64,000 nucleotides of DNA, taken from a virus. Taxonomy: Duplodnaviria; Caudoviricetes. Made by a program: the position numbers and the translations under genes. Shown here in pieces: positions 1 through 64,000 of this stretch (positions within the stretch are counted from its first letter, which is position 1; each line of letters starts with the position of its first letter). The notes under the pieces were generated by a model. That model saw only the letters and a program-made list of their open reading frames with translations, did no database searches and was not told where the DNA came from. The stretch lies in the IMG/VR virus record IMGVR_UViG_3300028549_001530, positions 1-64,000 of that record; one strand, given 5' to 3'.

Positions 1-756
1 ACTCCCCTTAAAGTCATCTGGTCCAGAGAGTTACCAAGCTACCCTACATCACTAGCTATCTCCAAGACACCATCAGGGGAATACTACGTCTCCTTCACTT
101 GTGAGTACATTCCTCAAAAGACTGCTGGTGAGACCAACGTAGGTATAGACCTAGGCATCAAAACCTATGCAACTCTCTCCACAGGTGACAAACTAGAGAA
201 CCCCAAGTGGCTTCAAAACCATCTTAAATCCCTTAAGCGCCACCAACAATCCCTTTCAAGGAAAACCAAAGGAAGTAAGAACCGCACTAAAGCCAGAATC
301 AAAGTAGCCAAGCTACACCAAAAGGTCACCAACACCCGTCATGACTGGCAACACAAGGCAACTCGTACACTGGTTAACAATAGCCACGTAATCGGTGTAG
401 AAGCCCTCGCTGTCGCCAACATGATACGTAACCGCAAGCTCAGTAAAGCTATACAAGACGCAGCCTGGTCTTCGTTCTTCTCTAAGCTTCAGTACAAGGT
501 GGTGGAATCCCAACATGCTACACTCATCTATATGAGCACCTTCTACCCAAGCAGCCATATCTGTTCACTAACAGGTAAGCAGCTTGAGAGGAAGCTCTCA
601 CTATCTGAGCGCACTTGGGACTGTCCGTTCTGTGGCAACACACACGACAGAGACCTTAATGCAGCAGCCAACATCGAGAATAAGGCTATGGAGCTCTACG
701 CTACACTGCCCACCTCGAAGTCACATCACGGTGAAGTAGCCGTCGTTGCTGGCTAA
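1..756 (+). CDS. tnpB: TnpB RNA-guided endonuclease, copy 1 (5' part lies outside the window)
   Basis: Frame +1 reads from base 1 (TPLKVIWSRELPSYP...) and is colinear with 53958-54713. RuvC-I GIDLG, RuvC-II VEAL and RuvC-III DRDLNAA motifs are present. Confidence 0.95.
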   Translation, partial: TPLKVIWSRELPSYPTSLAISKTPSGEYYVSFTCEYIPQKTAGETNVGIDLGIKTYATLSTGDKLENPKWLQNHLKSLKRHQQSLSRKTKGSKNRTKARIKVAKLHQKVTNTRHDWQHKATRTLVNNSHVIGVEALAVANMIRNRKLSKAIQDAAWSSFFSKLQYKVVESQHATLIYMSTFYPSSHICSLTGKQLERKLSLSERTWDCPFCGNTHDRDLNAAANIENKAMELYATLPTSKSHHGEVAVVAG

Positions 757-907
757 TCTAACAACGCCTGAGAGGACACTCAGGTTCAGACCATGGAGAG
801 TTCTTCACCTCTACTATCAGGCAACTGGTAGCATGTACCTCTTTGAAGTGGTAACTCTTAAGGGTAACCTTAGGAATCCCCGGCCTTCAGGCCGGGGAGG
901 ATGTCAA
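1..907 (+). mobile_element. IS200/IS605-family (IS1341-like) element, copy 1, right part
   Basis: Right end GAATccccggccttcaggccggggaggatgTCAA ends at 907. Near-identical to 53958-54864; the sequences diverge right after TCAA. Confidence 0.92.
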
Positions 908-927
908 TTTTACGAAAAATAAATACC
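757..927 (+). ncRNA. TnpB omega/reRNA scaffold plus flank-derived guide (TTTTACGAAAAATAAATACC), copy 1
   Basis: Non-coding 3' region conserved between both copies up to TCAA. The guide position follows from known TnpB biology; the 5' boundary is uncertain. Confidence 0.75.
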
Positions 928-967
928 TTTATAACTCATGTCGCAGATATAGCTAAGCGTTAACACA

Positions 968-1004
968 ATACCACCCTAAGTAGTTTTTCTACTTAGGGTG
1001 GTAT
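968..1004. terminator. Long hairpin, probable intrinsic terminator
   Basis: ataccaccctaagtag-ttttt-ctacttagggtggtat. Confidence 0.7.
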
Positions 1005-1034
1005 GTTTTGATGCATTTTTCAAAAGGAGTTGTC

Positions 1035-2822
1035 ATGCCAGTTATCAGTTTAACACTAGATGAGACTAACAGAAGTATATTCTCTAGTGTTTATTTTAAG
1101 ATCATCGAAGATATTGTTACTGCTATTAAAGTTCCTCATAGCTCTCTTGTCGTTGTTCATAAAGACACAGAGACAACACTGACTGATAATAAAAGTAATG
1201 CTACAGGACTACAACAGGACAACTTACCTTCTACTATTTCTAAGCGTAAAGTCATAGCCACTATCACTGAGAATTATAATGAGGATACTTTAACAACTAC
1301 AGCTGTCCATCAACTAGATAATTACCCTATTTTCATTGACCACGATATAGACGTAGTTGTTTATCCTATTTATGTTAAAAGTGATATTGATATAGAGTTT
1401 AGTTATACAACGTCTTCTAAAGCAGAAGCCAATAGGGTTAGAGATGATTTAAGGATACGTCTATCTCAAACCAGAAATATCACAATGCACGATATAGAGT
1501 ATGATATCATTATTCCTGAAGTGGTAGAAGACTTTATTACTGAAGTGCATACACTTAAAAATAGACTAGTTCCACAAAGTTTAGAAGATTACTTTAGGGA
1601 TAATAGCACTAAAAGAATTCATCTCTTAACAGATATGGCTAATACAAGTAATGCTCGTTTAGCTATCAATGAGAAACAGGTAAGAATAGTTGGTTTATTT
1701 GATTTTTCTTCTATGCCTGAAAAACTCGACATTGATAATGATAACAATAACTATAAGGTTAGTTTTACTTATAAGATGTCTTTTGATGTTCCAAGAGCTA
1801 TGGCTATTAGATATCCTGTTATGATATGTAATAGAACTCTTCCTTCTAAATACATTCAATTTATAGCGGATAACAAAACCAACTCTCAACAAGAGTATAA
1901 AAGAGAATTAGGGTATACTAACTCTCTTGGAGCACTATCGCACTTTGAAGCACATAGACAATTAGAAAACAGAGTGGATGTCAATCTTCCTATTAACATT
2001 CCTTTGTTTGATGATTTTAACACTAGAGTAGGACATAAAGGTTATGGTATCATTACTTCATTTTTAACTGATGTTAACGAGACTGATAAGAAAACTTTAT
2101 TTAATTTAAGAGAATTAGATCCTTACTATATACAAGAAGATGTATTGAATTTTATTTTAAATGGTGAGAAACGATACATTGTTAATCCTTTCATGTCATT
2201 TTTTTATTTTGGTTTATACCAAGATGGAAGACATTACGATAATAACATACTTGAAATAGATGATAATTTAAACATTAAATCTAAAGTAGAACTTTCTTTA
2301 TTTAAACCTGTAAGAGTTACTCTTAGTATTATTTTAGATATCACTGCTTTAGATACAGGTGCTATAGAAAGATTACTTCTTAACCTAAACGTTTTATATA
2401 TTTTTCTTAGTGAGTATATAAGAGCTTATAATAACTTTAAAACTGAAAACTCAACCAGTGTTATACCTGATGCTACATTTAATATGATATTTGTTAAGTT
2501 GTTAAATTCACTTATGTTAGTAGATAACCTTATTGGCATCAAAGGTGTTTTAGATGTTTTAAGAGATGACAAGTATATATTTAATGGTTTATTAGGAACA
2601 TTGGAAGTTAGCTATCCAAATATGTTAAGATATTTAATGACTAATAATGTACCTACTACCGTAGTCAGTAAAATAGACGGAACAAACTATAATGTATTAA
2701 GACCTCTAGTGAGTGATTTAGATATGTCATTAAGCACTAAGAAAGTAAATTACGGTGAAGAAATAAACATCATGAAAACTGTTATGACTCATTATATAGT
2801 TGCTTTAAGAATGCAGCATTAA
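1035..2822 (+). CDS. phiKZ-like virion structural protein (putative)
   Basis: Long ORF with AAGGAG RBS before ATG 1035, in jumbo-phage structural context; function by recall only. Confidence 0.5.
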   Translation: MPVISLTLDETNRSIFSSVYFKIIEDIVTAIKVPHSSLVVVHKDTETTLTDNKSNATGLQQDNLPSTISKRKVIATITENYNEDTLTTTAVHQLDNYPIFIDHDIDVVVYPIYVKSDIDIEFSYTTSSKAEANRVRDDLRIRLSQTRNITMHDIEYDIIIPEVVEDFITEVHTLKNRLVPQSLEDYFRDNSTKRIHLLTDMANTSNARLAINEKQVRIVGLFDFSSMPEKLDIDNDNNNYKVSFTYKMSFDVPRAMAIRYPVMICNRTLPSKYIQFIADNKTNSQQEYKRELGYTNSLGALSHFEAHRQLENRVDVNLPINIPLFDDFNTRVGHKGYGIITSFLTDVNETDKKTLFNLRELDPYYIQEDVLNFILNGEKRYIVNPFMSFFYFGLYQDGRHYDNNILEIDDNLNIKSKVELSLFKPVRVTLSIILDITALDTGAIERLLLNLNVLYIFLSEYIRAYNNFKTENSTSVIPDATFNMIFVKLLNSLMLVDNLIGIKGVLDVLRDDKYIFNGLLGTLEVSYPNMLRYLMTNNVPTTVVSKIDGTNYNVLRPLVSDLDMSLSTKKVNYGEEINIMKTVMTHYIVALRMQH

Positions 2823-2828
2823 CAGTTG

Positions 2829-2860
2829 TTCCAGATACAGCATTACAGCTGTATCTGGAA
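2829..2860 (+). terminator. Hairpin terminator
   Basis: ttccagatacagc-attaca-gctgtatctggaa followed by a T-rich tract. Confidence 0.7.
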
Positions 2861-2873
2861 TTTCTTTTCAATT

Positions 2874-2892
2874 ACATATATAATACATGTAA
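2874..2892 (+). promoter_or_regulatory. Phage early-type promoter motif
   Basis: ACATATATAATACATGTAA, one of 8 intergenic copies; resembles the phiKZ early TATATTAC motif. Confidence 0.75.
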
Positions 2893-2913
2893 ACCTTCAA
2901 AAGGATTTTAATA

Positions 2914-5040
2914 ATGGACAATTTAAACCAAAACAGTTTAACAGACTTGATATATACTAAACTAGTATCTGAAATTAACAACGCCAACGAAGCTTATTAC
3001 TACTCAGACACACCAATTATGTCTGACGCTTTGTATGATCAAATGTACTTAATGCTGCAACAGTTAGAGCATGACCATCCGCAATGGATTACACCAGACT
3101 CACCAACACAAAGAGCGGGTTCACCAATATCTAAATCAAAACAATTCAATAAGTTTAAGCATACTCATCCAATGCTTTCACTTAAGACTGAGACTGATTT
3201 TACAGAAAAAGGTGCAATAGACTTTGATAATAGAGTCAAAAGGATATTGAATGTAAATGATATTGTATATTGTGTTGAACCTAAATTTGACGGACTTGGG
3301 ATTGATCTAACTTATGTCTATGGAAAACTACTAAGAGCTTTAACACGCGGTGATGGTGTATACGGTGAAGACGTTACAGCTAATGTTAAAATGATTGAAG
3401 ATATCCCTAAGGTTTTATCTGGTGAAGAGATAAACATTCCATCTATTTTAATTGTGCGTGGCGAGGTCTTAATGTTCAAAGACGTTTTTATTGAACTCAA
3501 TAAAGAGAAAATACTAAATGGTGAGAAAGAGTACTCTAATACTCGTAACACTGCTGCTGGAGCATTAAGACAACTAGACCCGTTAAAAACTAAAGAGAGA
3601 AAACTTAATTTCTTTGCTTATCAAGCTGTAGAGATACAAGGTCTACACAAAAGTATACAAACACATAGTAAACAACTAACACTACTAAAGTGTTTAGGAT
3701 TTCCAATTTGTGACTTAAATAAACTTGTAGTAAATACATCTGAGTTAGTTACATACTTACCACATATTAAAAATATCAGAGCTGATTTACCTTTTGATAT
3801 CGATGGTGTTGTCTATAAAGTTGATGATCTGTTACTTCAATCAAAACTTGGAGTTACTGGTCGTGAACCTAATTGGGCTGTTGCTCATAAATTTCCGGCT
3901 GAAGAAAAGGTAACAAAACTTATCTTTATAGATGTACAAGTAGGAAGAACTGGTAAACTTACTCCTGTGGCTAGACTGGAACCCATCTCTGTAGGTGGTG
4001 TAGTTGTCACAAACGTCACTCTTCATAACGAGAGTGAAATAAAAAGAAAAGATATAAGAGTCGGTGATACAGTTATAGTCAGAAGAGCTGGTGATGTTAT
4101 ACCTGAGATTGTAGGACCATTTAATATTAAACCTGAAAATGAACGTGCTGCTTTGTTTAAAATACCTCACACTTGTCCTGTTTGTAGCTCTCCTGTTGTT
4201 AAGGAAGAAGATGAGGTAGATTACCGTTGCACAGGCGGATTCTTTTGCTCAGCTCAACGCAAACAAGCTATACTACATTTTTCACAAAGAGGTGCTGTAG
4301 AAATTAAAGGTCTTGGTGAATCTTTAGTAGACTTATTGGTAGATAAATCAATCGTTACAACTGTATCGGATTTGTACTGTATTGGATTAAGAAAAGTAGC
4401 TATAGAAAAAGGTATCTCTTTGTTAGAGTGTATAAAGTCTACTCCTAAAAGTGATGCTTTAGCTTACAAAACTTTAAGAGAACTTGACAGGATCAATGAC
4501 AAAAGTGCTAACAATATACTAAAGGCTATTGAAGAATCTAAGAAGACTACATTACAAAAGTTTATATATGGTTTAGGTATTAGACACGCTGGAGAAGGAA
4601 CAGCTAAACGTCTAGTAAAACATTACCACACTTTAGATAATATCAAAGCTACGACTAAGTCAGAGTTACTATCTATAAGAGATATTGGAGATATAGTAGC
4701 TGATAGTGTTTATATGTTTTTCAACAATGCTAATAATTTAAAAGTTATAGATGAATTAATAGCGTTAGGTATAACTTGGAATGAAGAAAGTGAGAATACT
4801 ACCAAGCAAAGTTTGTATGTAGGACAAAATGTAGTTATAACTGGAAGTCTAGTGAGTATGAGTAGACAACAACTTAAAGACCAATTAGAAGCTCTAGGAG
4901 CTAATGTTCAAGGTAGTGTGGGTAAATCTACTAACTTAGTTATATCTGGCCCTGGTGCTGGTTCTAAACTCACTGACGCACAACGTTTAGGTGTAAAAGT
5001 TATAGACGAACAGACCTACTTAGACTCACTAAAAGTGTAG
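2914..5040 (+). CDS. ligA: NAD-dependent DNA ligase
   Basis: EPKFDG adenylation motif, RNTAAGALRQ, OB fold (VQVGRTG), C4 Zn finger, HhH repeats and C-terminal BRCT. Confidence 0.97.
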   Translation: MDNLNQNSLTDLIYTKLVSEINNANEAYYYSDTPIMSDALYDQMYLMLQQLEHDHPQWITPDSPTQRAGSPISKSKQFNKFKHTHPMLSLKTETDFTEKGAIDFDNRVKRILNVNDIVYCVEPKFDGLGIDLTYVYGKLLRALTRGDGVYGEDVTANVKMIEDIPKVLSGEEINIPSILIVRGEVLMFKDVFIELNKEKILNGEKEYSNTRNTAAGALRQLDPLKTKERKLNFFAYQAVEIQGLHKSIQTHSKQLTLLKCLGFPICDLNKLVVNTSELVTYLPHIKNIRADLPFDIDGVVYKVDDLLLQSKLGVTGREPNWAVAHKFPAEEKVTKLIFIDVQVGRTGKLTPVARLEPISVGGVVVTNVTLHNESEIKRKDIRVGDTVIVRRAGDVIPEIVGPFNIKPENERAALFKIPHTCPVCSSPVVKEEDEVDYRCTGGFFCSAQRKQAILHFSQRGAVEIKGLGESLVDLLVDKSIVTTVSDLYCIGLRKVAIEKGISLLECIKSTPKSDALAYKTLRELDRINDKSANNILKAIEESKKTTLQKFIYGLGIRHAGEGTAKRLVKHYHTLDNIKATTKSELLSIRDIGDIVADSVYMFFNNANNLKVIDELIALGITWNEESENTTKQSLYVGQNVVITGSLVSMSRQQLKDQLEALGANVQGSVGKSTNLVISGPGAGSKLTDAQRLGVKVIDEQTYLDSLKV

Positions 5041-5057
5041 CTGAAATTCTTTTGGTT

Positions 5058-5076
5058 ACATATATATTAGTTGTAA
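5058..5076 (+). promoter_or_regulatory. Phage early-type promoter motif
   Basis: ACATATATATTAGTTGTAA. Confidence 0.75.
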
Positions 5077-5135
5077 GTAGCTACTGTTTGTTTTACATCT
5101 AGTGTAGATGTAAGCAGTGGCTGTTAATAGGAGAT
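5077..5135 (+). ncRNA. Conserved 5'-leader hairpin (copy A)
   Basis: Two-part stem immediately after the promoter motif, highly similar to 43923-43980. Confidence 0.55.
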
Positions 5136-5142
5136 AGTTATT

Positions 5143-5445
5143 ATGGTTAAGGCTAATGGTATTGTTGTGAATTTTCCAGCAAAAAAAGAAAAAGTTTATG
5201 ATAAGTTAGTGAGTGTACAAACATCATTAAGTTTTGCTTTTGATGTCCTTGACACTTTAAACAAGGATGGTACTTTAGATAAAGAAGAAAACGCTGGACT
5301 TTACGGGATTTATGTTCAAGGCAACACTGGGTATGTAAAAGTACCTGCCTGGGTTTCACTGGTACATCTTCAAACTCTTGAAACAGAAATTGAGTTATCT
5401 GTTGAGATTGTGGATGAAGAAACAAAGATCAGTTTTGTACTTTAA
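5143..5445 (+). CDS. Hypothetical protein
   Basis: ORF with AGGAG RBS, followed by a terminator at 5455-5482. Confidence 0.7.
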   Translation: MVKANGIVVNFPAKKEKVYDKLVSVQTSLSFAFDVLDTLNKDGTLDKEENAGLYGIYVQGNTGYVKVPAWVSLVHLQTLETEIELSVEIVDEETKISFVL

Positions 5446-5528
5446 AACTAACTCAAAGAAAAGGCCTAACCGCCTTTTCTTTTTTCTTTTTCTAAAATTC
5501 TGTGAAGCTTTTAAAAGGAATATAAACT

Positions 5529-6902
5529 ATGGCGATCGTTAAATTACAACCAGATCAATCACCACCTATAGTGGTTAATACACCAGAGACAATACAAGAA
5601 CCTAGTAAGTCTATATTTACATCACTAGTTCCTGAGTCAACTATTACTTCACTTCTTAAATATACAGAAGGTTATCCATGGAGTATTAATTATTACGGTC
5701 AACTTCTCAACGTTAATAACACACTAGAGAACTTTGATCCAACGACACCTAATCTAACACAACCATATTACTGTGTATCTGATATGGTTATACAAGTCTC
5801 TTCTCCTCTTAATAGTAACTATGACGCTAATACAGGAGTTACTTCAGTTAACGGTGTAGCGGTAATGCCATATAAGATAACGCCTAACGTAGGTGATGTC
5901 TTTATAGCTAAAGTAGATAACGGTGAAGATGCTATCTTTATTATAACAACTGTTTCAAGAAAAACTTACAGAAAAGACACTCTGTATGAAGTCTCTTACA
6001 ATTTATACGCTTACACTTCAGCCAACCCAACTTTTATTCCAATCTTAGAGCAAAGAGTTCAAGACACTTACTTCTTTAACAAAGACACTGATTTCTTTAA
6101 CAGAGATGTTCTTATTAAACCAAGTGTTAAAGAAGCTACTGATAGACTTAATGTATTTTTAAGAGAGTCGCAAGAGCACTATTTTGCCATCTTTGCTCAA
6201 AAAGAAATAGGTGGTATCACTATACCTGGTATGGGTAATACTGTTTACGATCCACTTCTTATTAATTTTATCAGTAAGATTGTTGACTACAACACTCTTG
6301 TAGATATTCCGTTTTATAAGTTCAGTCATAGCAACAATAGGTATATAGAGCAAAAGAGTATATTTGATGTTTTACTAACTAGAAGCACGTCTCTTCTTTC
6401 GACGATCAATAAAACTTATAACTTTGTTCCTACTAGTAGTATACCTAATAAGGCAAGACTAGGTACGTTATGGCACACTGGTATAGAGTATGTATTATTT
6501 CCTATGAATCCTAATAAGGATATGGAAATTACTGACATGACTTTAACGGCAACAGATATGCCAGTTATACCTCAGTTAAAGAATTCTAAAAATTACAGTA
6601 TGCCTGTTCCGCCTATCACCATTCAAACAAAGAACAACAATGAACTCTTTACTAAGCCTCTTTTACACGAACTATTCGTTAATGACTCCTACGTTGTGTC
6701 TGATAACTTCTATAACTATTTAACAGATAATAATACATATGAAAGTATAAGTTACATTGAGTTTTTGATCTATAAGTTTATCAACAGAGAAGCTATTGCT
6801 AAAGAGGATTTGTGTGTAGCTCTTGAAAGCTATACTAGTTGGTCACTTATGCATAAGCTTTATATTTTGCCTTTGCTTTGGCAGCTTGTGGTTAATTGCT
6901 AA
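5529..6902 (+). CDS. phiKZ-like virion structural protein (putative)
   Basis: 457-aa ORF with RBS. PNVGDVFIA-type motif recalled from jumbo-phage structural proteins. Confidence 0.55.
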   Translation: MAIVKLQPDQSPPIVVNTPETIQEPSKSIFTSLVPESTITSLLKYTEGYPWSINYYGQLLNVNNTLENFDPTTPNLTQPYYCVSDMVIQVSSPLNSNYDANTGVTSVNGVAVMPYKITPNVGDVFIAKVDNGEDAIFIITTVSRKTYRKDTLYEVSYNLYAYTSANPTFIPILEQRVQDTYFFNKDTDFFNRDVLIKPSVKEATDRLNVFLRESQEHYFAIFAQKEIGGITIPGMGNTVYDPLLINFISKIVDYNTLVDIPFYKFSHSNNRYIEQKSIFDVLLTRSTSLLSTINKTYNFVPTSSIPNKARLGTLWHTGIEYVLFPMNPNKDMEITDMTLTATDMPVIPQLKNSKNYSMPVPPITIQTKNNNELFTKPLLHELFVNDSYVVSDNFYNYLTDNNTYESISYIEFLIYKFINREAIAKEDLCVALESYTSWSLMHKLYILPLLWQLVVNC

Positions 6903-6932
6903 ATTATATGAGAACTTTATATAGGTGATAAA

Positions 6933-8045
6933 TTGGTAACACAAGAAGAATTTATAAATAGAGCGATTGAAATTCATGGTAATAAATATGATTATAGTAA
7001 AACGAAATTTAATGGATTCTTAAGAAAAATAAAAATAAACTGTAAAGTTCACGGAGAATTTGAACAATATCCACAACACCATTTGAGAGGAAGTGGTTGT
7101 AGTTACTGTGTTAATATGGTTAGATTGACTAATCAACAATTCATAGATAAAGCTAAATCTGTTCATGGTGATAAATATAGTTATTTTAAAACTGAATTTA
7201 AAGCACTTAAAATGAATATAACTATAACATGTCCTATTCATGGTGACTTTGAACAAAGATCAGATGTACATATAAATGGATCTGGTTGTCACGATTGTTT
7301 TAGTGACAGTAGAAAAAGTAATATGATTGAATTTATAGAAAAAGCTAGAGAAGTACATGGTGACAAATATGATTATAGTAAAATCAACTATATAAATAAA
7401 GAAACCAAGATAATTATAATCTGCCCTGTTCATGGTAGTTTTCAACAACGACCTGGTTCTCATTTATCTGGATCTGGTTGCAATAAATGCGGAGAAGATA
7501 GAACAAGATTACTACAAGACGAATTTATCACTAAAGCTAAATTAGTACATAATAATAGGTACAATTATGACAAAGTTAATTATATAAATACTAAGACTAG
7601 TGTCACTATTATATGTCCAATTCATGGTGAGTTTGAACAAATACCTAATAGACACTTAGCTGGAGCTGGGTGTTTTATTTGTAAAGCGTCTAAAGGTGAA
7701 CTAGCTATAAAAGCTATACTAGATAAACACAACATAGAACATGTACAAGAATATCGTATACCTGAAGTTATAGCTAGACTTTCTTATGATTTTTACATTC
7801 CGAAATATAGTCTACTTATAGAATTTCATGGCAAACAACACTATGAATATATACCACATTTTCACTATAATGATGAAGATAATTTTTTAAAGCAAAAGAA
7901 CAGAGATGACATGATTAGAAGTAATGCTAGTCAGTTTAAATATAGATACTTAGAGTTTAACTACAAACAACTTAAACACATGAGTAAAGATGAGTTTGAA
8001 GAGTTAGTAATAAATAAAATTAATTTATTTAAAAAGAAAGGTTAA
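6933..8045 (+). CDS. Free-standing homing-endonuclease-like protein: 4 Zn-binding repeats plus C-terminal PD-(D/E)xK-type domain
   Basis: 4x FIxKA..VHG.KYDYSK...CPxHG.F.Q....H..G.GC..C, then YDFYIP...IEFHGKQH; TTG start with AGGTG RBS. Confidence 0.8.
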   Translation: MVTQEEFINRAIEIHGNKYDYSKTKFNGFLRKIKINCKVHGEFEQYPQHHLRGSGCSYCVNMVRLTNQQFIDKAKSVHGDKYSYFKTEFKALKMNITITCPIHGDFEQRSDVHINGSGCHDCFSDSRKSNMIEFIEKAREVHGDKYDYSKINYINKETKIIIICPVHGSFQQRPGSHLSGSGCNKCGEDRTRLLQDEFITKAKLVHNNRYNYDKVNYINTKTSVTIICPIHGEFEQIPNRHLAGAGCFICKASKGELAIKAILDKHNIEHVQEYRIPEVIARLSYDFYIPKYSLLIEFHGKQHYEYIPHFHYNDEDNFLKQKNRDDMIRSNASQFKYRYLEFNYKQLKHMSKDEFEELVINKINLFKKKG

Positions 8046-8048
8046 ATA

Positions 8049-8594
8049 ATGACACTATTTTATAGCGAACACGCTTCTCTTATATGGGATCGGCTTTACA
8101 CTGTACTTGTCCCAGATCACTTAACAATGAATCCTGATTATGTTCGTAAGTTTGGTGTGCCATTGTCTGGTAATAAACAAGTAGACGCCATGATGTCTGT
8201 CAACTTTACAACTGTCAAAATTAATGTTGCCCGTATCTTAGAGTATTTTATTGAGGGTATTGAAATACAAATACCATCAAGAGCTGATATGATTCAAATT
8301 CATAAAGATATAGAGGCTTATCTTACTGAATGGAAAGACCATATTAAATATGATATTAACTTAAAGCTAGGTGAAGAAGAAAAAAGACTAATTTTGTCTC
8401 TTGAACGCCTTAGTAAAAAGCTTTACGATAAAGCAATACCGCGTGAAGTTATAGACAATTTGTTCTTAGAGAAAAGGTTTGGTATAGTCAATCCTTTACA
8501 AGAGGCGCAAATAGCTAACAAAGAACCAACAAAGATGGATTACGAAGGTATAAGTCAATTAGTTAAACGTAAAGTCAATAGCCGTTTTGGTTGA
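8049..8594 (+). CDS. Conserved jumbo-phage hypothetical protein
   Basis: 181-aa ORF followed by a terminator at 8606-8640. Confidence 0.6.
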   Translation: MTLFYSEHASLIWDRLYTVLVPDHLTMNPDYVRKFGVPLSGNKQVDAMMSVNFTTVKINVARILEYFIEGIEIQIPSRADMIQIHKDIEAYLTEWKDHIKYDINLKLGEEEKRLILSLERLSKKLYDKAIPREVIDNLFLEKRFGIVNPLQEAQIANKEPTKMDYEGISQLVKRKVNSRFG

Positions 8595-8690
8595 ATATAG
8601 GTTATAGTACAGACTGCCTTTTAGAAAGGCAGTCTGTACTTTTTCTAATCTAAGTTCATGCTTTGAAGTACACATTTGTAAAGGTTTTAT

Positions 8691-10103
8691 ATGTCTGTCG
8701 AAAAAGTTGAATCACTATTAAAGCCAGATATAGCTGATATTTTAAAATCATACTACCCAATAACTTATAGTAGTTCTTTTGTTATTGAGGCTAAGTTACA
8801 CACAGAGTTAAAAGACTTAACAACAGGTGACGGAATTCTTCTTAGTTCCATATATATACTAAGAGACTATATTAACAATATAAGTGATCACATTGAAGCT
8901 AAACTACTAGTTCCACTAGGTACTTTTCTTTATGATATATATGATCATTTAGACAATATAGAAGTTACACTTATTACTGAGAAACAACTCTATCAAGGTA
9001 AAAAGCCTTACAAAGAAAAAGAAAGATACAAGGCAGTTTATTTACTAGATAAAAATTTAGGTATACCTAACTCTATTAATCAGAGTAAAGCTGATTTAAA
9101 CAATAGACCACCTATCACAATAACATTGCAATTAATAGATAGATCAGCTGAGACTCTTCGTATTAAAACCACACAGGGAAACTTTGATAGAAAGTTAAAC
9201 GGTAATGGCGACATGTCTATTTTTTGCTTTATTAAAAGTATTATATCAGAGCAAGCTAACAAAATACTTATAGAAAATAAACCATCTCTTGATATGATAT
9301 TGATAGAGCCGCCTGATAATAAAGAAGATTTAAAAGCTATAACCTTACCATCTTATACTAGAATAATAGAAATACCAGACTACCTTCAAACTAAAAATAT
9401 TGGTGTATATAATGCAGGTATAGGTAGTTATATTCAAAAATTTGGTTTAGATCACTTTACTTATAAAAAAATATTTTACACTTACTCTTTGTATGATCCA
9501 CAAAAATACAAGAATTCTGAGTATAAAATTATATTTTATTCACCTACAACTTCAAGTGCATCTATTACAGACATTACTTATAAATATAAAGATAAAATTT
9601 TAAAAATATTACCACATGACATCACTAACTTAGACGATAATAAAGAATCAATTGTGATGTCAACTGGATCAGGTCTTAGAACATCTAACGCTAATAGTTA
9701 CATGAAAAAGCCAGTTATTATAACTGTTCCTGGGCCTATTTTCTCAAAAACTAAATTAGTGACAGAGATGATTTTTAAGCATAGAAAAGATAACCTTCAA
9801 TTTGCACCTAACTATAAAACATCAACAAATCACTTTGACGATACATCTGATGTTCTTATGAAGAACGGTAAATACATTACTATTGTTTGTAGTAATTTTG
9901 ATTACGATTTCATATACCCAGGTGCACCTTGTAAGATATTACATGAAAATAAAAATAACGAAATAAGAGAAATATATGGTGTTATTCATAGAGCTGTAAT
10001 AGTTTATGGTAACAATAATCAGATATTACCGCTACAGTATAATAGTAAAGTAATGACTTTAACATCAACAATCACTTTAGATATTTTTTGTCAATTAGGT
10101 TAA
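8691..10103 (+). CDS. phiKZ-like virion structural protein (putative)
   Basis: 470-aa ORF in the structural cluster. Confidence 0.5.
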   Translation: MSVEKVESLLKPDIADILKSYYPITYSSSFVIEAKLHTELKDLTTGDGILLSSIYILRDYINNISDHIEAKLLVPLGTFLYDIYDHLDNIEVTLITEKQLYQGKKPYKEKERYKAVYLLDKNLGIPNSINQSKADLNNRPPITITLQLIDRSAETLRIKTTQGNFDRKLNGNGDMSIFCFIKSIISEQANKILIENKPSLDMILIEPPDNKEDLKAITLPSYTRIIEIPDYLQTKNIGVYNAGIGSYIQKFGLDHFTYKKIFYTYSLYDPQKYKNSEYKIIFYSPTTSSASITDITYKYKDKILKILPHDITNLDDNKESIVMSTGSGLRTSNANSYMKKPVIITVPGPIFSKTKLVTEMIFKHRKDNLQFAPNYKTSTNHFDDTSDVLMKNGKYITIVCSNFDYDFIYPGAPCKILHENKNNEIREIYGVIHRAVIVYGNNNQILPLQYNSKVMTLTSTITLDIFCQLG

Positions 10104-10115
10104 AAAGGAGAATAC

Positions 10116-10571
10116 ATGCTATCCATACTAAAAAGTCTATTTAATAGAAAAAAGAAAATAAAGAAGTTTAGTACAACTATGACTACAACGGAGTCTGGGG
10201 AAAATAGTAAGTCTAAACTAAATCCAGCCATATATTCTATTGTTTCTAAATTAGGAACAAGCTCACAACTTAGTAATGAAGATCTTAATCTACTTTTATC
10301 TTATTATTTTAAAACTCCACCTATTAAACCAGGTGTTTATAATTTAAACAAAGCAATAACTGATGGGTTTGTTTTTGAGATTATTAACATTAACACTATA
10401 CTTAATGACAATAAAGATGTTGATAATATCTATATAACTTTAAGAGAACTTACATATAATATGGAATTAGCTCTGTCTTTATCAGTAAATGAATTTCACG
10501 AAGTTTTAAAACCTATTAACTTCCAAAACCCCAAACCACCTAAAAGAAAGCCAACACAAAATGTTAACTAA
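10116..10571 (+). CDS. Hypothetical protein
   Basis: ORF with AAGGAG RBS. Confidence 0.65.
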   Translation: MLSILKSLFNRKKKIKKFSTTMTTTESGENSKSKLNPAIYSIVSKLGTSSQLSNEDLNLLLSYYFKTPPIKPGVYNLNKAITDGFVFEIININTILNDNKDVDNIYITLRELTYNMELALSLSVNEFHEVLKPINFQNPKPPKRKPTQNVN

Positions 10572-10989
10572 CGCAGCTCTTGTTTCACTCATTCAAGCTA
10601 ATCTCAACGACGATCGCATGCTATCGATTCAAATGTTTTTTACTAGACTAATCGATAGAAAAGTATTTGGGTCAGGAATAAAACAGTATCGTATTAAAAA
10701 TACAGTAACTAATAATTATATTACTAATTTAAATGAATTTATTGCGGCAATTAATCCATTGTATGTTAAACCAGATTACTATTATTATGCTTCGCAAACA
10801 GCTATAGGAGACACTATTCACCCAGCTATAGTTATTCTTAGTAATATGGTAGTTGAGTTAGATGGTTGTTCTGATGACGACGATATTTATACAACAAATG
10901 TAGGTTACGGTAATAAAACAATTGGTTTATTATTGTCTTATATGAATGAATCTGAATCTCTTAAAATAACAAACATTAAATTAATTTAG
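10561..10989 (+). CDS. Hypothetical protein
   Basis: ORF overlapping the upstream stop. Confidence 0.6.
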   Translation: MLTNAALVSLIQANLNDDRMLSIQMFFTRLIDRKVFGSGIKQYRIKNTVTNNYITNLNEFIAAINPLYVKPDYYYYASQTAIGDTIHPAIVILSNMVVELDGCSDDDDIYTTNVGYGNKTIGLLLSYMNESESLKITNIKLI

Positions 10990-10995
10990 TATTCT

Positions 10996-11340
10996 ATGCA
11001 AAAATTTAATTTAGTTGCCTTTATAAAAGATAAAAAGGGCAAGATACTGTCTGTAGGTAAAAATTCATACATAAAGACACACCCTATGATGTACAAAATA
11101 GCGCTTCATAACGGTAATCTTGATCCTAAAAAAATATACATCCACGCTGAAATAGATGCTATTATTAAATGCAGACACCTTGATACAGCATATAGTTTAG
11201 AGGTTTATCGGGTTAGTAAATCTGGTAAATATTTAAACTCTAAGCCATGTCCTATTTGTATGTCAGGTATTAAAAATACATGTATTAAGAAAATTGGCTA
11301 CATTGACATAAATGGTCAGTACGTTGAAACTTTTCTTTAG
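10996..11340 (+). CDS. Zn-dependent cytidine/dCMP deaminase-like protein
   Basis: HAE (IHAEIDA) and PCxxC (KPCPIC) motifs. Confidence 0.8.
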   Translation: MQKFNLVAFIKDKKGKILSVGKNSYIKTHPMMYKIALHNGNLDPKKIYIHAEIDAIIKCRHLDTAYSLEVYRVSKSGKYLNSKPCPICMSGIKNTCIKKIGYIDINGQYVETFL

Positions 11341-11421
11341 CTAAAAGCTACCAGGACTAAACCCTGGTAGCTTTTTTCTTCTTCAAGCTAAATTCATTGA
11401 GTGTTTTAAAAAGGATTGTCT

Positions 11422-11805
11422 ATGTCAACTCTCACCATTAATAAGTATTATAACTTTTCTGTTTATGCTAATTCTATTTTAGGTACAACTTATAACAATG
11501 CTAAGTTAATTTCTATTTTAGATTACCATACGGCATTAAAGTTTGGTAATATTGAACTTATCCATAAACAAGTATTACCCTATCTTCCAACAGGTACTCC
11601 TACAGACAACACAAAATATACTTATTACTTATTTACTTATAAAGGTAAATCCGTAGTCTTAGCTGATGTATGGATACTAGACTCAAGTGTTGTAGAAACA
11701 CTTGGACTTAACTACACTATCAGACTCAATAATATCTCAAATTCACAATACATTATTATAAAAAATCAACTAAGACTGCTAGGGATTAGTTTCGACACTC
11801 TCTAG
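11422..11805 (+). CDS. Conserved jumbo-phage hypothetical protein (possibly structural)
   Basis: AAGGA RBS before ATG 11422. Confidence 0.6.
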   Translation: MSTLTINKYYNFSVYANSILGTTYNNAKLISILDYHTALKFGNIELIHKQVLPYLPTGTPTDNTKYTYYLFTYKGKSVVLADVWILDSSVVETLGLNYTIRLNNISNSQYIIIKNQLRLLGISFDTL

Positions 11806-11833
11806 AATTGTTTGAAACATAGGAGATATTTAT

Positions 11834-12391
11834 ATGTACAGTGACGAGAGTTTAGCAAGTTATCAAGTCGACGAAAGATCTAATACCAGATTACTATATA
11901 TTGATAAGTCTAATTACAATGCTTTAATGGATAAATCGTTCGATATTAATAGTGTCGCAGAATTATTAGAAAAACCTAATGATAAAGTATCCTTACTCAC
12001 AAGAGCTTATCTTGTGTATATGAATGAAAAGATTAATAAAGTTTTACTTAATACCAATGGTAGAATTCATAATTTTGAAACTATTGGTATCGAAAGAAAT
12101 AAACTTGACATGAGATACGTTGTAGACACTTTTAAAGAGAAAATGAGTTCAGGGTATCAATATGAAAAATACTATGAATTGAAGCTATTAGCAAATCGTG
12201 ATATTCTTGTCGTTGTTTGTGATGGTTTCTTAAATAACATAACTGAGTCTAAGGATAATTTATTAAAATTTATTCTAGAGTGTCTTAGTTATACCTATAA
12301 ATTAAACTATAGAATATATGGTCTTTATAACCTATATATTAAAATGAAACTTAATAATAACTATATAGACATGCTTAAGCTTCGTTCTTAA
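11834..12391 (+). CDS. Hypothetical protein
   Basis: AGGAG RBS, 185 aa. Confidence 0.6.
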   Translation: MYSDESLASYQVDERSNTRLLYIDKSNYNALMDKSFDINSVAELLEKPNDKVSLLTRAYLVYMNEKINKVLLNTNGRIHNFETIGIERNKLDMRYVVDTFKEKMSSGYQYEKYYELKLLANRDILVVVCDGFLNNITESKDNLLKFILECLSYTYKLNYRIYGLYNLYIKMKLNNNYIDMLKLRS

Positions 12392-12449
12392 GATATATAG
12401 TATAGCGTTTTCTTTTCCCAGTCTTTTCTTTTTTATTTAGGAGTTAACT

Positions 12450-14612
12450 ATGTCAGTTGAAAAAATTCTAGCTGGTCGTAAATCAGCTGTGTACGATCCC
12501 ATTGGTTCTCTGTCTGAGAAGATCAGTCAAATTTCCAGCTCACGCTCATTTAACGATGAGAAAATTGCACAGTATTCTGTGTCTACTGAAGCTTTAGGTT
12601 CTAATGAAGAACAAGTGCTCACCAATGTTTATAACAACATTGAAGCCACCATTAAGACTATTACTAAAGATTTCGGTCTAGCTACTGAAGCTTATCAGTT
12701 AGAAGCAGCTACCATTGGCGGTATGTTTGCTACTAACCCTAAGCTCGTTATGGGTACCAAACCCCGTAGTCTGAGTGCAGATATGGTTTTGATGGCTCCT
12801 AACGTAGCTGATGGTTACATGGAACGTCCCATGATCTCCACAGAAGCTTACGATGAGCGTGATAACCGCAACGCACAACTGTACACCATCGTATATAACT
12901 TGCTGGCTTCTCGTCAAGATGATTTCGGCGAAACTTTCTTCCCAACTATTGTTGTGAACCCCAACGAAGTTGGTATTACTTTAAGTGTTAAACTGTTCTA
13001 CGTCTACAATGACTTCAAACGCTCAGTGACTGGTTCTATCGCTAATTACGGTCGCAAGAACGTTATTCGTGCTTACGCTGACTCTGAAATTCTGAAAAAT
13101 GAATTGACACGTGCTATTCCAGTTCTACGTACTGGTGGTGCTGATGATAATACAGCAGCTTTCGTTCCTGTTGCTAACATTCCTGCTTGGTCAGTTGCTG
13201 TTGGTACAGGTATCACAGTTCCAACTGGTGCTGTTAAGGTTGACACCACTATCGATCTGATTGGTATTTCACAAACTAACGAACTGCTAAATAGCGGTAT
13301 CATGGGACCATCAGACACGCTTGATACTTACCTGAAATTGGAAAGCATCTTTGTGAAGTTTACTGATGGCACCAACACTGACTTTGCTAAGATTGATACT
13401 AGCAACATTCCTGGTGCTACTTTCACATATGCTCCTCAGAGCAACTATCGCCGCATGATCTTGACTCTAGACACTGACGGTCTAGTAATGGATTCAGCAG
13501 CTACTAACGTCGCTGGTGTTGCACTGTCTGCTAGCTCACTATCTGAACTCGCTGGTAACAAAGCACGTATTCAGCTGAACATTAACGGCAGCGTTGTTCT
13601 TGATAAGGGTAATTGCGTTGTTAACCGTGGTTCACTGTCACTGGTTGCTGTTCGTAATGCAGCTAACGCTTTGGTTTCTGGTGCTGCATTTACTGCTCTG
13701 GCTACTAAGTTTGCCACAGCTGAAGTTGTGGGTTACACCATGACCGCATACCGTGCTAATAGTAACTTGCGTCAGCGTGGTCAACTACTTGATTCTCAAG
13801 TAGAATATCGTGTTGTACCAGTGCCATATCGCTCACCATTGGCTATCATTATGCCAACAATGAATTCTGGTAACGATGACAATTCAGCACTACAAATTCT
13901 GATTACCACTACAGGTATTCGTGTAAGTAATGAAGCAGTGTCAAGCCTACTAAAAGCTCAAACTTCATTGGCTTCATACAGCGCAGTTGCTACAGATAAT
14001 GGTGATCTACCAGAAATGTCTGCTATTGGTAGCTTCTATATCAAACCAACTTACTTCACTGAGTCTATTGATCTGGCTTTGACCGTAGACAGTCTGAAGT
14101 CTCATGAGAAGATTAAAGACATTCGTGCAGCTATTGTTGAGAAGATTCGTTACTATGCTAACGCTATGTATCGTGACTCTGAATACAAAGCAGCTGCTGC
14201 TGTTCTAACTGGTAACACCGGTTTCAAACCAACTATCATTGTTGGTACTGATCCAGTTATCTATAACTACATCATGGTTGAAGGTGACCTTCGTACCCTT
14301 GGTGAAACATTTGATGTGAAAGTTGTCTCCAGCTTGGATATCCGTGTCTCTGGTAAGATCTTTATCAGCTTCGGTGTTTTCGATGCTTCACGCAACACTT
14401 CCATTAACCCACTAAGCTTTGGTAACATGCTGTGGTCTCCTGAAATGACCGTGGTAATGAATATTGCTCGTGACGGCGCTACCGTCAAGGAACTCGTCGT
14501 GGCTCCTCGCTTCTTGCACAATGTTAACCTGCCTATCATGACTGTTCTGAACGTCTCTGGCATCCCGGATGTTACTAACAAAGTGTCTGTTAACCTACAC
14601 ACTGTTCCTTAA
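12450..14612 (+). CDS. Major capsid protein (phiKZ gp120-like)
   Basis: 720 aa, N-terminal propeptide with TEA/LEA-type cleavage motifs, EAYDERD and RQDDFGETFFPT segments, strongly biased high-expression codons, synteny with RNAP subunit and portal. Confidence 0.85.
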   Translation: MSVEKILAGRKSAVYDPIGSLSEKISQISSSRSFNDEKIAQYSVSTEALGSNEEQVLTNVYNNIEATIKTITKDFGLATEAYQLEAATIGGMFATNPKLVMGTKPRSLSADMVLMAPNVADGYMERPMISTEAYDERDNRNAQLYTIVYNLLASRQDDFGETFFPTIVVNPNEVGITLSVKLFYVYNDFKRSVTGSIANYGRKNVIRAYADSEILKNELTRAIPVLRTGGADDNTAAFVPVANIPAWSVAVGTGITVPTGAVKVDTTIDLIGISQTNELLNSGIMGPSDTLDTYLKLESIFVKFTDGTNTDFAKIDTSNIPGATFTYAPQSNYRRMILTLDTDGLVMDSAATNVAGVALSASSLSELAGNKARIQLNINGSVVLDKGNCVVNRGSLSLVAVRNAANALVSGAAFTALATKFATAEVVGYTMTAYRANSNLRQRGQLLDSQVEYRVVPVPYRSPLAIIMPTMNSGNDDNSALQILITTTGIRVSNEAVSSLLKAQTSLASYSAVATDNGDLPEMSAIGSFYIKPTYFTESIDLALTVDSLKSHEKIKDIRAAIVEKIRYYANAMYRDSEYKAAAAVLTGNTGFKPTIIVGTDPVIYNYIMVEGDLRTLGETFDVKVVSSLDIRVSGKIFISFGVFDASRNTSINPLSFGNMLWSPEMTVVMNIARDGATVKELVVAPRFLHNVNLPIMTVLNVSGIPDVTNKVSVNLHTVP

Positions 14613-14638
14613 TCACATCAAGATTAAAATGAACTAAA

Positions 14639-14673
14639 AGCAACCCACCTAGTCAAAAGCTAGGTGGGTTGCT
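14639..14673 (+). terminator. Hairpin terminator after MCP
   Basis: agcaacccacctag-tcaaaag-ctaggtgggttgct. Confidence 0.75.
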
Positions 14674-14716
14674 ATTTGTCTATTAAATTTTAGGTATTTC
14701 TGAATGTATGTCAACT

Positions 14717-14735
14717 ACATATATACTAATTGTAA
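14717..14735 (+). promoter_or_regulatory. Phage early-type promoter motif
   Basis: ACATATATACTAATTGTAA. Confidence 0.75.
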
Positions 14736-14783
14736 GCTAACAAAACTTTTTGTTAGATCTAATATATTCTACTGGAGATTTTT

Positions 14784-16214
14784 ATGGAAATAACAAGTAT
14801 AGACATTACACCAAAACCTGTAGCTATCTATTTTGATAGTAATAACTGCATTAATCAAAAGTTTAATAATGCTAATCTTAATAAAATAAGATCACAAGCA
14901 AGTGAACTTACTAATAAGTATTTACCTATTCTTAACATACTTGATATCAGAGACGATAAATTAACGTTTCAAAATCAAGATATAGTTAATGAAAAATACG
15001 TTACTAGTTCTGAACAGTACGTTCATAAAGGTAACCAATTAGGTTGTACAGCTTCAGACCTTATATTAAACACACCAGAGTTTTTATATAATTTATCTGA
15101 CACAGCTGTAACAGTTAGAGGTAGAAGTAATATTCCTAAATACTTTCTACCTAACGTTAACCCAGTTATACAACAAACTCATAAAGGCTTTTTACTGTTT
15201 TTTAGAGTTTTTTATCTAAACTCTATTGACTTTATTCATAGAAATACTGGTGTTGAAAACTATTTAAAGGATTTGAATGAACAAGCCAAAACAAAAAATA
15301 ACGCTAAGTTACAAGAATTAATAGATGTTACTCAATATGTTATTGATTTTATAGAAAGTCAGGACACAGACTTTACAACAGTTTCAGCATCGTCTACAAT
15401 TAAAGTGGTAACTGTAGCTGCTGTGTCTATGGATAAATTAAAAGGTGTTAAACAAAGCAACGGTGAATTGTGTAAAAACTTCATTATAGATAACAGAGAT
15501 TTAGTCTTAACAATAGGTAGTTATAAAGATGTACCAGATCACCAAGGACTTAATATAAACTATCAAGTAAGTGCAGAGATGTCTGATAAATATAAAGCAG
15601 GTATTATTAAAATCTTTATTGTTGATAAAAAACCTCTTTTATCAGCAAGATATATATCCTTAGCTGGTAAGGTTATTGAAATCCCTAAGATTAAAAATAC
15701 AGAGCTTAGAGATGGTCTTTATCTTTTATCATCTGATGCTAGAGGTAATATTCATGACAATCAGTATATATCTGATAACTGCTATGTCTCAACACTTGAA
15801 GATATCAATAACGTTAAATATATTTATGATAATCACGAAGCTGCTTTAAAGGGTGCTGATAGAATTAAAGAGTACAACGATCAACTTTATATACAAAAAA
15901 CAGAAGTTGATATTTTATTAAATAAATCAAGGCTAGAGTATGATCAAAAAGATAAAGAACAAAAACTTAATTTTGATAAACAAGCACATGAAGCAAAGAT
16001 ATTTCATGAAAAAGAAATAGCGACATTAAAGGCTGAATATGAATCTTCTTCTTATAAAAGAAAAGATGTTTATGAGAGTAGAGGGTATGATCGTAAAGAT
16101 TATTATGAAACAAGAAGGTATGAAAGAGACGATACAATTGAAAAAATTAAAACTGTTGGTGCCATTGCTGGTTTAGTAGCTGGTGGTTATGTTTTGTTTA
16201 AGAAGTTTGGCTAA
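14784..16214 (+). CDS. Conserved jumbo-phage protein with C-terminal coiled coil and hydrophobic tail
   Basis: YERKD-like repeats, then GAIAGLVAGGYVLFKKFG. Confidence 0.6.
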   Translation: MEITSIDITPKPVAIYFDSNNCINQKFNNANLNKIRSQASELTNKYLPILNILDIRDDKLTFQNQDIVNEKYVTSSEQYVHKGNQLGCTASDLILNTPEFLYNLSDTAVTVRGRSNIPKYFLPNVNPVIQQTHKGFLLFFRVFYLNSIDFIHRNTGVENYLKDLNEQAKTKNNAKLQELIDVTQYVIDFIESQDTDFTTVSASSTIKVVTVAAVSMDKLKGVKQSNGELCKNFIIDNRDLVLTIGSYKDVPDHQGLNINYQVSAEMSDKYKAGIIKIFIVDKKPLLSARYISLAGKVIEIPKIKNTELRDGLYLLSSDARGNIHDNQYISDNCYVSTLEDINNVKYIYDNHEAALKGADRIKEYNDQLYIQKTEVDILLNKSRLEYDQKDKEQKLNFDKQAHEAKIFHEKEIATLKAEYESSSYKRKDVYESRGYDRKDYYETRRYERDDTIEKIKTVGAIAGLVAGGYVLFKKFG

Positions 16215-16302
16215 TACACTAAGGTCTGTGGTAAGCAGACCTTAGTGGTTAACTTTTTTAATATTCTTGGAATGTTTTGCACTACCAAAAAGGATGTTAT
16301 CT

Positions 16303-18018
16303 ATGCGAAGTTTAGGTAAATTTATAGCTGACCGCACACCTAAGTTTAATAAACTTATGGTGGAAGGTATGGCGTATCACCGAATCAATAAAGCAATTGA
16401 ATACTTAGATAATTTCATTAAGTACAGTTGTAGTAGCAAGACTAACACTCATTTAGAGTACTTAGGATACAGAGAGTTACCACCTAAAGAAGAAATCAAG
16501 TTTCTTTTTAATAAGACAAGTAAAGTCGTATACGATATTGCTGATAACGATATATATCTTGTAGAGTTTAACTTCAAGTATGGTGATGAGGAACTTCCTC
16601 GTAAATACTTCTTCTATGTACCTTTCCTTAGCAAAGGCAATGTGATGCATATGAGTGGAAATAAGTTTTTAATTCTTCCTGTGCTCTCTGATAAGGTTGT
16701 TAGTATTGGTGACAAAATTATTTTTATTAATATCTTAACAGCTAAATACAGTTTTAGTCGAAGTTACTTTAGTGTAGTAGTAGATAACACATTTCACCGT
16801 GTACCTATTGTTAACACTGAGTTATATAAAAATCAAGCCAAAAAACTTGAAGACACTACTAAAGCTTATACGACAGTGATGCATTATCTTCTTGCCAACT
16901 ATGGTTATGATAAAACCATGATGATGCTTCTTGGGTTTATTCCTAAAGCAGTATATGACTACAGTGGAAATGATAAGGTGGTGATTAGTTCAACAGGTAA
17001 TCCTCCTCATGGGTATATTAGGAATAAAACTATATACACACCCACTAATATTAAGTTTGTTGTTGAGCCTGAACAATATAACGAAGAAACTCTTTATTGC
17101 ATTGGTAACATATTCTATATCATTGATAATTTTCCTGATAGTGTTACAATTGATGAACTCAATAATCACACTTTATGGAAAAGACTCTTAGGTGAAATTA
17201 TCCACTCTGGTAATCACGGTCTAGCTTATATTACAGAGAAAATAAGTGCTCACTTTAATGACTTAAATAGTAATTTTGATACAATTACTACTAATAAGTT
17301 AAAAGACATTGATATTAACTGTCATAGTTTAATTCAACTGTTGGTGGTGATATTTAAACAGTTTAACAACTGGATCATGAATGCTGAGGTTAGAAGTTTG
17401 TATCATAACAAGAGTTATGAAGTAGAATCATTTATGTTGTCCCATTTGACATCTCGACTTACAAGAATTGTGCTTGATATCAATAAAGAAGAGTTGAGAA
17501 TCGGTGGAGGTAAATTAGAGAGTAAAGTGGTTGATAACATCTTTAAGAAGTACTTTGTAACAAGAGCTATTTTCTCTCTTAAGAAAGACAAGTTATATGT
17601 AACAAGTATTGAGTACTGTGGCGACCATTTGTATTCTAAGAATACTTCTATGATTGTTCAACAGGAATCAGACTTTGTTAACGTTGCAGCTAATGACACC
17701 AACACTTCAGAAAGAAAGAAAGTTGTAGGTAGCATGGCTACAATAGGTAGCTTGTTAGGTCTTAGTAAAAAGAATCCAACACCCTTGATTAGACTTAACC
17801 CGTATGTTACAGTAGACTTTAAAACTGGAACTATTTTACCTAATCCACTTTATAATGACATTGTAGAAAACACTGATAAACTTTTATCTAACATAGTTCT
17901 TAGTGACTCTGTTATAGATAATGATGAGTATGTCTCTGATATATCTGACGATTCTTTTGATGAAACGGATATGGACGAGATGGATATGGATGTAGTCGAC
18001 CATATCGAAGAAGATTAA
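16303..18018 (+). CDS. Non-virion RNA polymerase beta-like subunit (phiKZ gp123-like)
   Basis: Beta N-terminal-like segment (YVPFLSKGNVMHMSGNKFLILPVLSD), acidic tail and synteny downstream of MCP; start moved to the RBS-supported ATG 16303. Confidence 0.7.
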   Translation: MRSLGKFIADRTPKFNKLMVEGMAYHRINKAIEYLDNFIKYSCSSKTNTHLEYLGYRELPPKEEIKFLFNKTSKVVYDIADNDIYLVEFNFKYGDEELPRKYFFYVPFLSKGNVMHMSGNKFLILPVLSDKVVSIGDKIIFINILTAKYSFSRSYFSVVVDNTFHRVPIVNTELYKNQAKKLEDTTKAYTTVMHYLLANYGYDKTMMMLLGFIPKAVYDYSGNDKVVISSTGNPPHGYIRNKTIYTPTNIKFVVEPEQYNEETLYCIGNIFYIIDNFPDSVTIDELNNHTLWKRLLGEIIHSGNHGLAYITEKISAHFNDLNSNFDTITTNKLKDIDINCHSLIQLLVVIFKQFNNWIMNAEVRSLYHNKSYEVESFMLSHLTSRLTRIVLDINKEELRIGGGKLESKVVDNIFKKYFVTRAIFSLKKDKLYVTSIEYCGDHLYSKNTSMIVQQESDFVNVAANDTNTSERKKVVGSMATIGSLLGLSKKNPTPLIRLNPYVTVDFKTGTILPNPLYNDIVENTDKLLSNIVLSDSVIDNDEYVSDISDDSFDETDMDEMDMDVVDHIEED

Positions 18019-18041
18019 CTTAACCCAAAGGAGCTTTTTAA

Positions 18042-19340
18042 ATGACCAACTTCATGAATCCACACCCAATGCGCCCACAAATGCCTATGAATATGCCACA
18101 GCGTCAACCTATGCAGCAGCAACCGTTTTACTATGATCAGTATGGTCGTGTTATTCAACAACCGATGCAGCAGCAACCTATGATGATGCAGCAACCAATG
18201 TATGCTAATCAGCAGCCTATGCAACAGATGTATCCTAATCAGCAGGGTATGCAGCAACCAATGATGCAGCAGCCTCAGGTTATGGTGGATCAGTATGGTC
18301 GTGTTATACCTATGCCGATGCAGCCAGGCATGGTTAACACTAATCAGCAATACATACCTAATCTACCACCACAACCTAATCGATTTGGGGATCCTTCTGT
18401 TACAACTAGGTTAACCTCTTCTACAGTCATTCAAGAAGATACCAGTAATCGCTATCAAACCCCACAACCTCAACCTGTCGAGAATAAACAAATGATTACA
18501 CTTCCTACACAAGCTTCTGATTTTACTGTTAAAGCAACGAGAGCACCTCTGTCTGTTTTAAACGATACGGTTACAGTTATAACAACAACTGAAGCTATTC
18601 GCCAAGAACAGTTAGTTATTCTTAACTTACCTGTATTAGCATATTCTTTCTCAGATGCGATTGAAAACATTATTGAGCATGTTTATACAGATGAAGATAA
18701 ATCAGCAATTAAAGCACAAACTGCTATCGTTTGTACTAATTATTATAACTGCACTGTGCAAGAAACTATCACAGAGTTTTTTGATATGAACATTAAGTCT
18801 TTCTATAAGGATTTTAAATCAGCTTATGCTGCTCTTAAGAATAAATACGACATCAATCTTTTTAACGATATTGATAAAATTATTACAAACCGTATTAACG
18901 ATTTCCTTGCAATCAATGTTAATAAAGAACTTAACATTGAGTCTTTTTCAACAGACTTTAATGAATTACTTAAACATCTACGTAACACAACAGAAACAGT
19001 CGAAGATGACTTGTGCAACCATATGGATAGTTATCTAAATTTACTTAATGAAAATAATAAACAAAAAATAGAAGGAGCTACTCCTAATTGTATCTCAATC
19101 ATACAAGAGCATAGCTTAGTCTACTTAGATAAATTAGAAGTAGAACTAGGTTTAACTGATGTAGATAGTTACACATTGAAGTTGTCTAATAGTCCTGTTA
19201 ATAATTTCATTAGGAGTTTAGCTGACTGTGCGTTTAACTCGTTCGAGCGCAATCGTTTTAATGTGATTACTGTAGACCGTAAAGTGTTTGAATTTATCTC
19301 TAATATAGAAGGTGATATTTTTATCACTAGGTTAGTTTAA
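18042..19340 (+). CDS. Hypothetical protein with Q/P/M-rich low-complexity N-terminus
   Basis: First ~110 aa are QQPMQQ-type repeats; AAGGAG RBS. Confidence 0.75.
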   Translation: MTNFMNPHPMRPQMPMNMPQRQPMQQQPFYYDQYGRVIQQPMQQQPMMMQQPMYANQQPMQQMYPNQQGMQQPMMQQPQVMVDQYGRVIPMPMQPGMVNTNQQYIPNLPPQPNRFGDPSVTTRLTSSTVIQEDTSNRYQTPQPQPVENKQMITLPTQASDFTVKATRAPLSVLNDTVTVITTTEAIRQEQLVILNLPVLAYSFSDAIENIIEHVYTDEDKSAIKAQTAIVCTNYYNCTVQETITEFFDMNIKSFYKDFKSAYAALKNKYDINLFNDIDKIITNRINDFLAINVNKELNIESFSTDFNELLKHLRNTTETVEDDLCNHMDSYLNLLNENNKQKIEGATPNCISIIQEHSLVYLDKLEVELGLTDVDSYTLKLSNSPVNNFIRSLADCAFNSFERNRFNVITVDRKVFEFISNIEGDIFITRLV

Positions 19341-19349
19341 TCAGATTCA

Positions 19350-19390
19350 GAAAAACCCTACCAAGCCTTTAACAGCTTGGTAGGGTTTTC
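19350..19390. terminator. Bidirectional terminator between convergent genes
   Basis: gaaaaaccctaccaagc-ctttaaca-gcttggtagggttttc. Confidence 0.75.
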
Positions 19391-19399
19391 TTTTTTGGT

Positions 19400-19795
19400 T
19401 TAGAGCTCTAAACTAAGATCGTCGTCTGTTGGCTCAGCATCTCCTTCTTCTTCACCTGACGACTCTGAAGAATTGTTGCTTGAAATGTCTGTAGAACCTT
19501 CACCGGTGACATTCTCTAAGTCTTTATTAACAGCAAGTTTAAACTTCTGCATAATGTTTAAAAGCTTATTGCTATTACGCATTGTGGATGTTAAGTGGTC
19601 ACTCACCATATCTAACATGTTGTCAACTTCATCCTTGTTGTTGTTACCAAATTCTAATACCTCAGAGTAATAGTTATTGGCACTACACCATTTTCTAAGA
19701 AGGAAGTTCTTATAGATAGCTTTAATTGTGTCAATCTGAGCTGACAATTCTCCTGAAATGGAGTCACTAAATATTTCTGGTGATATGGTGTGTTC
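19400..19795 (-). pseudogene. Orphan diverged copy of the portal C-terminus (~130 codons, no clear start)
   Basis: HTISPEIFSDSISGELSAQIDTIKAIYKNFLLRKWCSANNYYSE...DDDLSLEL aligns with portal STLSNEALALMSNESGYSIDDVKNVYRGYLLRKWCTDNNYFTE...EDDLNLNF. Confidence 0.85.
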
Positions 19796-20015
19796 AATAA
19801 CTAATACTTTGATATACTTGGTATATCTATTGTTAATAACCTTTAGACAGAAAGAAATTTATGCAAACAAAACACACCACCAATGTCTCCAATGAGAAAC
19901 CCAAACTTATATATGGTGGTAAATATGACTATATTAAGGTAAACTATAAAAAGTTGCGTAATCATGACGATAACAGTTCTAAACAAAAAGTAAACTTACA
20001 TGTAGAAACAACTTT

Positions 20016-21170
20016 ATGCCAAAGAAACTAGTAACTGAAATATTTATAGAAAAAGCCAAAAAGGTACATGGTGATAAGTACGACTATAGTAAAGTTAATT
20101 ATACAGGTGGTCATAACAAAGTAACTATCATATGCCCTATCCATGGTGAGTTTGAACAAACACCAGCTAACCACTTACAGGGTAAAGGTTGCTATAAGTG
20201 TAGAAATAATTACATTAAAAAAATTAAAATTCATTCTGTTGATCAGTTTATAGAAAAAGCCAGAAAAGTGCATGGCGATAGGTACGACTATAGTAAGGTG
20301 GTGTATGTAAACTCAAACACTAAAGTAACTATCATATGTCCTATACATGGTGAGTTTGAACAAGTCGCAAAATTACACTTAGAGGGATATGGATGTAAAG
20401 TGTGTGGTAATGATTTTGGTTCAATAAAAAGAACATTAACTACCGAAGAGTTTATAGAAAAAGCCAAAAAGGTACATGGTGATAAGTACGACTATAGTAA
20501 ACTTGTTTATATAGATCGTTGGACTAAAGTTAAAATTATATGTCCTATACATGGTGAATTTAAACAAGCACCGTATGCTCATTTAAACGGTAGTGGGTGT
20601 AGGAAATGTGGGACAGAAATAACAATAAACCTTAAACGATCTAACACACAAAAATTTATAGAAAGGGCAAAAGCTATACATGGTGACAAATATGACTATA
20701 GTAAGGCGGTGTATGTTAATAATAGAGTTAAAGTTATTATTGTATGCCCTATACATGGTGAATTTGAACAAGCACCTAATAATCATATTGAGGGACAAGG
20801 TTGTCCTATTTGTAATGCGTCTAAAGGTGAGTTAGCTATTAAAGATATATTAAATGAATGTGGTATAAAATACGTACAGCAATACATAATCCCAAACTTA
20901 GTTTGTTTTTTACGATATGACTTTTATTTACCAGAACTTAACACACTTATAGAGTTTCACGGTATACAACATTATAAATATATACCATTTTTTCACAGAA
21001 ATGGTGAAGATGACTTTTTAAAGCAAAAAAACAGAGATGATATCGTCAGAAGTAATGCTAGGCAGTTTAAGTACAGATACCTAGAGTTTAACTATACACA
21101 ACTTAAATATATGACTAAAGATAAATTTAAAAATTTAATAATAGAGAAATTAAATAACTTTAAAACTTAA
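20016..21170 (+). CDS. Free-standing homing-endonuclease-like protein, paralog of 6933-8045
   Basis: 4 Zn repeats plus a very similar C-terminal nuclease domain (ASKGELAIK...YDFY...IEFHG.QH...FLKQKNRDD). Confidence 0.82.
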   Translation: MPKKLVTEIFIEKAKKVHGDKYDYSKVNYTGGHNKVTIICPIHGEFEQTPANHLQGKGCYKCRNNYIKKIKIHSVDQFIEKARKVHGDRYDYSKVVYVNSNTKVTIICPIHGEFEQVAKLHLEGYGCKVCGNDFGSIKRTLTTEEFIEKAKKVHGDKYDYSKLVYIDRWTKVKIICPIHGEFKQAPYAHLNGSGCRKCGTEITINLKRSNTQKFIERAKAIHGDKYDYSKAVYVNNRVKVIIVCPIHGEFEQAPNNHIEGQGCPICNASKGELAIKDILNECGIKYVQQYIIPNLVCFLRYDFYLPELNTLIEFHGIQHYKYIPFFHRNGEDDFLKQKNRDDIVRSNARQFKYRYLEFNYTQLKYMTKDKFKNLIIEKLNNFKT

Positions 21171-21177
21171 GAAAGTA

Positions 21178-21210
21178 ATCCATAGCTACTTTAATAAAGT
21201 AGCTATGGAT
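21178..21210. terminator. Bidirectional terminator
   Basis: atccatagctacttt-aat-aaagtagctatggat between convergent genes. Confidence 0.75.
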
Positions 21211-21214
21211 CTTA

Positions 21215-23788
21215 TTAAAAGTTTAAATTTAAATCGTCCTCACTTGGCTCGGAACTTTCACCATCATCGGAATCTTTAGTGTCTGTGTCTGAGCTATCTG
21301 TGTTAGGACTATCAGACACAGAAGTTCCCTCAGTGTCACCAGTTATGTTTATATAGTCTTTACCAATAGCTAATTTATACTTTTGTAGCATTGCTATAAG
21401 TTTAATATTATTTCTACCTGTTATCGTTAAATGTTCGGTAATGTTAGTCAATGTTTCTTCAATTTCAGAAGGAACGTTAGATGAGATACCAAAAGCTTCT
21501 GTAAAATAATTATTATCAGTACACCATTTTCTTAACAAGTAACCACGATACACATTTTTTACGTCATCAATACTATAACCAGACTCGTTAGACATTAAAG
21601 CTAAAGCTTCATTGGATAGTGTTGAATTCATTACTTTGTCCAATCCTTCAGCATAGGTGTCAAATTCAACTGCCAAGTTAGCAAGATTAGTATTTTCTGG
21701 CCTTGGTAACTCAATTATAATTTTTTCTGAAAGAGTGTCTATAAAGGTATTTATAAAACCTTCCTGATCTTTAGCGTAGAGTTGTTTACTCTCTTCATCT
21801 AAGTTCTCTGTTAGCTCATTGATATTGTCTAAGATATCTTTCTTTAAAATAGCTCTCATGTCTTCATCGTTAAAGATCACAATACTTAAGAGTTTGTTTA
21901 CGTGTTTAATAAGCTTGTTCTGATACACTACAACGCGTTTAGAAAGCAGGATATTGTTATTGACTACAGTGGTAGCAAAATCTGGACTAAAGCCATTGTC
22001 GACTGTTTCAGGAGATAGTCCTAAAGCGATAATAGTTTGTTTGCGAAGTTCTTCTTCTAAATCAGAACTAGGAATAGTGTGTTGAATATTTGAGTTTTCA
22101 AAGTCAATCTTAACATTAGGAATAAGTGGATTATTTTCATAACTAAATTGTAAACCAGCTTTTTGAATCCAGTTAAGAAGATCTACTGGATTATTAATAC
22201 CTAGTGGAAAGTAATTTTGTCTTAGTTTAAGAACAGAGTCTTGAATCTGCTCAATAGTTTTCTCTGGGTCAGGGTCATTAGGATCTAAAGAGATATTGAC
22301 TTTAGTGACATCAATAGACTGCTTAGAGTAAGCCATAATCTTAGAAAATAGTAATATAGCTCTTAGACTAGATAACACTGAGAGGTTTTCTAATAGGGAC
22401 TTACCTATCCCTATTTCGTTATAATAGAAAGCAAAATAAACTACTAACTCTTTAGGAATAAAAAGCATGTTAGTTTTTTGGTCAGCTAATGCTCTTGTGA
22501 ACATCATAAAGTAGATCTCGTTCTTATTAGCGATTTCTACGTTAGAGCCGTATAAGCTATTCTTAATAGAGGTATAGAGTTGCTTCTCTAAAACATCTTT
22601 GTACATATCAAAGAGTTGATTCACATCTATGTTTTTAGTGCTATCAGTGACTAAGTTATTATAAGCTTTTTGCACAGGAGACAACTGTGTCATCGTAGAC
22701 ATAGACGAATTGCTATTAGAGGCTTGATTAAAGTTAGAACCTTTTAGCTCTGTACTAAGAGGTTTACCTGACTCATCTAGTAGTACAAAATAACCAATAT
22801 GACTTGTCTCGTCTCCTGGAATAAATACAGGAATAACTGACTCAGTTGGGATCTTAACCGTCATAGGTCTACCCATAGACTTACGAGTTGTATCTGACTT
22901 TTGTTTAATGAATTCAATTTCTTTGTATTGATGAGTAGAGCCTTTTTGTCGGAAAATATCAATGTAGTCCAGTTTATCTAAAGACTCTTGAGCAATGCCA
23001 ACGTTTCTCTTTAAAGCGCTTTTAATAACTGATTGGCTTAACTTGTCTTTGAGTTGTGCAAACTTAAAGATATTGACATTATCTGTAACATTGACAAAAG
23101 AGCTAGATACTAAATGTTCTACAAACTTATTACCTGTAAGACCAACCTCTTCTAGTGAGATGTTTTTTGTCACTGCTGGTTTAAGAATATTAACAGGTCG
23201 AGTGATGCTGTGCATGACTGTATCGACTTTACTCTTAAACTCCTCAGTAGAATAAGAAGGTAACAAATCTGTATTGATCAAGTCATCCACAGAAGACTCT
23301 GGTATAACCGCTAAAACATAAGCACCTGTACTAAAGAGTGCTTCTCGAATAATCTCTGGTAATTTTTCTTCTATTTCATAAGTATCATTCATGTATGTCT
23401 TGATTTTCTCAAGCATACCTGCTGTAACTATTGGGTTAATATTTAATGTTTTATCAAGTTTATAATTGAGCTGAATGTCAGTCATCTTCTTAGGGCTAAG
23501 AATAGAGCTAACTAGAATTTGAATGCTTAATTCAATATCAGGAAATAGTTTAGTGATGTTCTCGTTATTTTGTTTAAGAGACCGAATGCGCGTATAAATA
23601 GACTCTAATAATGATCTATTTATGTTTAGTCTGTCATCTTCAGAATTAAAAGGTTTAGCTTTATCTCTAACTAGCTTAGGTAAAATAGGAAGTACCTTTG
23701 GGTTAGATTCAATAATCTTACTAGCTAATAGTTTTTTGTTTTTTTTTTGATTAATAATATCAACGAGGTTATTAGGTGAAACTGGCAT
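21215..23788 (-). CDS. Portal protein (phiKZ gp129-like)
   Basis: 857 aa, LFPDIEL..QILVSSILSP, IPxESVIPV, GYFVLLDESG and GLSPETVD motifs recalled from phiKZ-like portals; synteny. Confidence 0.75.
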   Translation of the reverse strand: MPVSPNNLVDIINQKKNKKLLASKIIESNPKVLPILPKLVRDKAKPFNSEDDRLNINRSLLESIYTRIRSLKQNNENITKLFPDIELSIQILVSSILSPKKMTDIQLNYKLDKTLNINPIVTAGMLEKIKTYMNDTYEIEEKLPEIIREALFSTGAYVLAVIPESSVDDLINTDLLPSYSTEEFKSKVDTVMHSITRPVNILKPAVTKNISLEEVGLTGNKFVEHLVSSSFVNVTDNVNIFKFAQLKDKLSQSVIKSALKRNVGIAQESLDKLDYIDIFRQKGSTHQYKEIEFIKQKSDTTRKSMGRPMTVKIPTESVIPVFIPGDETSHIGYFVLLDESGKPLSTELKGSNFNQASNSNSSMSTMTQLSPVQKAYNNLVTDSTKNIDVNQLFDMYKDVLEKQLYTSIKNSLYGSNVEIANKNEIYFMMFTRALADQKTNMLFIPKELVVYFAFYYNEIGIGKSLLENLSVLSSLRAILLFSKIMAYSKQSIDVTKVNISLDPNDPDPEKTIEQIQDSVLKLRQNYFPLGINNPVDLLNWIQKAGLQFSYENNPLIPNVKIDFENSNIQHTIPSSDLEEELRKQTIIALGLSPETVDNGFSPDFATTVVNNNILLSKRVVVYQNKLIKHVNKLLSIVIFNDEDMRAILKKDILDNINELTENLDEESKQLYAKDQEGFINTFIDTLSEKIIIELPRPENTNLANLAVEFDTYAEGLDKVMNSTLSNEALALMSNESGYSIDDVKNVYRGYLLRKWCTDNNYFTEAFGISSNVPSEIEETLTNITEHLTITGRNNIKLIAMLQKYKLAIGKDYINITGDTEGTSVSDSPNTDSSDTDTKDSDDGESSEPSEDDLNLNF

Positions 23789-23881
23789 ATTAGTGTCCTT
23801 TTGTATGGTTCACAAAATTGCCTAAGAAGTATTTTTCTTTTTCCACCAATTTTCTGATGGATCTCAAAAAAGGACACTAAA

Positions 23882-26233
23882 ATGGCAATCTCTATCACTG
23901 AGAAAATACTTGGCAACAATAAAATATTAACTGACAATTATTTCACGAACACAATTAACTTAGTTAAATCAATTATTGTTGTCAACAGTACAGAAGCAGA
24001 TCTTTACAATGAATATTTATCTGTTAAGTATCCAACATTAAGTGTTGATCTTAGCGTTAGATCAACATGGAGATACTACAAACATTTAAACTCACAGTAC
24101 TACGATATTGATAAAGACATTATGCTAAGGTCTCTGGATAATGGAATGGACATTATCTTAGATAAACCAACCATTAACTTACATAAAAAATCCAAAGATG
24201 AGTTACTTAAATTTGGATTATATTATAAAGAGTTGGTTGATAAGTATCCTGAACAAGAACTTTTTATCAGAAGCTGCATAACAGAGTCACCTTACTCTAA
24301 TATACAAGAGATAATTGATCTAGATAATTATACTATTGTTAGTAGTAATTTAAGTTTAGTAGAAGAAAATGAAGATAACCTTCTTCCTAAGCTACAAAAT
24401 AAAATCACTAATTACGAAAACATATGGTTAATACCTTATTACCATGTTTCTGATAATTTATTCTTAGCTTCTCAGTATAGTACATTTTATCAATTTTTAT
24501 TTACAAGTATACTTAGTATAAGACTAGAGAACGCTAAAACGATTAACGCTCACTCTTACCATATTATAAATTACCTAGCTAGTCACCACTTTCTTGATAA
24601 GTATTACAGGTACCTAACAAGATATCAAGCACTATTTTTATATAGAAATATGCTATACCTAGATAACCATTCTGGTAAGATAGATACCTTTGAGACACTA
24701 ATTGATAAGTTATTTACACCTAGAAATATCTCTGTGGTTACTTACAACTATAAACAAAAAAACAGCGTAGATGATATTAACAATATAGAGTATAAGTTTA
24801 AACAAAAACTCCTTAACAATAAAAATCTAGTTTATTCTAACAATGATTACACTTTAAAGAATTTAGATGACAAGGTAAGAGATTTAGTTATAGGTAACCC
24901 TAGAGAAATAGACACAAGAGAAGAGTACATTTCTGATAAATTTAAAAATTCATTATTTAACTTTCTAACAACTAAAGATATAGAGTTCAGTGTTATTGAT
25001 AACACTGATAACGTTAGATATAAAATAATACCTACTATAATTGATTATTGGGCTTATTTACTTAAACAAAACAAAGTAAACTTTATATTAAGTATTGTTG
25101 ACCCAATCACTAACCAAGATTTAAGGTTAAATACCTCAGACGCTTTTAAACTATTTACTATTTTACTTTATAGAAGTAACAACAGGATTTTATATGAATT
25201 CCCGCCATACACTATTAAGCATGCGTTTCATAAAGAGTTACCTTTAACTGAAAACTTATTAAAGGTTTGCTACGATAAAAAATATTGGTATAAAGATACT
25301 ATAACTACTATTAAAAATGCTATACCAAGCTACACAACAGTTGTAACGAGTTATCAGTTTGAACAATATGTCTTTGGTATATACAAGCTTAATTTAGGCT
25401 TGTCACTCTTTCTAAATAACTTAAGTGAAAAAGATGATCATGGTCAGTTTGAGTTGATTGTAGATCGTTTAAACACGTCTGAAGATTATACCTTTAACGA
25501 TGAAACAGTAGAGCATTTCCTAGACAAAATAGGTTTAAGTGGTATAGATACCTATAACCAACAAATGCTAGAAAACTTTTGTTACAATATACTTAATAAA
25601 CTTTTTGATAGTAAACTTGATTTCATAAATAAGTATAAATATATTCAAGACGCCTTGATTGGTATTTTTGAAAAATTTAATAGTTATACTATACAGATCA
25701 TTCACAATTACTATAGCAATAGTACAGTAGTAGCTGGTCTTCGTGATACAAGATACGCTGTCAGCGAAGATATACATAACAGATATTACTACTTTAATGC
25801 ATACACTATGTCTGTTGATATGGAATATAAGATACTTGACACAACAAGTATAGATTTAAATGTCAATGGTTATTCTAGTTATAGTTATTATTGTAAAGAG
25901 ATAATTGATATTAATACAGAAATTATTACTGGGGTTAGCTACTACGATAATGTTATTATTGATTTAAATAATCGTATTATTAAAGATGTTAATACATCTA
26001 CAGATATACTTATTAAAGAATCTGTTAACTTAAACGTTAATGGTTATTACAGTTTTAGTGAGTATAGTTTTACATATGCTGATTTTAGTATTGACATCAA
26101 ATGTAACTCTAATTTATTAAATAAAGCTAGTGTTATTTTTAATACTACAACGTTAAATGATTTAGGAGATTCACAATGGCTTATTACTCAATCTAGTGAA
26201 CCAGATCTTTTGTTCTTAGCATCTAATTTATAG
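23882..26233 (+). CDS. phiKZ-like virion structural protein (putative)
   Basis: 783-aa ORF divergent from portal; WRYYKHL and YRNMLYL motifs. Confidence 0.6.
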   Translation: MAISITEKILGNNKILTDNYFTNTINLVKSIIVVNSTEADLYNEYLSVKYPTLSVDLSVRSTWRYYKHLNSQYYDIDKDIMLRSLDNGMDIILDKPTINLHKKSKDELLKFGLYYKELVDKYPEQELFIRSCITESPYSNIQEIIDLDNYTIVSSNLSLVEENEDNLLPKLQNKITNYENIWLIPYYHVSDNLFLASQYSTFYQFLFTSILSIRLENAKTINAHSYHIINYLASHHFLDKYYRYLTRYQALFLYRNMLYLDNHSGKIDTFETLIDKLFTPRNISVVTYNYKQKNSVDDINNIEYKFKQKLLNNKNLVYSNNDYTLKNLDDKVRDLVIGNPREIDTREEYISDKFKNSLFNFLTTKDIEFSVIDNTDNVRYKIIPTIIDYWAYLLKQNKVNFILSIVDPITNQDLRLNTSDAFKLFTILLYRSNNRILYEFPPYTIKHAFHKELPLTENLLKVCYDKKYWYKDTITTIKNAIPSYTTVVTSYQFEQYVFGIYKLNLGLSLFLNNLSEKDDHGQFELIVDRLNTSEDYTFNDETVEHFLDKIGLSGIDTYNQQMLENFCYNILNKLFDSKLDFINKYKYIQDALIGIFEKFNSYTIQIIHNYYSNSTVVAGLRDTRYAVSEDIHNRYYYFNAYTMSVDMEYKILDTTSIDLNVNGYSSYSYYCKEIIDINTEIITGVSYYDNVIIDLNNRIIKDVNTSTDILIKESVNLNVNGYYSFSEYSFTYADFSIDIKCNSNLLNKASVIFNTTTLNDLGDSQWLITQSSEPDLLFLASNL

Positions 26234-26242
26234 GAGTTTTTT

Positions 26243-27076
26243 ATGGAATCATTAACGAGAACTATTTTCTCAGCACATTTGCAAACTACTAAGTTACTCA
26301 ATCGTCCTTTTACTTTACTACCTAATAGTACTTTAAATCAGAAATTTAACTTATATCCTAATGAAGTTTTAGCTTCAAATCAATACCCTTTCTTAGGATA
26401 TATTGGTATTGGAAATAAAGGAGCAAGTTATGAGATGACCTCATCGGGTTATGTTTTAACTACACCTGTACCTCACCTACCAAGAGACGCAAGCCTTTAT
26501 AACTTTATTCCTTTCGTTATCAGAACTCCTGATAATGATCTATCAGCTACTGAGCGTCTTCTCTATAGAATGCGTGTACCTTTGAGTGTTGGTGGTGTAG
26601 ACTACATTGCTTATTACTTAAGAGTTTTAGATTTATCTACCGTTATTCCAACGGTAGAGCTTCGTAATGTTGATGATGGCTTAATCACAACAACTTCTTT
26701 TGAACCAGTATTATCTGATTTATCACCAACGCCACCTGTTATTGCTGCTAGCAATCTAAATAACCCTAATGGTGATTATCTAGTATCTACAGCTAAAGTT
26801 ATGTTTACTATTTCACAACAAGATGTTGGTGAAATTATGGACGCTTGTAATATTCTTTACGGAGATGTTCGTTATGCTGTTATTAACGAAATTGCTTTAT
26901 GTACTGGTGTAGATAAGATTGTACAAGGAACTTTTGGTAGCGTCACCAGTAATTACACTGATGTTATTGCAACTCAAGTTGCTGCTTATATTTCTCAATA
27001 TCACGCCTTGTCTTCTAACACAACACAAGTACAGATCGAACTAGATTTGGGTTCAGTAGAAAGCTTATTGGTTTAA
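26243..27076 (+). CDS. phiKZ-like virion structural protein (putative)
   Basis: STLNQKF, YIGIGNKG and EIALCTGVD motifs; AGGAG RBS. Confidence 0.6.
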   Translation: MESLTRTIFSAHLQTTKLLNRPFTLLPNSTLNQKFNLYPNEVLASNQYPFLGYIGIGNKGASYEMTSSGYVLTTPVPHLPRDASLYNFIPFVIRTPDNDLSATERLLYRMRVPLSVGGVDYIAYYLRVLDLSTVIPTVELRNVDDGLITTTSFEPVLSDLSPTPPVIAASNLNNPNGDYLVSTAKVMFTISQQDVGEIMDACNILYGDVRYAVINEIALCTGVDKIVQGTFGSVTSNYTDVIATQVAAYISQYHALSSNTTQVQIELDLGSVESLLV

Positions 27077-27105
27077 GTTGAGTTTGTTAAACACAGTCTA
27101 GCACT

Positions 27106-27175
27106 AATTTGCTAGACTGTGTTTTCCTTTAGTTTTCAAGAATTTGCTAGACTGTGTTTTCCTTTAGTTTTCAAG
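27106..27175. repeat. Perfect 35-bp tandem duplication of terminator 3' arm and tail
   Basis: aatttgctagactgtgttttcctttagttttcaag x2 (27106-27140, 27141-27175). Confidence 0.9.
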
Positions 27176-27247
27176 ACACTCGTTCAATAGTTTGAAGTGT
27201 ACTATAAAAGGTATCTACTAATACGCTATGAGTCAAAGGAGTTAATC

Positions 27248-27805
27248 TTGTTACTTTCTATCGACCCAGGTATTAACAATTGTGGAATTGTGGTTCTAGA
27301 TACCTCAAACCAATTCACTGTTGTTGAATCTATTCTTGTTAAAAATGCTAGAAAATTTACTGACGATGAAAAAACAATAGAAAAAGAGTACGGTACACGT
27401 GCTGTTAAAGTAGATTATATTTTAAAAGCTATTCGATCTTTATTACTCAAGTATGATATAGACACTGTTGTTGTTGAAGCTCCTTTTTATAATGCTTTAA
27501 CACCTGTTGCATATGGCTCTTTACTTGAAGTTATCTTTGCACTTAAGTATGATATTATTGTTAAAGGTAAATATATTTTTAAACTGATAGAGCCCCTTTT
27601 AGTTAAGAAAATGTTTACTAGTAAAGGTATGGCTGCTAAAGATCTTATTAAAGATTTTTTAATTAAGAAAAAAGAAGATGGTAGTATACTGATAGCAATT
27701 GATATAGACACTTTATCTGAACATGAGATAGATGCTATAGCTGTTGGTTTTGTTTATAATCTCATGTTAAAAGAAGGAAATAAAAATGTGGACAACAATT
27801 CTTAG
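27248..27805 (+). CDS. ruvC: RuvC-like Holliday junction resolvase
   Basis: LSIDPG, VVVEAPF, PxxVKK and HEIDAIAV motifs; TTG start with AAGGAG RBS. Confidence 0.88.
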   Translation: MLLSIDPGINNCGIVVLDTSNQFTVVESILVKNARKFTDDEKTIEKEYGTRAVKVDYILKAIRSLLLKYDIDTVVVEAPFYNALTPVAYGSLLEVIFALKYDIIVKGKYIFKLIEPLLVKKMFTSKGMAAKDLIKDFLIKKKEDGSILIAIDIDTLSEHEIDAIAVGFVYNLMLKEGNKNVDNNS

Positions 27806-28355
27806 TTTTATTAAGGGTAAACTGTTTTCAAATAGTGGTATATTCTTAAGTATTTTTGGTATTCTTTTTATTTTATTTTTATACTCTAATAGTAATGTCG
27901 TTCTTAGTAAGTTTGGGTTTGAGACAACAACTACTCTGAAATCTCAGCTCACTAAAGCACAAGCTGATTTGGTTACATTGAAGTCAGTAAACGATGACTT
28001 AAATAATACTATAAAACAACTCAACGATAATCACGCTAGAGATATTAAAGCTATGAATGAACTTCAAGTTAATAAGGAAATATCAAAGGAAGTTATTACT
28101 TTTGTTACTCGTAAGAAAAAGGATGTAGAAAATAAGGTAGAAAAGTCTTTAAACGACAATTCTATTTACACCTTAACAACTGTCACACTTCCTTTAAAAG
28201 AAGTTAATGAACTCTCTTCTAATAACATCAATAGTTTAAATGAAACTTATACTAAATTGTTCGAGAAAGATTTAAAAATGAGTGAAACTGTGTCAGACGT
28301 TAGTCCTGATATATTTAAACAAGACCTTCAACAAACTGAGATACTATCATGTTAA
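27786..28355 (+). CDS. Putative inner-membrane spanin (Rz-like)
   Basis: N-terminal TM helix then coiled coil; overlaps a downstream lipoprotein gene. Confidence 0.65.
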   Translation: MWTTILSFIKGKLFSNSGIFLSIFGILFILFLYSNSNVVLSKFGFETTTTLKSQLTKAQADLVTLKSVNDDLNNTIKQLNDNHARDIKAMNELQVNKEISKEVITFVTRKKKDVENKVEKSLNDNSIYTLTTVTLPLKEVNELSSNNINSLNETYTKLFEKDLKMSETVSDVSPDIFKQDLQQTEILSC

Positions 28356-28654
28356 AATTTAAATTCCTTTTATTATTTAGCTTTTCTTTGTTTTTAAGTG
28401 GATGTACAAGCGGTCCTAAGCTTAACAGTATTGATGTAGTAAAAACTGAAATAGTGTACGTTACTATACCGGACAATATTTTAGCTGAATGTATTCCGGA
28501 AAAGCCTATTGAATTAGAATCTTATTTACAGCTTACTTTACCTAAAAGAGAATCTTATTTAACAGACTATTCTATATCGTTATTAGGAACTTTAAAGACA
28601 TGTAATTTACAATTAGAACAAGCAAGATCTTTAAATAAAAAACCTAAAGACTAA
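28349..28654 (+). CDS. Putative outer-membrane spanin lipoprotein (Rz1-like)
   Basis: Signal peptide with lipobox LSG-C, two further Cys. Confidence 0.7.
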   Translation: MLKFKFLLLFSFSLFLSGCTSGPKLNSIDVVKTEIVYVTIPDNILAECIPEKPIELESYLQLTLPKRESYLTDYSISLLGTLKTCNLQLEQARSLNKKPKD

Positions 28655-28671
28655 GTTAAAAAGAGGCTAAT

Positions 28672-29655
28672 ATGTCAACAGTTACTTTTCAATATTCATT
28701 AGCTAATACATCAGGTTATAAATTCAATATCACTAAAATCGGTTTTAATAATTACGATGACCTAGCCTATTACAATAAAGAAAATTTTCCTGATATTGAA
28801 ATAACTAGACCAGCAACAGATACAGATTTAAAGTCTCTTGATAGTAAAGCTTTAATAACTGTTAATGGTTACGTACACAATACAACTGTTATAGAAAATA
28901 GACTTTATGTCGCTAACGCCACTAAAAGTATGTTAAGGTCTAGAGAAAATAACATAGGTATTTTTAGTTTTAACAGTCTGCCTGGGGTGTTAACTAAGAC
29001 TCCTATCACTGCTGATATGATTACACCAGAGGCACCTTTTACCCTATATGAAAAAGCAGTCATCACCTTTAACTCTCCTGTTAATTGTCCTATTCTTGTT
29101 GTTTGTGGTTACCTTATATTTGAAAACCCAGAAGTTTTCTATAGAGTTTCTCCTAACGCATATGTACTTAGAATGGATAAAATCAATTATATAGAGAAAC
29201 TCTATGAATTAAAAAGGAGTAGGGATATTTTCACTGAGTTAGATATTCCTATTTCACCTAATAATGTAAGCATGATAGATGCTAATACAGTTAGGTCTGA
29301 GGTAGCTATTACTAAATTCTTAACTACGTTTAATTCATTTTTAGTAGACTTACCTGTTAACAACCTATCAGTAGATAGAGTCTATCTTGAGCATAGCAAT
29401 ATACCAGGAAACTTTAGAACTGAGCTTGAACCAACACTACCAATTATGGTAGGATATGGTAAACTAGCAGAATATAGTAAAAGAAAAACTACAGAAAATA
29501 AATACACTGTTTATGTCAATGACGCTTACTATAATAAACATTTATTTTCTAATACTAGTTATGGTAATATAAATGTTTATAATGACCATAGGCAAGTTGG
29601 AAGTACTTATGCCTTGACTCAAGCATTTTTCTTAAAAGTGTCAACAACAATTTAA
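28672..29655 (+). CDS. Conserved jumbo-phage protein, probably structural
   Basis: 327-aa ORF with RBS; terminator at 29661-29690. Confidence 0.5.
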   Translation: MSTVTFQYSLANTSGYKFNITKIGFNNYDDLAYYNKENFPDIEITRPATDTDLKSLDSKALITVNGYVHNTTVIENRLYVANATKSMLRSRENNIGIFSFNSLPGVLTKTPITADMITPEAPFTLYEKAVITFNSPVNCPILVVCGYLIFENPEVFYRVSPNAYVLRMDKINYIEKLYELKRSRDIFTELDIPISPNNVSMIDANTVRSEVAITKFLTTFNSFLVDLPVNNLSVDRVYLEHSNIPGNFRTELEPTLPIMVGYGKLAEYSKRKTTENKYTVYVNDAYYNKHLFSNTSYGNINVYNDHRQVGSTYALTQAFFLKVSTTI

Positions 29656-29810
29656 GTTACACATACCCCACAGTTTACTGTGGGGTATGTTAATTTTTTG
29701 AACATTTAAAGGAGATTTAAAATGGCCACTAGTAATAAAATACTAAAAGTACAGCTGGTGGATTTAGTCCACCAGCTGTACTTACTCTTGTTTTGGGATA
29801 CTATTCAGTA

Positions 29811-29829
29811 ACATATATATTAATTGTGA
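29811..29829 (+). promoter_or_regulatory. Phage early-type promoter motif
   Basis: ACATATATATTAATTGTGA. Confidence 0.65.
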
Positions 29830-29933
29830 CCTTAGTACTGATTACATTTTTTACTCTGGTTCACATACCTTGGTTGCATTCTAAGTAACCTTATGTTTCT
29901 TGTAATTTTTACATTCCTCAATAGGAGAAAACC

Positions 29934-30419
29934 ATGTCAGTCAATTTTAAATCTGAAAATATCGCTAAGTATAAAGAACTCTCGGACAGTATCAAAGATA
30001 CTTTAGAAGTTAATGATGCTACGATTAAAGAGAAAGAACCACATTCAGCTTATTATAGCAACTTGCCAGAAGACATCAGCAAAAAGCAAGTAGAAGAACT
30101 TGCTAAATATAACAGCAAATTTGTTACAGCTACACACGTAGCTGTAGGTGAACTTGCTGCTGATATTTTCAAAGGTAAAAAGTCAATTGAAACAGTGGAA
30201 GCTGAGGTAGGTTATTTCGGTAAAGCTGATTCTATTAGCGTTAGTGTGGTTCGTAGTAAGACATATCAGAATCATCTCGCTAAAGAAGAAGCTGACAAAG
30301 AAGTCACCAAGCAACTTGTTATGCAGACAACTGTTACATCACAGTCCGCTAAAGGTTATGGTCTTAAAGCTGTTCGTGAGTCGATGTCTGAGGAGTTTGC
30401 TGGTATGTTTAAAAAGTAA
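29934..30419 (+). CDS. Conserved jumbo-phage hypothetical protein
   Basis: AGGAG RBS, high-expression-like codons. Confidence 0.7.
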   Translation: MSVNFKSENIAKYKELSDSIKDTLEVNDATIKEKEPHSAYYSNLPEDISKKQVEELAKYNSKFVTATHVAVGELAADIFKGKKSIETVEAEVGYFGKADSISVSVVRSKTYQNHLAKEEADKEVTKQLVMQTTVTSQSAKGYGLKAVRESMSEEFAGMFKK

Positions 30420-30484
30420 ACTTCTTCAATAAAAGTACCACCCTCAATCACTAAAGGGTGGTACTTTCTAAAAAGGAGTTTATT

Positions 30485-31147
30485 GTGAAAAAAAGTAAAG
30501 ATCTAGTAAAACTCTCTAATGTAACATCATTAGGAAAATATTTATATTGCTACTCTGATAAGTTTAATATATATTTATTTTTTAGTGATTTTACAGATCA
30601 CGTTATATACAAAGTAACGTGTGATAAGTATTTCTGTGTAACAGAAGTAGATGAAATAACACTACCATTTGAGTACAATAAAAACTTAGATATTAGATTT
30701 TTTAAACCTATAGAAAGTACAGATGGTGTGTATAAGTATGTTGGTATAGTCGACATAAATAATACTACTAGTAAGTTTGAAATTGATAATAGTAATAATC
30801 TCAAACTGTCTACCACTACAGTTAAAAATAATAGAAAACTTTTTACAATTATAAGTTGTTTAGATGATATAGAAGTGGATACTTACATACAAAGTAAAAA
30901 TAAAATATATATTATTGGGTTTGATACAATAAATAAAGTAAATGCCTATGGTGTGGTTGATATAGAGAGTAATAAATTCTTGGTTTACTATCTATTATAT
31001 AGTGATCTAGGTGACGTTGAACCTATAAGTATAAATCTTGATAGTTCTGAAGAAAAGGTTTATATTGTTGGGTCAATTAATAAGTACGATGATAAAGATA
31101 ATTTAACTGAAACAATACCATACTTAGAAGCATTCATGTTGGTTTGA
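30485..31147 (+). CDS. Hypothetical protein
   Basis: GTG start at 30485 with AAGGAG RBS. Confidence 0.6.
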   Translation: MKKSKDLVKLSNVTSLGKYLYCYSDKFNIYLFFSDFTDHVIYKVTCDKYFCVTEVDEITLPFEYNKNLDIRFFKPIESTDGVYKYVGIVDINNTTSKFEIDNSNNLKLSTTTVKNNRKLFTIISCLDDIEVDTYIQSKNKIYIIGFDTINKVNAYGVVDIESNKFLVYYLLYSDLGDVEPISINLDSSEEKVYIVGSINKYDDKDNLTETIPYLEAFMLV

Positions 31148-31203
31148 AACAAACACCTAGAAAAAAGTCTAGGTGTTTGTTAGTTTTGGAATTAATTTCA
31201 AAC

Positions 31204-31222
31204 ACATATATATTTGTTGTAA
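31204..31222 (+). promoter_or_regulatory. Phage early-type promoter motif upstream of the IsrB omegaRNA
   Basis: ACATATATATTTGTTGTAA. Confidence 0.75.
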
Positions 31223-31250
31223 GTAGTTTTAGTAGTACTTTCCCCAGCTA

Positions 31251-31462
31251 CTAAAACTTTCGTTTGGGGTGTCAACTACCTTGGACTGAAATCCAAGGCT
31301 TGGAGAGGGTTACCACATAACCCAACCTGGGACTAAACAGTTGTACTAGCCAAACTCTTAAATGAGTAACTAAGTCACCTTGCCGTGGAAGGCAGCAACA
31401 CGTTACGGATGCTCCCCTAGTCTGTATCCTCTGTGGTGGTTAGTGGCGAAGGGGTCCTCACT
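31251..31462 (+). ncRNA. IsrB omegaRNA (HEARO-like) with 5' guide
   Basis: Scaffold starts GTCAACTACC-hairpin(CCTTGGACTGAAATCCAAGG)-CTTG at 31271 and continues GTTGTACTAGCC, CACGTT, GGATGCTCCCCTAGTCTG and TGGCGAAGGG, hallmarks of IscB/IsrB omegaRNAs; guide is the ~20 nt upstream. Confidence 0.85.
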
Positions 31463-31494
31463 TGTGTCAAACGAAGTTCCGTAAGGTAACCAAT

Positions 31495-32622
31495 ATGCAT
31501 CCTGAATCAACTCAACCCTGGGTACCTGTAGTTTCCTCTATAGGTATCCCTCTCATGCCTTGCCACCCGGCAAGAGCTCGTAAACTCATAGCAGCTGGTA
31601 GAGCTATCCCTCGTTATAAGAAAGGTCTATTCTACATTAAGTTACTAGATCGTGAAACTGGAGATACTCAACCCATCGCGCTTGGCATCGACCCAGGTAG
31701 TAAGATGGAAGGCTACACAGTTAAAAGTGAAGCTCACACCTATGTCAATATTCAGAGTCACGCAAGGGATGGTAACGCTATTAAAAAGACAATGGAAGCT
31801 CGACACAATACTCGACACACTAGACGTAATAAAAACACTCCTTGTAGAGCTTTTAGACCTAATAGAGCACGTTCAGCTAACTGGGTTCCACCTTCTACTA
31901 AAGCCAGGTGGCAACTCAAGTACAATATCTTCAACTGGCTATGTCAACTGTACCCTATCACATGTGTAATCATAGAGGATGTTAAAGCCAGAACCAAAGC
32001 CGGTGACTACAGGTGGAACAACAACTTCTCACCTATACAAGCTGGCAAAAACTGGCTCTACTCTAGGTTACGTGCTACAGGTGTAGAGCTAAGACTGGTA
32101 GAAGGTATGGATACTTACAACCTTCGTCAGTCCTTAGGGCTTCAGAAGTCTAAGAACAAATTGGCTACTATCTTTTCAGCACACTGTGTAGATAGCTGGG
32201 TGCTAGCTAATAGTTACGTTGGTGGTCATATCTCACCAGAGTTAATAGAAGTCTTAGTCCTTAAACCACTTTCTATCTGTAAAAGACAACTTCATAGATT
32301 CAATCCTTCTAAAGGTGGTAATAGACAAAGATACGGTGGATCTATGTCTACAGGTGTTAAAAAAGGAACATTAGCTATCCACCCTAAACATGGTAAATGT
32401 TATACAGGTGGATACCATAGTAAGACTGGTTTAACACTTCATACTCTTATAAGTGGTCAACGTTTATGTAGAAATGCTAAAGTATCTGATTTACAACTTG
32501 TAGCCTACTCCCCGTGGGTGTTACTAGTACCATCAACTCTCTCTAACCATAAGGAACAACGTGCACAACGACGCAATTATTACAGATTTCATCAGAGTCT
32601 ATCACTAACTAAATTTATATAG
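31495..32622 (+). CDS. isrB: IsrB RNA-guided nickase (IscB family lacking HNH)
   Basis: PLMP motif, RuvC-I GIDPG, Arg-rich bridge helix, RuvC-II IIEDV, RuvC-III HCVDS; no HNH insert; ~375 aa. Confidence 0.88.
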   Translation: MHPESTQPWVPVVSSIGIPLMPCHPARARKLIAAGRAIPRYKKGLFYIKLLDRETGDTQPIALGIDPGSKMEGYTVKSEAHTYVNIQSHARDGNAIKKTMEARHNTRHTRRNKNTPCRAFRPNRARSANWVPPSTKARWQLKYNIFNWLCQLYPITCVIIEDVKARTKAGDYRWNNNFSPIQAGKNWLYSRLRATGVELRLVEGMDTYNLRQSLGLQKSKNKLATIFSAHCVDSWVLANSYVGGHISPELIEVLVLKPLSICKRQLHRFNPSKGGNRQRYGGSMSTGVKKGTLAIHPKHGKCYTGGYHSKTGLTLHTLISGQRLCRNAKVSDLQLVAYSPWVLLVPSTLSNHKEQRAQRRNYYRFHQSLSLTKFI

Positions 32623-32659
32623 AAGTTTTAGTTTATATCGTAACAAAAGGAGTATTTTC

Positions 32660-33184
32660 ATGAATTTTAAAGAAATGGTTAACTTGTATTCAGAAGAAGG
32701 AACTGAGCACTTTCAGCTTTCTCCTTTGAGCTCTAGCATTGTTGGTAAGTTTCTATCTCCGGAATGGAGATATAAATTTTTCATACCTCAAATTGGTAAT
32801 TTCAATTCGGCTATCGGGTTCTGTAACTGGATTGCTGGAGCTGGTGAGGAGGCTAGGTATAATGACCGAGTTAAAGGTCACATCACCATTCCTTACAAGA
32901 TGCTTTTAACTGTGGGTAAATACCACCAGTTAAAAGCAATGGTGAATGAACTTAGAAAGTTTCCAGAAGACTGGGATAGTCTTCCGCTGGTTCGTTATAG
33001 GGTTCACCAAAACGGTGTCAAGGAGCTTACACCTGACAATGATTGGTATCCTCGTAATGTCCACATGCTGGCTCTGTGGGTGAGAGCTGAAATGGACCCA
33101 GAGTGGGATACATTTGACGCTAACACTAATCCATACGAAGTTATTGATAACCTTGTGAATGTTAACATTTTACGTAAAGGTTAG
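32660..33184 (+). CDS. Hypothetical protein
   Basis: AAGGAG RBS, 174 aa. Confidence 0.7.
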   Translation: MNFKEMVNLYSEEGTEHFQLSPLSSSIVGKFLSPEWRYKFFIPQIGNFNSAIGFCNWIAGAGEEARYNDRVKGHITIPYKMLLTVGKYHQLKAMVNELRKFPEDWDSLPLVRYRVHQNGVKELTPDNDWYPRNVHMLALWVRAEMDPEWDTFDANTNPYEVIDNLVNVNILRKG

Positions 33185-33185
33185 T

Positions 33186-33220
33186 GAAGGCCACGGTCTT
33201 CAGGCCGGGAAGGATGTCAA
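33186..33220 (+). mobile_element. Solitary IS200/IS605 right-end remnant
   Basis: cttcaggccgggaaggatgtcaa matches the TnpB right end at 22 of 23 positions. Confidence 0.8.
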
Positions 33221-33297
33221 GTAAGTCGGTTTAAACACAACAAGAAAGACACTAACTAACCACTAGTGTCTTTCTTTTTTCTTTAAAAGAGAAACTC

Positions 33298-33660
33298 ATG
33301 GTAAAACACGGCGATCCGCCTTATCTAGAGTGTAGCTCAAAAGGTGACAAACGTTTTAGTGCATTTTGTGCTAGGATTAAAGCGAAAGACAATAAGTCTA
33401 TAGAAGAACTCTACCAAGCTTTCAAGATCTTTGAAGATGGTAGCACTAACTTGTCTTGGAAGCAAGCTAAAGGTAAAACCCCAGTTAATATCTCAGATTG
33501 TATTGTTTTCTACAATAGACTTTGGTTAGAATATCTAGAAGAAAATCCTCAGCTCAAAGATGTTGTTAAACAAGCCAAAGGACTCTCAGATATCTTTGGA
33601 CAAAAAGGTAGACAATGTCAAGCAACAAGTCTTTGGAACATAAGGAGTACACTTTTTTAA
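33298..33660 (+). CDS. Conserved phage hypothetical protein (LECSSKGDKRFSAF family)
   Basis: Recognisable N-terminal motif; function not established from the sequence. Confidence 0.55.
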   Translation: MVKHGDPPYLECSSKGDKRFSAFCARIKAKDNKSIEELYQAFKIFEDGSTNLSWKQAKGKTPVNISDCIVFYNRLWLEYLEENPQLKDVVKQAKGLSDIFGQKGRQCQATSLWNIRSTLF

Positions 33661-33724
33661 TTGGATTGTCATTATGTGGATTTTCACAACATAGTTTTTA
33701 GTCTAATCAATTTAGGAGTTTAGT

Positions 33725-34633
33725 ATGAAAGAGGCACTTTGTATTCGTTCTTTGAAAGAGTTGAGTGAGTTAGTTAGTGGTGAACGTGAAACCATTGACT
33801 CACAAATGGTCGACCGCGCTGTTTGTGAGATTGTGGAAAATGGTTATCTACAAGTTATTCCTTACGTTGTTTTCTACACTACAGATATTTCTGAAGGTAA
33901 AGTTCGTTTTGTACAATACCTTCGAGCTGCCACAGGTGGTGAAGACCGTCTACTGTCTAAAACTAGTATTGGGTTTGGTGGTCACATCGATGCATCAGAT
34001 GAACTCAAATTTGGTAGCTCAACTGACATAGATGGTGTTGTTACTTACTCTATGAGTTTGAACGATATTGTGGAAACAACTATCGGTTGCGGTGTTCGTG
34101 AAATTATAGAAGAGCTTGGTTCTAATTTATTTGAAACTTTAGGTATTAAGGTTATTGCGCAAAACACTGCTTTCTTTATGGGTAACCCTGAAGAAGAAGT
34201 TAATAAAGTTCATCTTGGTTTATTGATTCCAGTTAAACTAACACAAGAACAACTAAACATATTAATTAAAGAGGTTGTTATCAATAAGGATGAAATTTCT
34301 TCTATTGATGTATTAGGTATCAATATTAACACAATTATTGAAGAAATGGATGTAACAATTACTTTAAACAAAATTGAAAATGAACTAAGTTATAAACTTA
34401 ATCTTGAAGACTGGAGCTGCAAAGCTATGAGTTTTATTGTTAAGAAAGAAATCAACTCTTTAATGAAGAATGTCAGTTATACTGATATCGTTAGTCTCAT
34501 TCATATGAAAGAAGAAGAAGAAAAGATTAGTGATGTAGTGTACTCAGTAGATCCTGAAACTAAAGCGGTCACTAAAGTTCAAGAACAGTCTGAGGCTGAA
34601 GACTTAGAAGAACAATGTGTAGCTCCGGTTTAA
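33725..34633 (+). CDS. NUDIX/MutT-like phosphoesterase (COG4112-like)
   Basis: QVIPYV, GGEDRL, SIGFGGHI, RE..EE and VHLG motifs. Confidence 0.75.
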   Translation: MKEALCIRSLKELSELVSGERETIDSQMVDRAVCEIVENGYLQVIPYVVFYTTDISEGKVRFVQYLRAATGGEDRLLSKTSIGFGGHIDASDELKFGSSTDIDGVVTYSMSLNDIVETTIGCGVREIIEELGSNLFETLGIKVIAQNTAFFMGNPEEEVNKVHLGLLIPVKLTQEQLNILIKEVVINKDEISSIDVLGININTIIEEMDVTITLNKIENELSYKLNLEDWSCKAMSFIVKKEINSLMKNVSYTDIVSLIHMKEEEEKISDVVYSVDPETKAVTKVQEQSEAEDLEEQCVAPV

Positions 34634-34771
34634 AAATAAATAAATAAACCCTCTCTGGACTAAAATCCAGAGAGGGTTTAAAACGTCTTTTAAGCCATTC
34701 TTTTCTTTTTGTGTGTAAGTTTGTTGCCTGCTATTTTTAAAAGGTACCTAGAGCATTTTAAGAGCTTTTGG

Positions 34772-36931
34772 CTACCTATTTGTGACGTCCTGGATAGCTG
34801 CTTGATTGTTACCTAATATATTTTGTAGTAGTCCGCTAAACGGAACTTTATTAACAGTAAAAGCAGCAAACGCAGCTGGGTCTGGATTAGCAATTGCTTT
34901 TAATGCCATATATCTTTCTGCTAATTTTAATCTCATCATAGGAACTCTATAAATCATTGTATACACATCAACAGCCATAACACTGTTTAAATAAGAAATA
35001 AAAGGTGTATCTGCAAATTTTGGACTTATTTGTGCAGCTATATTGGAAATAATACCGCTGCTTGCTATATCCACAGAAATAACTTCATCCATATTAGCTA
35101 TAGATAAATCTATATCAATAGCGTTAGGATGACCACTCTTACTAAAACCTAGATTAGAAGTACCTCTTGTAATAGAGACAGTCTCTATCATACCTAGTTG
35201 AATATTAGATCTACCTCTATCAAACAACTGACACATAAAAGGAGATGTGTAAGAAGAATTACCTGTTGACCTAGGTAAACTTCCAGCTAATATCATAGAT
35301 AAAGGTAAATAGATATTAAAAAGTTGCGAATAAGCATTACCATATGGAGATATTAACTTTATTTTATAACTAGATCTTGGCAGTGACGCTGAGCTAGATT
35401 CCCATATTTTTGGCATAGATACATTAACACCATAAGCTAAAGCTAATAACGGATTAGCTAAACCAAAAGTAGATTTACTTAAGATAGTCGCTCCTGTGTC
35501 TGCAGCTAACTTTAAAGCATCCCCGATAACAGGAATACTTGCAACTGATTCAAGCATATTACCTATGTTTCTGGACTTAGCACTTAACGAATTAAAGGTA
35601 GATTCAATAGGATTGCTTCCAGATGAACTAGAAAAAGATTCCCCCACAGACCCAGTTGAGTCAACATTAAAAACAGCAAAAGCAGCACCTTCTGATAGTT
35701 CTGCTAATAAGTATTCTTTATACTTATCAAAAGTTGGTTTCTTTTTCTTAGCGTTGTCTTCTAAAAATTGATCTACTTTAATATCAGATGTTGGGTCTAG
35801 TGTAAGTATTTCACCATTCTCATCAGTATATAAAGGATCATAAGCAACTACAGATTTTTGTGTTCCTTCTTTGCTATCTAAATTCTTCTGCTCGGTCTTA
35901 TCATCCTTAATTAATAAATTGTAAGCTTTATCAAATAAGTTTTTTGTAAAAAAACTAGCTCTACCTTCCCTATTAGTAAAATAAGTATCATGTACACCAG
36001 CTTCATTTATAGGATAACCTGAAAAGTCTTTATTAGTCATTTCATCAGAGACTTTAGCATTAGCGTTTTTATCGTAGTCAGCTTTTTGCATTTTATTAAA
36101 AGCAGATTGTGATTTTAATGCTAAAGCAAACACACTTATTCTACCAGTTTTTGCGTCTATAACATCTGGTAATAATGTGTTAAGTTCTGATATATAAGTA
36201 GATGTAGGTTTTTGTGTCTCACCTATTTTGTTATCTAGTTTAAAAGTAAAGTCTTGAAATACACCTGGAAGCATTGTTCTTCTTGCTACCATGTTGTTTA
36301 ACATGTTCTCTACAGTTGACCAGTAGATATACATAGTAGGTTTAACAGAATAGAAACGACTACTCTCACTTAAAGCTGTTGCTACAAACATACCTAAAGC
36401 TAATAATTGAGCAGCAGCAACAGCAAAAAAGGTAGAAATAACTCCAACAGCTTCTAAGAATGTTGTTGTTATAACACCTCTATTTTGTAATATAGTCTTA
36501 TCGATGTCAAAAGACTTTGTTATCCATAAAAGTAAAGGCATAAACTTAGGTACACCAAACCTTAAATAGATTCTTTGTTCATTGTCGTCTATAGCTTCAG
36601 AGTAGTATCTACCCATACCTAGACCATTAGGATCACCTTTTCCACTCAAACTTACATCAGGTCTACCAGGGAGTTTACCCTTACTTCTTATATCAGCATA
36701 CCTCGTAAACTGTGGTTTAGGGTTTACAGCTATATTCATACCTGGTGTTGTAGATGTAAACTTATAGTCAGCTGAAGAATGATACCTATTCTTTCTAATC
36801 CATTTTTTATACTCTGTACCTTGTACAATATCTTTATCAGCTATAATGAAAGTAGATTTAACCCATTCTCTATCATAAACACCATCAGTAGCATTCCTTG
36901 TTTGATCTGTTTTAACTGATACATCCACCAT
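34772..36931 (-). CDS. phiKZ-like virion structural protein (putative)
   Basis: RYYSEAIDDN, FTSTTPG and LPRSTG..SYTSPF motifs; start adjusted to the RBS-supported ATG 36931. Confidence 0.55.
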   Translation of the reverse strand: MVDVSVKTDQTRNATDGVYDREWVKSTFIIADKDIVQGTEYKKWIRKNRYHSSADYKFTSTTPGMNIAVNPKPQFTRYADIRSKGKLPGRPDVSLSGKGDPNGLGMGRYYSEAIDDNEQRIYLRFGVPKFMPLLLWITKSFDIDKTILQNRGVITTTFLEAVGVISTFFAVAAAQLLALGMFVATALSESSRFYSVKPTMYIYWSTVENMLNNMVARRTMLPGVFQDFTFKLDNKIGETQKPTSTYISELNTLLPDVIDAKTGRISVFALALKSQSAFNKMQKADYDKNANAKVSDEMTNKDFSGYPINEAGVHDTYFTNREGRASFFTKNLFDKAYNLLIKDDKTEQKNLDSKEGTQKSVVAYDPLYTDENGEILTLDPTSDIKVDQFLEDNAKKKKPTFDKYKEYLLAELSEGAAFAVFNVDSTGSVGESFSSSSGSNPIESTFNSLSAKSRNIGNMLESVASIPVIGDALKLAADTGATILSKSTFGLANPLLALAYGVNVSMPKIWESSSASLPRSSYKIKLISPYGNAYSQLFNIYLPLSMILAGSLPRSTGNSSYTSPFMCQLFDRGRSNIQLGMIETVSITRGTSNLGFSKSGHPNAIDIDLSIANMDEVISVDIASSGIISNIAAQISPKFADTPFISYLNSVMAVDVYTMIYRVPMMRLKLAERYMALKAIANPDPAAFAAFTVNKVPFSGLLQNILGNNQAAIQDVTNR

Positions 36932-37419
36932 AATCTTTCCTTTTAACTTTAACCTGTTTCTAAAAACACTCAAAGCATCTACACTTGAATGAAAAAGCAT
37001 TCAAGTGTAGAGTAGGCTTTCTGTATACTTTCTTTCACATTCCACTAAATATCTCAATCTCGTTTTTCTCACCACTATTAACTTTTTTACTATTATATAT
37101 CTTTTGGAAAAACTGCCAATTTTTCCCCAGGCAATCCCTCTATCCCTATATTAACCTAAACCATAACACCACTACTAAAAAGAAAAAGAAACAAACACAA
37201 CCTAAAGAAAAGAAAACAATACATTAAACAAGTAAGAACACAACCACCATAAGCCCTGGTGGGGGATAGATAGATAGATAGTTCACAAGATTAATGTATA
37301 TTAAAAAAGTTAATAAAACAAATCCAATAACCTACAGCTAATAGTAGGTTATTGGATTTTAATTTTTAGGCAAATGTTTTGCGAGTAAATAGTAACTTTT
37401 AAATAGGACACTTTAAAGC

Positions 37420-40400
37420 ATGGAACCACAAGGCATTACAACAGACGTACTTTTAGAAAAATATGCTAAAGGTAATGAACAAACAGAAGATGAGATTTTT
37501 AAGCGAGTCGCTAAAGGTATTGCTCAAGCTGAGAGTGACGTTTACAAAGAGTATGAATTTCTATTAGATGATGTTATTGTTAGAAAGAATGTATCAAATA
37601 AAGATTATTGGGAAAGTAAGTTTTACGAGAATATGAAAGCTGGTGCTGTTGGCGCTGGTCGTATCATGTCAGCAGCTGGCACAAATGTTGATGCTACACT
37701 TATCAACTGTTTTACTCAACCTGTAGGTGACTCCATCACCTTTGATGATAAAGATGGACATATTAGTATTTATGGTGCTTTGGCTGAGTCAGCTGAAACT
37801 CTACGTAGGGGTGGGGGTGTCGGTTATGACTTCTCTTACATTAGACCTAAAGGTGCTAAGGTAGGTAAAGTGGGAGCTATGGCTTCAGGACCTTGTAGCT
37901 ACATGAATATCTTTAATGCCAGTTGTGAAACTATTGAATCAGCTGGTTGTTTTACAGGTGATACTCTTATCAACACGACAGATGGTCTCTTAAGAATTAA
38001 AGACATAGTTGAATCCGATAAAGACTATCAAGCCATTACACATCTTGGTCCTAAGAAAATTACAGCTAAGTTTAATAATGGTTTTAAAACTATATGGAAA
38101 ATAGTTACTAAATATGGGTTTAGTGTTAAAGTTACACCTAATCACAAGTTTGCACAATTTGAAAATGGTAAAATAGTAACAAAAGAACTTTGTGAGATAA
38201 TTAAAACAGACAATAATTCACTACTAATTTCTGTACCTTTAAATGAAAAATTAGTACCTAAGCAAACAGAAGAAGAAATGTTTGCTTATGTAATCGGAGC
38301 TTTTCATGGTAATGGTAGTTGGATAAAAAATGAAAAAGGTTTAATTAAAGGTATTACAATTAGTAATAACGTAACTAAATTCAACATAGTAGAAGATATA
38401 GCTTTTAAAATGGCAGGGCTTGGGTTTAAAGGGACTCTGACTAAAGTGCCTAATGAAAATACAATAACACTTGATTGGTATGATTCAGATTTTTTTAGAA
38501 AATTAGAAACATATGGTGTAACTAAAGGAGATATGTCTATTCCTTTTTTTATTTTGGAAGGTTCTAAAGAAATAAGAGCAGCTTATTTAGCTGGTTTATT
38601 TGATGCAGATGGTTATTTTTCTGAGGGTAAAAGTAATATTAGGTTACGTTTAATTACGTATAAATTGTTACAAGAAGTACAAACAATGTTGACAAGTCTT
38701 GGGGTCATGACTAAATTGTTTTTAGAAAGAGAAACTATAAACAATTGGCAAACATTATATGCACTCAATATCTATGGAAAATATGCTCAAGATGCATTTT
38801 TAAGAACTGTTGGTATGTTTACCACACAAACTCTTTTAAATGTAGCTAGTAAAGATGGTGTAGGTTATTCTCATAAATGGAAAGACATAAAAGAATTTGG
38901 TATTTCTAAATCTACATTCTCTAGATATTGGCCAGGTAACGAACTACGGAATCCAAATATTTCAATGAATGCTATAATTAATTCTGGAGTAACCATTCCT
39001 GAGTTAGTAAACACCGTGTCTGATACTATCTTATATATTAAAGAATTACCAGAAGAAGAGACATACGATCTAGAAGTAGAAGATGTTCATCTTTTAAGTG
39101 GTAATGGTATATATACAAGTAATTCTCGTCGCGGAGCTCAATTGGGTGCTTTGTCTATTACACACCCAGACATTGAAGAATTCATTACAGCTAAACGCAC
39201 ACCCGGTAGGTGGAACAACTTTAATGTGTCTGTTTTTGTCACAGATGAATTCATGCTCGCTAAAGATCAAGACTTAGAGTTGGAACTTACTCATAAAGCT
39301 GAGCCAGGAAAATCTTTAGTTGATCAAGGAGCATATAAACGCTCTGATGGTTTATGGGTCTATAAAAGAGTAAAAGCTAAGTATCTCTGGGATATCATCA
39401 TGAAGTCAACTTATGACTTTGCTGAGCCTGGTATTTTATTTGCTGACAATATTAACAACGATAACAACCTTAGGTATTGTGAATATATTAGGACAACCAA
39501 TCCGTAAAATCCATGCGGCTATATTGAACAATCAATATAGAAAATCTAATCTGATTGACTTGGAAATCCTGAAGAGGATGACAGGGCGGAACTTTTAACT
39601 AAGACCGTGAACGACTAAGTGATTAGACATCCTGTAATAAGGATGGTGCGATAGTCTGAACTCTTGTATAACAAAAGAAGCAAGAGAGGAGATATGAAGA
39701 GATCTCCCGCCATTAAATATTTAATGGTCATAAAAGTAACAGATTTGGTGGTGAGCAGCCTTTACCTGATTACGGGTGCTGTGATTTAGGTCCTATTATT
39801 TTACCTAAGTATGTAACAAATCCTTTTAAGAGTAACGCACAATTTCAATTTGATAAATTTAAAGAGTCAGTCAGTACTCATGTTAGATTTTTAGATAATG
39901 TGTTAGATGTAACTCTATGGCCTTTAGAGAAACAAAGACAAGAGTCTGCTAGTAAAAGACGCATTGGTGTGGGTTTTACTGGTTTAGCTAATATGTTGTC
40001 TATGATGGGTTACGCTTACAACACACAAGAAGCTTTGTTGTTTACAGAAGCTCTTATGAGAACTATGAGAGATACCGCTTACAGGGCTTCTGTTGAATTA
40101 GCTAAAGAAAAAGGACCTTTTCCTTTACTTGATGTTGATAAGTATTTAGAAGAAGGAACTTTTGCATCAAGACTACCTGAAGATATTAAAGCAGATATCC
40201 GAACCTATGGTATTCGTAACTCTCATATTCTCTCAATAGCCCCAGTAGGTTGCGTCACACCAGACACTTTGGTAATTACAGAAAATGGTTTACATGAAAT
40301 ATCTGAAATGGGAAAGAATAATAAAGATCAGTGGCAAGATATAAACATCCAGGTCATGACGGACGAAGGTTTTAAAACCTCTGATAAGTTTTTTAACAAC

Positions 40401-43400
40401 GGTGTTAAACCAGTTAAAAGAATAACAGATAACTATGGTTATAATATAACTGCTACAGACAACCATCAATTAAGAGTCATCACAGAAACAGGTGACTATA
40501 TTTGGAAAAGGTTGGATCAATTAAAAATTGGTGATATATTGGTTAAATGTGTTAACACATATCCTAACATTAACACATTACCTATTCCGAATAATGAAAC
40601 TAATGTAAATCATAAATCTATTAACAAGCTGAAAGAAAATATTGTTTATACTAAAGGGATAGCTGAACTTGTTGGATTTTTAATGTCTAACGGAAATGTT
40701 AAAACAGAAAGACATATTAGACTTTATCACCACATCGATTACGCAGAAAAAACATTTAGTAAAATTATTAAAACCTTAGAAGAAGATTTAGGTATAGTAA
40801 ATTCTAAAATTTTTGTATCAGCTAGAGTTAATAATCCTAATTTAGCTGAATTAAATATATATTCTAAAGAGTTAGTTACATGGTTAACTATAAACGACTC
40901 CATTAAAAAAGGTGCTTCTTACTTAAAAATACCAAAATGGGTATTAAATAGCAGCAGGGAAATTGTATATTCGTTTTTACGTGGGTTATATGAGGGTGAT
41001 GGTTCTGGTGGTTTAACTAGTGTAACATACACTTCTATAGATAAACTTTTTATTAATAAATTACAACAGGTTTTAGCTTCTATCGGCATTGTAACTAGAA
41101 AAGACATTTCAGGATATGGAGGAGCTGTTGGGAGATTTGGAAACAACGACGTTTACAGATTATCGATAGGTAACAGAAAAGATAAATTTAAATACTATAA
41201 AAATATTGGTTTTATGTCAGATAAGGGTAGTCAAATTTTAGTTAACTACAATGAAGAATTAGATTACAGAACTTATTATCAGTCAGTGCGAAAAACCCTA
41301 ACTAAAGCTTTTGGTTGTATAGATTATAAAAACAAAGTTTATACTAAATTAAAAGAATTAGGTGTAACAGAAGAAATAATGTTTACAGAAATTATTAACA
41401 TTGAGGATTTAGAACCAACATTAACTGTAGATATTTCTGTTCCTGACAATGTTACTTATATTGCTAACAGTTTTGTTAGCCATAACACTATTTCTTTAGC
41501 TTTTGCTGACAATGCAAGTAATGGCATTGAGCCACCGTTTAGTCTTGCTTATACACGTAAAAAACGTATGCAAGATGGTACTAAACAAGAGTATGCTGTT
41601 ATTGACCACTCTCTAAGAGTTTACTTAAACACACTAGAGAAAGACTACTCTGATAAACTCTTAAATGCTATTGTTAATTATAAGACTACATTTGAACATA
41701 ATGGTAAGAGTCTCTCTGTTAAAGAAGCAATTCCTAAGAGTATTGTGACCGCTTTAGAGTTAACTCCTAGTGAACACATTGCGATGATGAAAGTGGTACA
41801 GCCCTATATAGATTCATCGCTAAGTAAATGTGTAGCAAAAGGAACACCTATTATCACTAATAAAGGTATATTACCTATTGAAAGTTTAGGTTATGCTAAT
41901 ATTCCCGATAAGTTTGATAAACCATTAAATGATCTATTAGTACTTTGTCCAGATGGTGAATGGCGTGAAGTTACTTCTCACTATTACGGTGGATTTAAAC
42001 CTACAATAACTATTAGTTTAAATAACGGTCAGACTATAGAAGCATCTGAAACACACATGCTAATGACAGATAAAGGTTGGGTTAAAATGCCTGATCTTAG
42101 TGTGGGTGACTGTATAAAAGTAAGACGAGAAGTTAAAGTTAATTACAAGGGTGGTGCTTTGTTACCAACTATTGATTTTTATTGTAATAGCAAAGATTAC
42201 AATATACCTACACACATGACTCCATCTTTAGCTTTATTTTTAGGAATGATGGCAGCAGACGGTCATCTAGAACTAAATACAGGTATGGTAAATATAACTA
42301 AAAATGAACCTTTAGTTGGTGTTTTATTTAACAATCTTTCTGTAGAGTTGTTTAACGCTAAAGATGTTAAACATTTAGTAGATCCAAGAAACGGTGTTAA
42401 TTCGTGGTATTTTACATCAAGGTCAGTCTGTAGATGGCTTACAAATCTTATCGGATATAGAGCTGGTGATAAACATGTACCAACTGAAATTTTATCAGGT
42501 TCTTATGATGAAATGAGAATGTTTTTATCGGGACTTAGTTTAGACGGCTATAGAGCAAGACCGGATAAAGGTACAGATGCTACATACATTTATTTTGGTA
42601 AATCTAAACAGTTAGCTTTAGGTGGTTTTAGTTTACTTAAAGCTATTGGATATAATCCAAGACTTACTAGTAAAAAAGTTATTGGATATGACTATATAGC
42701 TCACGGAGTTTCTGCTAAAGGTGTTGATTTTTGTATAGAGCAAAGAAAAAACACTGAAGATAGTTTAGCTGTTGAGTTTATTAAAATACCTGAAGAAGTT
42801 TTAAATGGAAAACTTCTATGTAAAGATCCTAATTATTCTACTCATAGAAATTGGCGGCAAAGAAATAATACAATATGTAAAGAAAGTCACTACATAAATA
42901 ATTTTAATAATTATTATGATAAAAATTTTATATACTATAAAATAACAGAAATCACTAATACGGCTAATGAAATTTATGATATAGAGGTTAAAGATAGTCA
43001 TGACTATCTTATTGATGGTGTTGTGTCACATAACACTGTTAATATACCAGCAGATTATCCTTTTGATGACTTTAAAACAGTATATGATCAAGCGTGGGTA
43101 GGTAAACTCAAAGGTGTAGCTACCTATAGACCTAACGATACACTAGGCTCAGTTTTAAGTGTAGGTGTAGAAGTTAAAGAAGAAGTTAAAGTAAAGGTAG
43201 AAACTGATACCACTACTACGACAGTAACTACTATCGTTAAAGAAGAAGATCCTTTCAATACTTTTATTATTAAAAGACCAAATGGTACTTTAAGTTCTAG
43301 AACTAAGAAGGTTGAATACCTCTCGTCTTCTTTTGTTAAGGATGATTTCTACGTAGGTGTGTCTTTTCTAAATGATATTAAGAGACCTATTGAAGTATTC

Positions 43401-43844
43401 TTTACAGTGTGTCCAGATGGTGTATCACAAGAATGGTTAGACTCATACGCTATTAACTTATCGCTACTTGCTCGGGGTGGATTAGATCTTTTCTGTAAAG
43501 CTTTAAGAGCTGATCGAAGGATTAAGTCTGACAAAGGGCAAATCCGTTATGGATGGTATACTAAGTCAGATGGTAGTAAAGTTCCACGTTACCATACCAG
43601 TGAGGTAGCTTGTATGGCTTATGCTATTCAAGAGTTACTCGTAGAGGAAAACATTATTACAGAGCAAGGTTTTCCTATTTATAGTGAAGATGCAAAAGAA
43701 GTACATAAATCAACTCAGGTAAGTACAATTCAATCAGGGTTTATTCCTGGTAAACTATGCACAGAGTGTGGTGCTAACGCGGTAATAAAAAAAGATGGAT
43801 GTACATACTGTACTAATTGTCATGCTCTGGGAGAGTGTGGTTAA
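37420..43844 (+). CDS. nrdJ: Class II (B12-dependent) ribonucleotide reductase, spliced (exons 37420-39505 and 39748-43844), with 3 inteins
   Basis: GAGRIM, NCF, GGGVGYDFS, FNVSV, EPG, joined TNP-C-GEQPL, RRIGVGFTG, IAP, KGVATYR, C-terminal TSCPD-like and Zn ribbon; precursor 2060 aa, mature ~854 aa. Confidence 0.93.
37948..39123 (+). mobile_element. Intein 1 in NrdJ with LAGLIDADG endonuclease
   Basis: ESAG|CFTGDT...YLAGLFDADG...IYTSN|SRRGAQ; 392 aa. Confidence 0.93.
39506..39747 (+). ncRNA. Group I intron (ORF-less, 242 nt) in nrdJ
   Basis: 5' exon ends in U (CCGU) pairing with GCGG (P1); P7 ACGACU/AUAGUC; terminal G; removal restores TGT GGT GAG (CGE) in frame. Confidence 0.92.
40251..41486 (+). 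mobile_element. Intein 2 in NrdJ with LAGLIDADG endonuclease
   Basis: IAPVG|CVTPDT...FLRGLYEGDG...VSHN|TIS; 412 aa. Confidence 0.93.
41829..43034 (+). mobile_element. Intein 3 in NrdJ with LAGLIDADG-like domain
   Basis: SLSK|CVAKGT...FLSGLSLDG...VSHN|TVN; 402 aa. Confidence 0.93.
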
Positions 43845-43903
43845 TTAACATAAGAACCACAACAACCTATTAATACTAGGTTGTTGTGGAAATTCTTTTA
43901 ATC

Positions 43904-43922
43904 ACATATATAGTTATTGTAA
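43904..43922 (+). promoter_or_regulatory. Phage early-type promoter motif
   Basis: ACATATATAGTTATTGTAA. Confidence 0.75.
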
Positions 43923-43980
43923 ACAATCACTGTTTGTATTACATCTGTTGTAGGTGTAAGCAGTTGTTGTTAATTAGGAG
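43923..43980 (+). ncRNA. Conserved 5'-leader hairpin (copy B)
   Basis: Highly similar to copy A at 5077-5135. Confidence 0.55.
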
Positions 43981-43986
43981 TTTAGT

Positions 43987-44352
43987 ATGAATACGAATAA
44001 AAATGATAATAAAAATTTCTCTAATCAAGATTATTTCCTTAAGGAGTCTAATCTAAATTTAAGCTTTCCTAAAAAAGAAGAAATATCGGAATTTAAAAAT
44101 AAAATTTTAAATAAAAATCAAAACACTGAATTAAACAAAAGAATACATGTGATAACAACACGTGTGACAAGTAATAATTTAAGTGGATATTTGTTGTTAG
44201 CTGACGACATACAAGAAAAAGAAAAAAAGGATAAAACAGTCATTGCTTTTGTTATTATGGTTCTTGTTGCTATATTTATACCGCTTCTACCTTTAGTGGT
44301 TGAAGTCTTTAAAGACTTAGATTTTTGGTATAATTTCATCCTCATTAATTAA
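43987..44352 (+). CDS. Hypothetical membrane protein
   Basis: C-terminal TM segment, AGGAG RBS. Confidence 0.6.
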   Translation: MNTNKNDNKNFSNQDYFLKESNLNLSFPKKEEISEFKNKILNKNQNTELNKRIHVITTRVTSNNLSGYLLLADDIQEKEKKDKTVIAFVIMVLVAIFIPLLPLVVEVFKDLDFWYNFILIN

Positions 44353-44364
44353 AAAGGATTAAGT

Positions 44365-44556
44365 ATGAGTAATGGTGGAAAGGGTAGTAAGTCAAGACCA
44401 CTAAGCGTGAGTCGTGAAGAGTATAAGTCTAATTGGGATAGAATCTTCTCTAAGAAAGAAGAAGAACCACAAGAGCTTGAACTTAAAGTTTTAACAACAG
44501 AGCAATTGTCTGAACTTAACAGAAGTTATCAAAACAAGAGGTTAAAATGTTTATAA
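44365..44556 (+). CDS. Small conserved phage protein
   Basis: GGKGSKSRP...Y..NWDRIF motif. Confidence 0.6.
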   Translation: MSNGGKGSKSRPLSVSREEYKSNWDRIFSKKEEEPQELELKVLTTEQLSELNRSYQNKRLKCL

Positions 44557-44756
44557 CTAAAAAAGCATTAGAGTTAACAAAGTCATTAGATGACTCTATG
44601 AATAGCGACAATATAAAAAGATATATTATCGCGTTAGAAAATGCTCTTTTAGAAGTAATTTCTAGCGAAGAAAATGAATTAAGATATGGTGGACAAGTTT
44701 ACACCAACGCAGAGTCATATCGTAAAATTATGGAGTTAGGACCTAAAACAGATTAA
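44547..44756 (+). CDS. Hypothetical protein
   Basis: ORF with GAGG RBS in an operon. Confidence 0.5.
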   Translation: MFITKKALELTKSLDDSMNSDNIKRYIIALENALLEVISSEENELRYGGQVYTNAESYRKIMELGPKTD

Positions 44757-44777
44757 ACTTAAAAGGAGAATAAAGTC

Positions 44778-45077
44778 ATGCAAAAGCCACTAGGAGCCGG
44801 TGATATTTGTATTGTAATTGAAGGATTAGGTGGTAAATCTAGTCCTAACATTGGTAAACTTGTCACTATAGATAAGAGAGTTTATGGTGAATTTGGGATG
44901 GACCATCGTAAATATGGTGCTATATTTTCTTGTATCGGTAAAGACTTAAGTGTGCTGAAAGATAACGGAACGTATGAGCTTACATCTAAATGCGATATCC
45001 CAGGTATCTGGCTTAAACGCATAGATCCAAAAGAGCTTTCTAAAGAGACGACTAAAATCTTAGAAGTTCAAGAATAG
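44778..45077 (+). CDS. Hypothetical protein
   Basis: AAGGAG RBS. Confidence 0.6.
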   Translation: MQKPLGAGDICIVIEGLGGKSSPNIGKLVTIDKRVYGEFGMDHRKYGAIFSCIGKDLSVLKDNGTYELTSKCDIPGIWLKRIDPKELSKETTKILEVQE

Positions 45078-45162
45078 TTTTTTTACTATAAATGCCATTA
45101 GGTGAGTGAAAGATATACTTGCCTAATGGTTTTTAAATATATTCACTATAAAGGAGTTTCTA

Positions 45163-45390
45163 ATGAATAACGATGTATTTGAACCAACTAATGCAGAGAT
45201 ATCTGTAGAGTGTGCTAGAGATGTCGAATATCTTCGCACTCGTCAGCGTCATACACAGAAACTTGAAGACGAACTCATTGCACTTCATAAAGCAGGTAAA
45301 CCACCTAACATGAATGAATATGGATGTACTAAAGAAACAGGTGAAGCACTAATGAAAGAAGCAATTAGTCTTTTAAATAAAAAGCATTAA
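45163..45390 (+). CDS. Hypothetical protein
   Basis: AAGGAG RBS. Confidence 0.6.
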   Translation: MNNDVFEPTNAEISVECARDVEYLRTRQRHTQKLEDELIALHKAGKPPNMNEYGCTKETGEALMKEAISLLNKKH

Positions 45391-45439
45391 TTGACAAAGT
45401 GAAGTAAGTTTTAGGCTTTAACTAACAAGGGGGTAATTC

Positions 45440-45652
45440 ATGCTCAATATTGAAATCTCAGGTCCAGACAAATCTGGTAAAGGTCACGCTATTGCTCTGA
45501 TTGCTAAGAAGCTCAGAGAACTAGGTCTTAATGTAGTTGTGCAATCTGAAGAGACTCACAATGCAGTTAAGATGGAAAAGACACAAGAAGAACTTGTAGA
45601 GCGTCTTAAAGATATCGAATTTAGAGTAATGGAACTTCAAACTGGGTTTTAG
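45440..45652 (+). CDS. Small P-loop protein (nucleotide-kinase-like N-terminus only)
   Basis: IEISGPDKSGKG Walker-A-like motif, only 70 aa. Confidence 0.5.
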   Translation: MLNIEISGPDKSGKGHAIALIAKKLRELGLNVVVQSEETHNAVKMEKTQEELVERLKDIEFRVMELQTGF

Positions 45653-45708
45653 AAAGTAACCTATATTGGGAGTCTAGCATAATTGGATGTACTGAGAAAA
45701 GGAAAAGT

Positions 45709-46043
45709 AGGATGTTAGCTCAGTTGGTTAGAGCAGGGTACTTAGGAATGGGTCATTAACGAAAAATGAGTTGGTAGTCTAACGGCATAACAATTCAATC
45801 GAAAGACGTTAATAGTATTTCCGTAAATTCGGTGAACTCTAAGTTAGTATACAATACTAATATGACAATGCCGAGCCAAGCCTAATATTAGGAAGGTGTA
45901 GAGACTAGAGACGGAATACCTAAAATATAGAAATATATCATGGTGATAGTATAGTCCAGACCACAAACATATAAAATAAGGTAGTGAAAACTATAGTGGT
46001 AAGCATAATGCCTTGGTCACTGGTTCAAGTCCAGTACATCCTA
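45709..46043 (+). tRNA. tRNA(CAT), most like Ile2, interrupted by a group I intron; CCA not encoded
   Basis: Exons 45709-45742 and 46004-46043 join to AGGATGTTAGCTCAGTTGGTTAGAGCAGGGTACT|CATAATGCCTTGGTCACTGGTTCAAGTCCAGTACATCCTA, a full cloverleaf. The body resembles bacterial tRNA-Ile2 more than tRNA-Met. Confidence 0.9.
45743..46003 (+). ncRNA. Group I intron (261 nt, IC3-like) between U33 and C34 of the tRNA
   Basis: P AAATTCGGTGAA, Q AATGCCGAGCCAAG, R GTAGAGACTAGA, S GTATAGTCCA; P1 with U33.G pair and GGAA loop; terminal G. Confidence 0.92.
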
Positions 46044-46071
46044 CTTTTCCTTTTTAGAAATAAAGTTAATT

Positions 46072-46090
46072 GCATATATACTATATGTAC
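46072..46090 (+). promoter_or_regulatory. Phage early-type promoter motif (variant)
   Basis: GCATATATACTATATGTAC directly upstream of tRNA-Arg. Confidence 0.55.
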
Positions 46091-46108
46091 CATAAGAGTG
46101 TTCATTTT

Positions 46109-46183
46109 ACGCGTGAAGCTTAACTGGATAAGCAGCGGATTTCTACTCCGTAGTTAGTGCAAGTTCGAATCTTGTCACGCGTA
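46109..46183 (+). tRNA. tRNA-Arg(TCT); CCA not encoded
   Basis: Acceptor ACGCGTG/CACGCGT, D arm GCTT/AAGC, anticodon arm GCGGA-TTTCTAC-TCCGT, T arm GCAAG-TTCGAAT-CTTGT. Confidence 0.85.
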
Positions 46184-46379
46184 AAATGAACATTTATAGT
46201 TTTCAGGTAGATCTTCTAGATATGTAATCATCGTTCTTCAGTTGTCTCCCTACGCTGGCATCGTACAGCACTTCATATATCTATTCACTTTAAGTGGACT
46301 ACCTCTTTTACACCAACCCACACATAGAAAGCTCACCACTTTCTATGTGTGTTCTTTTTCATTTCTCACAAAGGATCAT

Positions 46380-46577
46380 ATGTCAAACTTAATAAAAACA
46401 AACCTAAACACAAAACTAAACACAAAACCAATAGTTGATAATAATATATCTGTTAAACCAACTTATGATTTTAACGAGACATCATTACAAATTGCAAAAG
46501 TGATGGCGTTAAAAGGAACTGATAAACAAAAAGAAGAAGCTCGTAGCTTCTTTAAAGAGTTCTTAACTAAAGTTTGA
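46380..46577 (+). CDS. Hypothetical protein
   Basis: AAGGA RBS before ATG 46380 (ORF-track start 46242 is unlikely). Confidence 0.55.
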   Translation: MSNLIKTNLNTKLNTKPIVDNNISVKPTYDFNETSLQIAKVMALKGTDKQKEEARSFFKEFLTKV

Positions 46578-46602
46578 AATAATTTATCCAAGGAGTTTTA
46601 AT

Positions 46603-47007
46603 ATGGCAAAAGCATTCATTGCTTCAGTGCGTTCTTGCGATTTCGTGCTGTTTCAGTATATCGACTTAGATACGGATGCGGTTACCTTTTGTGAAGATCT
46701 CTCACCCGATAAGCAAGTTGACATTTTCACCATGGAGTCAGACTGTACAACGTACTGTCTTACAACTAAAGGAGATAAACTACTCCTAGGTAAATTCAAG
46801 TATATCGATAAAATTAACTACAAACAAAACATCAATACACAAGTGATCTCTTTTGAGTTTGATATCAAGTTTTTAGAAAAACACAAGAATGTAACGATGC
46901 TAGATGTTACATTTGCAACCAATGACTTTCTTAAAGCTGAGTGTCGTCTGGTTGAATTGCTACTGAGTATGTATCCAACCATTTTCATGCTCAGCAATAA
47001 ACAATAA
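46603..47007 (+). CDS. Hypothetical protein
   Basis: AAGGAG RBS. Confidence 0.6.
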   Translation: MAKAFIASVRSCDFVLFQYIDLDTDAVTFCEDLSPDKQVDIFTMESDCTTYCLTTKGDKLLLGKFKYIDKINYKQNINTQVISFEFDIKFLEKHKNVTMLDVTFATNDFLKAECRLVELLLSMYPTIFMLSNKQ

Positions 47008-47082
47008 CTTTCTAATCGTGAAAATTTTAAAAATATTGTAACACCTAATGTGGCTGCTTAACAACTAAAGGTAATTTAAAAA

Positions 47083-48012
47083 ATGTCTAATATAGTCCTA
47101 TATCACGGCGGTGGGTGTAATGATGGTATGTGTTCAGCATACCTTATGTATTTGTTTTTCAAAGAAAGAAAAGAACCTGTAGAATTTATTGCTGTTAATT
47201 ATAATGAAGCTATACCAGATGTCACCGGTAAACATGTGTACATTGTAGACTTCTCGTATTCGCCTGATGTGTTAGAAGAAGCTCGTACTAAAGCTTTGTC
47301 TATTGTGATGTTAGATCACCATCTAACCGCAGCACAACAGTGGGGTGGTTATTATAATTTATATTATTTTCAACCAACTGATACCAAATGTCATTTAACT
47401 ATTAAAATTGCTGAAGACAAATCAGGAGCTGGACTTACATACGACTTTGTTTTGGCATGTTCACGGATAGATTCTATTCATAATGTTTTTGACAATCCTG
47501 ATGATGATAGGCTTTTTCGTGTTGTTAATTCCGTACAAGACAGAGATCTTTGGAAGTTTGCTCTTAAAGATACTCCCGTTATACACGAAGCTTTGTCTTT
47601 TCTACCTAAGACGATTGAGGCTTGGCATCACTTCATCTCAGAATCTTCTATATCAGAATTTAATGATAAACTAGCAGAAGCTCAAGCTTTTCTTAAACTT
47701 AAAGAACATTTAGCACAAACCTATGCTAAGTTGTTTCAGTTAATCAAGTTCCAAGGATATGAAATTCCTGTTGTGAACTGTCCATCTAACTTTGCTAGTA
47801 GAGTTGGTGAGATTTTAGCCGAGCAGTATCCATTTGCTCTAATGTATTGTTTAAGCACAACTAAGGTATATTGTTCACTCAGAAGTAACACTAAGTCAGA
47901 GGTAGATGTGTCCGCTATTGCTAAGGTATTTAAAGGCGGTGGGCATTTTCATGCCGCAGGCTTTGGTCTTATACCAGAGCAACTTCCTATTTTGTTTAAA
48001 GGAGAACTATGA
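47083..48012 (+). CDS. DHH/DHHA1 family phosphoesterase
   Basis: YH..C.DG, VDFS, LDHH and GGGH..AAGF motifs. Confidence 0.9.
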   Translation: MSNIVLYHGGGCNDGMCSAYLMYLFFKERKEPVEFIAVNYNEAIPDVTGKHVYIVDFSYSPDVLEEARTKALSIVMLDHHLTAAQQWGGYYNLYYFQPTDTKCHLTIKIAEDKSGAGLTYDFVLACSRIDSIHNVFDNPDDDRLFRVVNSVQDRDLWKFALKDTPVIHEALSFLPKTIEAWHHFISESSISEFNDKLAEAQAFLKLKEHLAQTYAKLFQLIKFQGYEIPVVNCPSNFASRVGEILAEQYPFALMYCLSTTKVYCSLRSNTKSEVDVSAIAKVFKGGGHFHAAGFGLIPEQLPILFKGEL

Positions 48013-48236
48013 TAGAAGAACCACTAAAAATTATCTCTCTGTTTAATGGGAAAGAAACAGAGAATAAACCTAAGTTTGCCAGGATGTTTGAAGATCAGTC
48101 TAAAATAGATGCTTGTGCTCTATTAATTGAACCTGATAAAATGCAAAGGTATAAATCTTTCTTAACCAAGTATCCGGGACTTAAATATATTAAATCTCAT
48201 GTAGAGTTTCTTCCACTTAAGGGTTTAAAGCTATGA
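48009..48236 (+). CDS. Hypothetical protein
   Basis: Overlapping start/stop, GGAG RBS. Confidence 0.5.
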   Translation: MIEEPLKIISLFNGKETENKPKFARMFEDQSKIDACALLIEPDKMQRYKSFLTKYPGLKYIKSHVEFLPLKGLKL

Positions 48237-48565
48237 ATGTGAATTGGAAACCTGACTACTCTGTAACACCACAGAGAATAGTTTGTGCTGCTTGTCAGCA
48301 CAAAGATGGCGCTATTGTCATTGGTATACGTCATTTTGACGGTATTATGTCTGACACCATTATTCTAAGGAGAGAAATAGACCCATATGAGAATTGGGAT
48401 GGTTGTGATCAAGGCTTTGTAGATCAATTTGGTAATTTTTTAACGAGGCGTGAGTCTTGGATCATTGCTGTTAAAGCCAATCAAATATATCGTTTAGTTG
48501 GTAACCAGACTAAAGATAGTAAAACAAGAGAAGATGTTGAACTTTTTAGTGAAAATTTATACTAA
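48233..48565 (+). CDS. Conserved phage hypothetical protein
   Basis: IVCAA...G.RH...QGFVDQ.G.FLTR.E...IA motif family. Confidence 0.65.
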   Translation: MNVNWKPDYSVTPQRIVCAACQHKDGAIVIGIRHFDGIMSDTIILRREIDPYENWDGCDQGFVDQFGNFLTRRESWIIAVKANQIYRLVGNQTKDSKTREDVELFSENLY

Positions 48566-48663
48566 ATCTATTATTTAAGATTTTAGTTTGTATATCCTAA
48601 GGCATACCTATTAGAAGAAACACCGTCTACTGACTAAACATCAGTAGACGGTGTTTCTTCTTC

Positions 48664-49062
48664 TTATTTTTTATTTTTTACAAATTCGGCTATTTGTAAA
48701 TCCATACTATCTACATGTTGTAAAAATATAGAATCTAATTCTTTAACTATATAACACTCCAGTATATGATTATATTTTTCACAATTAACAGTTAGAGACA
48801 TTATAGTTTCTAACTTTTTTAATAAAGATAAATGTTTTTCTTTATGATAAAGAAAATAAGGATATTCTATACTGAGCATATAAGTTTCTTCAGATAAAAA
48901 ATGTTCTTTAAGTTTTGTTTTATATAATTCTAATAACCCTGTTACATCAGAAGAATTTCTGATACCTTTCTCTATTTCTGATGTTATTTTAAATAATTCT
49001 ATATGTTCTTTATCTATATTTTCTATTCCTGTTTTGTAGTGTGTTAATTTATCATTAGACAT
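48664..49062 (-). CDS. Bacteriohemerythrin
   Basis: TGIxxIDxEH, HFxxEE, HKEKH and HVxxxD di-iron ligands. Confidence 0.9.
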   Translation of the reverse strand: MSNDKLTHYKTGIENIDKEHIELFKITSEIEKGIRNSSDVTGLLELYKTKLKEHFLSEETYMLSIEYPYFLYHKEKHLSLLKKLETIMSLTVNCEKYNHILECYIVKELDSIFLQHVDSMDLQIAEFVKNKK

Positions 49063-49080
49063 AATAGGCTTCTTTTAAAA

Positions 49081-49401
49081 TTAATTGTAAAGTTGTAAAT
49101 ATGCTTGTTCAATAGTTAAATCTAGTTTATATTTTAAAAGCATATTAGCTGCATTGTGAATAGATATACCGTTACAAGCTATTTGAACTTTATAAGCTCT
49201 CACCTCTGCTTCTAGTCTAAATTTCTTCGAGAGAAAATACCGAGCTAACCAAAACAAAGATAGAAAACCTTGTTCATTGTAGTGAACCATCTCGTGACTA
49301 ATCAGACCAGTATTACCAATCATAGACGGTCTAATAAAGATAAAAGGCCAACACGTGAAAGCAGCAAAATCCCTAGGTAACCTATTTGTTTTAACCAGCA
49401 T
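49081..49401 (-). CDS. Small HExxH zincin-like protein
   Basis: LISHEMVH...FRLEAEVRAY. Confidence 0.6.
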   Translation of the reverse strand: MLVKTNRLPRDFAAFTCWPFIFIRPSMIGNTGLISHEMVHYNEQGFLSLFWLARYFLSKKFRLEAEVRAYKVQIACNGISIHNAANMLLKYKLDLTIEQAYLQLYN

Positions 49402-49480
49402 AATAGACTCCTTTTAATATGGCTTCAATACATTATTTATTTTTTTAATAGATAAATTGAGTTTAAAAGGGGAACACACG

Positions 49481-49993
49481 ATGGCTAAGTACTATGCTGG
49501 AGTTGGTAGTAGAGAAACACCTATTGACATTTTAGAGTTAATGACAAGTATTGCTAAACGTTATGAGGAAAGGGGATTTACACTTAGATCAGGTGGCGCT
49601 TATGGTGCTGATAAAGCTTTTGCTGACGGGTGTAGTAATAAGGAAATCTTTGTACCGTGGTCTGGGTACAATGACATACCGTTAAAGTATATCATACCAG
49701 ATGAAGCTTATGTTGTAGCAGCTAAACACCATCCATTGTGGTTTAAGCTGCCACAAGGTGCTAAGAAAATGATGGCTCGAAACGTGATGCAGGTACTAGG
49801 TCCAAACCTAGATGAACCTTCTTCTTTAGTAGTGTGTTGGACAAGAGACGGTTGTACAACAACTGCTGAGCGTAGTTGGAAAACAGGTGGCACAGGACAA
49901 GCTATATCTATCGCTAACACCTACAACATACCTGTGTACAATTTGGCTAGAGAAGACCACCATAAGAAATACTTAGAAATGCTTCGAGATTAA
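49481..49993 (+). CDS. SLOG/DprA-like Rossmann-fold protein
   Basis: YAGVGSRETP, LRSGGA.GAD..F, RNV.QVLG and GGTGQA motifs. Confidence 0.75.
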   Translation: MAKYYAGVGSRETPIDILELMTSIAKRYEERGFTLRSGGAYGADKAFADGCSNKEIFVPWSGYNDIPLKYIIPDEAYVVAAKHHPLWFKLPQGAKKMMARNVMQVLGPNLDEPSSLVVCWTRDGCTTTAERSWKTGGTGQAISIANTYNIPVYNLAREDHHKKYLEMLRD

Positions 49994-49997
49994 TCTT

Positions 49998-50107
49998 AGT
50001 TAAGATTCACTACGTTCATCTTGTTCTCAAGAATTAGTGAACGTAATTCTAAGATACAGCTTGCTGTATCGGAGATTCTTTCAGTTAAGATTCACTACGT
50101 TCATCTT
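49998..50107. repeat. 25-bp direct repeat pair
   Basis: agttaagattcactacgttcatctt at 49998-50022 and 50083-50107. Confidence 0.9.
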
Positions 50108-50159
50108 TTACTCGATAGCTGTTACACCTAGTTAAGTTGCCTTGGAAATAATCTCGGTT

Positions 50160-50178
50160 ACATATATATTACATGTAA
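50160..50178 (+). promoter_or_regulatory. Phage early-type promoter motif
   Basis: ACATATATATTACATGTAA (contains TATATTAC). Confidence 0.78.
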
Positions 50179-50241
50179 ACAAGCATTGCTTTATTCATAG
50201 TTATAACAACTGTGGGTAGTGTTTGTTAATAGGAGATTATT

Positions 50242-50610
50242 ATGAGCGCTAAAATGTCAAACTACGAAGTGATGATGCAAGCTATGCGGATAGAGCAAGG
50301 ACTTGCCTCATTCTCACAAGTTGCTGACGTCATTTTGGATAGTATCAAACCCAAGTGGATGGGGTCATACCTTGCGGGTATGATGGTCCAAGGTAACTGG
50401 CCGGTAGATGCAACACACGGAGTATGTGTGGTCACCAATCACCGGTCATTCGGTAATATTGAAAATCAACAGCGTTACTTCTTTTCCTCAAAAGAAGAAA
50501 TGGATGGTTGGCTTAGAGAGTTGAATTACGACTGCGATATTGCCGTTGCGGTTCATAAGTTCTATTGGGATTTAGGTCCCAATAAGGACGGCATAGACTA
50601 CTTAAACTAA
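50242..50610 (+). CDS. Hypothetical protein
   Basis: AGGAG RBS after leader hairpin copy C. Confidence 0.65.
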   Translation: MSAKMSNYEVMMQAMRIEQGLASFSQVADVILDSIKPKWMGSYLAGMMVQGNWPVDATHGVCVVTNHRSFGNIENQQRYFFSSKEEMDGWLRELNYDCDIAVAVHKFYWDLGPNKDGIDYLN

Positions 50611-50695
50611 AGGTGTTTAGGTAGTCGTAAGAAATTAGCTTAACAGCTTTTTTCTTTTAATAAGGGCGACATTTGACAAAAATGGGGAAATTTTC

Positions 50696-50965
50696 ATGAA
50701 TGCTAAACAAAGAAAAAGTAATAGAGCAAATGCTTATATGTTAAAATCCATTAGCCGTAAGAAAGAACTCTCTATAGTTGTTTGTGAAAACTGTGGAGAG
50801 TTTGGTGGTCACTGGGTTTCTATAAGAGGAACTAGTATATTTAGTATGATTCATGGTTTAGATGATCAAGAAGGTTTTTGGACTTGTTCTAAGTTATATC
50901 GTGAAGACGGCAGAAGATTATCTGGGGGTTTAAATGCTAAGATTAAACAGACTAACGACACCTGA
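50696..50965 (+). CDS. Hypothetical protein with CxxC
   Basis: VCENCG motif. Confidence 0.55.
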   Translation: MNAKQRKSNRANAYMLKSISRKKELSIVVCENCGEFGGHWVSIRGTSIFSMIHGLDDQEGFWTCSKLYREDGRRLSGGLNAKIKQTNDT

Positions 50966-51161
50966 GCTATTGAATCATTTAGATTCTATCAAATACCACA
51001 GTCCTATCATCTTAGAACTGTGTAAAAGACTCGAAGATGTAGAAGATAAGATAAATCTATTAACAGATAAAGTAGAGTGCCCTGTTTGCCAAGCTAAACT
51101 TCTAGCAGACAAAGATGTCATGAATGGTTTCTATACTCTTAAAATAGACAAAGACACTTAA
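50934..51161 (+). CDS. Hypothetical protein with C-terminal Zn ribbon
   Basis: VECPVCQ motif. Confidence 0.55.
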   Translation: MLRLNRLTTPELLNHLDSIKYHSPIILELCKRLEDVEDKINLLTDKVECPVCQAKLLADKDVMNGFYTLKIDKDT

Positions 51162-51271
51162 TTCTAACTCATCTCAATACCCTTTCTTTGGGTATTGAGA
51201 TGAGACTTAAATCCCTATACCACTAACGATTTTTTCTATTATTTGATTTAAATTTAAAAAGGATTTTACAA

Positions 51272-51676
51272 ATGGGAAATAACATAGAACCACCAAACAG
51301 CGATGAACTAATAGTTAGACATGCCTTTTATTCTAAGGTTAGTTCAGAATTATCAGCTAACAGTAAAGATATAAATAATCTTGGTAATAATCTTAGAACT
51401 TTTGTATCTGACTTTGAAACTATAAAAGATGAAGTTAAAGCCACTGAAACTAGAAATAAAACAATTATAGCGGTTGCAGCTTTAATATGGACAGTTTTAG
51501 GTGGATCTATAGGAATGTATATACAAAAAGGTTTTTCTAGTAATGAATTACATGAACAAAAAATACTTGCTCTAGAGAACACCATAGAAAAACAAAAAAT
51601 AGATTACGAAAACTATAAAGCTAATACTAAAAGGGATTTTTCTGATATCATGAATATCATAAACAGTAAAAAATAA
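51272..51676 (+). CDS. Single-TM coiled-coil membrane protein
   Basis: Central TM IIAVAALIWTVLGGSIGMYI. Confidence 0.6.
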   Translation: MGNNIEPPNSDELIVRHAFYSKVSSELSANSKDINNLGNNLRTFVSDFETIKDEVKATETRNKTIIAVAALIWTVLGGSIGMYIQKGFSSNELHEQKILALENTIEKQKIDYENYKANTKRDFSDIMNIINSKK

Positions 51677-51685
51677 GGAATAATT

Positions 51686-52471
51686 ATGGATATCTATTTT
51701 TCTTATATTTTTATATTTATTTATTTTTCATTTACAACTATAGCTATTTATGTGTATATACACTACATGTATAGTAAGGACAAAATTAATGAAAATTTTA
51801 AGTCTACTAACTTAAAATTAATAAATAAAAAGTTATTAACATCTAATAAATATAAAAAATATATTATTAAAAATAGAATTAAATTTCCTAAAGATCTTTA
51901 TAAATATATAAAAAAACCTGATTCAGGGGAAATAGCTAATTTATTACTCACTATGCCTCCAAATATAAATAATACCACTGATAACGACATACAAGATATA
52001 TATAGAGCTATCACTATCTCTTCTTTAATATTTAACGAAGAGATACCGTTATACTGTTATATTCTTGACGATAGAACAAAAGAACTTTATCATATGGTTA
52101 TGCTTGATTTAAAACCTATCTATGTTATTATCTTAGATTTTTTCAATGAAAAGATAAAAGAAATAGTAAGTAATGATATAGAAAATTATAATTTTCAAGT
52201 AGAGACATATAATAAAGAATTAATTGTTGTTGGAACAGAAATTATAGAAGAAAGTAAAAATAATTCGTTCCCAAGTTTAGAATATTTTACAGATAAAATT
52301 AATAAGAAATATAATAAGTCATTTAATGATTATGAAGTTCAGTCTATAGCTACTGCTTTTTCAGCTATTTCTAATATAAAAATACCAGCTATTTATATAA
52401 ATTTAAATATAATATCTTTGTCTTTAATAAATTTTACAATTTTTAAATTTAGGGGATTAAATGAAAAATAA
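51686..52471 (+). CDS. Hypothetical membrane-anchored protein (very AT-rich)
   Basis: N-terminal TM, AAGGA RBS. Confidence 0.55.
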   Translation: MDIYFSYIFIFIYFSFTTIAIYVYIHYMYSKDKINENFKSTNLKLINKKLLTSNKYKKYIIKNRIKFPKDLYKYIKKPDSGEIANLLLTMPPNINNTTDNDIQDIYRAITISSLIFNEEIPLYCYILDDRTKELYHMVMLDLKPIYVIILDFFNEKIKEIVSNDIENYNFQVETYNKELIVVGTEIIEESKNNSFPSLEYFTDKINKKYNKSFNDYEVQSIATAFSAISNIKIPAIYINLNIISLSLINFTIFKFRGLNEK

Positions 52472-53303
52472 CAATATATCAAAAATTACTTTAGCTGATT
52501 TACCAATTATACCAGAAATTATATCAGTCCTCTTAATTGAACTCAATAAAGAAGAACCAGATAGTAAGATAATATCACAACTTATTACTAAAGATGCCTT
52601 TATAACAACTAAGCTTATATCTTTAGCTAATTCTTCTTATTTTAATTTATTTAGAAAAATAGATAACGTTGATGATGTTTTAAAGTATATTGGTTTTAAA
52701 AAAATAACTAATATTATTTTACTTATAGGATTATCTAAAACCATTAAAAATATTAAAGGTTTAGATATGTACACGTTATGGCGTTTTAATTTAAACACAA
52801 GTAAAATATGTGAACACATTGCTTCACTTTATAAACACAATATGACTACAGCCCTAACGGTTGGCCTTCTTCACGGAATAGGTGAATTTATATTGTATTT
52901 AAAAATGAATAAAGAATTAATAGAACTTGATAACCATTTTAATTTCTTAGATTTAAATAGAGTTGAAGTAGAAAGTGATAAACTAAAAATTAACTATTTA
53001 GAGGTAACTACTTGCTTTTTAGAAAAAAATAATTTTTCTAAAGTTATTTTAAACCCACTTAAAGAACAAATGATAATATATAACAATAGTCTTGAATATA
53101 AAGATATAAGTGATATGGGTTTAATACTACATCTAGCTATATGGATATCTAAAATAAAGACTAAGGATCAAAAAACTAACCTGTATGAATTAGATTATCC
53201 TAAAAAAATTATTTCACATTTAGGTTTAGAAGAGTGTGATGTACTAGTTCATGATGACTCTTTTTGGGTTACTAAAGATGAAGTGATGATGCTAGTAAAC
53301 TAA
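52461..53303 (+). CDS. Stand-alone HDOD-domain protein
   Basis: LPIIPEI...I.KD..IT.KL..LANSSYF, I..V..A/V..YIG and GLLHGIG motifs. Confidence 0.88.
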   Translation: MKNNNISKITLADLPIIPEIISVLLIELNKEEPDSKIISQLITKDAFITTKLISLANSSYFNLFRKIDNVDDVLKYIGFKKITNIILLIGLSKTIKNIKGLDMYTLWRFNLNTSKICEHIASLYKHNMTTALTVGLLHGIGEFILYLKMNKELIELDNHFNFLDLNRVEVESDKLKINYLEVTTCFLEKNNFSKVILNPLKEQMIIYNNSLEYKDISDMGLILHLAIWISKIKTKDQKTNLYELDYPKKIISHLGLEECDVLVHDDSFWVTKDEVMMLVN

Positions 53304-53306
53304 ATT

Positions 53307-53350
53307 AAGAGACTCACCAACAGCCTTAAACAGCTGTTGGTGAGTCTCTT
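53307..53350. terminator. Bidirectional terminator
   Basis: aagagactcaccaacagc-cttaaaca-gctgttggtgagtctctt. Confidence 0.78.
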
Positions 53351-53353
53351 TAT

Positions 53354-54864
53354 CTAAGATTTAGCTAAAACCCCGGCCTTTAATTCGTTTCACTCATTGC
53401 TCTTCGAGTAGGCCGGGGATACAGCGTAAATACTATGGTTATACAACCAGGCTTCCAGAACTTAATGAAAGGGTTACAACATGGAACAGTCTCCTAAAAA
53501 GCCCTTTGTTAAGGGTTACAAATACCGCATCTACCCAACAGACGAACAAAAGCACTTCTTAGCTAAAACCTTCGGTGCTTGTCGCTTCCTCTATAACAAA
53601 GTCCTGGCAGACACCCAAAGGGAACATCAAGCCTACGTTTTTGCCAAAGAAAATGGCACACTCACTGATACCATCAAAGAGCCTAACCTCTCTTCTAACG
53701 CCCTAGCCTACAGAGTATCCACACACCGTAATAACCCAGAGACTGCTTGGCTACAAGAGACATCCTCTGTGGCCTTGCAGCAAGCTCTTATACACTTAGG
53801 AGGTGCTTATGAGCGCTACTTCAAGTCACTCAAGAGTGTGCGTAAAGGCCGCTTCTCTAAGCCAACCTTCAAGAAGAAAGTAGAGCGCCAGTCGTTCAAC
53901 CTGATGGGAAATGGCTTTCGCCTTAAAGACCACCAACTCTATATCGCTAAGCTAGACACTCCCCTTAAAGTCATTTGGTCCAGAGAGTTGCCAAGCTACC
54001 CCACTTCTCTGGCTATCTCCAAGACACCCTCAGGGGAGTACTACGTCTCCTTCACCTGTGAGTACACTCCTCAAAAGACTGCCGGTGAGACCAACGTAGG
54101 CATCGACCTAGGCATCAAAACCTATGCAACTCTCTCTACAGGTGACAAACTAGAGAACCCACGGTGGCTTCAAAACCACCTTAAATCCCTTAAGCGTCAC
54201 CAGCAATCCCTCTCAAGGAAAACCAAAGGAAGTAAGAACCGCACTAAATCTAGAATCAAAGTAGCCAAGCTACACCAAAAGGTCACCAACGCCCGTCATG
54301 ACTGGCAACACAAGGCAACTCGTACACTGGTTAACAATAGCCACGTAATCGGTGTAGAAGCCCTAGCTGTCGCCAACATGATACGTAACCGCAAGCTCAG
54401 TAAAGCTATACAAGACGCAGCCTGGTCTTCGTTCTTTCAGAAGCTTCAGTACAAGGTGGTGGAATCCCAACATGCTACCCTCATCTATATGAGCACCTTC
54501 TACCCAAGCAGCCATATCTGTTCACTAACAGGTAAGCAGCTTGAGAGGAAGCTCTTACTAGACGAGCGCACTTGGGACTGTCCGTTCTGTGGCAACACAC
54601 ACGACAGAGACCTTAACGCAGCAGCTAACATCGAGAATAAGGCTATGGAGCTCTATGCTACACTGCCCGTCTCGAAGTCACACCACGGTGAAGTAGCCGT
54701 CGTAGCTGGCTAATCTAACAACACCTGAGAGGGCACTCAGGTTCAGACCATGGAGAGTTCTTCACCTCTACTATCAGGCAACTGGTAGCATGTACCTCTT
54801 TGAAGTGGTAACCCCTAATGGTAACCTTAGGAATCCCCGGCCTTCAGGCCGGGGAGGATGTCAA
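53354..54864 (+). mobile_element. Complete non-autonomous IS200/IS605 element (tnpB only), copy 2; inferred TAM TTAT
   Basis: TTAT at 53350-53353; AAAA at the foot of the LE hairpin ccccggcct...aggccgggg; RE GAAT-hairpin-TCAA. Ends obey IS608-type guide/cleavage pairing rules; no tnpA. Confidence 0.88.
53481..54713 (+). CDS. tnpB: TnpB RNA-guided endonuclease, copy 2
   Basis: KGYKYRIYPT HTH, GIDLG, VEAL, HDRDLNAA; 410 aa. Confidence 0.96.
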   Translation: MEQSPKKPFVKGYKYRIYPTDEQKHFLAKTFGACRFLYNKVLADTQREHQAYVFAKENGTLTDTIKEPNLSSNALAYRVSTHRNNPETAWLQETSSVALQQALIHLGGAYERYFKSLKSVRKGRFSKPTFKKKVERQSFNLMGNGFRLKDHQLYIAKLDTPLKVIWSRELPSYPTSLAISKTPSGEYYVSFTCEYTPQKTAGETNVGIDLGIKTYATLSTGDKLENPRWLQNHLKSLKRHQQSLSRKTKGSKNRTKSRIKVAKLHQKVTNARHDWQHKATRTLVNNSHVIGVEALAVANMIRNRKLSKAIQDAAWSSFFQKLQYKVVESQHATLIYMSTFYPSSHICSLTGKQLERKLLLDERTWDCPFCGNTHDRDLNAAANIENKAMELYATLPVSKSHHGEVAVVAG

Positions 54865-54884
54865 GTTACTCAGTCATATAGGCT
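54714..54884 (+). ncRNA. TnpB omega/reRNA plus guide GTTACTCAGTCATATAGGCT
   Basis: Conserved 3' scaffold, guide taken from the right flank. Confidence 0.75.
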
Positions 54885-56500
54885 AAAACAGCATCTAATG
54901 TATCAATACTGGCACTGAAAAAGAACTTGTTTTCAGCTGATATGTAGTATTCCTTCTTCTTTAGCTGTTGATTTACCTCGGCTATTGAATCATCCGTAAG
55001 CAGCGCTATAACGGAGATGGTGTCACCATCAACGTCAGAACCAAGACCACCATAATGACTTGTATGGACTGCAGTTGTATTGAAGAAATCAGAGTCTCTA
55101 ATAGGGAATGAGTAAGCTAAACTGCCAGTAGGAGTCCAGTCACTTCCAAGCTCCTCTAAAGACTCATACTTGTTAGTTGTTTTAAGCTTCATCATACTTG
55201 GGTAAATACTACCATATCCAGTAATAGGGTATCGAGTAATAAGTCCAGGAATCTTACCACTTAAATGATAGATAGAAATATACAAGAACTCTGCCATTGT
55301 GATAGGAGAAACACGCTCTTTACTATAACCTTCTGGCAACTCATCGATATCTTGCATAAACCTAAAGTACTTCTCATCCTTATAGATCAAACCAAGGTAG
55401 TGTTTACCTTTATTAAGAACAATAGGGGTATGGCGAATATCGAGGTTACCAAAGTTTGCTAATACCTTCTCCAAGCCATCAGAACTCGTCCAGAGGTCAT
55501 AATCTTTCTGGATGTGTGTATTGAGTACCTCTTCCTTCTTTAACGTCTTAGCGTTCGTTAAAATAGCAAAGGTGGTATTCTCAATAAAAATGTCTTTGAT
55601 GTACCTACTCTTAATCTCGTACAAAGACTTAGGAACAATAGCTCTTAAGAATTGGTGCAGTCCAACATAGCACTCATTGTACCCAAGTCTATTAGGATCG
55701 TTGATGTTATTGACTTTCTCAATACTGCCTGAGAGAACATTACGAGTAGAATTGAAGACTTTACGAGAAAGCCACTTACTAAGAATAAGTTTATGCTTGC
55801 CTTCTAGTAGAGACTTAATATACTCAAATAAGTCTAAAGTTATGTTTTGTAGACCTTTACGGATATTGTCATACACTTCTGGTGTTTTACGAGCGAGTTG
55901 TTTATCAATTAGAGAGGTTTGAAAGAGAAGTTTTCTATAGAAGGTGTTAACTTCATCTTCTTGGGGTTTGCCTGAAGCATCAATAGTATAGTCTCTGATA
56001 CCTGCTGGAAGAACTAGCATATACTTTAAGATGTACTTATTTTCTTTGATGGCTTTTTTGTAAAGCTGAATAAGGAAAGATCTCTGTTCAGACTGTGTTT
56101 CTTCAAAGACGAGTTCATGTGCATGTTTAAAGAAGAAAGAGTAACCAGTATCGGCACCTTCTTCATTAGACTTAATGAAAGCCTTTGTTTTATCATCCCA
56201 TAGTGCTAGAGTGGTGCCTTGTGCTATATCTTTGTAGAAAGACTTTAAACTAACAATAGTATCATAAATAAGAGGGTGGATTAACTCTACTTTTAAGTCT
56301 ATATAAGCAAAAGCAGTCCCACGGTATGAGGTACCTACGGTACCCCAAATACGGTTAGAAAATAGTCCATCTGGCGCAAAGTTACCAGACTGATCAAAGA
56401 TCTGAACGTCTGAGACTTGTTGAAGTTTTTGAATACTGTTATCATCTACATAAAGTAATTCTATATTGACAGGCAGTTTTTGTAATGTGGTTAAGTCCAA
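54866..56500 (-). CDS. Virion RNA polymerase beta'-like subunit (phiKZ gp180-like)
   Basis: DGLFS..IWG, VLPAGIRD, LEGK and RYP motifs and catalytic-type SDVDGD; adjacent to the tape-measure region as in phiKZ; TTG start with AAGGAG RBS. Confidence 0.85.
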   Translation of the reverse strand: MDLTTLQKLPVNIELLYVDDNSIQKLQQVSDVQIFDQSGNFAPDGLFSNRIWGTVGTSYRGTAFAYIDLKVELIHPLIYDTIVSLKSFYKDIAQGTTLALWDDKTKAFIKSNEEGADTGYSFFFKHAHELVFEETQSEQRSFLIQLYKKAIKENKYILKYMLVLPAGIRDYTIDASGKPQEDEVNTFYRKLLFQTSLIDKQLARKTPEVYDNIRKGLQNITLDLFEYIKSLLEGKHKLILSKWLSRKVFNSTRNVLSGSIEKVNNINDPNRLGYNECYVGLHQFLRAIVPKSLYEIKSRYIKDIFIENTTFAILTNAKTLKKEEVLNTHIQKDYDLWTSSDGLEKVLANFGNLDIRHTPIVLNKGKHYLGLIYKDEKYFRFMQDIDELPEGYSKERVSPITMAEFLYISIYHLSGKIPGLITRYPITGYGSIYPSMMKLKTTNKYESLEELGSDWTPTGSLAYSFPIRDSDFFNTTAVHTSHYGGLGSDVDGDTISVIALLTDDSIAEVNQQLKKKEYYISAENKFFFSASIDTLDAVLAYMTE

Positions 56501-56603
56501 GGGATTCTCCTTTAAAGGTATTCACACCATTTTAAGAAGTGTGAAAAAGAAAAAGATTTGTTGGAGACATGCTGTGAGTGTGTATTTCCTTAAGGAGTTT
56601 AAT

Positions 56604-59600
56604 ATGGTCGATAAGAAAAAAACTAAGAGCAGCAAAGTCGGAGATGATATGGATTTTGGTGATCTAGAGGACATGGGTCTAGATGAAGATATGGAGTTTG
56701 GTGATGAAGCTGGATTAGATAGTGGAGGTAGAAAACCATCGGCAACAGACGTAGCTAAGGATTTAAGTAAAGAAGCTAGTAAGGGTTTCTTTGATTCTGT
56801 TTTAAAGGAAACTGCTAAAAAGTCCCTTCCTGAGGCATATATTTCCAACTATTCAGAGCTTTCTGACTATGCTGATTTTACTAAAGAGACTTTTGATAGA
56901 AGTAAAAATAAATTAAATAAGAGTCTATATAGAGCTGGTAAAGAAGTTAAGAAAATACTTCCATTTCACTTTAAAGCTTTAGATAGTTATTTAGAAAAGT
57001 ATGAATCTGACTTTGAGACGTTTAAACAACAGACTCAAGAGCAGATGCAAGATGCTAGTACTAGTAGTGCTATCAGTAGTATCTTTGATAAACAACTAGA
57101 AGTACAAAAAGCTCTAGTAGCTAAGAGTGACTCTGAAGACAATGTTCGTCATAAAGAGACAATAGCAATTAATAAAGTTAATTTAGATACTTTAACGAGT
57201 ATAGATAACAACGTTGCTAATCAGACTGCTTTTACTTTACAAATTAGTAAAGAGTACTTTAAGAAATCTTTGGAATTACAGTTTAAGAGCTACTATATCC
57301 AGGCTGATCAATTAAAGACAATGAGAGACTATTATAAGGGTTTCTCTATTCAATTTGATAGTATTGCTAAGAATACGAGTCTTCCTGAATTTGTTAAATT
57401 AAAGAACACAGAGAGATTGCAAGAAATTATGCGTACTCAGATGGTTGAGAGTACATATAAGACAATGTTTAGTAACTCTAAGTATATTGAAGGTGTGAAG
57501 AAGAAAGTGGGTCAGTTAGTTGACGAGAAGATTGGTAGTATAACTGATATTATTGACAATGTGACTGGTCAATTGGAGATGATGAACTCTGCTGGTGAAA
57601 TGGGTGGTGGTGGAGGTAGTATACTTGCTAGCGCTTTGAGTGGTATGTTAGGAAGCACTTTAGGTGAGAAAGTTGCTGGTAAAATCTCACCTAAGATTAT
57701 GGATAAAATAAAGGATAATAAGACCATTAATGCTGGTGGTAACTTTTTATCTACATTAAGTACATCACCTAGTACTTTATTTGGAGATTTAAGAGACAGA
57801 GCTGCTAAGAAGACTGAGGAGATGGAAGGTAAAGACACACCTACTGGATGGCTTGGTAGTAAACTCTTTGGTGGGTTGACACAGATCTTAGGAGCTACTA
57901 CTCCTGATAAAATAAATACTGAAGTTAAAGGACAGAGTATATTAACTCATGGTCAACCTGCTATCTTTGACAATAAGGTGCATAGAAGTATCACTGAGAT
58001 TATTCCGATGTACCTCTCTAAGATTCTAAAAGAAAATAGTGATGTTAATAAGTTACAGCAACTTATCTTTAATGACTCTAGAAGAAACTTAGAAAAAATT
58101 GATGATCGAGCTAAAAAATATGAAAGAAGAAAAAATGGTAAGACCACAATAGTAGAAGAGAAGAAATCAGAGTTACCTCAGTTTAATGCTAGTGAAGAAA
58201 TGCATTATGATTATGAAAATAGAACTTTTGTTAATAAAGCTGACTTAATAACAAATGTACAAAAGTCTGTATTTAAAGGTCGTGGTAGAGATACTAAAGC
58301 TAAAAGAGTAGGCTCCACTATTTTAAGTAGAAGTTCAAATGAGCTTGATAAAGTTGATAAAAGTCAAATGAGTAAAGATGAAAAAGCAAAAGCTAATATA
58401 GAGATAAAACTTCTTAAAAATAAAGAGACTCAAGCTTTACTAGAAGATTACTTAAGTAAAGCTAGTGATCAATCAGATATTAATTTTGATTATACCACAC
58501 TAATTGAAAATCATGAAAAAGCAACTGGAAGTTTAAAAGAAATTTTAGATAGAAGTCCGGAGTTAGTTCATATTCTTGGTCTTATTAAAAAGTCAAAAGT
58601 AGATAAAGTAGATAAAACATTAGATTCATCAATGAAAGACGTTAAAGAAGATTATCCTATTACTGCAGTTAAAGAATTATTTAAAGCAGTTTCTATGATA
58701 GCTGGTAGAAAAATCTATAATTCTATTAAGGACTCAAATGCTTTAATAGTTGCAAAAGCTTTGACAGTATATATAACACAAGGTTGTAATAATAGTGGTG
58801 GTGAAGATATACTCCCTACCACATTAGGTAACGGTAAGTGTTTTTGTCGCCTTACTAAAGAAGATGTATTAAAGGTACAAGATAATATTAAAGTACTTAT
58901 TTCTGACGTTAAATTAATTAATGATAGTGGTGATCTACTATTACAATCATCTTTATTAGGTTACATTACTTTAGTTAATAAAAGTTTAAAAGATAATATT
59001 AATATTGACCCAAGTGTGTTTCAAACTTTACATGAATATAATCCAATGTTTGTAAAAAAGGGACAACTAAGTACTGAGAACTTTGTAGAAGGAATACTTG
59101 GTAATTTTAAAGATCCAGACTATATAGACTCAGACGACTTAAGATCTTTAACTAGAACTAAGAAGAATGAAAATGATCAAATTAGAAATAGAATAACACA
59201 AGATACCATCCCCAGTGGGATGGATAATTTCTTTAATGGTGTTAAAAAACGTCAAGATAAATTTAAAGCTGATTTAGCTGCTGCCGGAACTAACCCTAAA
59301 GCTTTATTTGGTGTGCTAACTAACACACTTAAAGAAGCTAAAGATGGCATAGAATCTGTAGCAAAATCAGCTTACACTAAGAGCACACAAAAACTATCTG
59401 AACTATCAAAGCTTGTAGATGACATCACACAAAAAGGTGCTAACAAAGCTCTTCCTGTAGTCATAGGTAAACTCAGTGACATTTCTAGAGATCTTAAAGC
59501 TAGAATAGACGGTGAGAATGAATCCAGAAGAAAACTCATCGATGCAGTCACTACGACACATGCTGCTGCAGCAGAGTCTTTAGATATAAGTAATTTAGAT

Positions 59601-59846
59601 GGTAAGACTGAGAAAGAAATCAAAATGATTAATAGGGTAGCTGACGCCAAGATAATGGTGTTAAAGACTTTATTAAAAGACATAGATATAACACAAGTCA
59701 AACTTAATGGTTATGCTCCAGATGGAAATGTAACTATAGATACCACTGAGCTATTTTTAACTCTTAAAGGAAGTGTTAGCACTCTGGTTAAGAGAAGTAA
59801 AGACGCTTTAGAGAAATATTCTCAAGACACGATGGATGTAACTTAA
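56604..59846 (+). CDS. Tail tape-measure-associated protein, N-terminal part (phiKZ gp181-like)
   Basis: Acidic DFGD-rich N-terminus, KSLELQFKSY and SLPEFVK motifs, synteny; start moved to the RBS-supported ATG 56604. Confidence 0.6.
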   Translation: MVDKKKTKSSKVGDDMDFGDLEDMGLDEDMEFGDEAGLDSGGRKPSATDVAKDLSKEASKGFFDSVLKETAKKSLPEAYISNYSELSDYADFTKETFDRSKNKLNKSLYRAGKEVKKILPFHFKALDSYLEKYESDFETFKQQTQEQMQDASTSSAISSIFDKQLEVQKALVAKSDSEDNVRHKETIAINKVNLDTLTSIDNNVANQTAFTLQISKEYFKKSLELQFKSYYIQADQLKTMRDYYKGFSIQFDSIAKNTSLPEFVKLKNTERLQEIMRTQMVESTYKTMFSNSKYIEGVKKKVGQLVDEKIGSITDIIDNVTGQLEMMNSAGEMGGGGGSILASALSGMLGSTLGEKVAGKISPKIMDKIKDNKTINAGGNFLSTLSTSPSTLFGDLRDRAAKKTEEMEGKDTPTGWLGSKLFGGLTQILGATTPDKINTEVKGQSILTHGQPAIFDNKVHRSITEIIPMYLSKILKENSDVNKLQQLIFNDSRRNLEKIDDRAKKYERRKNGKTTIVEEKKSELPQFNASEEMHYDYENRTFVNKADLITNVQKSVFKGRGRDTKAKRVGSTILSRSSNELDKVDKSQMSKDEKAKANIEIKLLKNKETQALLEDYLSKASDQSDINFDYTTLIENHEKATGSLKEILDRSPELVHILGLIKKSKVDKVDKTLDSSMKDVKEDYPITAVKELFKAVSMIAGRKIYNSIKDSNALIVAKALTVYITQGCNNSGGEDILPTTLGNGKCFCRLTKEDVLKVQDNIKVLISDVKLINDSGDLLLQSSLLGYITLVNKSLKDNINIDPSVFQTLHEYNPMFVKKGQLSTENFVEGILGNFKDPDYIDSDDLRSLTRTKKNENDQIRNRITQDTIPSGMDNFFNGVKKRQDKFKADLAAAGTNPKALFGVLTNTLKEAKDGIESVAKSAYTKSTQKLSELSKLVDDITQKGANKALPVVIGKLSDISRDLKARIDGENESRRKLIDAVTTTHAAAAESLDISNLDGKTEKEIKMINRVADAKIMVLKTLLKDIDITQVKLNGYAPDGNVTIDTTELFLTLKGSVSTLVKRSKDALEKYSQDTMDVT

Positions 59847-59850
59847 ACTA

Positions 59851-59889
59851 AAAACCCCTAGGCATCCATGTTTTGGATGCCTAGGGTTT
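59851..59889 (+). terminator. Hairpin between the two tape-measure-like genes
   Basis: ccctaggcatcca-tgttt-tggatgcctaggg. Confidence 0.65.
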
Positions 59890-59908
59890 AACTTAAAAGG
59901 AGTTTAAT

Positions 59909-62900
59909 ATGGGAATTTTTGACAATGCTCTTAGTAAAAGTAGAGAGTTGATAGGTGAATTTAAAGATCAGACAAACGCTTTCATTAACAAAAATAAAGA
60001 CGAAGAAGCTATTGTATTTATCAAGTCTACTATATCGACTTTTGAGACAATGTTAAAAGCTATTGATACTTTTCTAAAGAAGAAAAATGTAGATGTAGGT
60101 AAAGCAGTTGAAACTGGTAAAGATGTTATTCATAAAGCAAGTAACGTAGCTAAGAATGTTGCTAAAGAAGCAGCTAATAGTAGTTTAGGTCAGAAACTTA
60201 AAAGTAAAGGTGAGGAAGCTTATTCTAAAGTTAAATCACTTTTTGCGAAAAGTGATAATAAGGATACAGCGCCACCTGATAGCAAACCAAGTTTTATTCA
60301 AAGAGCTATAACTGAAGGTAATAGAATACTTTCAGAAAATAAGCTTGATAGGTTTCGTAGTGATAATAAAGAAGAATCACCAATTAAACCAAAAGGAATA
60401 TTTGCTACTCTTAAAGAAAAAGTTAAAGCAAGAGCAGCTAAAAAAGACACAGAGGTAGCTGAAGAAAAGAAAGCCGTTAAGGATGTAGTAGAAAAGAAAG
60501 AAGTTAATAAACCTAAGGGTGGTTTATTAGGTGGATTACTGTCAGGAGGTGTTGGCTTATTAGGAAAAGCTGCATCAGGTATACTTACTAAAGTTGTACC
60601 AACAGTAGCGTCCGGTATAGCGAAAGGCACCACAACAGCAGTAGGTGGGTTAGCTAAAGGTGCAGCTAAAACAGCTATAGAGACAGTTAAACCAAATAGT
60701 AAAAAACAAAGAAAAGCTGACAGAAAACTAAAAGTTAAAAAAGCTACTTTTGATAAAGCTAAAGAAAGAGATGATAAAAACGACAAAGAAGTAGCTGAGG
60801 AAAAGAAAGCAGTATTAGAACAAGCTGAAAAAGACAAAGCAAAAAAAGACGAAAATGCAAAAGGTGGATGGTTAAGTAAGATACTAGGAGCAGTTACATC
60901 TTTAGGTGGAATGCTTATGGGTGGCTTAGGAACTCTTGGTAAATTTGCTGTAGGTGGAATAGGTAAAGTTATTAAATTTGGAGCTGGTTTCCTATTTAAA
61001 GGGTTGACTAAAACTTTATTTTCAATTGTACCAAAGTTATCTGGTGGTATAGCTAAATCACTACAAGGTTTAGTTGGTAATGTCCTTAAAGGTGGGTGGG
61101 GGTTAGCTAAGACTGGTTTAAAAGCTGGTTTAAGGGCTGCTCTACCTTTTGCTGGTAAAGCTTTAGCTATGGCTGGTAAAGGTCTTGTCACAGCAGCAAC
61201 AGCGATAGGACCAGTTGGTTGGGTTGTTCTTGGTGTAGGTGCAGCACTTTTTGGAGGTTATTTATTATATAAATACCTTAGTAAAAATGATGTAGCTGAT
61301 GATTTTGCTGGTAAACTCACAAGACTACGTTTATTGATGTATGGTTTTAATGATACAAATAAAGAATATTACTCTAAGATCTTTGATGTAGAAATGCTAC
61401 TTAAGGATTTCATTGAATACAAAGAAGGTAAACTTCTTATGAAACCTTTTGACAAAGAGTTTAAAGAAAAGATACTAGAGATCTTTAAAGTAGAGGCTTC
61501 AGAAAAAGAAAAGTTCGCTATATTACAGACTTGGTTTATTAAGAGAATGATACCTGCTTATAGAGCTTTTATGACAGCTTTTAAAGGTATCAATCCAGCT
61601 TTATACTTAGATGACTTAGATAAACTCAAAGATGGTGATATACCTATACTGTTATCTAAATTGAATATACCATTATCAATCTATGATATTAAACAAGCAC
61701 CTACATTTGATACAACTAATACCAACATTGTAGTCAATAAACAAGAAATTGATAATTATATCTCTAACATACTAACATCAGCTAAGTCTAAAGAACCTAA
61801 AGTTAAACCTGTAACACAAGTTCAAACTAAACCTATAACCACACCTACCCCAATGGTAGTTAAATCACCAGAAAAAACTTATTCATCAGCCAGAGGTTCT
61901 GCTAATGTTGATAAACAATTAAATCAACCACAAGTTCAGACTAAAGACACAATAGCGCCTTCACACGCTGAAGGTGAAGAAAAACCAAAAGAAGAACCAA
62001 CTAAATCAGATACAGTACAAACAAAAGTATCTGGTAAACTTAATGTTGCTACTGGTAAATTATCACCTGGCACAACGAGTATGGTTGGTATAACTAGAAT
62101 AAATAAAGAAAAGATAATTAGCCTTGATCCTAATGTTAAAGAACTTTTCACAGGTATGGCTAAAGAGTACAATACGTTAACAGGTAAATCTATACCTGTT
62201 AGTGAAGCATTTAGATCATATAAAGACCAAGAAGCTTTATATAAATCAAAACCTAAAGGCCAAGCAGCTAAACCAGGGAACTCAACTCACGAGTATGGTT
62301 TAGCCCTTGATATAGATACACCATATGCTAACGAATTAGACAAACTAGGTCTACTTAGAAAATATGGTTTTACTAGACCTGTTCAAGGTGAAACATGGCA
62401 TTTAGAACCAATAGGTGTTTCTTTAAATCCAGGTCTTGCTAAGAAGGATCCTAATTTTAGAAATACAGCAGTTGTGTCATCTATAGGTAGAGGTGGTGGT
62501 GGGTTTGGTGCTAAACCAAGTCAGATAAAAGGCCATCGTGATATAGGTTATCAGAATGCTATATTTAATCAAAAGTCTGATACCCCTGTTGATGTACAAA
62601 AAGCTTTAGCTGCAATTAAAGATACTTCTCTACCAACACCTAGTACTCCTGTTAAAATAACTGATAAAGTTGATAAACCAGAACAGACTACAACCACAGA
62701 TAATAATAAGAGTAAAGTTGATGTAATAGAGAGTGTTGATCCTAAAGAGCAAGCTTTGGTTAAACCAACAAAAACTCCTATAGTTAAACCTGAAGTTAAT
62801 ACTAATATAGAAACAACACCTCCTGTTGTCACAGCTAATACAAATACTGACGTCGGTAAAGTAGCTGACTTAAAACCTGAACAAGCGATTGAGCAAGCAG

Positions 62901-63979
62901 CTAAACTAACAGGTGTAGATAAAGATACATTAATGGCTTTTGCTAAAATAGAATCTGGTCTAAATCCATCAGCTAAACCTAGCACTAGTAGGGCAGCAGG
63001 ATTATTTCAAATTGTACCAAATACATGGAAAGGATTAATGTCTAAATATGGTGCTATGTATAACATACCGTCAGACGCTAAACCAGAAAATAGTTATTAT
63101 AATGCAATTTTAGCAGCAGAATATGCTAAAGAAAATTTATCAAAACTTGGTAACTATAAAGAAGCTAAACTTGAAGAGTCTACAGCTATGTATTTAGCGC
63201 ATCATTTTGGTGTTAGTGGTGCTAATAATATAATTAATCAGATTTTATCAGATCCAAATAAACCTATGGAACAAACGGTTTCTCCTAGTTCATTTAAAGC
63301 AAATAGACAAGAGCTTACAGGTCAAACAGCAGGATCTTATGCTAAAATGGTAGCTTTAAAAATAAATAAAGCTGGTAATACTAAATATCCATCTCAAGTA
63401 TCTAAACCATCAGAGCAAACCTCAGTGTCTTCTATTAAAAATGATTCTGATACTAACTCTTTAACACAAGATACATCATATAACAATAAACCTATTAAAA
63501 CAGATACTCCATCAGTAACTGATAACACTTTTGACCAGAAAACGTATTTAAAGCCCTCAGGTGACGTTTTAAATAAATTTAGTACAGATGCTACTCCACA
63601 GATAAATGATCGCGTTAGAAGGCCTTTAAATGCGTTTAATGACACCATAACAAAAACACTAGAAGAAATTAAGAAACCAAATCCTTCTATTAATTCAACA
63701 TCATATAGTTCAATGACTAATAAAGTTGACAAAGCAGCATCACCTGTACAATCCACACCAGAGTTTAGTACAGGTAAAATGGAAGATATATTAACTGATC
63801 AATTAACTAACCTTACACAAATCGTATCTATTCTTACCAGTATAGATGGTAAGATTAATCTAGATAAACTTAAAGAAGCTATACCTTCACAATCTAACCA
63901 ATTTGCTAAACCAGACTTAGTCAATATGGGACAATCTAAAAGTGCAGTTAATTTAACTAGAAGATCACTTACAGCTTAA
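59909..63979 (+). CDS. Tape-measure-like virion protein with M15 peptidase and SLT/lysozyme-like domains
   Basis: Gly/Leu/Ala-rich TM-like region; RSYKDQ...PGNSTHEYGLALD...WHLE (M15/VanY type); KIESGLNP...AAGLFQIV..TW (SLT type). Confidence 0.85.
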   Translation: MGIFDNALSKSRELIGEFKDQTNAFINKNKDEEAIVFIKSTISTFETMLKAIDTFLKKKNVDVGKAVETGKDVIHKASNVAKNVAKEAANSSLGQKLKSKGEEAYSKVKSLFAKSDNKDTAPPDSKPSFIQRAITEGNRILSENKLDRFRSDNKEESPIKPKGIFATLKEKVKARAAKKDTEVAEEKKAVKDVVEKKEVNKPKGGLLGGLLSGGVGLLGKAASGILTKVVPTVASGIAKGTTTAVGGLAKGAAKTAIETVKPNSKKQRKADRKLKVKKATFDKAKERDDKNDKEVAEEKKAVLEQAEKDKAKKDENAKGGWLSKILGAVTSLGGMLMGGLGTLGKFAVGGIGKVIKFGAGFLFKGLTKTLFSIVPKLSGGIAKSLQGLVGNVLKGGWGLAKTGLKAGLRAALPFAGKALAMAGKGLVTAATAIGPVGWVVLGVGAALFGGYLLYKYLSKNDVADDFAGKLTRLRLLMYGFNDTNKEYYSKIFDVEMLLKDFIEYKEGKLLMKPFDKEFKEKILEIFKVEASEKEKFAILQTWFIKRMIPAYRAFMTAFKGINPALYLDDLDKLKDGDIPILLSKLNIPLSIYDIKQAPTFDTTNTNIVVNKQEIDNYISNILTSAKSKEPKVKPVTQVQTKPITTPTPMVVKSPEKTYSSARGSANVDKQLNQPQVQTKDTIAPSHAEGEEKPKEEPTKSDTVQTKVSGKLNVATGKLSPGTTSMVGITRINKEKIISLDPNVKELFTGMAKEYNTLTGKSIPVSEAFRSYKDQEALYKSKPKGQAAKPGNSTHEYGLALDIDTPYANELDKLGLLRKYGFTRPVQGETWHLEPIGVSLNPGLAKKDPNFRNTAVVSSIGRGGGGFGAKPSQIKGHRDIGYQNAIFNQKSDTPVDVQKALAAIKDTSLPTPSTPVKITDKVDKPEQTTTTDNNKSKVDVIESVDPKEQALVKPTKTPIVKPEVNTNIETTPPVVTANTNTDVGKVADLKPEQAIEQAAKLTGVDKDTLMAFAKIESGLNPSAKPSTSRAAGLFQIVPNTWKGLMSKYGAMYNIPSDAKPENSYYNAILAAEYAKENLSKLGNYKEAKLEESTAMYLAHHFGVSGANNIINQILSDPNKPMEQTVSPSSFKANRQELTGQTAGSYAKMVALKINKAGNTKYPSQVSKPSEQTSVSSIKNDSDTNSLTQDTSYNNKPIKTDTPSVTDNTFDQKTYLKPSGDVLNKFSTDATPQINDRVRRPLNAFNDTITKTLEEIKKPNPSINSTSYSSMTNKVDKAASPVQSTPEFSTGKMEDILTDQLTNLTQIVSILTSIDGKINLDKLKEAIPSQSNQFAKPDLVNMGQSKSAVNLTRRSLTA

Positions 63980-64000
63980 AATATACCCCTCTAGAGCTAA

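What the first reader, a model, noticed from the sequence alone, without database searches (positions are those of the whole stretch)
19400..21625. Portal gene 3' end duplicated around an antisense endonuclease: possible C-terminus replacement by a homing element
The - strand reads: full portal (own C-terminus, terminator 21178-21210), then an opposite-strand Zn-repeat nuclease, then a second diverged portal C-terminus (19400-~19795, open for ~130 codons, own terminator 19350-19390). Homology stops abruptly near HTISPE/STLSNE. The simplest model is that the nuclease invaded with a foreign, cleavage-resistant portal 3' end, regenerating the gene and displacing the native end. This resembles HEG-plus-exon cassettes in organellar genomes but here in an essential head gene. 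That the orphan remains open leaves alternative use possible (recombinational switching or an independent peptide).
Basis: partly seen in the sequence, partly recalled or inferred. Interest (0 to 1): 0.75.

Follow-up and report, generated by a model that had tools for sequence, protein, structure and literature searches.

The report
Homing nuclease swapped phage portal end
A selfish DNA-cutting gene entered the essential portal gene of a giant phage together with a foreign replacement for the gene's last ~150 codons, and left the original end stranded downstream; this trick is known from fungal mitochondria and yeast, and a near-identical phage portal that still has its original end shows the state before the swap.

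Summary
On the - strand lie, in order:
- an 857-aa phiKZ-type portal gene with its own terminator;
- an opposite-strand nuclease gene;
- a second portal 3' end, homologous over 131 codons and open for 152, with its own terminator.

- A sister portal from public data (P0002) is 93-100% identical to the window's portal up to residue ~706. It is only 25-53% identical after that.
- The stranded end is 78-80% identical to P0002's own C-terminus and is its sister in a tree. So the orphan is the native end and the attached end is foreign. No donor was found.
- Four nuclease-free relatives have a single end, with the downstream gene directly after it.
- The nuclease has four zinc-finger repeats plus a Vsr-like catalytic domain. 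The best fold match is the homing endonuclease I-Bth0305I (EDxHD family).

The orphan looks like a recent relic. It has no ATG, its only candidate start is a badly spaced TTG, and it sits behind a strong terminator and antisense to the nuclease. It is not visibly decayed, so function is not excluded.

Cleavage of the portal gene by the nuclease is inferred, not shown.

This matches fungal mORF hybrids and yeast WHO elements.

The parts
21668..23788 (-). Portal gene, native part (codons 1 to ~707). The switch from native to foreign sequence lies somewhere in codons 689-707 (21668-21724), inside the conserved I-I-I-E-L-P-R-P-E-N-T-N-L-A-N-L motif.
   Evidence: Identity to sister portal P0002 is 93-100% per 30-residue bin. 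PDB 9xpe PHIKZ129 matches at E 6e-89.
21215..21667 (-). Portal gene, foreign C-terminal part (codons ~708-857 plus stop). In the model it is three long helices followed by a disordered acidic tail.
   Evidence: Identity to P0002 is 25-53%. The best match anywhere is 42%. The tree branch is 1.75 changes per site. It keeps 10 of 11 family-wide conserved residues. The AF2 model has helices 702-723, 737-758 and 773-816, and the tail has pLDDT under 50.
21177..21211 (.). Hairpin terminator between the portal stop and the nuclease stop (convergent genes).
   Evidence: 16-pair perfect inverted repeat (I4).
20016..21170 (+). Free-standing homing-endonuclease gene, 384 aa. It has four zinc-finger repeats (20034-20849, 204 nt each) and a Vsr-like EDxHD catalytic domain (about 20787-21167).
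   Evidence: Pfam DUF4379 and DUF723 above their cut-offs; CapR (22.4 bits) just below its 24.2-bit cut-off. phrog_559, 681 and 9084. Repeats D1. AF2 pLDDT 90.8. Foldseek top hits are I-Bth0305I 3r3p at E 2.4e-4 and Vsr 1cw0. Invariant residues E23, D53, E64, H70 and D92 of the domain.
19861..19950 (+). Degenerate, out-of-frame relic of a nuclease 5' end (start codon plus the first half-repeat), just upstream of the live nuclease gene.
   Evidence: 52% identity over 29 aa to the nuclease N-terminus, E 2e-6. It is a fifth partial repeat copy, D2. DNA alignment.
19403..19825 (-). Displaced native portal 3' end (the orphan). Homology is clear from 19801 and weaker back to 19825. The stop codon is 19400-19402. 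The frame is open back to 19858.
   Evidence: 78% identity to the C-terminus of P0002 and 65% to P0003. tblastn places P0002 residues 709-848 on 19825-19403. It is sister to P0002 in the C-terminal tree at 90/90. It keeps 9 of 9 conserved residues.
19352..19389 (.). Native bidirectional terminator shared with the convergent 432-aa gene (18042-19340, +).
   Evidence: 15-pair perfect hairpin (I5). It resembles the hairpin after the AgentSmith portal gene.

Best explanation
A free-standing homing-endonuclease gene entered the portal gene of this phiKZ-like jumbo phage together with a foreign copy of the portal's last ~150 codons and its terminator. The enzyme has zinc-finger DNA-binding repeats and a Vsr-like EDxHD catalytic domain.

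Shown:
- The present portal is a hybrid. It is native up to about codon 707 and foreign after that.
- The native end lies about 1.84 kb downstream, starting within about 10 codons of the switch point. It sits where the gene end lies in nuclease-free relatives, next to its original terminator and the convergent neighbouring gene.

Inferred:
- In a mixed infection the nuclease cut a nuclease-free portal allele near codons 707-719.
- The upstream end of the break was repaired by copying from the donor, starting in the conserved ELPRPENTNLANL-coding stretch and running through the donor's portal end, terminator and nuclease gene.
- The downstream end was rejoined without, or with very short, homology. 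The recipient's own 3' end therefore stayed behind as a fragment.
- The new end keeps the portal working and presumably lacks the cut site.
- The orphan is most likely an unexpressed, young relic.
For: Hybrid gene: win vs P0002 is 93-100% identical per bin up to residue ~706 and 25-53% after it.

The orphan is the native end:
- It is 78-80% identical to P0002's end.
- The trees agree with this.
- P0002 residues 709-848 map to 19825-19403.

All parts are absent together from relatives. In AgentSmith, L002/L003 and L004 the portal stop lies about 50-65 nt from the convergent 420-460-aa gene, or has one small ORF between them. The orphan has a single match in AgentSmith, inside the portal gene.

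Nuclease identity and integrity. The I-Bth0305I paper is PMC3239194.

The family behaves as mobile DNA. It has 2713 places in 1095 phage records and up to 18 copies per genome. A paralog in this window is a plain intergenic insertion.

The same family sits beside displaced gene starts in two unrelated loci, L036 and L061.

The orphan is unlikely to be expressed:
- It has no ATG.
- Its only candidate start is a TTG with AGGAG 2 nt upstream, whereas this phage's genes use a 5-9 nt spacing.
- It lies behind the hairpin at 21177-21211 and antisense to the nuclease.

No intron RNA was found in the region.
Against: - No donor with a similar portal end was found. None of the 80 nearest nuclease relatives lies beside a portal gene. 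The joint arrival of the end and the nuclease therefore rests on adjacency and joint absence.
- Cleavage, the target site and resistance of the attached end are untested.
The breakpoints are known only to about 10-20 codons. Whether P0002's phage lacks a nuclease downstream is unknown.
- The orphan shows no decay at conserved positions (9 of 9 kept). A second variant with 5 amino-acid changes is also open. A young relic would look the same: each neutral substitution has only a 5% chance of making a stop.
Confidence: 0.85

Rival explanations
1. The architecture is as described, but the nuclease is a bystander. The foreign end and the nuclease gene came in by ordinary illegitimate or homeologous recombination between two phages, without a nuclease-made break in the portal gene.
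For: No cleavage data exist. The paralog at 6933-8045 sits between genes without any duplication. No donor arrangement was found.
Against: - The foreign end, terminator and nuclease form one contiguous 1.84-kb block that is absent from four relatives.
- The orphan begins at the switch point, as expected for a single break.
- The same nuclease family sits next to displaced gene starts in L036 and L061.
Confidence: 0.08
2. The orphan is kept for a purpose. It could be a separately made ~115-aa peptide, or a spare end that can be recombined back onto the portal (switching).
For: - The frame is open for 152 codons.
- All 9 family-wide conserved residues are kept.
- Gene callers predict a 115-aa protein. 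A second variant with 5 substitutions is also open.
- A relative-rate count by eye against P0002, with P0003 as outgroup, gives about 6 vs 4 changes, so there is no clear acceleration.
Against: - There is no ATG, and the SD spacing before the TTG is 2 nt.
- It lies downstream of a 16-pair terminator and antisense to the nuclease.
- It is absent as a separate gene from all nuclease-free relatives.
- The two ends share only 60% DNA identity and a longest common run of 13 nt, which is poor substrate for switching.
- No invertible or recombinase features were found.
- Staying open is expected for a young relic.
Confidence: 0.05
3. The second end arose by tandem duplication within this genome and the two copies then diverged, or it is a chimeric metagenome assembly.
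For: The window is a metagenome-assembled contig. The attached end groups loosely with the P0002/P0003 clade and shares the RKWC motif with it.
Against: - The attached end would need 1.75 changes per site while the rest of the gene changed by 0.027.
- The same portal, orphan and nuclease recur in independent assemblies from four sources.
- A nuclease gene lies between the copies.
Confidence: 0.02

Closest known systems
Mobile endonuclease ORFs (mORFs) that make 'gene hybrids' in fungal mitochondria: Allomyces macrogynus atp6, and Glomus atp6, atp9, cox2 and nad3 (PMC3630166, read)
   Same: - An endonuclease ORF is inserted near the 3' end of an essential gene.
- The inserted C-terminus is foreign and diverged.
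- The native C-terminus is left downstream and is most like the close relative's end.
- Trees place the native end with the relatives and the inserted end elsewhere.
   Different: - The mORF nucleases are LAGLIDADG or GIY-YIG enzymes, often in frame with the host gene and on the same strand.
- Here the enzyme is an EDxHD/Vsr-like nuclease with zinc-finger repeats, on the opposite strand, behind the host gene's own terminator.
- The host is a phage structural gene, not an organelle gene.
WHO homing elements at yeast FBA1 (bioRxiv 10.64898/2026.08.13.744650, read)
   Same: - Homing replaces the 3' part of the host gene with a version carried by the element.
- The old 3' part stays as a fragment beginning at the cut site.
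- Older nuclease copies decay beside it. The relic nuclease start at 19861-19950 may be a parallel.
   Different: - WHO nucleases are LAGLIDADG plus zinc finger, and cleavage and allele-specific resistance are shown by experiment.
- Here neither is tested, and only one displaced end is present.
I-Bth0305I and the EDxHD family of homing endonucleases (PMC3239194; PDB 3r3p)
   Same: - The Vsr-like catalytic fold is the best structural match.
- The domain has an invariant E, D, H, D constellation.
- The host is a phage.
- Free-standing members of the family are known.
   Different: - I-Bth0305I is intron-encoded in recA and has NUMOD/HTH DNA-binding regions.
- This protein is free-standing and uses 4 (or 7 in a variant) DUF723/DUF4379/CapR-type zinc-finger repeats.
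Free-standing phage homing endonucleases with co-conversion of flanking genes: T4 SegF/SegG 'intronless homing' (from my own knowledge) and ICP1 HEGs at recombination boundaries (PMC10055350)
   Same: - A free-standing nuclease gene lies beside the gene it presumably targets.
- Flanking donor sequence is carried along.
- The repeated Zn-finger DNA-binding domains vary in number through recombination.
   Different: - In those systems both flanks recombine homologously, so no stranded gene end is left.
- Here one junction is non-homologous and the native end survives.

Membership tests
phiKZ gp129-type portal protein | Full-length sequence homology to experimentally assigned portal proteins of phiKZ-like phages | tested here: met
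   PDB 9xpe PHIKZ129 at E 6e-89, covering residues 48-764. 'Portal Protein gp36' 11ed at E 2e-69, covering 299-843. phrog_3004 at E 7e-156.
EDxHD (Vsr-like) homing endonucleases | Vsr-like PD-(D/E)xK catalytic fold | tested here: met
   AF2 model of residues 250-384 has pLDDT 90.8. Foldseek top hits are 3r3p I-Bth0305I (E 2.4e-4, prob 1.00, TM 0.78 on the target) and Vsr 1cw0/1vsr.
EDxHD (Vsr-like) homing endonucleases | Conserved composite motif E, D, x, H, D of catalytic residues | tested here: met
   Invariant E23, D53, E64, H70 and D92 (domain numbering) across 54 homologues, all present in the window's protein. The order and identity of these residues fit the motif described in PMC3239194. 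Residue-by-residue superposition was not checked.
EDxHD (Vsr-like) homing endonucleases | Site-specific double-strand cleavage of the element-free allele, and homing | not testable with these tools
   No biochemical data. Mobility is inferred from presence/absence between relatives and from many copies across phages.
End-replacing homing elements (fungal mORF hybrids / yeast WHO elements) | Host gene is a hybrid: native 5' part, foreign 3' part next to the nuclease gene | tested here: met
   Identity to P0002 drops from 93-100% to 25-53% at residue ~707. Trees.
End-replacing homing elements (fungal mORF hybrids / yeast WHO elements) | Displaced native 3' fragment beyond the nuclease, beginning at the switch point | tested here: met
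   The orphan at 19825/19801-19403 equals P0002 residues 709/719-848. The switch lies in codons 689-707.
End-replacing homing elements (fungal mORF hybrids / yeast WHO elements) | Element-free alleles exist in close relatives | tested here: met
   P0002 carries the native-type end in frame. AgentSmith, L002/L003 and L004 lack both the nuclease and a second end.
End-replacing homing elements (fungal mORF hybrids / yeast WHO elements) | Nuclease cuts the element-free allele at that point and spares its own allele | not testable with these tools
   This needs a cleavage assay.
Yeast WHO elements (membership proper) | LAGLIDADG-type WHO nuclease | tested here: not met
   The catalytic domain is Vsr-like/EDxHD. 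The locus works like a WHO element but is not a member of that family.
Intron- or intein-borne homing endonuclease | Self-splicing RNA or in-frame intein around the nuclease gene | tested here: not met
   No group I or II intron match in 19000-22200, even at E up to 1. The nuclease is on the opposite strand and behind the portal's stop codon and terminator.

The most novel reading that the evidence does not exclude
The portal locus of this phage group is the site of a WHO-like arms race. Nuclease cassettes carrying different portal ends invade repeatedly. The relic nuclease start at 19861-19950 would be the trace of an earlier round. This traffic, rather than ordinary drift, would then drive the fast evolution of the portal's C-terminal helices. 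The intact orphan could also serve as a template that lets progeny revert or escape.
Probability: 0.15. Interest if true: 0.7.

Novelty: new variant of a known kind. Interest (0 to 1): 0.5.

Why it matters
It gives a clean natural before-and-after pair for a homing event in an essential virion gene of a jumbo phage.
- The native allele (P0002 type) and the invaded allele differ by one 1.84-kb block, so the likely cut site is narrowed to about 20 codons and can be tested directly.
- A portal can work with its last ~150 residues swapped for a version only ~40-45% identical. This is useful for understanding which parts of the phiKZ-type portal are modular.
- Gene-end replacement by selfish nucleases has been described for fungal mitochondria and yeast. 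Here it also shapes phage structural genes, and with a different nuclease family.
- In practice, such hybrids and stranded ends mislead gene callers (the orphan is predicted as a 115-aa protein in public databases) and portal-based phylogenies.

Tried and rejected
I therefore could not fetch the DNA or the neighbours of P0002, P0003 or the 1176-bp contig with the variant orphan P0005. I also could not compute dN/dS or look for reads that skip the insert.
- Donor search. A word-based search with the attached end found only itself. A full HMMER search of 1.84 billion representatives gave at best 42% identity, and that hit is an orphan-type sequence (P0005). A scan of viral contigs with an orphan 27-mer found nothing. 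None of the 80 nuclease-bearing IMG/VR loci has a portal nearby.
- Short portal-end proteins in public data (P0006, P0008, P0011, P0016, P0017, P0020, P0025). They lie on contigs of 1-6 kb, so they may be genes cut by a contig edge rather than further orphans. I cannot tell.
- DNA alignment of the breakpoint region with distant relatives was uninformative.
- Intron or intein reading: rejected (strand and terminator).
- Flank-duplication screen. Hits at L016, L085, L042 and L055 turned out to be tandem nuclease paralogs, not displaced ends.
- AF2 model of the whole portal monomer is only of moderate quality (pLDDT 65.7). I used it only for secondary structure.
- Pfam, NCBIfam and PDB sequence searches did not name the nuclease's catalytic domain. 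The PHROG label 'HNH endonuclease' is not borne out by the fold.


Full report
WHAT THE WINDOW IS. The window is the first 64 kb of an 88.6-kb IMG/VR viral contig, estimated 44% complete. It is AT-rich (about 31% GC). Its genes match phiKZ-like jumbo phages. The closest named relative is Bacillus phage vB_BspM_AgentSmith, whose portal is 59% identical.

These features lie on the - strand, in order:
- An 857-aa ORF at 21215-23788. It is a portal protein by sequence: PDB 9xpe 'PHIKZ129' at E 6e-89, 'Portal Protein gp36' at E 2e-69, and phrog_3004 at E 7e-156.
- A perfect 16-pair hairpin at 21177-21211.
- A 384-aa ORF on the + strand at 20016-21170.
- A second stretch (19403-19801) that matches the portal's last ~140 residues, at 37% identity and E 5e-27. 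It also matches the same part of the portal profile.
- A 15-pair hairpin at 19352-19389, followed by the convergent 432-aa gene at 18042-19340.

The second end is open for 152 codons, and 131 of these are clearly homologous. The chance of a 131-codon open frame in sequence of this composition is about 5e-5. The two copies are 1836 nt apart.

WHICH END IS NATIVE. A search with the orphan against longer proteins found three full-length portals: P0002 (848 aa, 78% identity over the whole orphan), P0003 (65%) and P0004 (48%).

P0002 is a very close sister of the window's portal. Identity per 30-residue bin is 93-100% up to residue ~706 (one variable bin at 62% and two at 85-87%). It then falls to 25-53% for the rest. 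The first difference after the conserved I-I-I-E-L-P-R-P-E-N-T-N-L-A-N-L stretch is at residue 707. The last 'ordinary' difference before it is at residue 688. The switch therefore lies in codons 689-707.

tblastn places P0002 residues 709-848 on window 19825-19403. The native gene is thus fully accounted for, as the N-terminal part plus the orphan, with at most about 10 codons scrambled at the junction.

The trees agree:
- The N-terminal part pairs with P0002 (100/99; branches 0.027 and 0.035).
- The orphan pairs with P0002's end (90/90; branches 0.16 and 0.087).
- The attached end sits on a branch of 1.75 changes per site with no supported partner.
- AU tests against forcing the attached end next to P0002 or next to the orphan gave p 0.06 and 0.09. 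These are suggestive but not formally significant on 137 columns.

In-situ duplication followed by divergence would need about a 65-fold rate difference within one gene, so I reject it.

RELATIVES WITHOUT THE INSERT. In AgentSmith (L001), two IMG/VR contigs (L002/L003) and a metagenome contig (L004), the portal stop is followed within about 50-65 nt (one small ORF in AgentSmith) by the convergent 420-460-aa gene and then the RNA polymerase beta-like gene. None has a nuclease or a second end. The orphan has a single match in AgentSmith, inside its portal gene. The hairpin after the orphan resembles the one after AgentSmith's portal gene.

WHERE THE FOREIGN END CAME FROM. Unknown.
- The attached end matched only its own cluster in the 90%-identity collection.
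- Its best match among 1.84 billion representatives is 42% identical, and that hit (P0005) is an orphan-type sequence, 5 residues different from the window's own.
- None of the 80 nearest nuclease relatives in IMG/VR lies within 4 kb of a portal gene.
- The attached end does look functional. It keeps 10 of 11 residues that are at least 75% conserved across portal ends. Three natural variants of the hybrid portal differ by 1-4 residues, none of them in the foreign part.
- In a moderate-quality AF2 model, the swapped part comprises most of helix 702-723, helices 737-758 and 773-816, two short helices, and a disordered acidic tail.

THE NUCLEASE.
- The N-terminal two-thirds is four 204-nt tandem repeats. 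They match the zinc-finger families DUF4379 and DUF723 above their cut-offs, and CapR just below its cut-off. These are the repeated DNA-binding domains described for phage homing endonucleases in PMC10055350.
- Sequence libraries did not name the C-terminal domain.
- An AF2 model built on 54 homologues (pLDDT 90.8) matched the catalytic domain of homing endonuclease I-Bth0305I best (3r3p, E 2.4e-4, probability 1.00), followed by Vsr.
- Invariant E, D, E, H and D residues fit the composite 'EDxHD' motif of that family (PMC3239194). The PHROG label 'HNH' is therefore misleading.
- The family has 2713 places in 1095 phage records, with up to 18 in one genome.
- A 57%-identical paralog lies at 6933-8045 of this window. 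It is a plain intergenic insertion between two genes that are adjacent in AgentSmith.
- Repeat number differs between contigs of the same phage: 4 repeats here and 7 in P0047.
- Just upstream of the live gene, at 19861-19950, lies an out-of-frame relic of a nuclease start (52% over 29 aa, E 2e-6).

IS THE NUCLEASE THE CAUSE? This is inferred. Three points support it:
- The foreign end, its terminator and the nuclease form one block that is absent from the relatives.
- The orphan starts where the hybrid switches, as expected from a single break.
- I screened the 80 IMG/VR nuclease loci for similarity between their two flanks, with the window as positive control (E 7e-25). Two unrelated loci show a nuclease of this family sitting between a stranded gene start and a gene with a replacement start. 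In L036, 31 codons with their own ribosome site are 79% identical to the new start. In L061 the gene is a 5'-3' exonuclease gene.

The proposed pathway is a cut near codons 707-719 and copying from the donor starting in the conserved motif. The downstream end is then rejoined without homology.

THE ORPHAN. It is probably not expressed.
- It has no ATG.
- Its only candidate start is the TTG at 19747, with AGGAG only 2 nt upstream. This phage's genes use a 5-9 nt spacing, and that G-G-A-G simply encodes the conserved Gly-Glu.
- It lies behind a strong terminator and antisense to the nuclease.

It is also not decayed.
- All 9 alignable conserved residues are kept.
- A by-eye relative-rate count against P0002 gives about 6 vs 4 changes.
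- A second natural variant with 5 amino-acid changes is also open.

Only about 5% of single-base changes here would create a stop. An open frame is therefore what a recent relic looks like, and the data cannot separate 'recent' from 'kept'. The two ends share 60% DNA identity and at most 13 identical bases in a row. There are no switch-like repeats, which argues against programmed switching. No intron RNA is present.

COMPARISON WITH WHAT IS KNOWN. The architecture matches the mORF 'gene hybrids' of fungal mitochondria (PMC3630166) and the WHO elements at yeast FBA1, where the old 3' part is left as a fragment beginning at the cut site (bioRxiv 10.64898/2026.08.13.744650).

It differs in three ways: the nuclease family (EDxHD with zinc-finger repeats, not LAGLIDADG or GIY-YIG), the orientation (opposite strand, behind the host gene's own terminator), and the host (a phage virion gene).

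Phage 'intronless homing' with co-conversion is the nearest phage precedent, but it leaves no stranded end. In six full-text searches I found no paper describing this for a phage. That is a limited search, not proof of absence. This scan has already noted the same pattern in at least eight other phage windows. I did not test those notes, and they neither raise nor lower the scores given here. The same genome also carries IsrB, TnpB, group I introns and inteins according to earlier notes.

VERDICT. This is a new variant of a known kind of selfish element. It has a well-defined element-free sister allele, which makes the cut site testable.

LIMITS. No donor was found, and there is no biochemistry.

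Noticed in passing
window 6933-8045 (+): A second nuclease of the same family (370 aa, 57% identical, four Zn repeats). It is inserted cleanly between a 457-aa virion protein gene and a 181-aa gene that are adjacent in AgentSmith. No duplicated gene end is present here.
   Followed up: yes
window 19861-19950 (+): An out-of-frame relic of a nuclease start codon and first half-repeat lies directly upstream of the live nuclease gene. It may be the trace of an older nuclease copy or of a repeat-mediated rearrangement.
   Followed up: partly
window 20034-20849; proteins P0046, P0047, P0048, P0049: The number of 68-aa zinc-finger repeats in the nuclease differs between contigs of the same phage: 4 here and 7 in a 584-aa variant. 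This is either real repeat recombination, as reported for ICP1 HEGs, or assembly collapse.
   Followed up: partly
L036:3876-5100 and L061:3836-5230: In two unrelated IMG/VR phage contigs, a nuclease of the same family sits between a stranded gene start (31 codons with its own ribosome site in L036) and a downstream gene whose start is a 74-79% identical replacement. In L061 that gene is a 5'-3' exonuclease.
   Followed up: partly
L015:3905-3951 and 5632-5678: A 45-nt perfect direct repeat flanks another nuclease of this family. It could be a duplicated intergenic or target segment.
   Followed up: no
window 19994-20015: The nuclease ATG at 20016 has no recognisable Shine-Dalgarno sequence, unlike most genes of this phage, which have AGGAG or AAGGA at 5-9 nt. 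Translation may be weak or coupled to something else.
   Followed up: no
proteins P0020 (91 aa) and P0025 (109 aa), on public contigs of 1-2 kb: These are short predicted proteins that consist only of a portal C-terminus from related phages. They could be further stranded portal ends or just genes cut by contig edges.
   Followed up: partly
window 54866-56020 (-): Another ORF of exactly 384 aa. It is not similar to the nuclease, since it did not appear in the own-genome search. Earlier notes of this scan place a TnpB element in this area.
   Followed up: no

Follow-up and report, generated by a model that had tools for sequence, protein, structure and literature searches.

Positions 31271 to 32648 (+ strand) of the window, by which we mean the whole 64,000-nucleotide stretch of viral DNA analyzed here, are occupied by an IsrB-omegaRNA element of 1,378 bp that belongs to the OMEGA class and is of IS200/605 type. 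It is a non-autonomous element with exact borders, an intact protein, a covarying omegaRNA, and a right end that has lost its hairpin. An exact-sequence look-up of the 174-amino-acid protein encoded downstream retrieved sister contigs with and without IsrB, and two contigs with the empty allele, L093 and L110, fix the borders. In both of them the leader passes straight from ...TTTGGGGT into AAGGAG-N7-ATG; both element junctions are exact and a target-site duplication is absent. The insertion point thus lies between a native phage promoter and the ribosome-binding site (RBS) of the next gene, in the 5′ UTR of that gene, and the RBS (AAGGAG) together with the interrupted 174-amino-acid gene extends from 32649 to 33184 (+). 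Base composition also sets the element apart, its GC content being 0.42 compared with 0.30 to 0.34 in the phage, which suggests a recent arrival. Our first reading, modeled on about 15 relatives, had placed the right junction just before an ATGA and taken the RBS for the tail of the element; it is ruled out by the empty allele, in which the RBS belongs to the phage and the junction precedes AAGGAG. A flanking direct repeat, the 9-mer AGTTTTAGT at 31229 and 32624, was also rejected, because its left copy is native leader in the empty allele and the match is therefore treated as chance.

The isrB gene (31495 to 32622, +) is the one long open reading frame on the + strand in the region and encodes 375 amino acids with a PLMP motif, a split RuvC domain, an arginine-rich bridge helix and a TAM-interacting domain. 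The first-pass annotation had described an HNH-less IscB-family protein with intact catalytic residues, and the Pfam, PDB and family-alignment matches bear it out on both counts. The Pfam family RRXRR, which covers the N-terminal PLMP domain and the bridge helix, matches the reading frame with 126 bits (E = 1.9e−36); the best PDB match of the single sequence is DtIsrB from Desulfovirgula thermocuniculi (8DMB; E = 2.6e−43), and the alignment of 8DMB with a profile built from 37 homologues covers residues 9 to 341 (E = 1.4e−63). IscB structures match the first ~120 residues only, and the NCBIfam model guided_IscB matches only the N-terminal half, under the model cutoff. No HNH family was found in the reading frame even at an E-value of ≤1, and the 69 residues that separate the RuvC-II glutamate (E161) from the RuvC-III histidine (H230) align without insertion to the linker of DtIsrB. 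The RuvC residues D66, E161, H230 and D233, which are invariant in the 37 homologues, are all kept, as are the PLMPC motif (nearly invariant in the family alignment) and the phosphate-lock asparagine, and the C-terminal TAM-interacting domain is present, the profile alignment extending to DtIsrB residue 338. Translation most likely starts at ATG 31495. We rejected TTG 31462 as the start, because every close homologue begins at the position of ATG 31495 and the conservation of the RNA extends to ~31490. The comparison of dN/dS across homologs that had been proposed gave 0.15 against L010 (84% protein identity) and 0.11 against L012 (78%), values from lineages that include end-intact copies and that do not thereby prove selection after the loss of the hairpin. 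An identical protein is encoded in JGI, ENA and Logan assemblies alike, and it is intact and under purifying selection.

The omegaRNA scaffold is located at 31271 to 31494 (+), and its first bases, GTCAACTACC and a hairpin at 31279 to 31298, double as the left end of the element. A covariance model (R1) built from 16 other viral omegaRNA loci, from which the window and its two nearest relatives were left out, matches positions 31271 to 31462 with 131.7 bits (E = 2e−30), a score as good as that of end-intact relatives, and gave no match when run on the empty allele. Compensatory (double) changes affect 25 of the 33 consensus pairs in a 20-sequence alignment. Across seven homologous loci, alignability begins exactly at GTCAACTACC (31271) and extends to ~31490, and the first hairpin varies by compensatory substitutions. 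The model match, the covariation and the shared start together indicate an intact omegaRNA of the IsrB type, as the claim of a full omegaRNA had predicted. The Infernal check suggested for HEARO gave a more qualified answer: the Rfam model (RF02033) matches over its full length at 31271 to 31461, with 32.7 bits (E = 1.7e−4), and misses the gathering score of 83. We consider the RNA to be homologous to HEARO in architecture and not a member by the Rfam criterion, the IsrB-type RNA being a shorter relative.

Upstream of the scaffold lies the promoter motif ACATATATATT-nn-TTGTAA (31204 to 31222, +). The window contains 7 copies of the pattern ACATATATAyT-nnn-TGTrA, where 0.05 would be expected, and all 7 are on the + strand; additional copies elsewhere in the contig each precede an RBS by 25 to 45 nt, and the motif is also found in the empty allele L093. 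In the Bacillus jumbo phage AR9, the early promoter of the virion RNA polymerase (RNAP) was mapped experimentally as AAATATATATTAT-N6-G(+1) (PMC5312081). The window motif shares 10 of the 13 consensus positions and the N6-G spacing, a resemblance of sequence alone, and by this spacing transcription is predicted to start at G31223, 48 nt before the scaffold. Hence, both the motif and the distance given in the first-pass annotation stand, while the term "early" expresses the resemblance to AR9; the promoter is probably of the early, virion-RNAP type. RNAP evidence within the window is limited to a weak Rpb1 match. A sigma-70-type reading of the same motif (TTGGAA-17-TATATT) is also possible and counts against the virion-RNAP part of the explanation that we favor below. 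The element does lie downstream of this promoter, but the statement that it is driven by a phage early promoter needs to be reworded: the empty allele L093 has the same promoter, which shows that it belongs to the downstream gene, in whose 5′ UTR the element merely landed, and that it was neither brought by the element nor evolved for it.

The guide segment (31251 to 31270, +) comprises the final 20 nt of the native 5′ UTR and adjoins the scaffold, as delimited by the start of conservation at 31271 and by the empty allele. There, the same 20-mer stands before the RBS and passes directly into AAGGAG, so that the earlier proposal of a guide taken from the phage's own leader is seen directly. Elsewhere in the 88.5-kb contig, the suggested search for the guide found no second match with up to 4 mismatches, and an exact 20-mer search of viral contigs gave no match. 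A 16-mer scan of metagenome contigs, from which allele frequencies are not derivable, returned almost exclusively chance matches, and at least one further empty allele (L110) was among the matches listed. The native leader also contains a predicted hairpin with a 12-bp stem (31225 to 31258, +), which is unchanged in the empty allele and includes the 8 TAM-distal nt of the guide; the predicted primary transcript has 28 extra 5′ nt ahead of the 20-nt guide. The sequestration of these 8 nt and the 5′ extension both count against the explanation that we favor.

The right end of the element (32623 to 32648, +) is degenerate, as judged from relatives, folding and the empty-allele junction: it keeps a terminal tail, ..TATATCGTAACAA, and has no hairpin. 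In L010, L012, both copies in Bacillus phage AgentSmith and about a dozen other viral loci, the right end consists of the stop codon, a hairpin identical in sequence to the first one of the omegaRNA, and a tail of 20 to 28 nt. The window copy retains the left hairpin at 31279 to 31298, whereas its 3′ region folds with −2.3 kcal/mol (z = +0.26), no better than shuffles, compared with −11.7 kcal/mol (z = −2.6) for L012. This comparison confirms a hairpin at the omegaRNA end and none after the reading frame. The description of a decayed distal end applies to the hairpin and not to the whole end, for the terminal ~14 nt resemble the tails of relatives. The degenerate end is identical in all 8 occupied contigs, and by a crude scan ~60% of viral copies are without a right-end hairpin. 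The Y1 (HUH) transposase TnpA (PF01797) is absent from the 88.5-kb contig, which represents ~44% of the genome, and from the complete AgentSmith genome. IS200/605 transposases require subterminal hairpins at both ends. With the right hairpin lost and no TnpA, TnpA-type mobility of the window copy appears very unlikely, in agreement with the earlier description of an immobilized element.

The source contig has a CheckV completeness of 44%. Its proteins flanking the element are closest to those of AgentSmith, a phage of 200,233 bp, and phiKZ-like phages are more distant. We estimate a genome size of ~200 kb, and the designation as a jumbo phage, which had been stated as a fact, is supported by this nearest relative and is itself an estimate from an incomplete contig. 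No near-identical phage record for the locus was found by megablast in INPHARED. The downstream 174-amino-acid gene has no Pfam match, the gene after it (33298 to 33660) is NADAR-DarT1-like, and these downstream genes look like counter-defense genes. Any impression that the system is rare goes too far: a scan of IMG/VR viral contigs with the family alignment found at least 84 IsrB-like stretches, some on contigs of 100 to 485 kb (scans with a single protein, IsrB or that of the downstream gene, were unproductive), several phages have annotated RRXRR genes, and an earlier study characterized an IsrB of viral-metagenome origin, K2IsrB being among the orthologues tested (PMC9581776). IsrB and its omegaRNA are well characterized and common in viral contigs, and the window element is a fairly ordinary member of the family.

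The comparison with DtIsrB (8DMB) shows how closely the window protein follows the known architecture. Both have the same order of PLMP, RuvC-I, bridge helix, RuvC-II, a short linker in place of HNH, RuvC-III and TAM-interacting domain; they share the phosphate-lock asparagine and the TAM-reading arginine, and both have a long structured omegaRNA just upstream with a 5′ guide derived from the flank. However, DtIsrB and the tested orthologues are only ~35 to 40% identical to the window protein, the scaffold has ~224 nt in the window and ~262 nt in DtIsrB, the reader residue for TAM position 4 is arginine in the window and glutamine in DtIsrB, and the window element, known from its sequence alone, is located in a phage 5′ UTR. 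Closer relatives are found in AgentSmith (vB_BspM_AgentSmith, MW749006), the closest known relative of the host phage, in which gp1 and gp73 are RRXRR/IsrB genes with 54% protein identity to the window. Their omegaRNA is homologous, starts at the same GTCAACTACC and has a compensatory first hairpin, and AgentSmith, like the window contig, has no TnpA. Unlike the window copy, both copies in AgentSmith still have a right-end hairpin, matching that of the left end; they occupy other positions, and the window site is empty there, with gp76 and gp77 10 nt apart.

To the right of the junction, the occupied and the empty allele share 99.3% identity over 3.5 kb, and the occupied allele is the majority form (at least 8 of 11 contigs, drawn from independent datasets). 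Allele comparison revealed a cluster of 5 synonymous single-nucleotide polymorphisms (SNPs) within 28 nt (32680 to 32707, +), after which the next difference to the right is at 34961; the nearest differences to the left are at 31224, 31114 and 31107. The SNP haplotype is fully linked to the element, with one form in 8 of 8 occupied contigs and the other in 2 of 2 empty ones. Such a linked tract is the trace expected of co-conversion from a diverged donor, and this suggests that the element reached the lineage by homologous recombination with such a donor rather than by fresh transposition. Ordinary recombination without any nick would leave the same tract.

How, then, would an element of this kind spread? 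With the right-end hairpin gone, any spread must be driven by the nuclease or by recombination. The 4 nt that follow the guide-matching 20-mer in the empty allele are AAGG, and in the occupied genome the guide match precedes scaffold DNA, GTCA, which is not a TAM. In DtIsrB, R323 reads G3 and Q326 reads A4, and with the Q326R mutation G is accepted as the fourth TAM base; every characterized IsrB prefers T at position 2, the published TAMs being NTGA or NTG, and that of BbIsrB is NTGG (PMC9581776). Our profile alignment places R323 of the window protein at DtIsrB R323 and R326 at DtIsrB Q326. Among 77 viral homologues, 53 have Arg/Gln and 10 have Arg/Arg as reader residues, and the two viral Arg/Arg loci with a recognizable right end have the flanks ATGG and TTGG; these are the only Arg-type loci usable for relating residue 326 to the flank, and the flanks of Lys-type loci are mixed (ATGA, ATGT), which makes the support for such a relation weak. 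In the majority of viral relatives an ATGA, which is often a start codon, follows the right end and the left flank has an RBS, in agreement with the published TAMs and with the IsrB insertion at ATGA in cyanophage Mic1 (PMC11237433). Hence, positions 3 and 4 of AAGG fit the Arg/Arg readers, but position 2, which is A and not T, is off the known preference. Whether the empty allele can serve as a substrate of IsrB hinges on AAGG as a TAM; given this A and the ATGA flanks of most relatives, it may not be one.

In several respects the window element resembles the IS200/IS605 elements (ISC1-type) with OMEGA nucleases (PMC13565253): the insertion is seamless and without target duplication, the guide is the flank so that only the empty site would be targeted, and the RNA gene contains the left-end hairpin. 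It differs from them in the absence of TnpA and the loss of the right-end hairpin, and also in its presumed target, which would be the genome of a co-infecting phage instead of a sister chromosome. OMEGA nucleases have been reviewed as homing endonucleases, with co-infecting phages among their possible targets (PMC13565253). Phage homing endonucleases that nick or cut, among them the intron-encoded enzyme of the jumbo phage PhiPA3 that serves phage competition (PMC11620839), likewise target only those alleles of related phages from which they are missing and co-convert flanking markers; they read DNA by protein contacts, whereas the window system would use a 20-nt RNA guide and a short TAM. 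Our literature search turned up no experiments that test IsrB for homing between phages.

On balance, we favor with somewhat better than even confidence the view that an IsrB-omegaRNA element has settled in a phage 5′ UTR, is able to home by nicking into the empty allele, and arrived by recombination of this kind. Transcription from the native promoter would start near G31223 and produce a single RNA that begins with the 48-nt leader (the last 20 nt of which are the guide) and continues through the omegaRNA scaffold and isrB into the downstream genes. The IsrB ribonucleoprotein would then pair only with the uninterrupted leader of element-free sister phages, its own match being followed by GTCA. 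If AAGG is acceptable as a TAM, IsrB would introduce a nick into the empty allele, on its non-target strand, during co-infection, and replication or repair would copy the element in from the occupied genome. Homing would in this way be driven by the nick, TnpA and the right-end hairpin would be dispensable, and the element would most likely have entered the lineage in the same manner, from a diverged donor. The nicking of an empty allele is the standard OMEGA homing model and not a new idea.

In a rival account, the IsrB-omegaRNA unit, although intact, is inert at this site: it would neither transpose, for want of a right-end hairpin and TnpA, nor, AAGG being unusable, home, and would persist only as a recent and harmless insertion linked to a haplotype with which the phage is successful. 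The departure of AAGG from NTGA/NTG(G) at position 2 and the prevalence of ATGA next to most relatives speak for such an inert passenger, as do the frequent loss of right-end hairpins in the crude scan of viral copies and the GC content, which hints at a recent arrival. We nevertheless think it unlikely, though serious as an alternative, because the protein is without defect and keeps all of its invariant residues, the omegaRNA scores on par with that of end-intact relatives, the occupied allele is in the majority, and an arginine at the position-4 reader suits the G found there. The phage might instead keep IsrB and the omegaRNA for its own benefit, for example, for the early exclusion of relatives (marker exclusion without homing) or for the control of the NADAR-like operon by the RNA or the protein. 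The placement directly behind an early-type promoter, the loss of the mobility hairpin from an otherwise intact unit, the resemblance of the downstream genes to counter-defense genes, and the known competition by a jumbo-phage homing endonuclease (PMC11620839) all speak for such a role. However, the landing site already explains the position of the promoter, which the empty allele shares; the guide, like that of any OMEGA element, is just flanking sequence, and the contig offers it no second target; and the window copy is indistinguishable from the selfish copies of relatives. We regard a domesticated function as improbable for these reasons, and co-option of IsrB against co-infecting phages, as raised in the first-pass annotation, is a hypothesis.

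Least probable of all, and in our judgment a very poor prospect, is that a host-encoded TnpA still moves the element by means of the kept tail, or with some cryptic structure standing in for the right-end hairpin. The similarity of the terminal ~14 nt to the right-end tails of relatives, the exact junctions without duplication, and the occupation of different sites by the AgentSmith copies in a phage without TnpA would fit continued transposition. It would conflict with the requirement of these transposases for hairpins at both ends, with the lack of any right-end fold beyond that of shuffles and with a degenerate end that is the same in every occupied contig. Returning to homing by nicking, we put forward its extension beyond this locus only tentatively: IsrB-omegaRNA units of large phages may be TnpA-independent, RNA-guided nicking homing elements that are transcribed early by the virion RNAP, nick the empty allele of co-infecting relatives, and spread or exclude rival markers by recombination.

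OMEGA nucleases are thought to home, and the direct tests used the sister chromosomes of bacteria. For the present phage, genomes that carry the element occur beside genomes that lack it, and the guide is a perfect match to the empty allele, which makes homing testable between co-infecting phages; if the homing interpretation is true, the two naturally occurring alleles and the conversion-like tract linked to the insertion make this locus a ready-made test case. The particular value of the window element lies in this pair of alleles and in a checkable prediction on a shift of TAM specificity within IsrB, namely, that provided by Arg/Arg readers beside an AAGG flank. As a candidate editing tool, as which it had also been put forward, it is a compact nickase (375 amino acids with an RNA of ~224 nt) for which no special advantage is shown.

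End-intact IsrB elements of phages usually sit exactly between a ribosome binding site (RBS) and an ATGA, a pattern that recurs among the viral loci compared (L010, L012, L016, L019, L027, L038, L040, L048, L073, L074, L077, L085, and others). At these loci the RBS lies in the left flank and hence within the guide, while the ATGA is often the start codon of the next gene; some right-end tails of phage IsrB loci also carry a GGAG of their own at RBS distance. This siting suggests selection for insertions that leave the coding sequence intact, with the TAM also serving as a start codon. The element under study (window 31271-32648) lies in the 5′UTR of a 174 aa gene, and two genes 3′ of it lies a 120 aa gene (33298-33660) with a match to the NADAR antitoxins associated with DarT1 (E value of 9.2e-10). 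Hence, the operon behind the interrupted 5′UTR probably serves counter-defence.

The same contig carries, beyond the window, a solo mini-element of 49 nt (contig positions 81298-81346, corresponding to 2299-2347 of locus L013). It consists of the left-end start GTCAACTACC, a single hairpin, and a right-end tail that is identical to the tail of L012, a locus whose IsrB is 78% identical to ours; ATGA comes next, and the first G of the mini-element completes the TAG stop of the 265 aa ORF upstream. The mini-element is either a miniature derivative or the scar of a deletion that ran from one hairpin to the other in a once complete IsrB element. Sequence resembling the left end also precedes two copies of the promoter motif (window 14710-14727 and contig 82832-82849). 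The ~30 nt before both copies are identical, with GTCAACTAC directly continuous with ATATATACT, and the omegaRNA and the left end start with the same nine bases as are found in this stretch. The nine-base match may be due to chance or may represent a target-like sequence.

In the empty-allele contig L093, identity to the window falls sharply past ~1.4 kb leftward, and hence the two phages are mosaics. Upstream of the common 161 aa and 220/229 aa genes, L093 (1-1462) encodes the last part of a Kelch/beta-propeller repeat protein of 2444 aa, whereas the window (28672-29655) encodes a 327 aa virion structural protein at this place. L009, an assembly of the window's phage from sample JGI 3300033516, begins 176 nt before the left end. 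Because L010 and L012, whose IsrB proteins are 84% and 78% identical to that of the window, come from this sample too, several related IsrB elements coexist in one community.

Bacillus phage AgentSmith (MW749006), the nearest relative, has two IsrB copies (78-1205 on the minus strand and 72006-73133 on the plus strand) that are 86% identical, with a dN/dS of 0.23. In both copies the left-end hairpin matches the right-end one, and the omegaRNAs are conserved. No Y1 transposase was found in its complete genome. AgentSmith is culturable and thus suited to testing IsrB mobility.

The window encodes a second OMEGA-type protein, a TnpB (53481-54710) with OrfB_IS605, HTH_OrfB_IS605, and Cas12f1-like TNB domains. 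Its gene adjoins a 544 aa ORF on the minus strand that weakly matches RNA polymerase Rpb1.

Follow-up and report, generated by a model that had tools for sequence, protein, structure and literature searches.

The window analysed here is the first 64 kb of an IMG/VR viral record of 88,565 bp. CheckV estimates this record to be about 44% complete, which at such a length indicates a jumbo-size phage. The GC content of the phage is 33%. Its family-A DNA polymerase shares only about 24% identity with the best phage matches, which come from cultured phages, so no close relatives are available. A synteny search with the 309-aa protein encoded downstream of the tRNA locus found no related viral loci.

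Using ARAGORN with introns permitted (option -i), we obtained a split tRNA gene on the plus strand at 45709-46044 with an insert of 261 nt. Exon 1 (45709-45742) supplies the 5' strand of the acceptor stem (AGGAUGU), the D arm, the anticodon stem strand GGGUA, C32 and U33. Exon 2 (46004-46043) begins with C34, A35, U36, A37 and A38 and continues with the stem strand UGCCU, the variable loop, the T arm, the acceptor strand ACAUCCU and A73. After removal of 45743-46003 the exons join into a flawless cloverleaf of 74 nt, whose anticodon loop CUCAUAA has seven nucleotides, including A37 and A38. The start given in the earlier note, 45709, is exact, and its end, 46043, agrees if the discriminator A is counted as the last base. 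CCA is not encoded by the split gene, in which the discriminator A is followed by CUU (46044-46046); nearly all relatives, intron-less and intron-bearing, differ in this respect and end in ACCA.

An intact tRNA-Arg(UCU) gene follows on the same strand at 46108-46184 and is the sole other tRNA gene in the 88.5-kb record. Default ARAGORN and the Rfam tRNA model at its gathering score detect this gene only. Both are blind to the split gene, as had been predicted for standard tRNA finders. The observation at 45709-46043 is nevertheless confirmed and lies far beyond chance expectation. Every element under which the locus had been described (a phage, a CAT tRNA, an Ile2-like body, a group I intron and a splice site at U33/C34) holds computationally.

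Identity of the spliced tRNA

Provided that the RNA is spliced, the tRNA is probably Ile2 rather than Met. The molecule carries G3-C70, C11-G24 and U12-A23, which fits the discriminators of Silva 2006. According to the same work, a tRNA with G3 or A3 and C70 or T70 is neither Met nor fMet, in which C3-G70 is usual. We compared the spliced product with all E. coli tRNA genes, the only annotated reference used. The best match was a CAT gene that PGAP annotates as tRNA-Ile, with 90% identity over positions 7-65 and 77% overall. An initiator tRNA-fMet was also considered and rejected. A1-U72 is paired, C11-G24/U12-A23 stand in place of A11-U24/G12-C23, and the anticodon stem GGGUA/UGCCU lacks R29G30G31:Y39C40Y41.

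The best-surviving competitor keeps the same intron and the same site and takes the mature RNA to be an elongator tRNA-Met reading AUG, not a lysidine-modified tRNA-Ile2. In favour of this reading, the spliced product has the anticodon CAU and is named tRNA-Met by ARAGORN. The determinants of E. coli TilS, C4-G69 and C5-G68, are missing from the window tRNA, which has A4-U69 and U5-A68. Moreover, the distinction between Met and Ile rests on profiles more than on single determinants, and tRNA-Ile2, if unmodified, behaves as tRNA-Met (Silva 2006). However, C4-G69 and C5-G68 are not conserved across bacteria, Aquifex being one example (Silva 2006). Since the TilS determinants are not universal, their absence weakens the Ile2 assignment only slightly. 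G3-C70 is a reported negative discriminator for both Met and fMet (Silva 2006), and it is tRNA-Ile(CAT), not metT/U, that comes closest among the annotated E. coli genes.

The codon usage of the phage also argues against tRNA-Met. AUA makes up 36% of its Ile codons and reaches 29 per 1000 codons versus 21 for AUG. The demand is for AUA, and tRNA-Met is abundant from hosts. The neighbouring tRNA-Arg(UCU) likewise serves a rare A-ending codon; AGA accounts for 54% of the phage Arg codons. The two tRNA genes of the record, its only ones, thus match the two A-ending codons that the phage uses heavily. We therefore regard an elongator tRNA-Met as unlikely and retain tRNA-Ile2.

The pairing of Ile2 with tRNA-Arg(UCU) recurs in intron-less relatives (contigs L086, L089 and L092). 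In another viral contig, L087, an intron-less Ile2-type tRNA(CAU) adjoins a tRNA-Ile(UAU), so that two solutions for reading AUA lie side by side. We found no TilS-like gene in the 88.5-kb record. Thus, lysidine modification of the window tRNA would depend on the host enzyme.

The group I intron and its family

The insert occupies 45743-46003 on the plus strand and is a group I intron of 261 nt with a GC content of 34%. A search with the Infernal group I model, proposed in the earlier note, supported this assignment in part. Intron_gpI (RF00028) matches 45763-45965 at 33 bits, with an E-value of 1.6e-6 in an 801-base search and 4.1e-8 per record, but this is below the Rfam gathering score of 50 bits. 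The Rfam group I seeds include none from bacteria, and a cutoff of 18-20 bits has been used for hits nested in split tRNAs (Williams 2020, bioRxiv 10.1101/2020.01.27.920355). By the features used in that pipeline, the locus has an Intron_gpI hit above 18-20 bits, nested in a split tRNA found by ARAGORN, together with U-1 and omega-G. Because the Rfam score was low and Rfam has no bacterial seeds, we built an independent profile and independent pair counts.

Relatives were recruited with a pattern of 29 bases from the P6-P7 core of the window intron. The pattern matched 32 viral contigs, and in about 26 of them a tRNA gene is wrapped around the same kind of insert. This recruitment is partly circular with respect to the 29 core bases; the other approximately 170 aligned positions are independent. 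An nhmmer profile was made from 15 unique viral tRNA introns with the window excluded. In the 128 kb searched it gave a single match, at 45799-46002, with 97.5 bits and an E-value of 1.6e-29. The match stops one column before the last position of the profile, which places omega-G at 46003. When the window intron was added to the MAFFT alignment (16 introns), it stayed in register through the whole core. It also aligns throughout with introns of the classical IC3 settings (Leu.3Ug, CAU.5Ug and fMet.2Ug), although it remains unplaced in the tree.

The structure was mapped by hand onto the alignment for P3, P4, P5, P6, P7 (the pseudoknot), P8, P9 and P9a. Counted over 559 cells in the 16 introns, pairing in the core helices reaches 96.6%, compared with 25-47% when the partners are slid by 1-3 columns. 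Compensatory changes occur in 18 of the 36 pairs, and none of 500 shuffles reaches the observed values. RNAalifold applied to the MAFFT alignment missed P1, P2, P6 and P7 and placed a spurious hairpin inside a P7 strand; a block-wise version failed too. The stand-alone folding energy of the intron is unremarkable (MFE z = -1.3). Among the viral split-tRNA calls, five (L004, L012, L013, L015 and L031) have no loop position with U-1 and omega-G. These could be mis-calls of ARAGORN or settings with C at -1, as in Leu.3Cg.

A base-by-base check found P1, P10 and all core helices, including the P3/P7 pseudoknot, intact in the window. P2 (45755-45813), seen in the MFE folds and in the explicit pairs, is a helix of 7 bp (AUUAACG/CGUUAAU) that encloses an extra hairpin, P2.1 (45767-45773/45791-45797). 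This enlargement accounts for the unusual length of the intron, 261 nt versus 181-247 nt in relatives. Exact searches of viral and metagenome contigs with the exon/intron junction and with the P2 region gave no match. As the viral and metagenome collections contain no close relative either of the phage or of this exact intron, the enlarged P2 and its extra hairpin stand without comparative support. P3 (45819-45824/45911-45916) is in register with the family columns and encloses P4, P5/P5a, P6/P6a and the 5' strand of P7. In the family alignment its pairing is 100%, and each of the 6 pairs shows compensatory changes; the window version, UUCCGU/ACGGAA, consists entirely of Watson-Crick pairs and its sequence is unlike the P3 of relatives. 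A 9-bp bulged helix was tried for P3 and dropped in favour of the 6-bp P3 in the family register plus P8. The family register and the pairs also define P4 (45829-45834/45869-45874), P5/P5a (45838-45865), P6/P6a (45875-45897) and the 5' strand of P7 (45901 and 45903-45907).

Downstream of P3, P8 (UACC/GGUG) with its AU-rich P8a hairpin spans 45917-45945, according to the family pair counts and explicit pairs. J8/7 and the 3' strand of P7, UAGUCC, come next (45946-45957); together with 45901-45907, this strand makes up the guanosine-binding helix. P7 does not vary among the 16 aligned introns. In J8/7 the window intron has three positions at which most of the aligned relatives differ from it. 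The last segment (45960-46003), delimited by the profile, the alignment and the pairs, contains P9 (ACCAC/GUGGU), the P9a hairpin with a GAAA loop, AAG and omega-G at 46003. Several relatives share both the P9 end ...GUGGUAAG and the 3' ending of the intron ...AGUGGUAAG. The intron holds no endonuclease ORF; the only frame inside it is antisense and encodes 40 aa.

Several of these features could also be expected of a decayed, splicing-dead relic, with the locus being a tRNA pseudogene. The Rfam score is under the threshold. The intron lies on a long branch (0.76 substitutions per site), and no relative exceeds 70% identity to it. It has an enlarged P2, a weak, AU-rich P8 and substitutions in J8/7, and there is no homing endonuclease to keep it mobile. 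However, all core helices are intact, and the changes in them are compensatory rather than disruptive, as in P3 (UUCCGU/ACGGAA). No flaw is seen in P7, omega-G, the U.G wobble or the P1/P10 guide. In the alignment of 16 introns 61 columns are invariant; the window intron, being one of the 16, keeps them all by definition. The cloverleaf formed by the two exons and the 19-bp helix that brackets the gene are flawless, and neutral decay would not preserve them. We consider a dead relic improbable and continue with an intron that is predicted to splice.

Splice site, proposed processing and bracketing helices

Group I introns have a U before the 5' splice site (U-1) and a G at the intron end (omega-G). 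Of the 8 anticodon-loop positions at which the insert could be placed, U33/C34 is the only one with U at -1 and G at the intron 3' end. The predicted ligated junction reads ...GGGUACU/CAUAAUGCC... (the slash marks the splice junction). In 24 other viral contigs a stretch of 25 nt across this junction is found without interruption, always as part of an ordinary CAU tRNA gene. The tRNAs of these contigs are 75-86% identical overall to the spliced product of the window. Thus, what splicing is predicted to yield is an anticodon arm that does exist and recurs, and there are alleles without the intron.

An internal guide, AUGGGU (45748-45753), can be paired explicitly with each of the two exons. P1 (45740-45753) folds without constraint and pairs ACU/UA (45740-45744; the slash marks the 5' splice site) with UGGGU (45749-45753) across a GGAA loop. 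In it, GGU of the guide pairs with ACU of exon 1, and U33 forms a wobble pair with G at the 5' splice site. In P10, AUG of the guide (45748-45750) pairs with CAU of exon 2 (46004-46006). Since the guide pairs with both exons, the ligated ACUCAU is fully complementary to AUGGGU.

It is hardly credible that the insert is removed elsewhere, or by proteins and not by self-splicing: ARAGORN -i does tag the anticodon with an intron at position 38, that is, after position 37, but the resulting tRNA-Leu(UAG) was rejected, since this placement puts G at -1 and U at the intron end and breaks both group I rules, the tRNA body is Ile-type without the long arm of tRNA-Leu, the insert is clearly a group I ribozyme by the independent profile and the pair counts, and the CUCAUAA junction is present as such in 24 other contigs. 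The UAG anticodon in the output arises because ARAGORN places the insert by its own convention.

We therefore propose the following course of processing for removal at U33/C34. The precursor would be transcribed together with the downstream tRNA-Arg(UCU). The guide AUGGGU and the exon-1 bases ACU would form P1, with U33 in the G.U wobble, and free guanosine bound in P7 would attack after U33. The guide would then hold CAU of exon 2 in P10, the terminal G (46003) would enter the same site, and the exons would be ligated to give the loop CUCAUAA. The ends would be trimmed and CCA added, and lysidine formed, by host enzymes; host TilS would convert C34 and thereby make the tRNA a reader of AUA. 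Charged with isoleucine, this tRNA-Ile2 and the tRNA-Arg(UCU) would supply decoders for AUA and AGA, which are heavily used by the 33%-GC phage. Judging from the sequence, it is likely that the locus is a phage tRNA-Ile2(CAU) gene split at U33/C34 by a 261-nt IC3-like group I intron.

The two tRNA genes are each bracketed by a perfect inverted repeat. The repeat around the split gene (45697-45715/46036-46054) is 19 nt long and 100% complementary: on the plus strand, the 5' flank 45697-45708 pairs with the 3' flank 46044-46054 and adds 12 bp to the acceptor stem. The repeat around tRNA-Arg(UCU) (46099-46116/46175-46192) is 18 nt long. Both lengthen the acceptor stem of 7 bp by 10-12 bp, with the discriminator also paired. 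We compared the 110 split CAU tRNA genes listed from viral and bacterial contigs. It turned out that only the window gene has such a helix, of 12 bp, and that the other 109 have 0-3 bp. To our knowledge, bacterial and phage tRNAs have no described counterpart of this helix. The helix may serve as a signal, either for processing of the RNase III type or for stabilisation.

The presence of the helix raises the idea that the intron and the 19-bp helix together act as a phage-specific maturation gate and that the intron is not a passive passenger. In that case splicing would have to precede the formation of an anticodon loop, and the ends would be freed only once the long helix had been cut. Such a gate could control when the AUA reader becomes available, or hide the precursor from host nucleases that act on the anticodon loop, as the earlier note suggested for the interrupted loop. 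We consider it improbable that such a gate exists. The intron carries no endonuclease gene, and a selfish or neutral passenger is the best description of it.

Distribution and related systems

The classical bacterial settings of tRNA group I introns are Leu.3Ug, Arg.5Ug, fMet.2Ug and Ile2.5Ug, all of them IC3 (Williams 2020, bioRxiv 10.1101/2020.01.27.920355). The comparison drawn in the earlier note, with cyanobacterial fMet introns at U33/C34 and the Azoarcus Ile intron after CAU, is therefore right, fMet.2Ug and Ile2.5Ug being among these settings. The same note placed such introns mainly in cyanobacteria and some proteobacteria, which is overstated: the catalogue of Williams 2020, which covers cellular genomes only, counts 5292 split tRNA genes with group I introns in many phyla. 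Its seed alignment already holds rows for Ile2.2Ug, Met.2Ug and fMet.2Ug. The tRNAscan-SE 2 paper also mentions that bacterial genes for fMet and Ile2 can contain group I introns that the program does not detect.

Three previously known bacterial systems are close to the window gene. The seed rows Gba28.Ile2.2Ug and Sba135.Met.2Ug (Williams 2020) resemble it in tRNA class, in insertion after U33, in U-1/omega-G and in the design of P1, where CU at the exon end pairs with GG of the guide. These catalogue cases are from bacterial genomes, whereas the window intron is in a jumbo phage. A comparison by eye of Gba28 (core UAUAUCGGUAAAA, P6 GGA..UCC, P9 CUCCGA-GUAA) with the window (AAAUUCGGUGAAC, GCC..GGU and ACCAC..GUGGU, respectively) showed visibly different cores, so the two do not belong to the same sublineage. 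The tRNA-fMet intron of Synechocystis PCC 6803 uses the same U33/C34 site of a CAU loop (Williams 2020, citing Biniszkiewicz 1994). The 3' end of the cyanobacterial fMet intron (GUAGUGAAAACUAUAGUGGUA.G) is nearly identical to that of the window. However, its tRNA is an initiator (A11-U24, G12-C23 and a 1:72 mismatch) and the window tRNA is not; the Synechocystis intron also carries the I-Ssp6803I endonuclease gene, whereas the window intron has no ORF of note. The Azoarcus pre-tRNA-Ile(CAU) intron (Ile2.5Ug, IC3) shares with the window the tRNA species and the ribozyme family. Its core strings AAAUUCGG.GAA, GCCGAGCCAAGC and GAAGGUGUAGAGACUAGA are almost identical to those of the window, and its P1 (seed row Aol6) has the same layout of 3 exon bp, 2 intron bp and a tetraloop. 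In contrast to the window intron (34% GC, 261 nt, enlarged P2), the Azoarcus intron is GC-rich, 205 nt long, has a short P9 of another form and follows the anticodon (CAU/A), three bases downstream of the window site.

To assess the lineage more broadly, we scanned for a pattern of this intron lineage directly before CAT[AT]A. The pattern was found in 42 viral contigs and in at least 120 bacterial genomes, including Patescibacteria, Omnitrophota, Accumulibacter, Vogesella and Planctomycetes. After robust delimitation, the tRNA type was assigned by the Silva rule, which consists of simple positional rules. The 38 viral cases (L036-L076) comprised 35 Ile2, the window included, 1 fMet and 2 ambiguous genes. 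Among the 72 bacterial matches listed (L104-L183) there were 50 fMet, 20 Ile2 and 2 ambiguous genes. The U33/C34 intron lineage is mainly of Ile2 type in the viral contigs (35/38) and mainly of initiator type among the bacterial matches listed (50/72). With an Ile2.2Ug row in the seed alignment and about 35 viral contigs alike, the setting is not as unusual for a phage as had been suggested. Two viral Ile2.2Ug introns, L051 and L052, are far longer than the rest (637 and 553 nt, respectively) and could contain an ORF or some nested element.

Split tRNA genes also occur in deposited phage genomes. The cultured Agrobacterium phage Atu_ph07, a jumbo phage of 490 kb, has a tRNA-Leu(UAA) gene with a 278-nt group I intron at Leu.3Ug (L077; MF403008.1, approximately 112890-113251). 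This gene is unannotated and overlapped by a CDS for a 'hypothetical protein'. A similar unannotated split tRNA gene with a 205-nt intron is present in LR756501.1 (L078), an uncultured phage record of 735 kb. The record studied here has a second group I intron outside the window, at 71814-72121 (L001 1501-1808), with a stronger match to RF00028 (84.6 bits). The gene that it splits is RNA polymerase beta-prime-like, and the insertion directly follows NADFDG in the catalytic motif NADFDGD. The ORF of 425 aa at L001 251-1528 ends ...SFNADFDGRFCCH; no exon was found downstream.

An intron phylogeny, also proposed earlier, was calculated for 93 introns. It left the window intron unplaced, on a long branch and in no supported clade. 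The closest intron in identity is the viral fMet.2Ug intron L021, at 70%. Because of the long unplaced branch, we name no source or donor. Phages may be vehicles that move the intron lineage among bacterial CAU tRNA genes, which is a weaker version of a phage role than the gate.

A 2014 review stated that all phage introns observed to date were in protein-coding genes, despite the many phage tRNA genes. Devoto 2019 (PMC6784885) calls introns in phage tRNAs previously unreported and describes short 'enigmatic' ones. Like the window tRNA gene, the genes for these Lak megaphage tRNAs have their interruption in the anticodon region and escape bacterial tRNA finders. The available text gives the 'enigmatic' inserts no group I assignment, whereas the window insert is a complete group I ribozyme by sequence. 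A literature search for later reports of group I introns in phage tRNA genes found none. There is thus a gap between the literature and the data, in which three pattern scans returned dozens of viral contigs with split tRNA genes.

The locus belongs to a class that is catalogued in bacteria and is common, though barely reported, in uncultured phages. As a single locus it is ordinary biology for the intron family, and the under-reported abundance in phages is mildly interesting. Since split tRNA genes are overlooked in phages, phage tRNA inventories are systematically incomplete, which affects host prediction as well as codon-adaptation and recoding studies. The genome studied here gains a second tRNA that ordinary annotation overlooks, and this tRNA would account for the way in which an AT-rich phage meets its greatest demand among the Ile codons.
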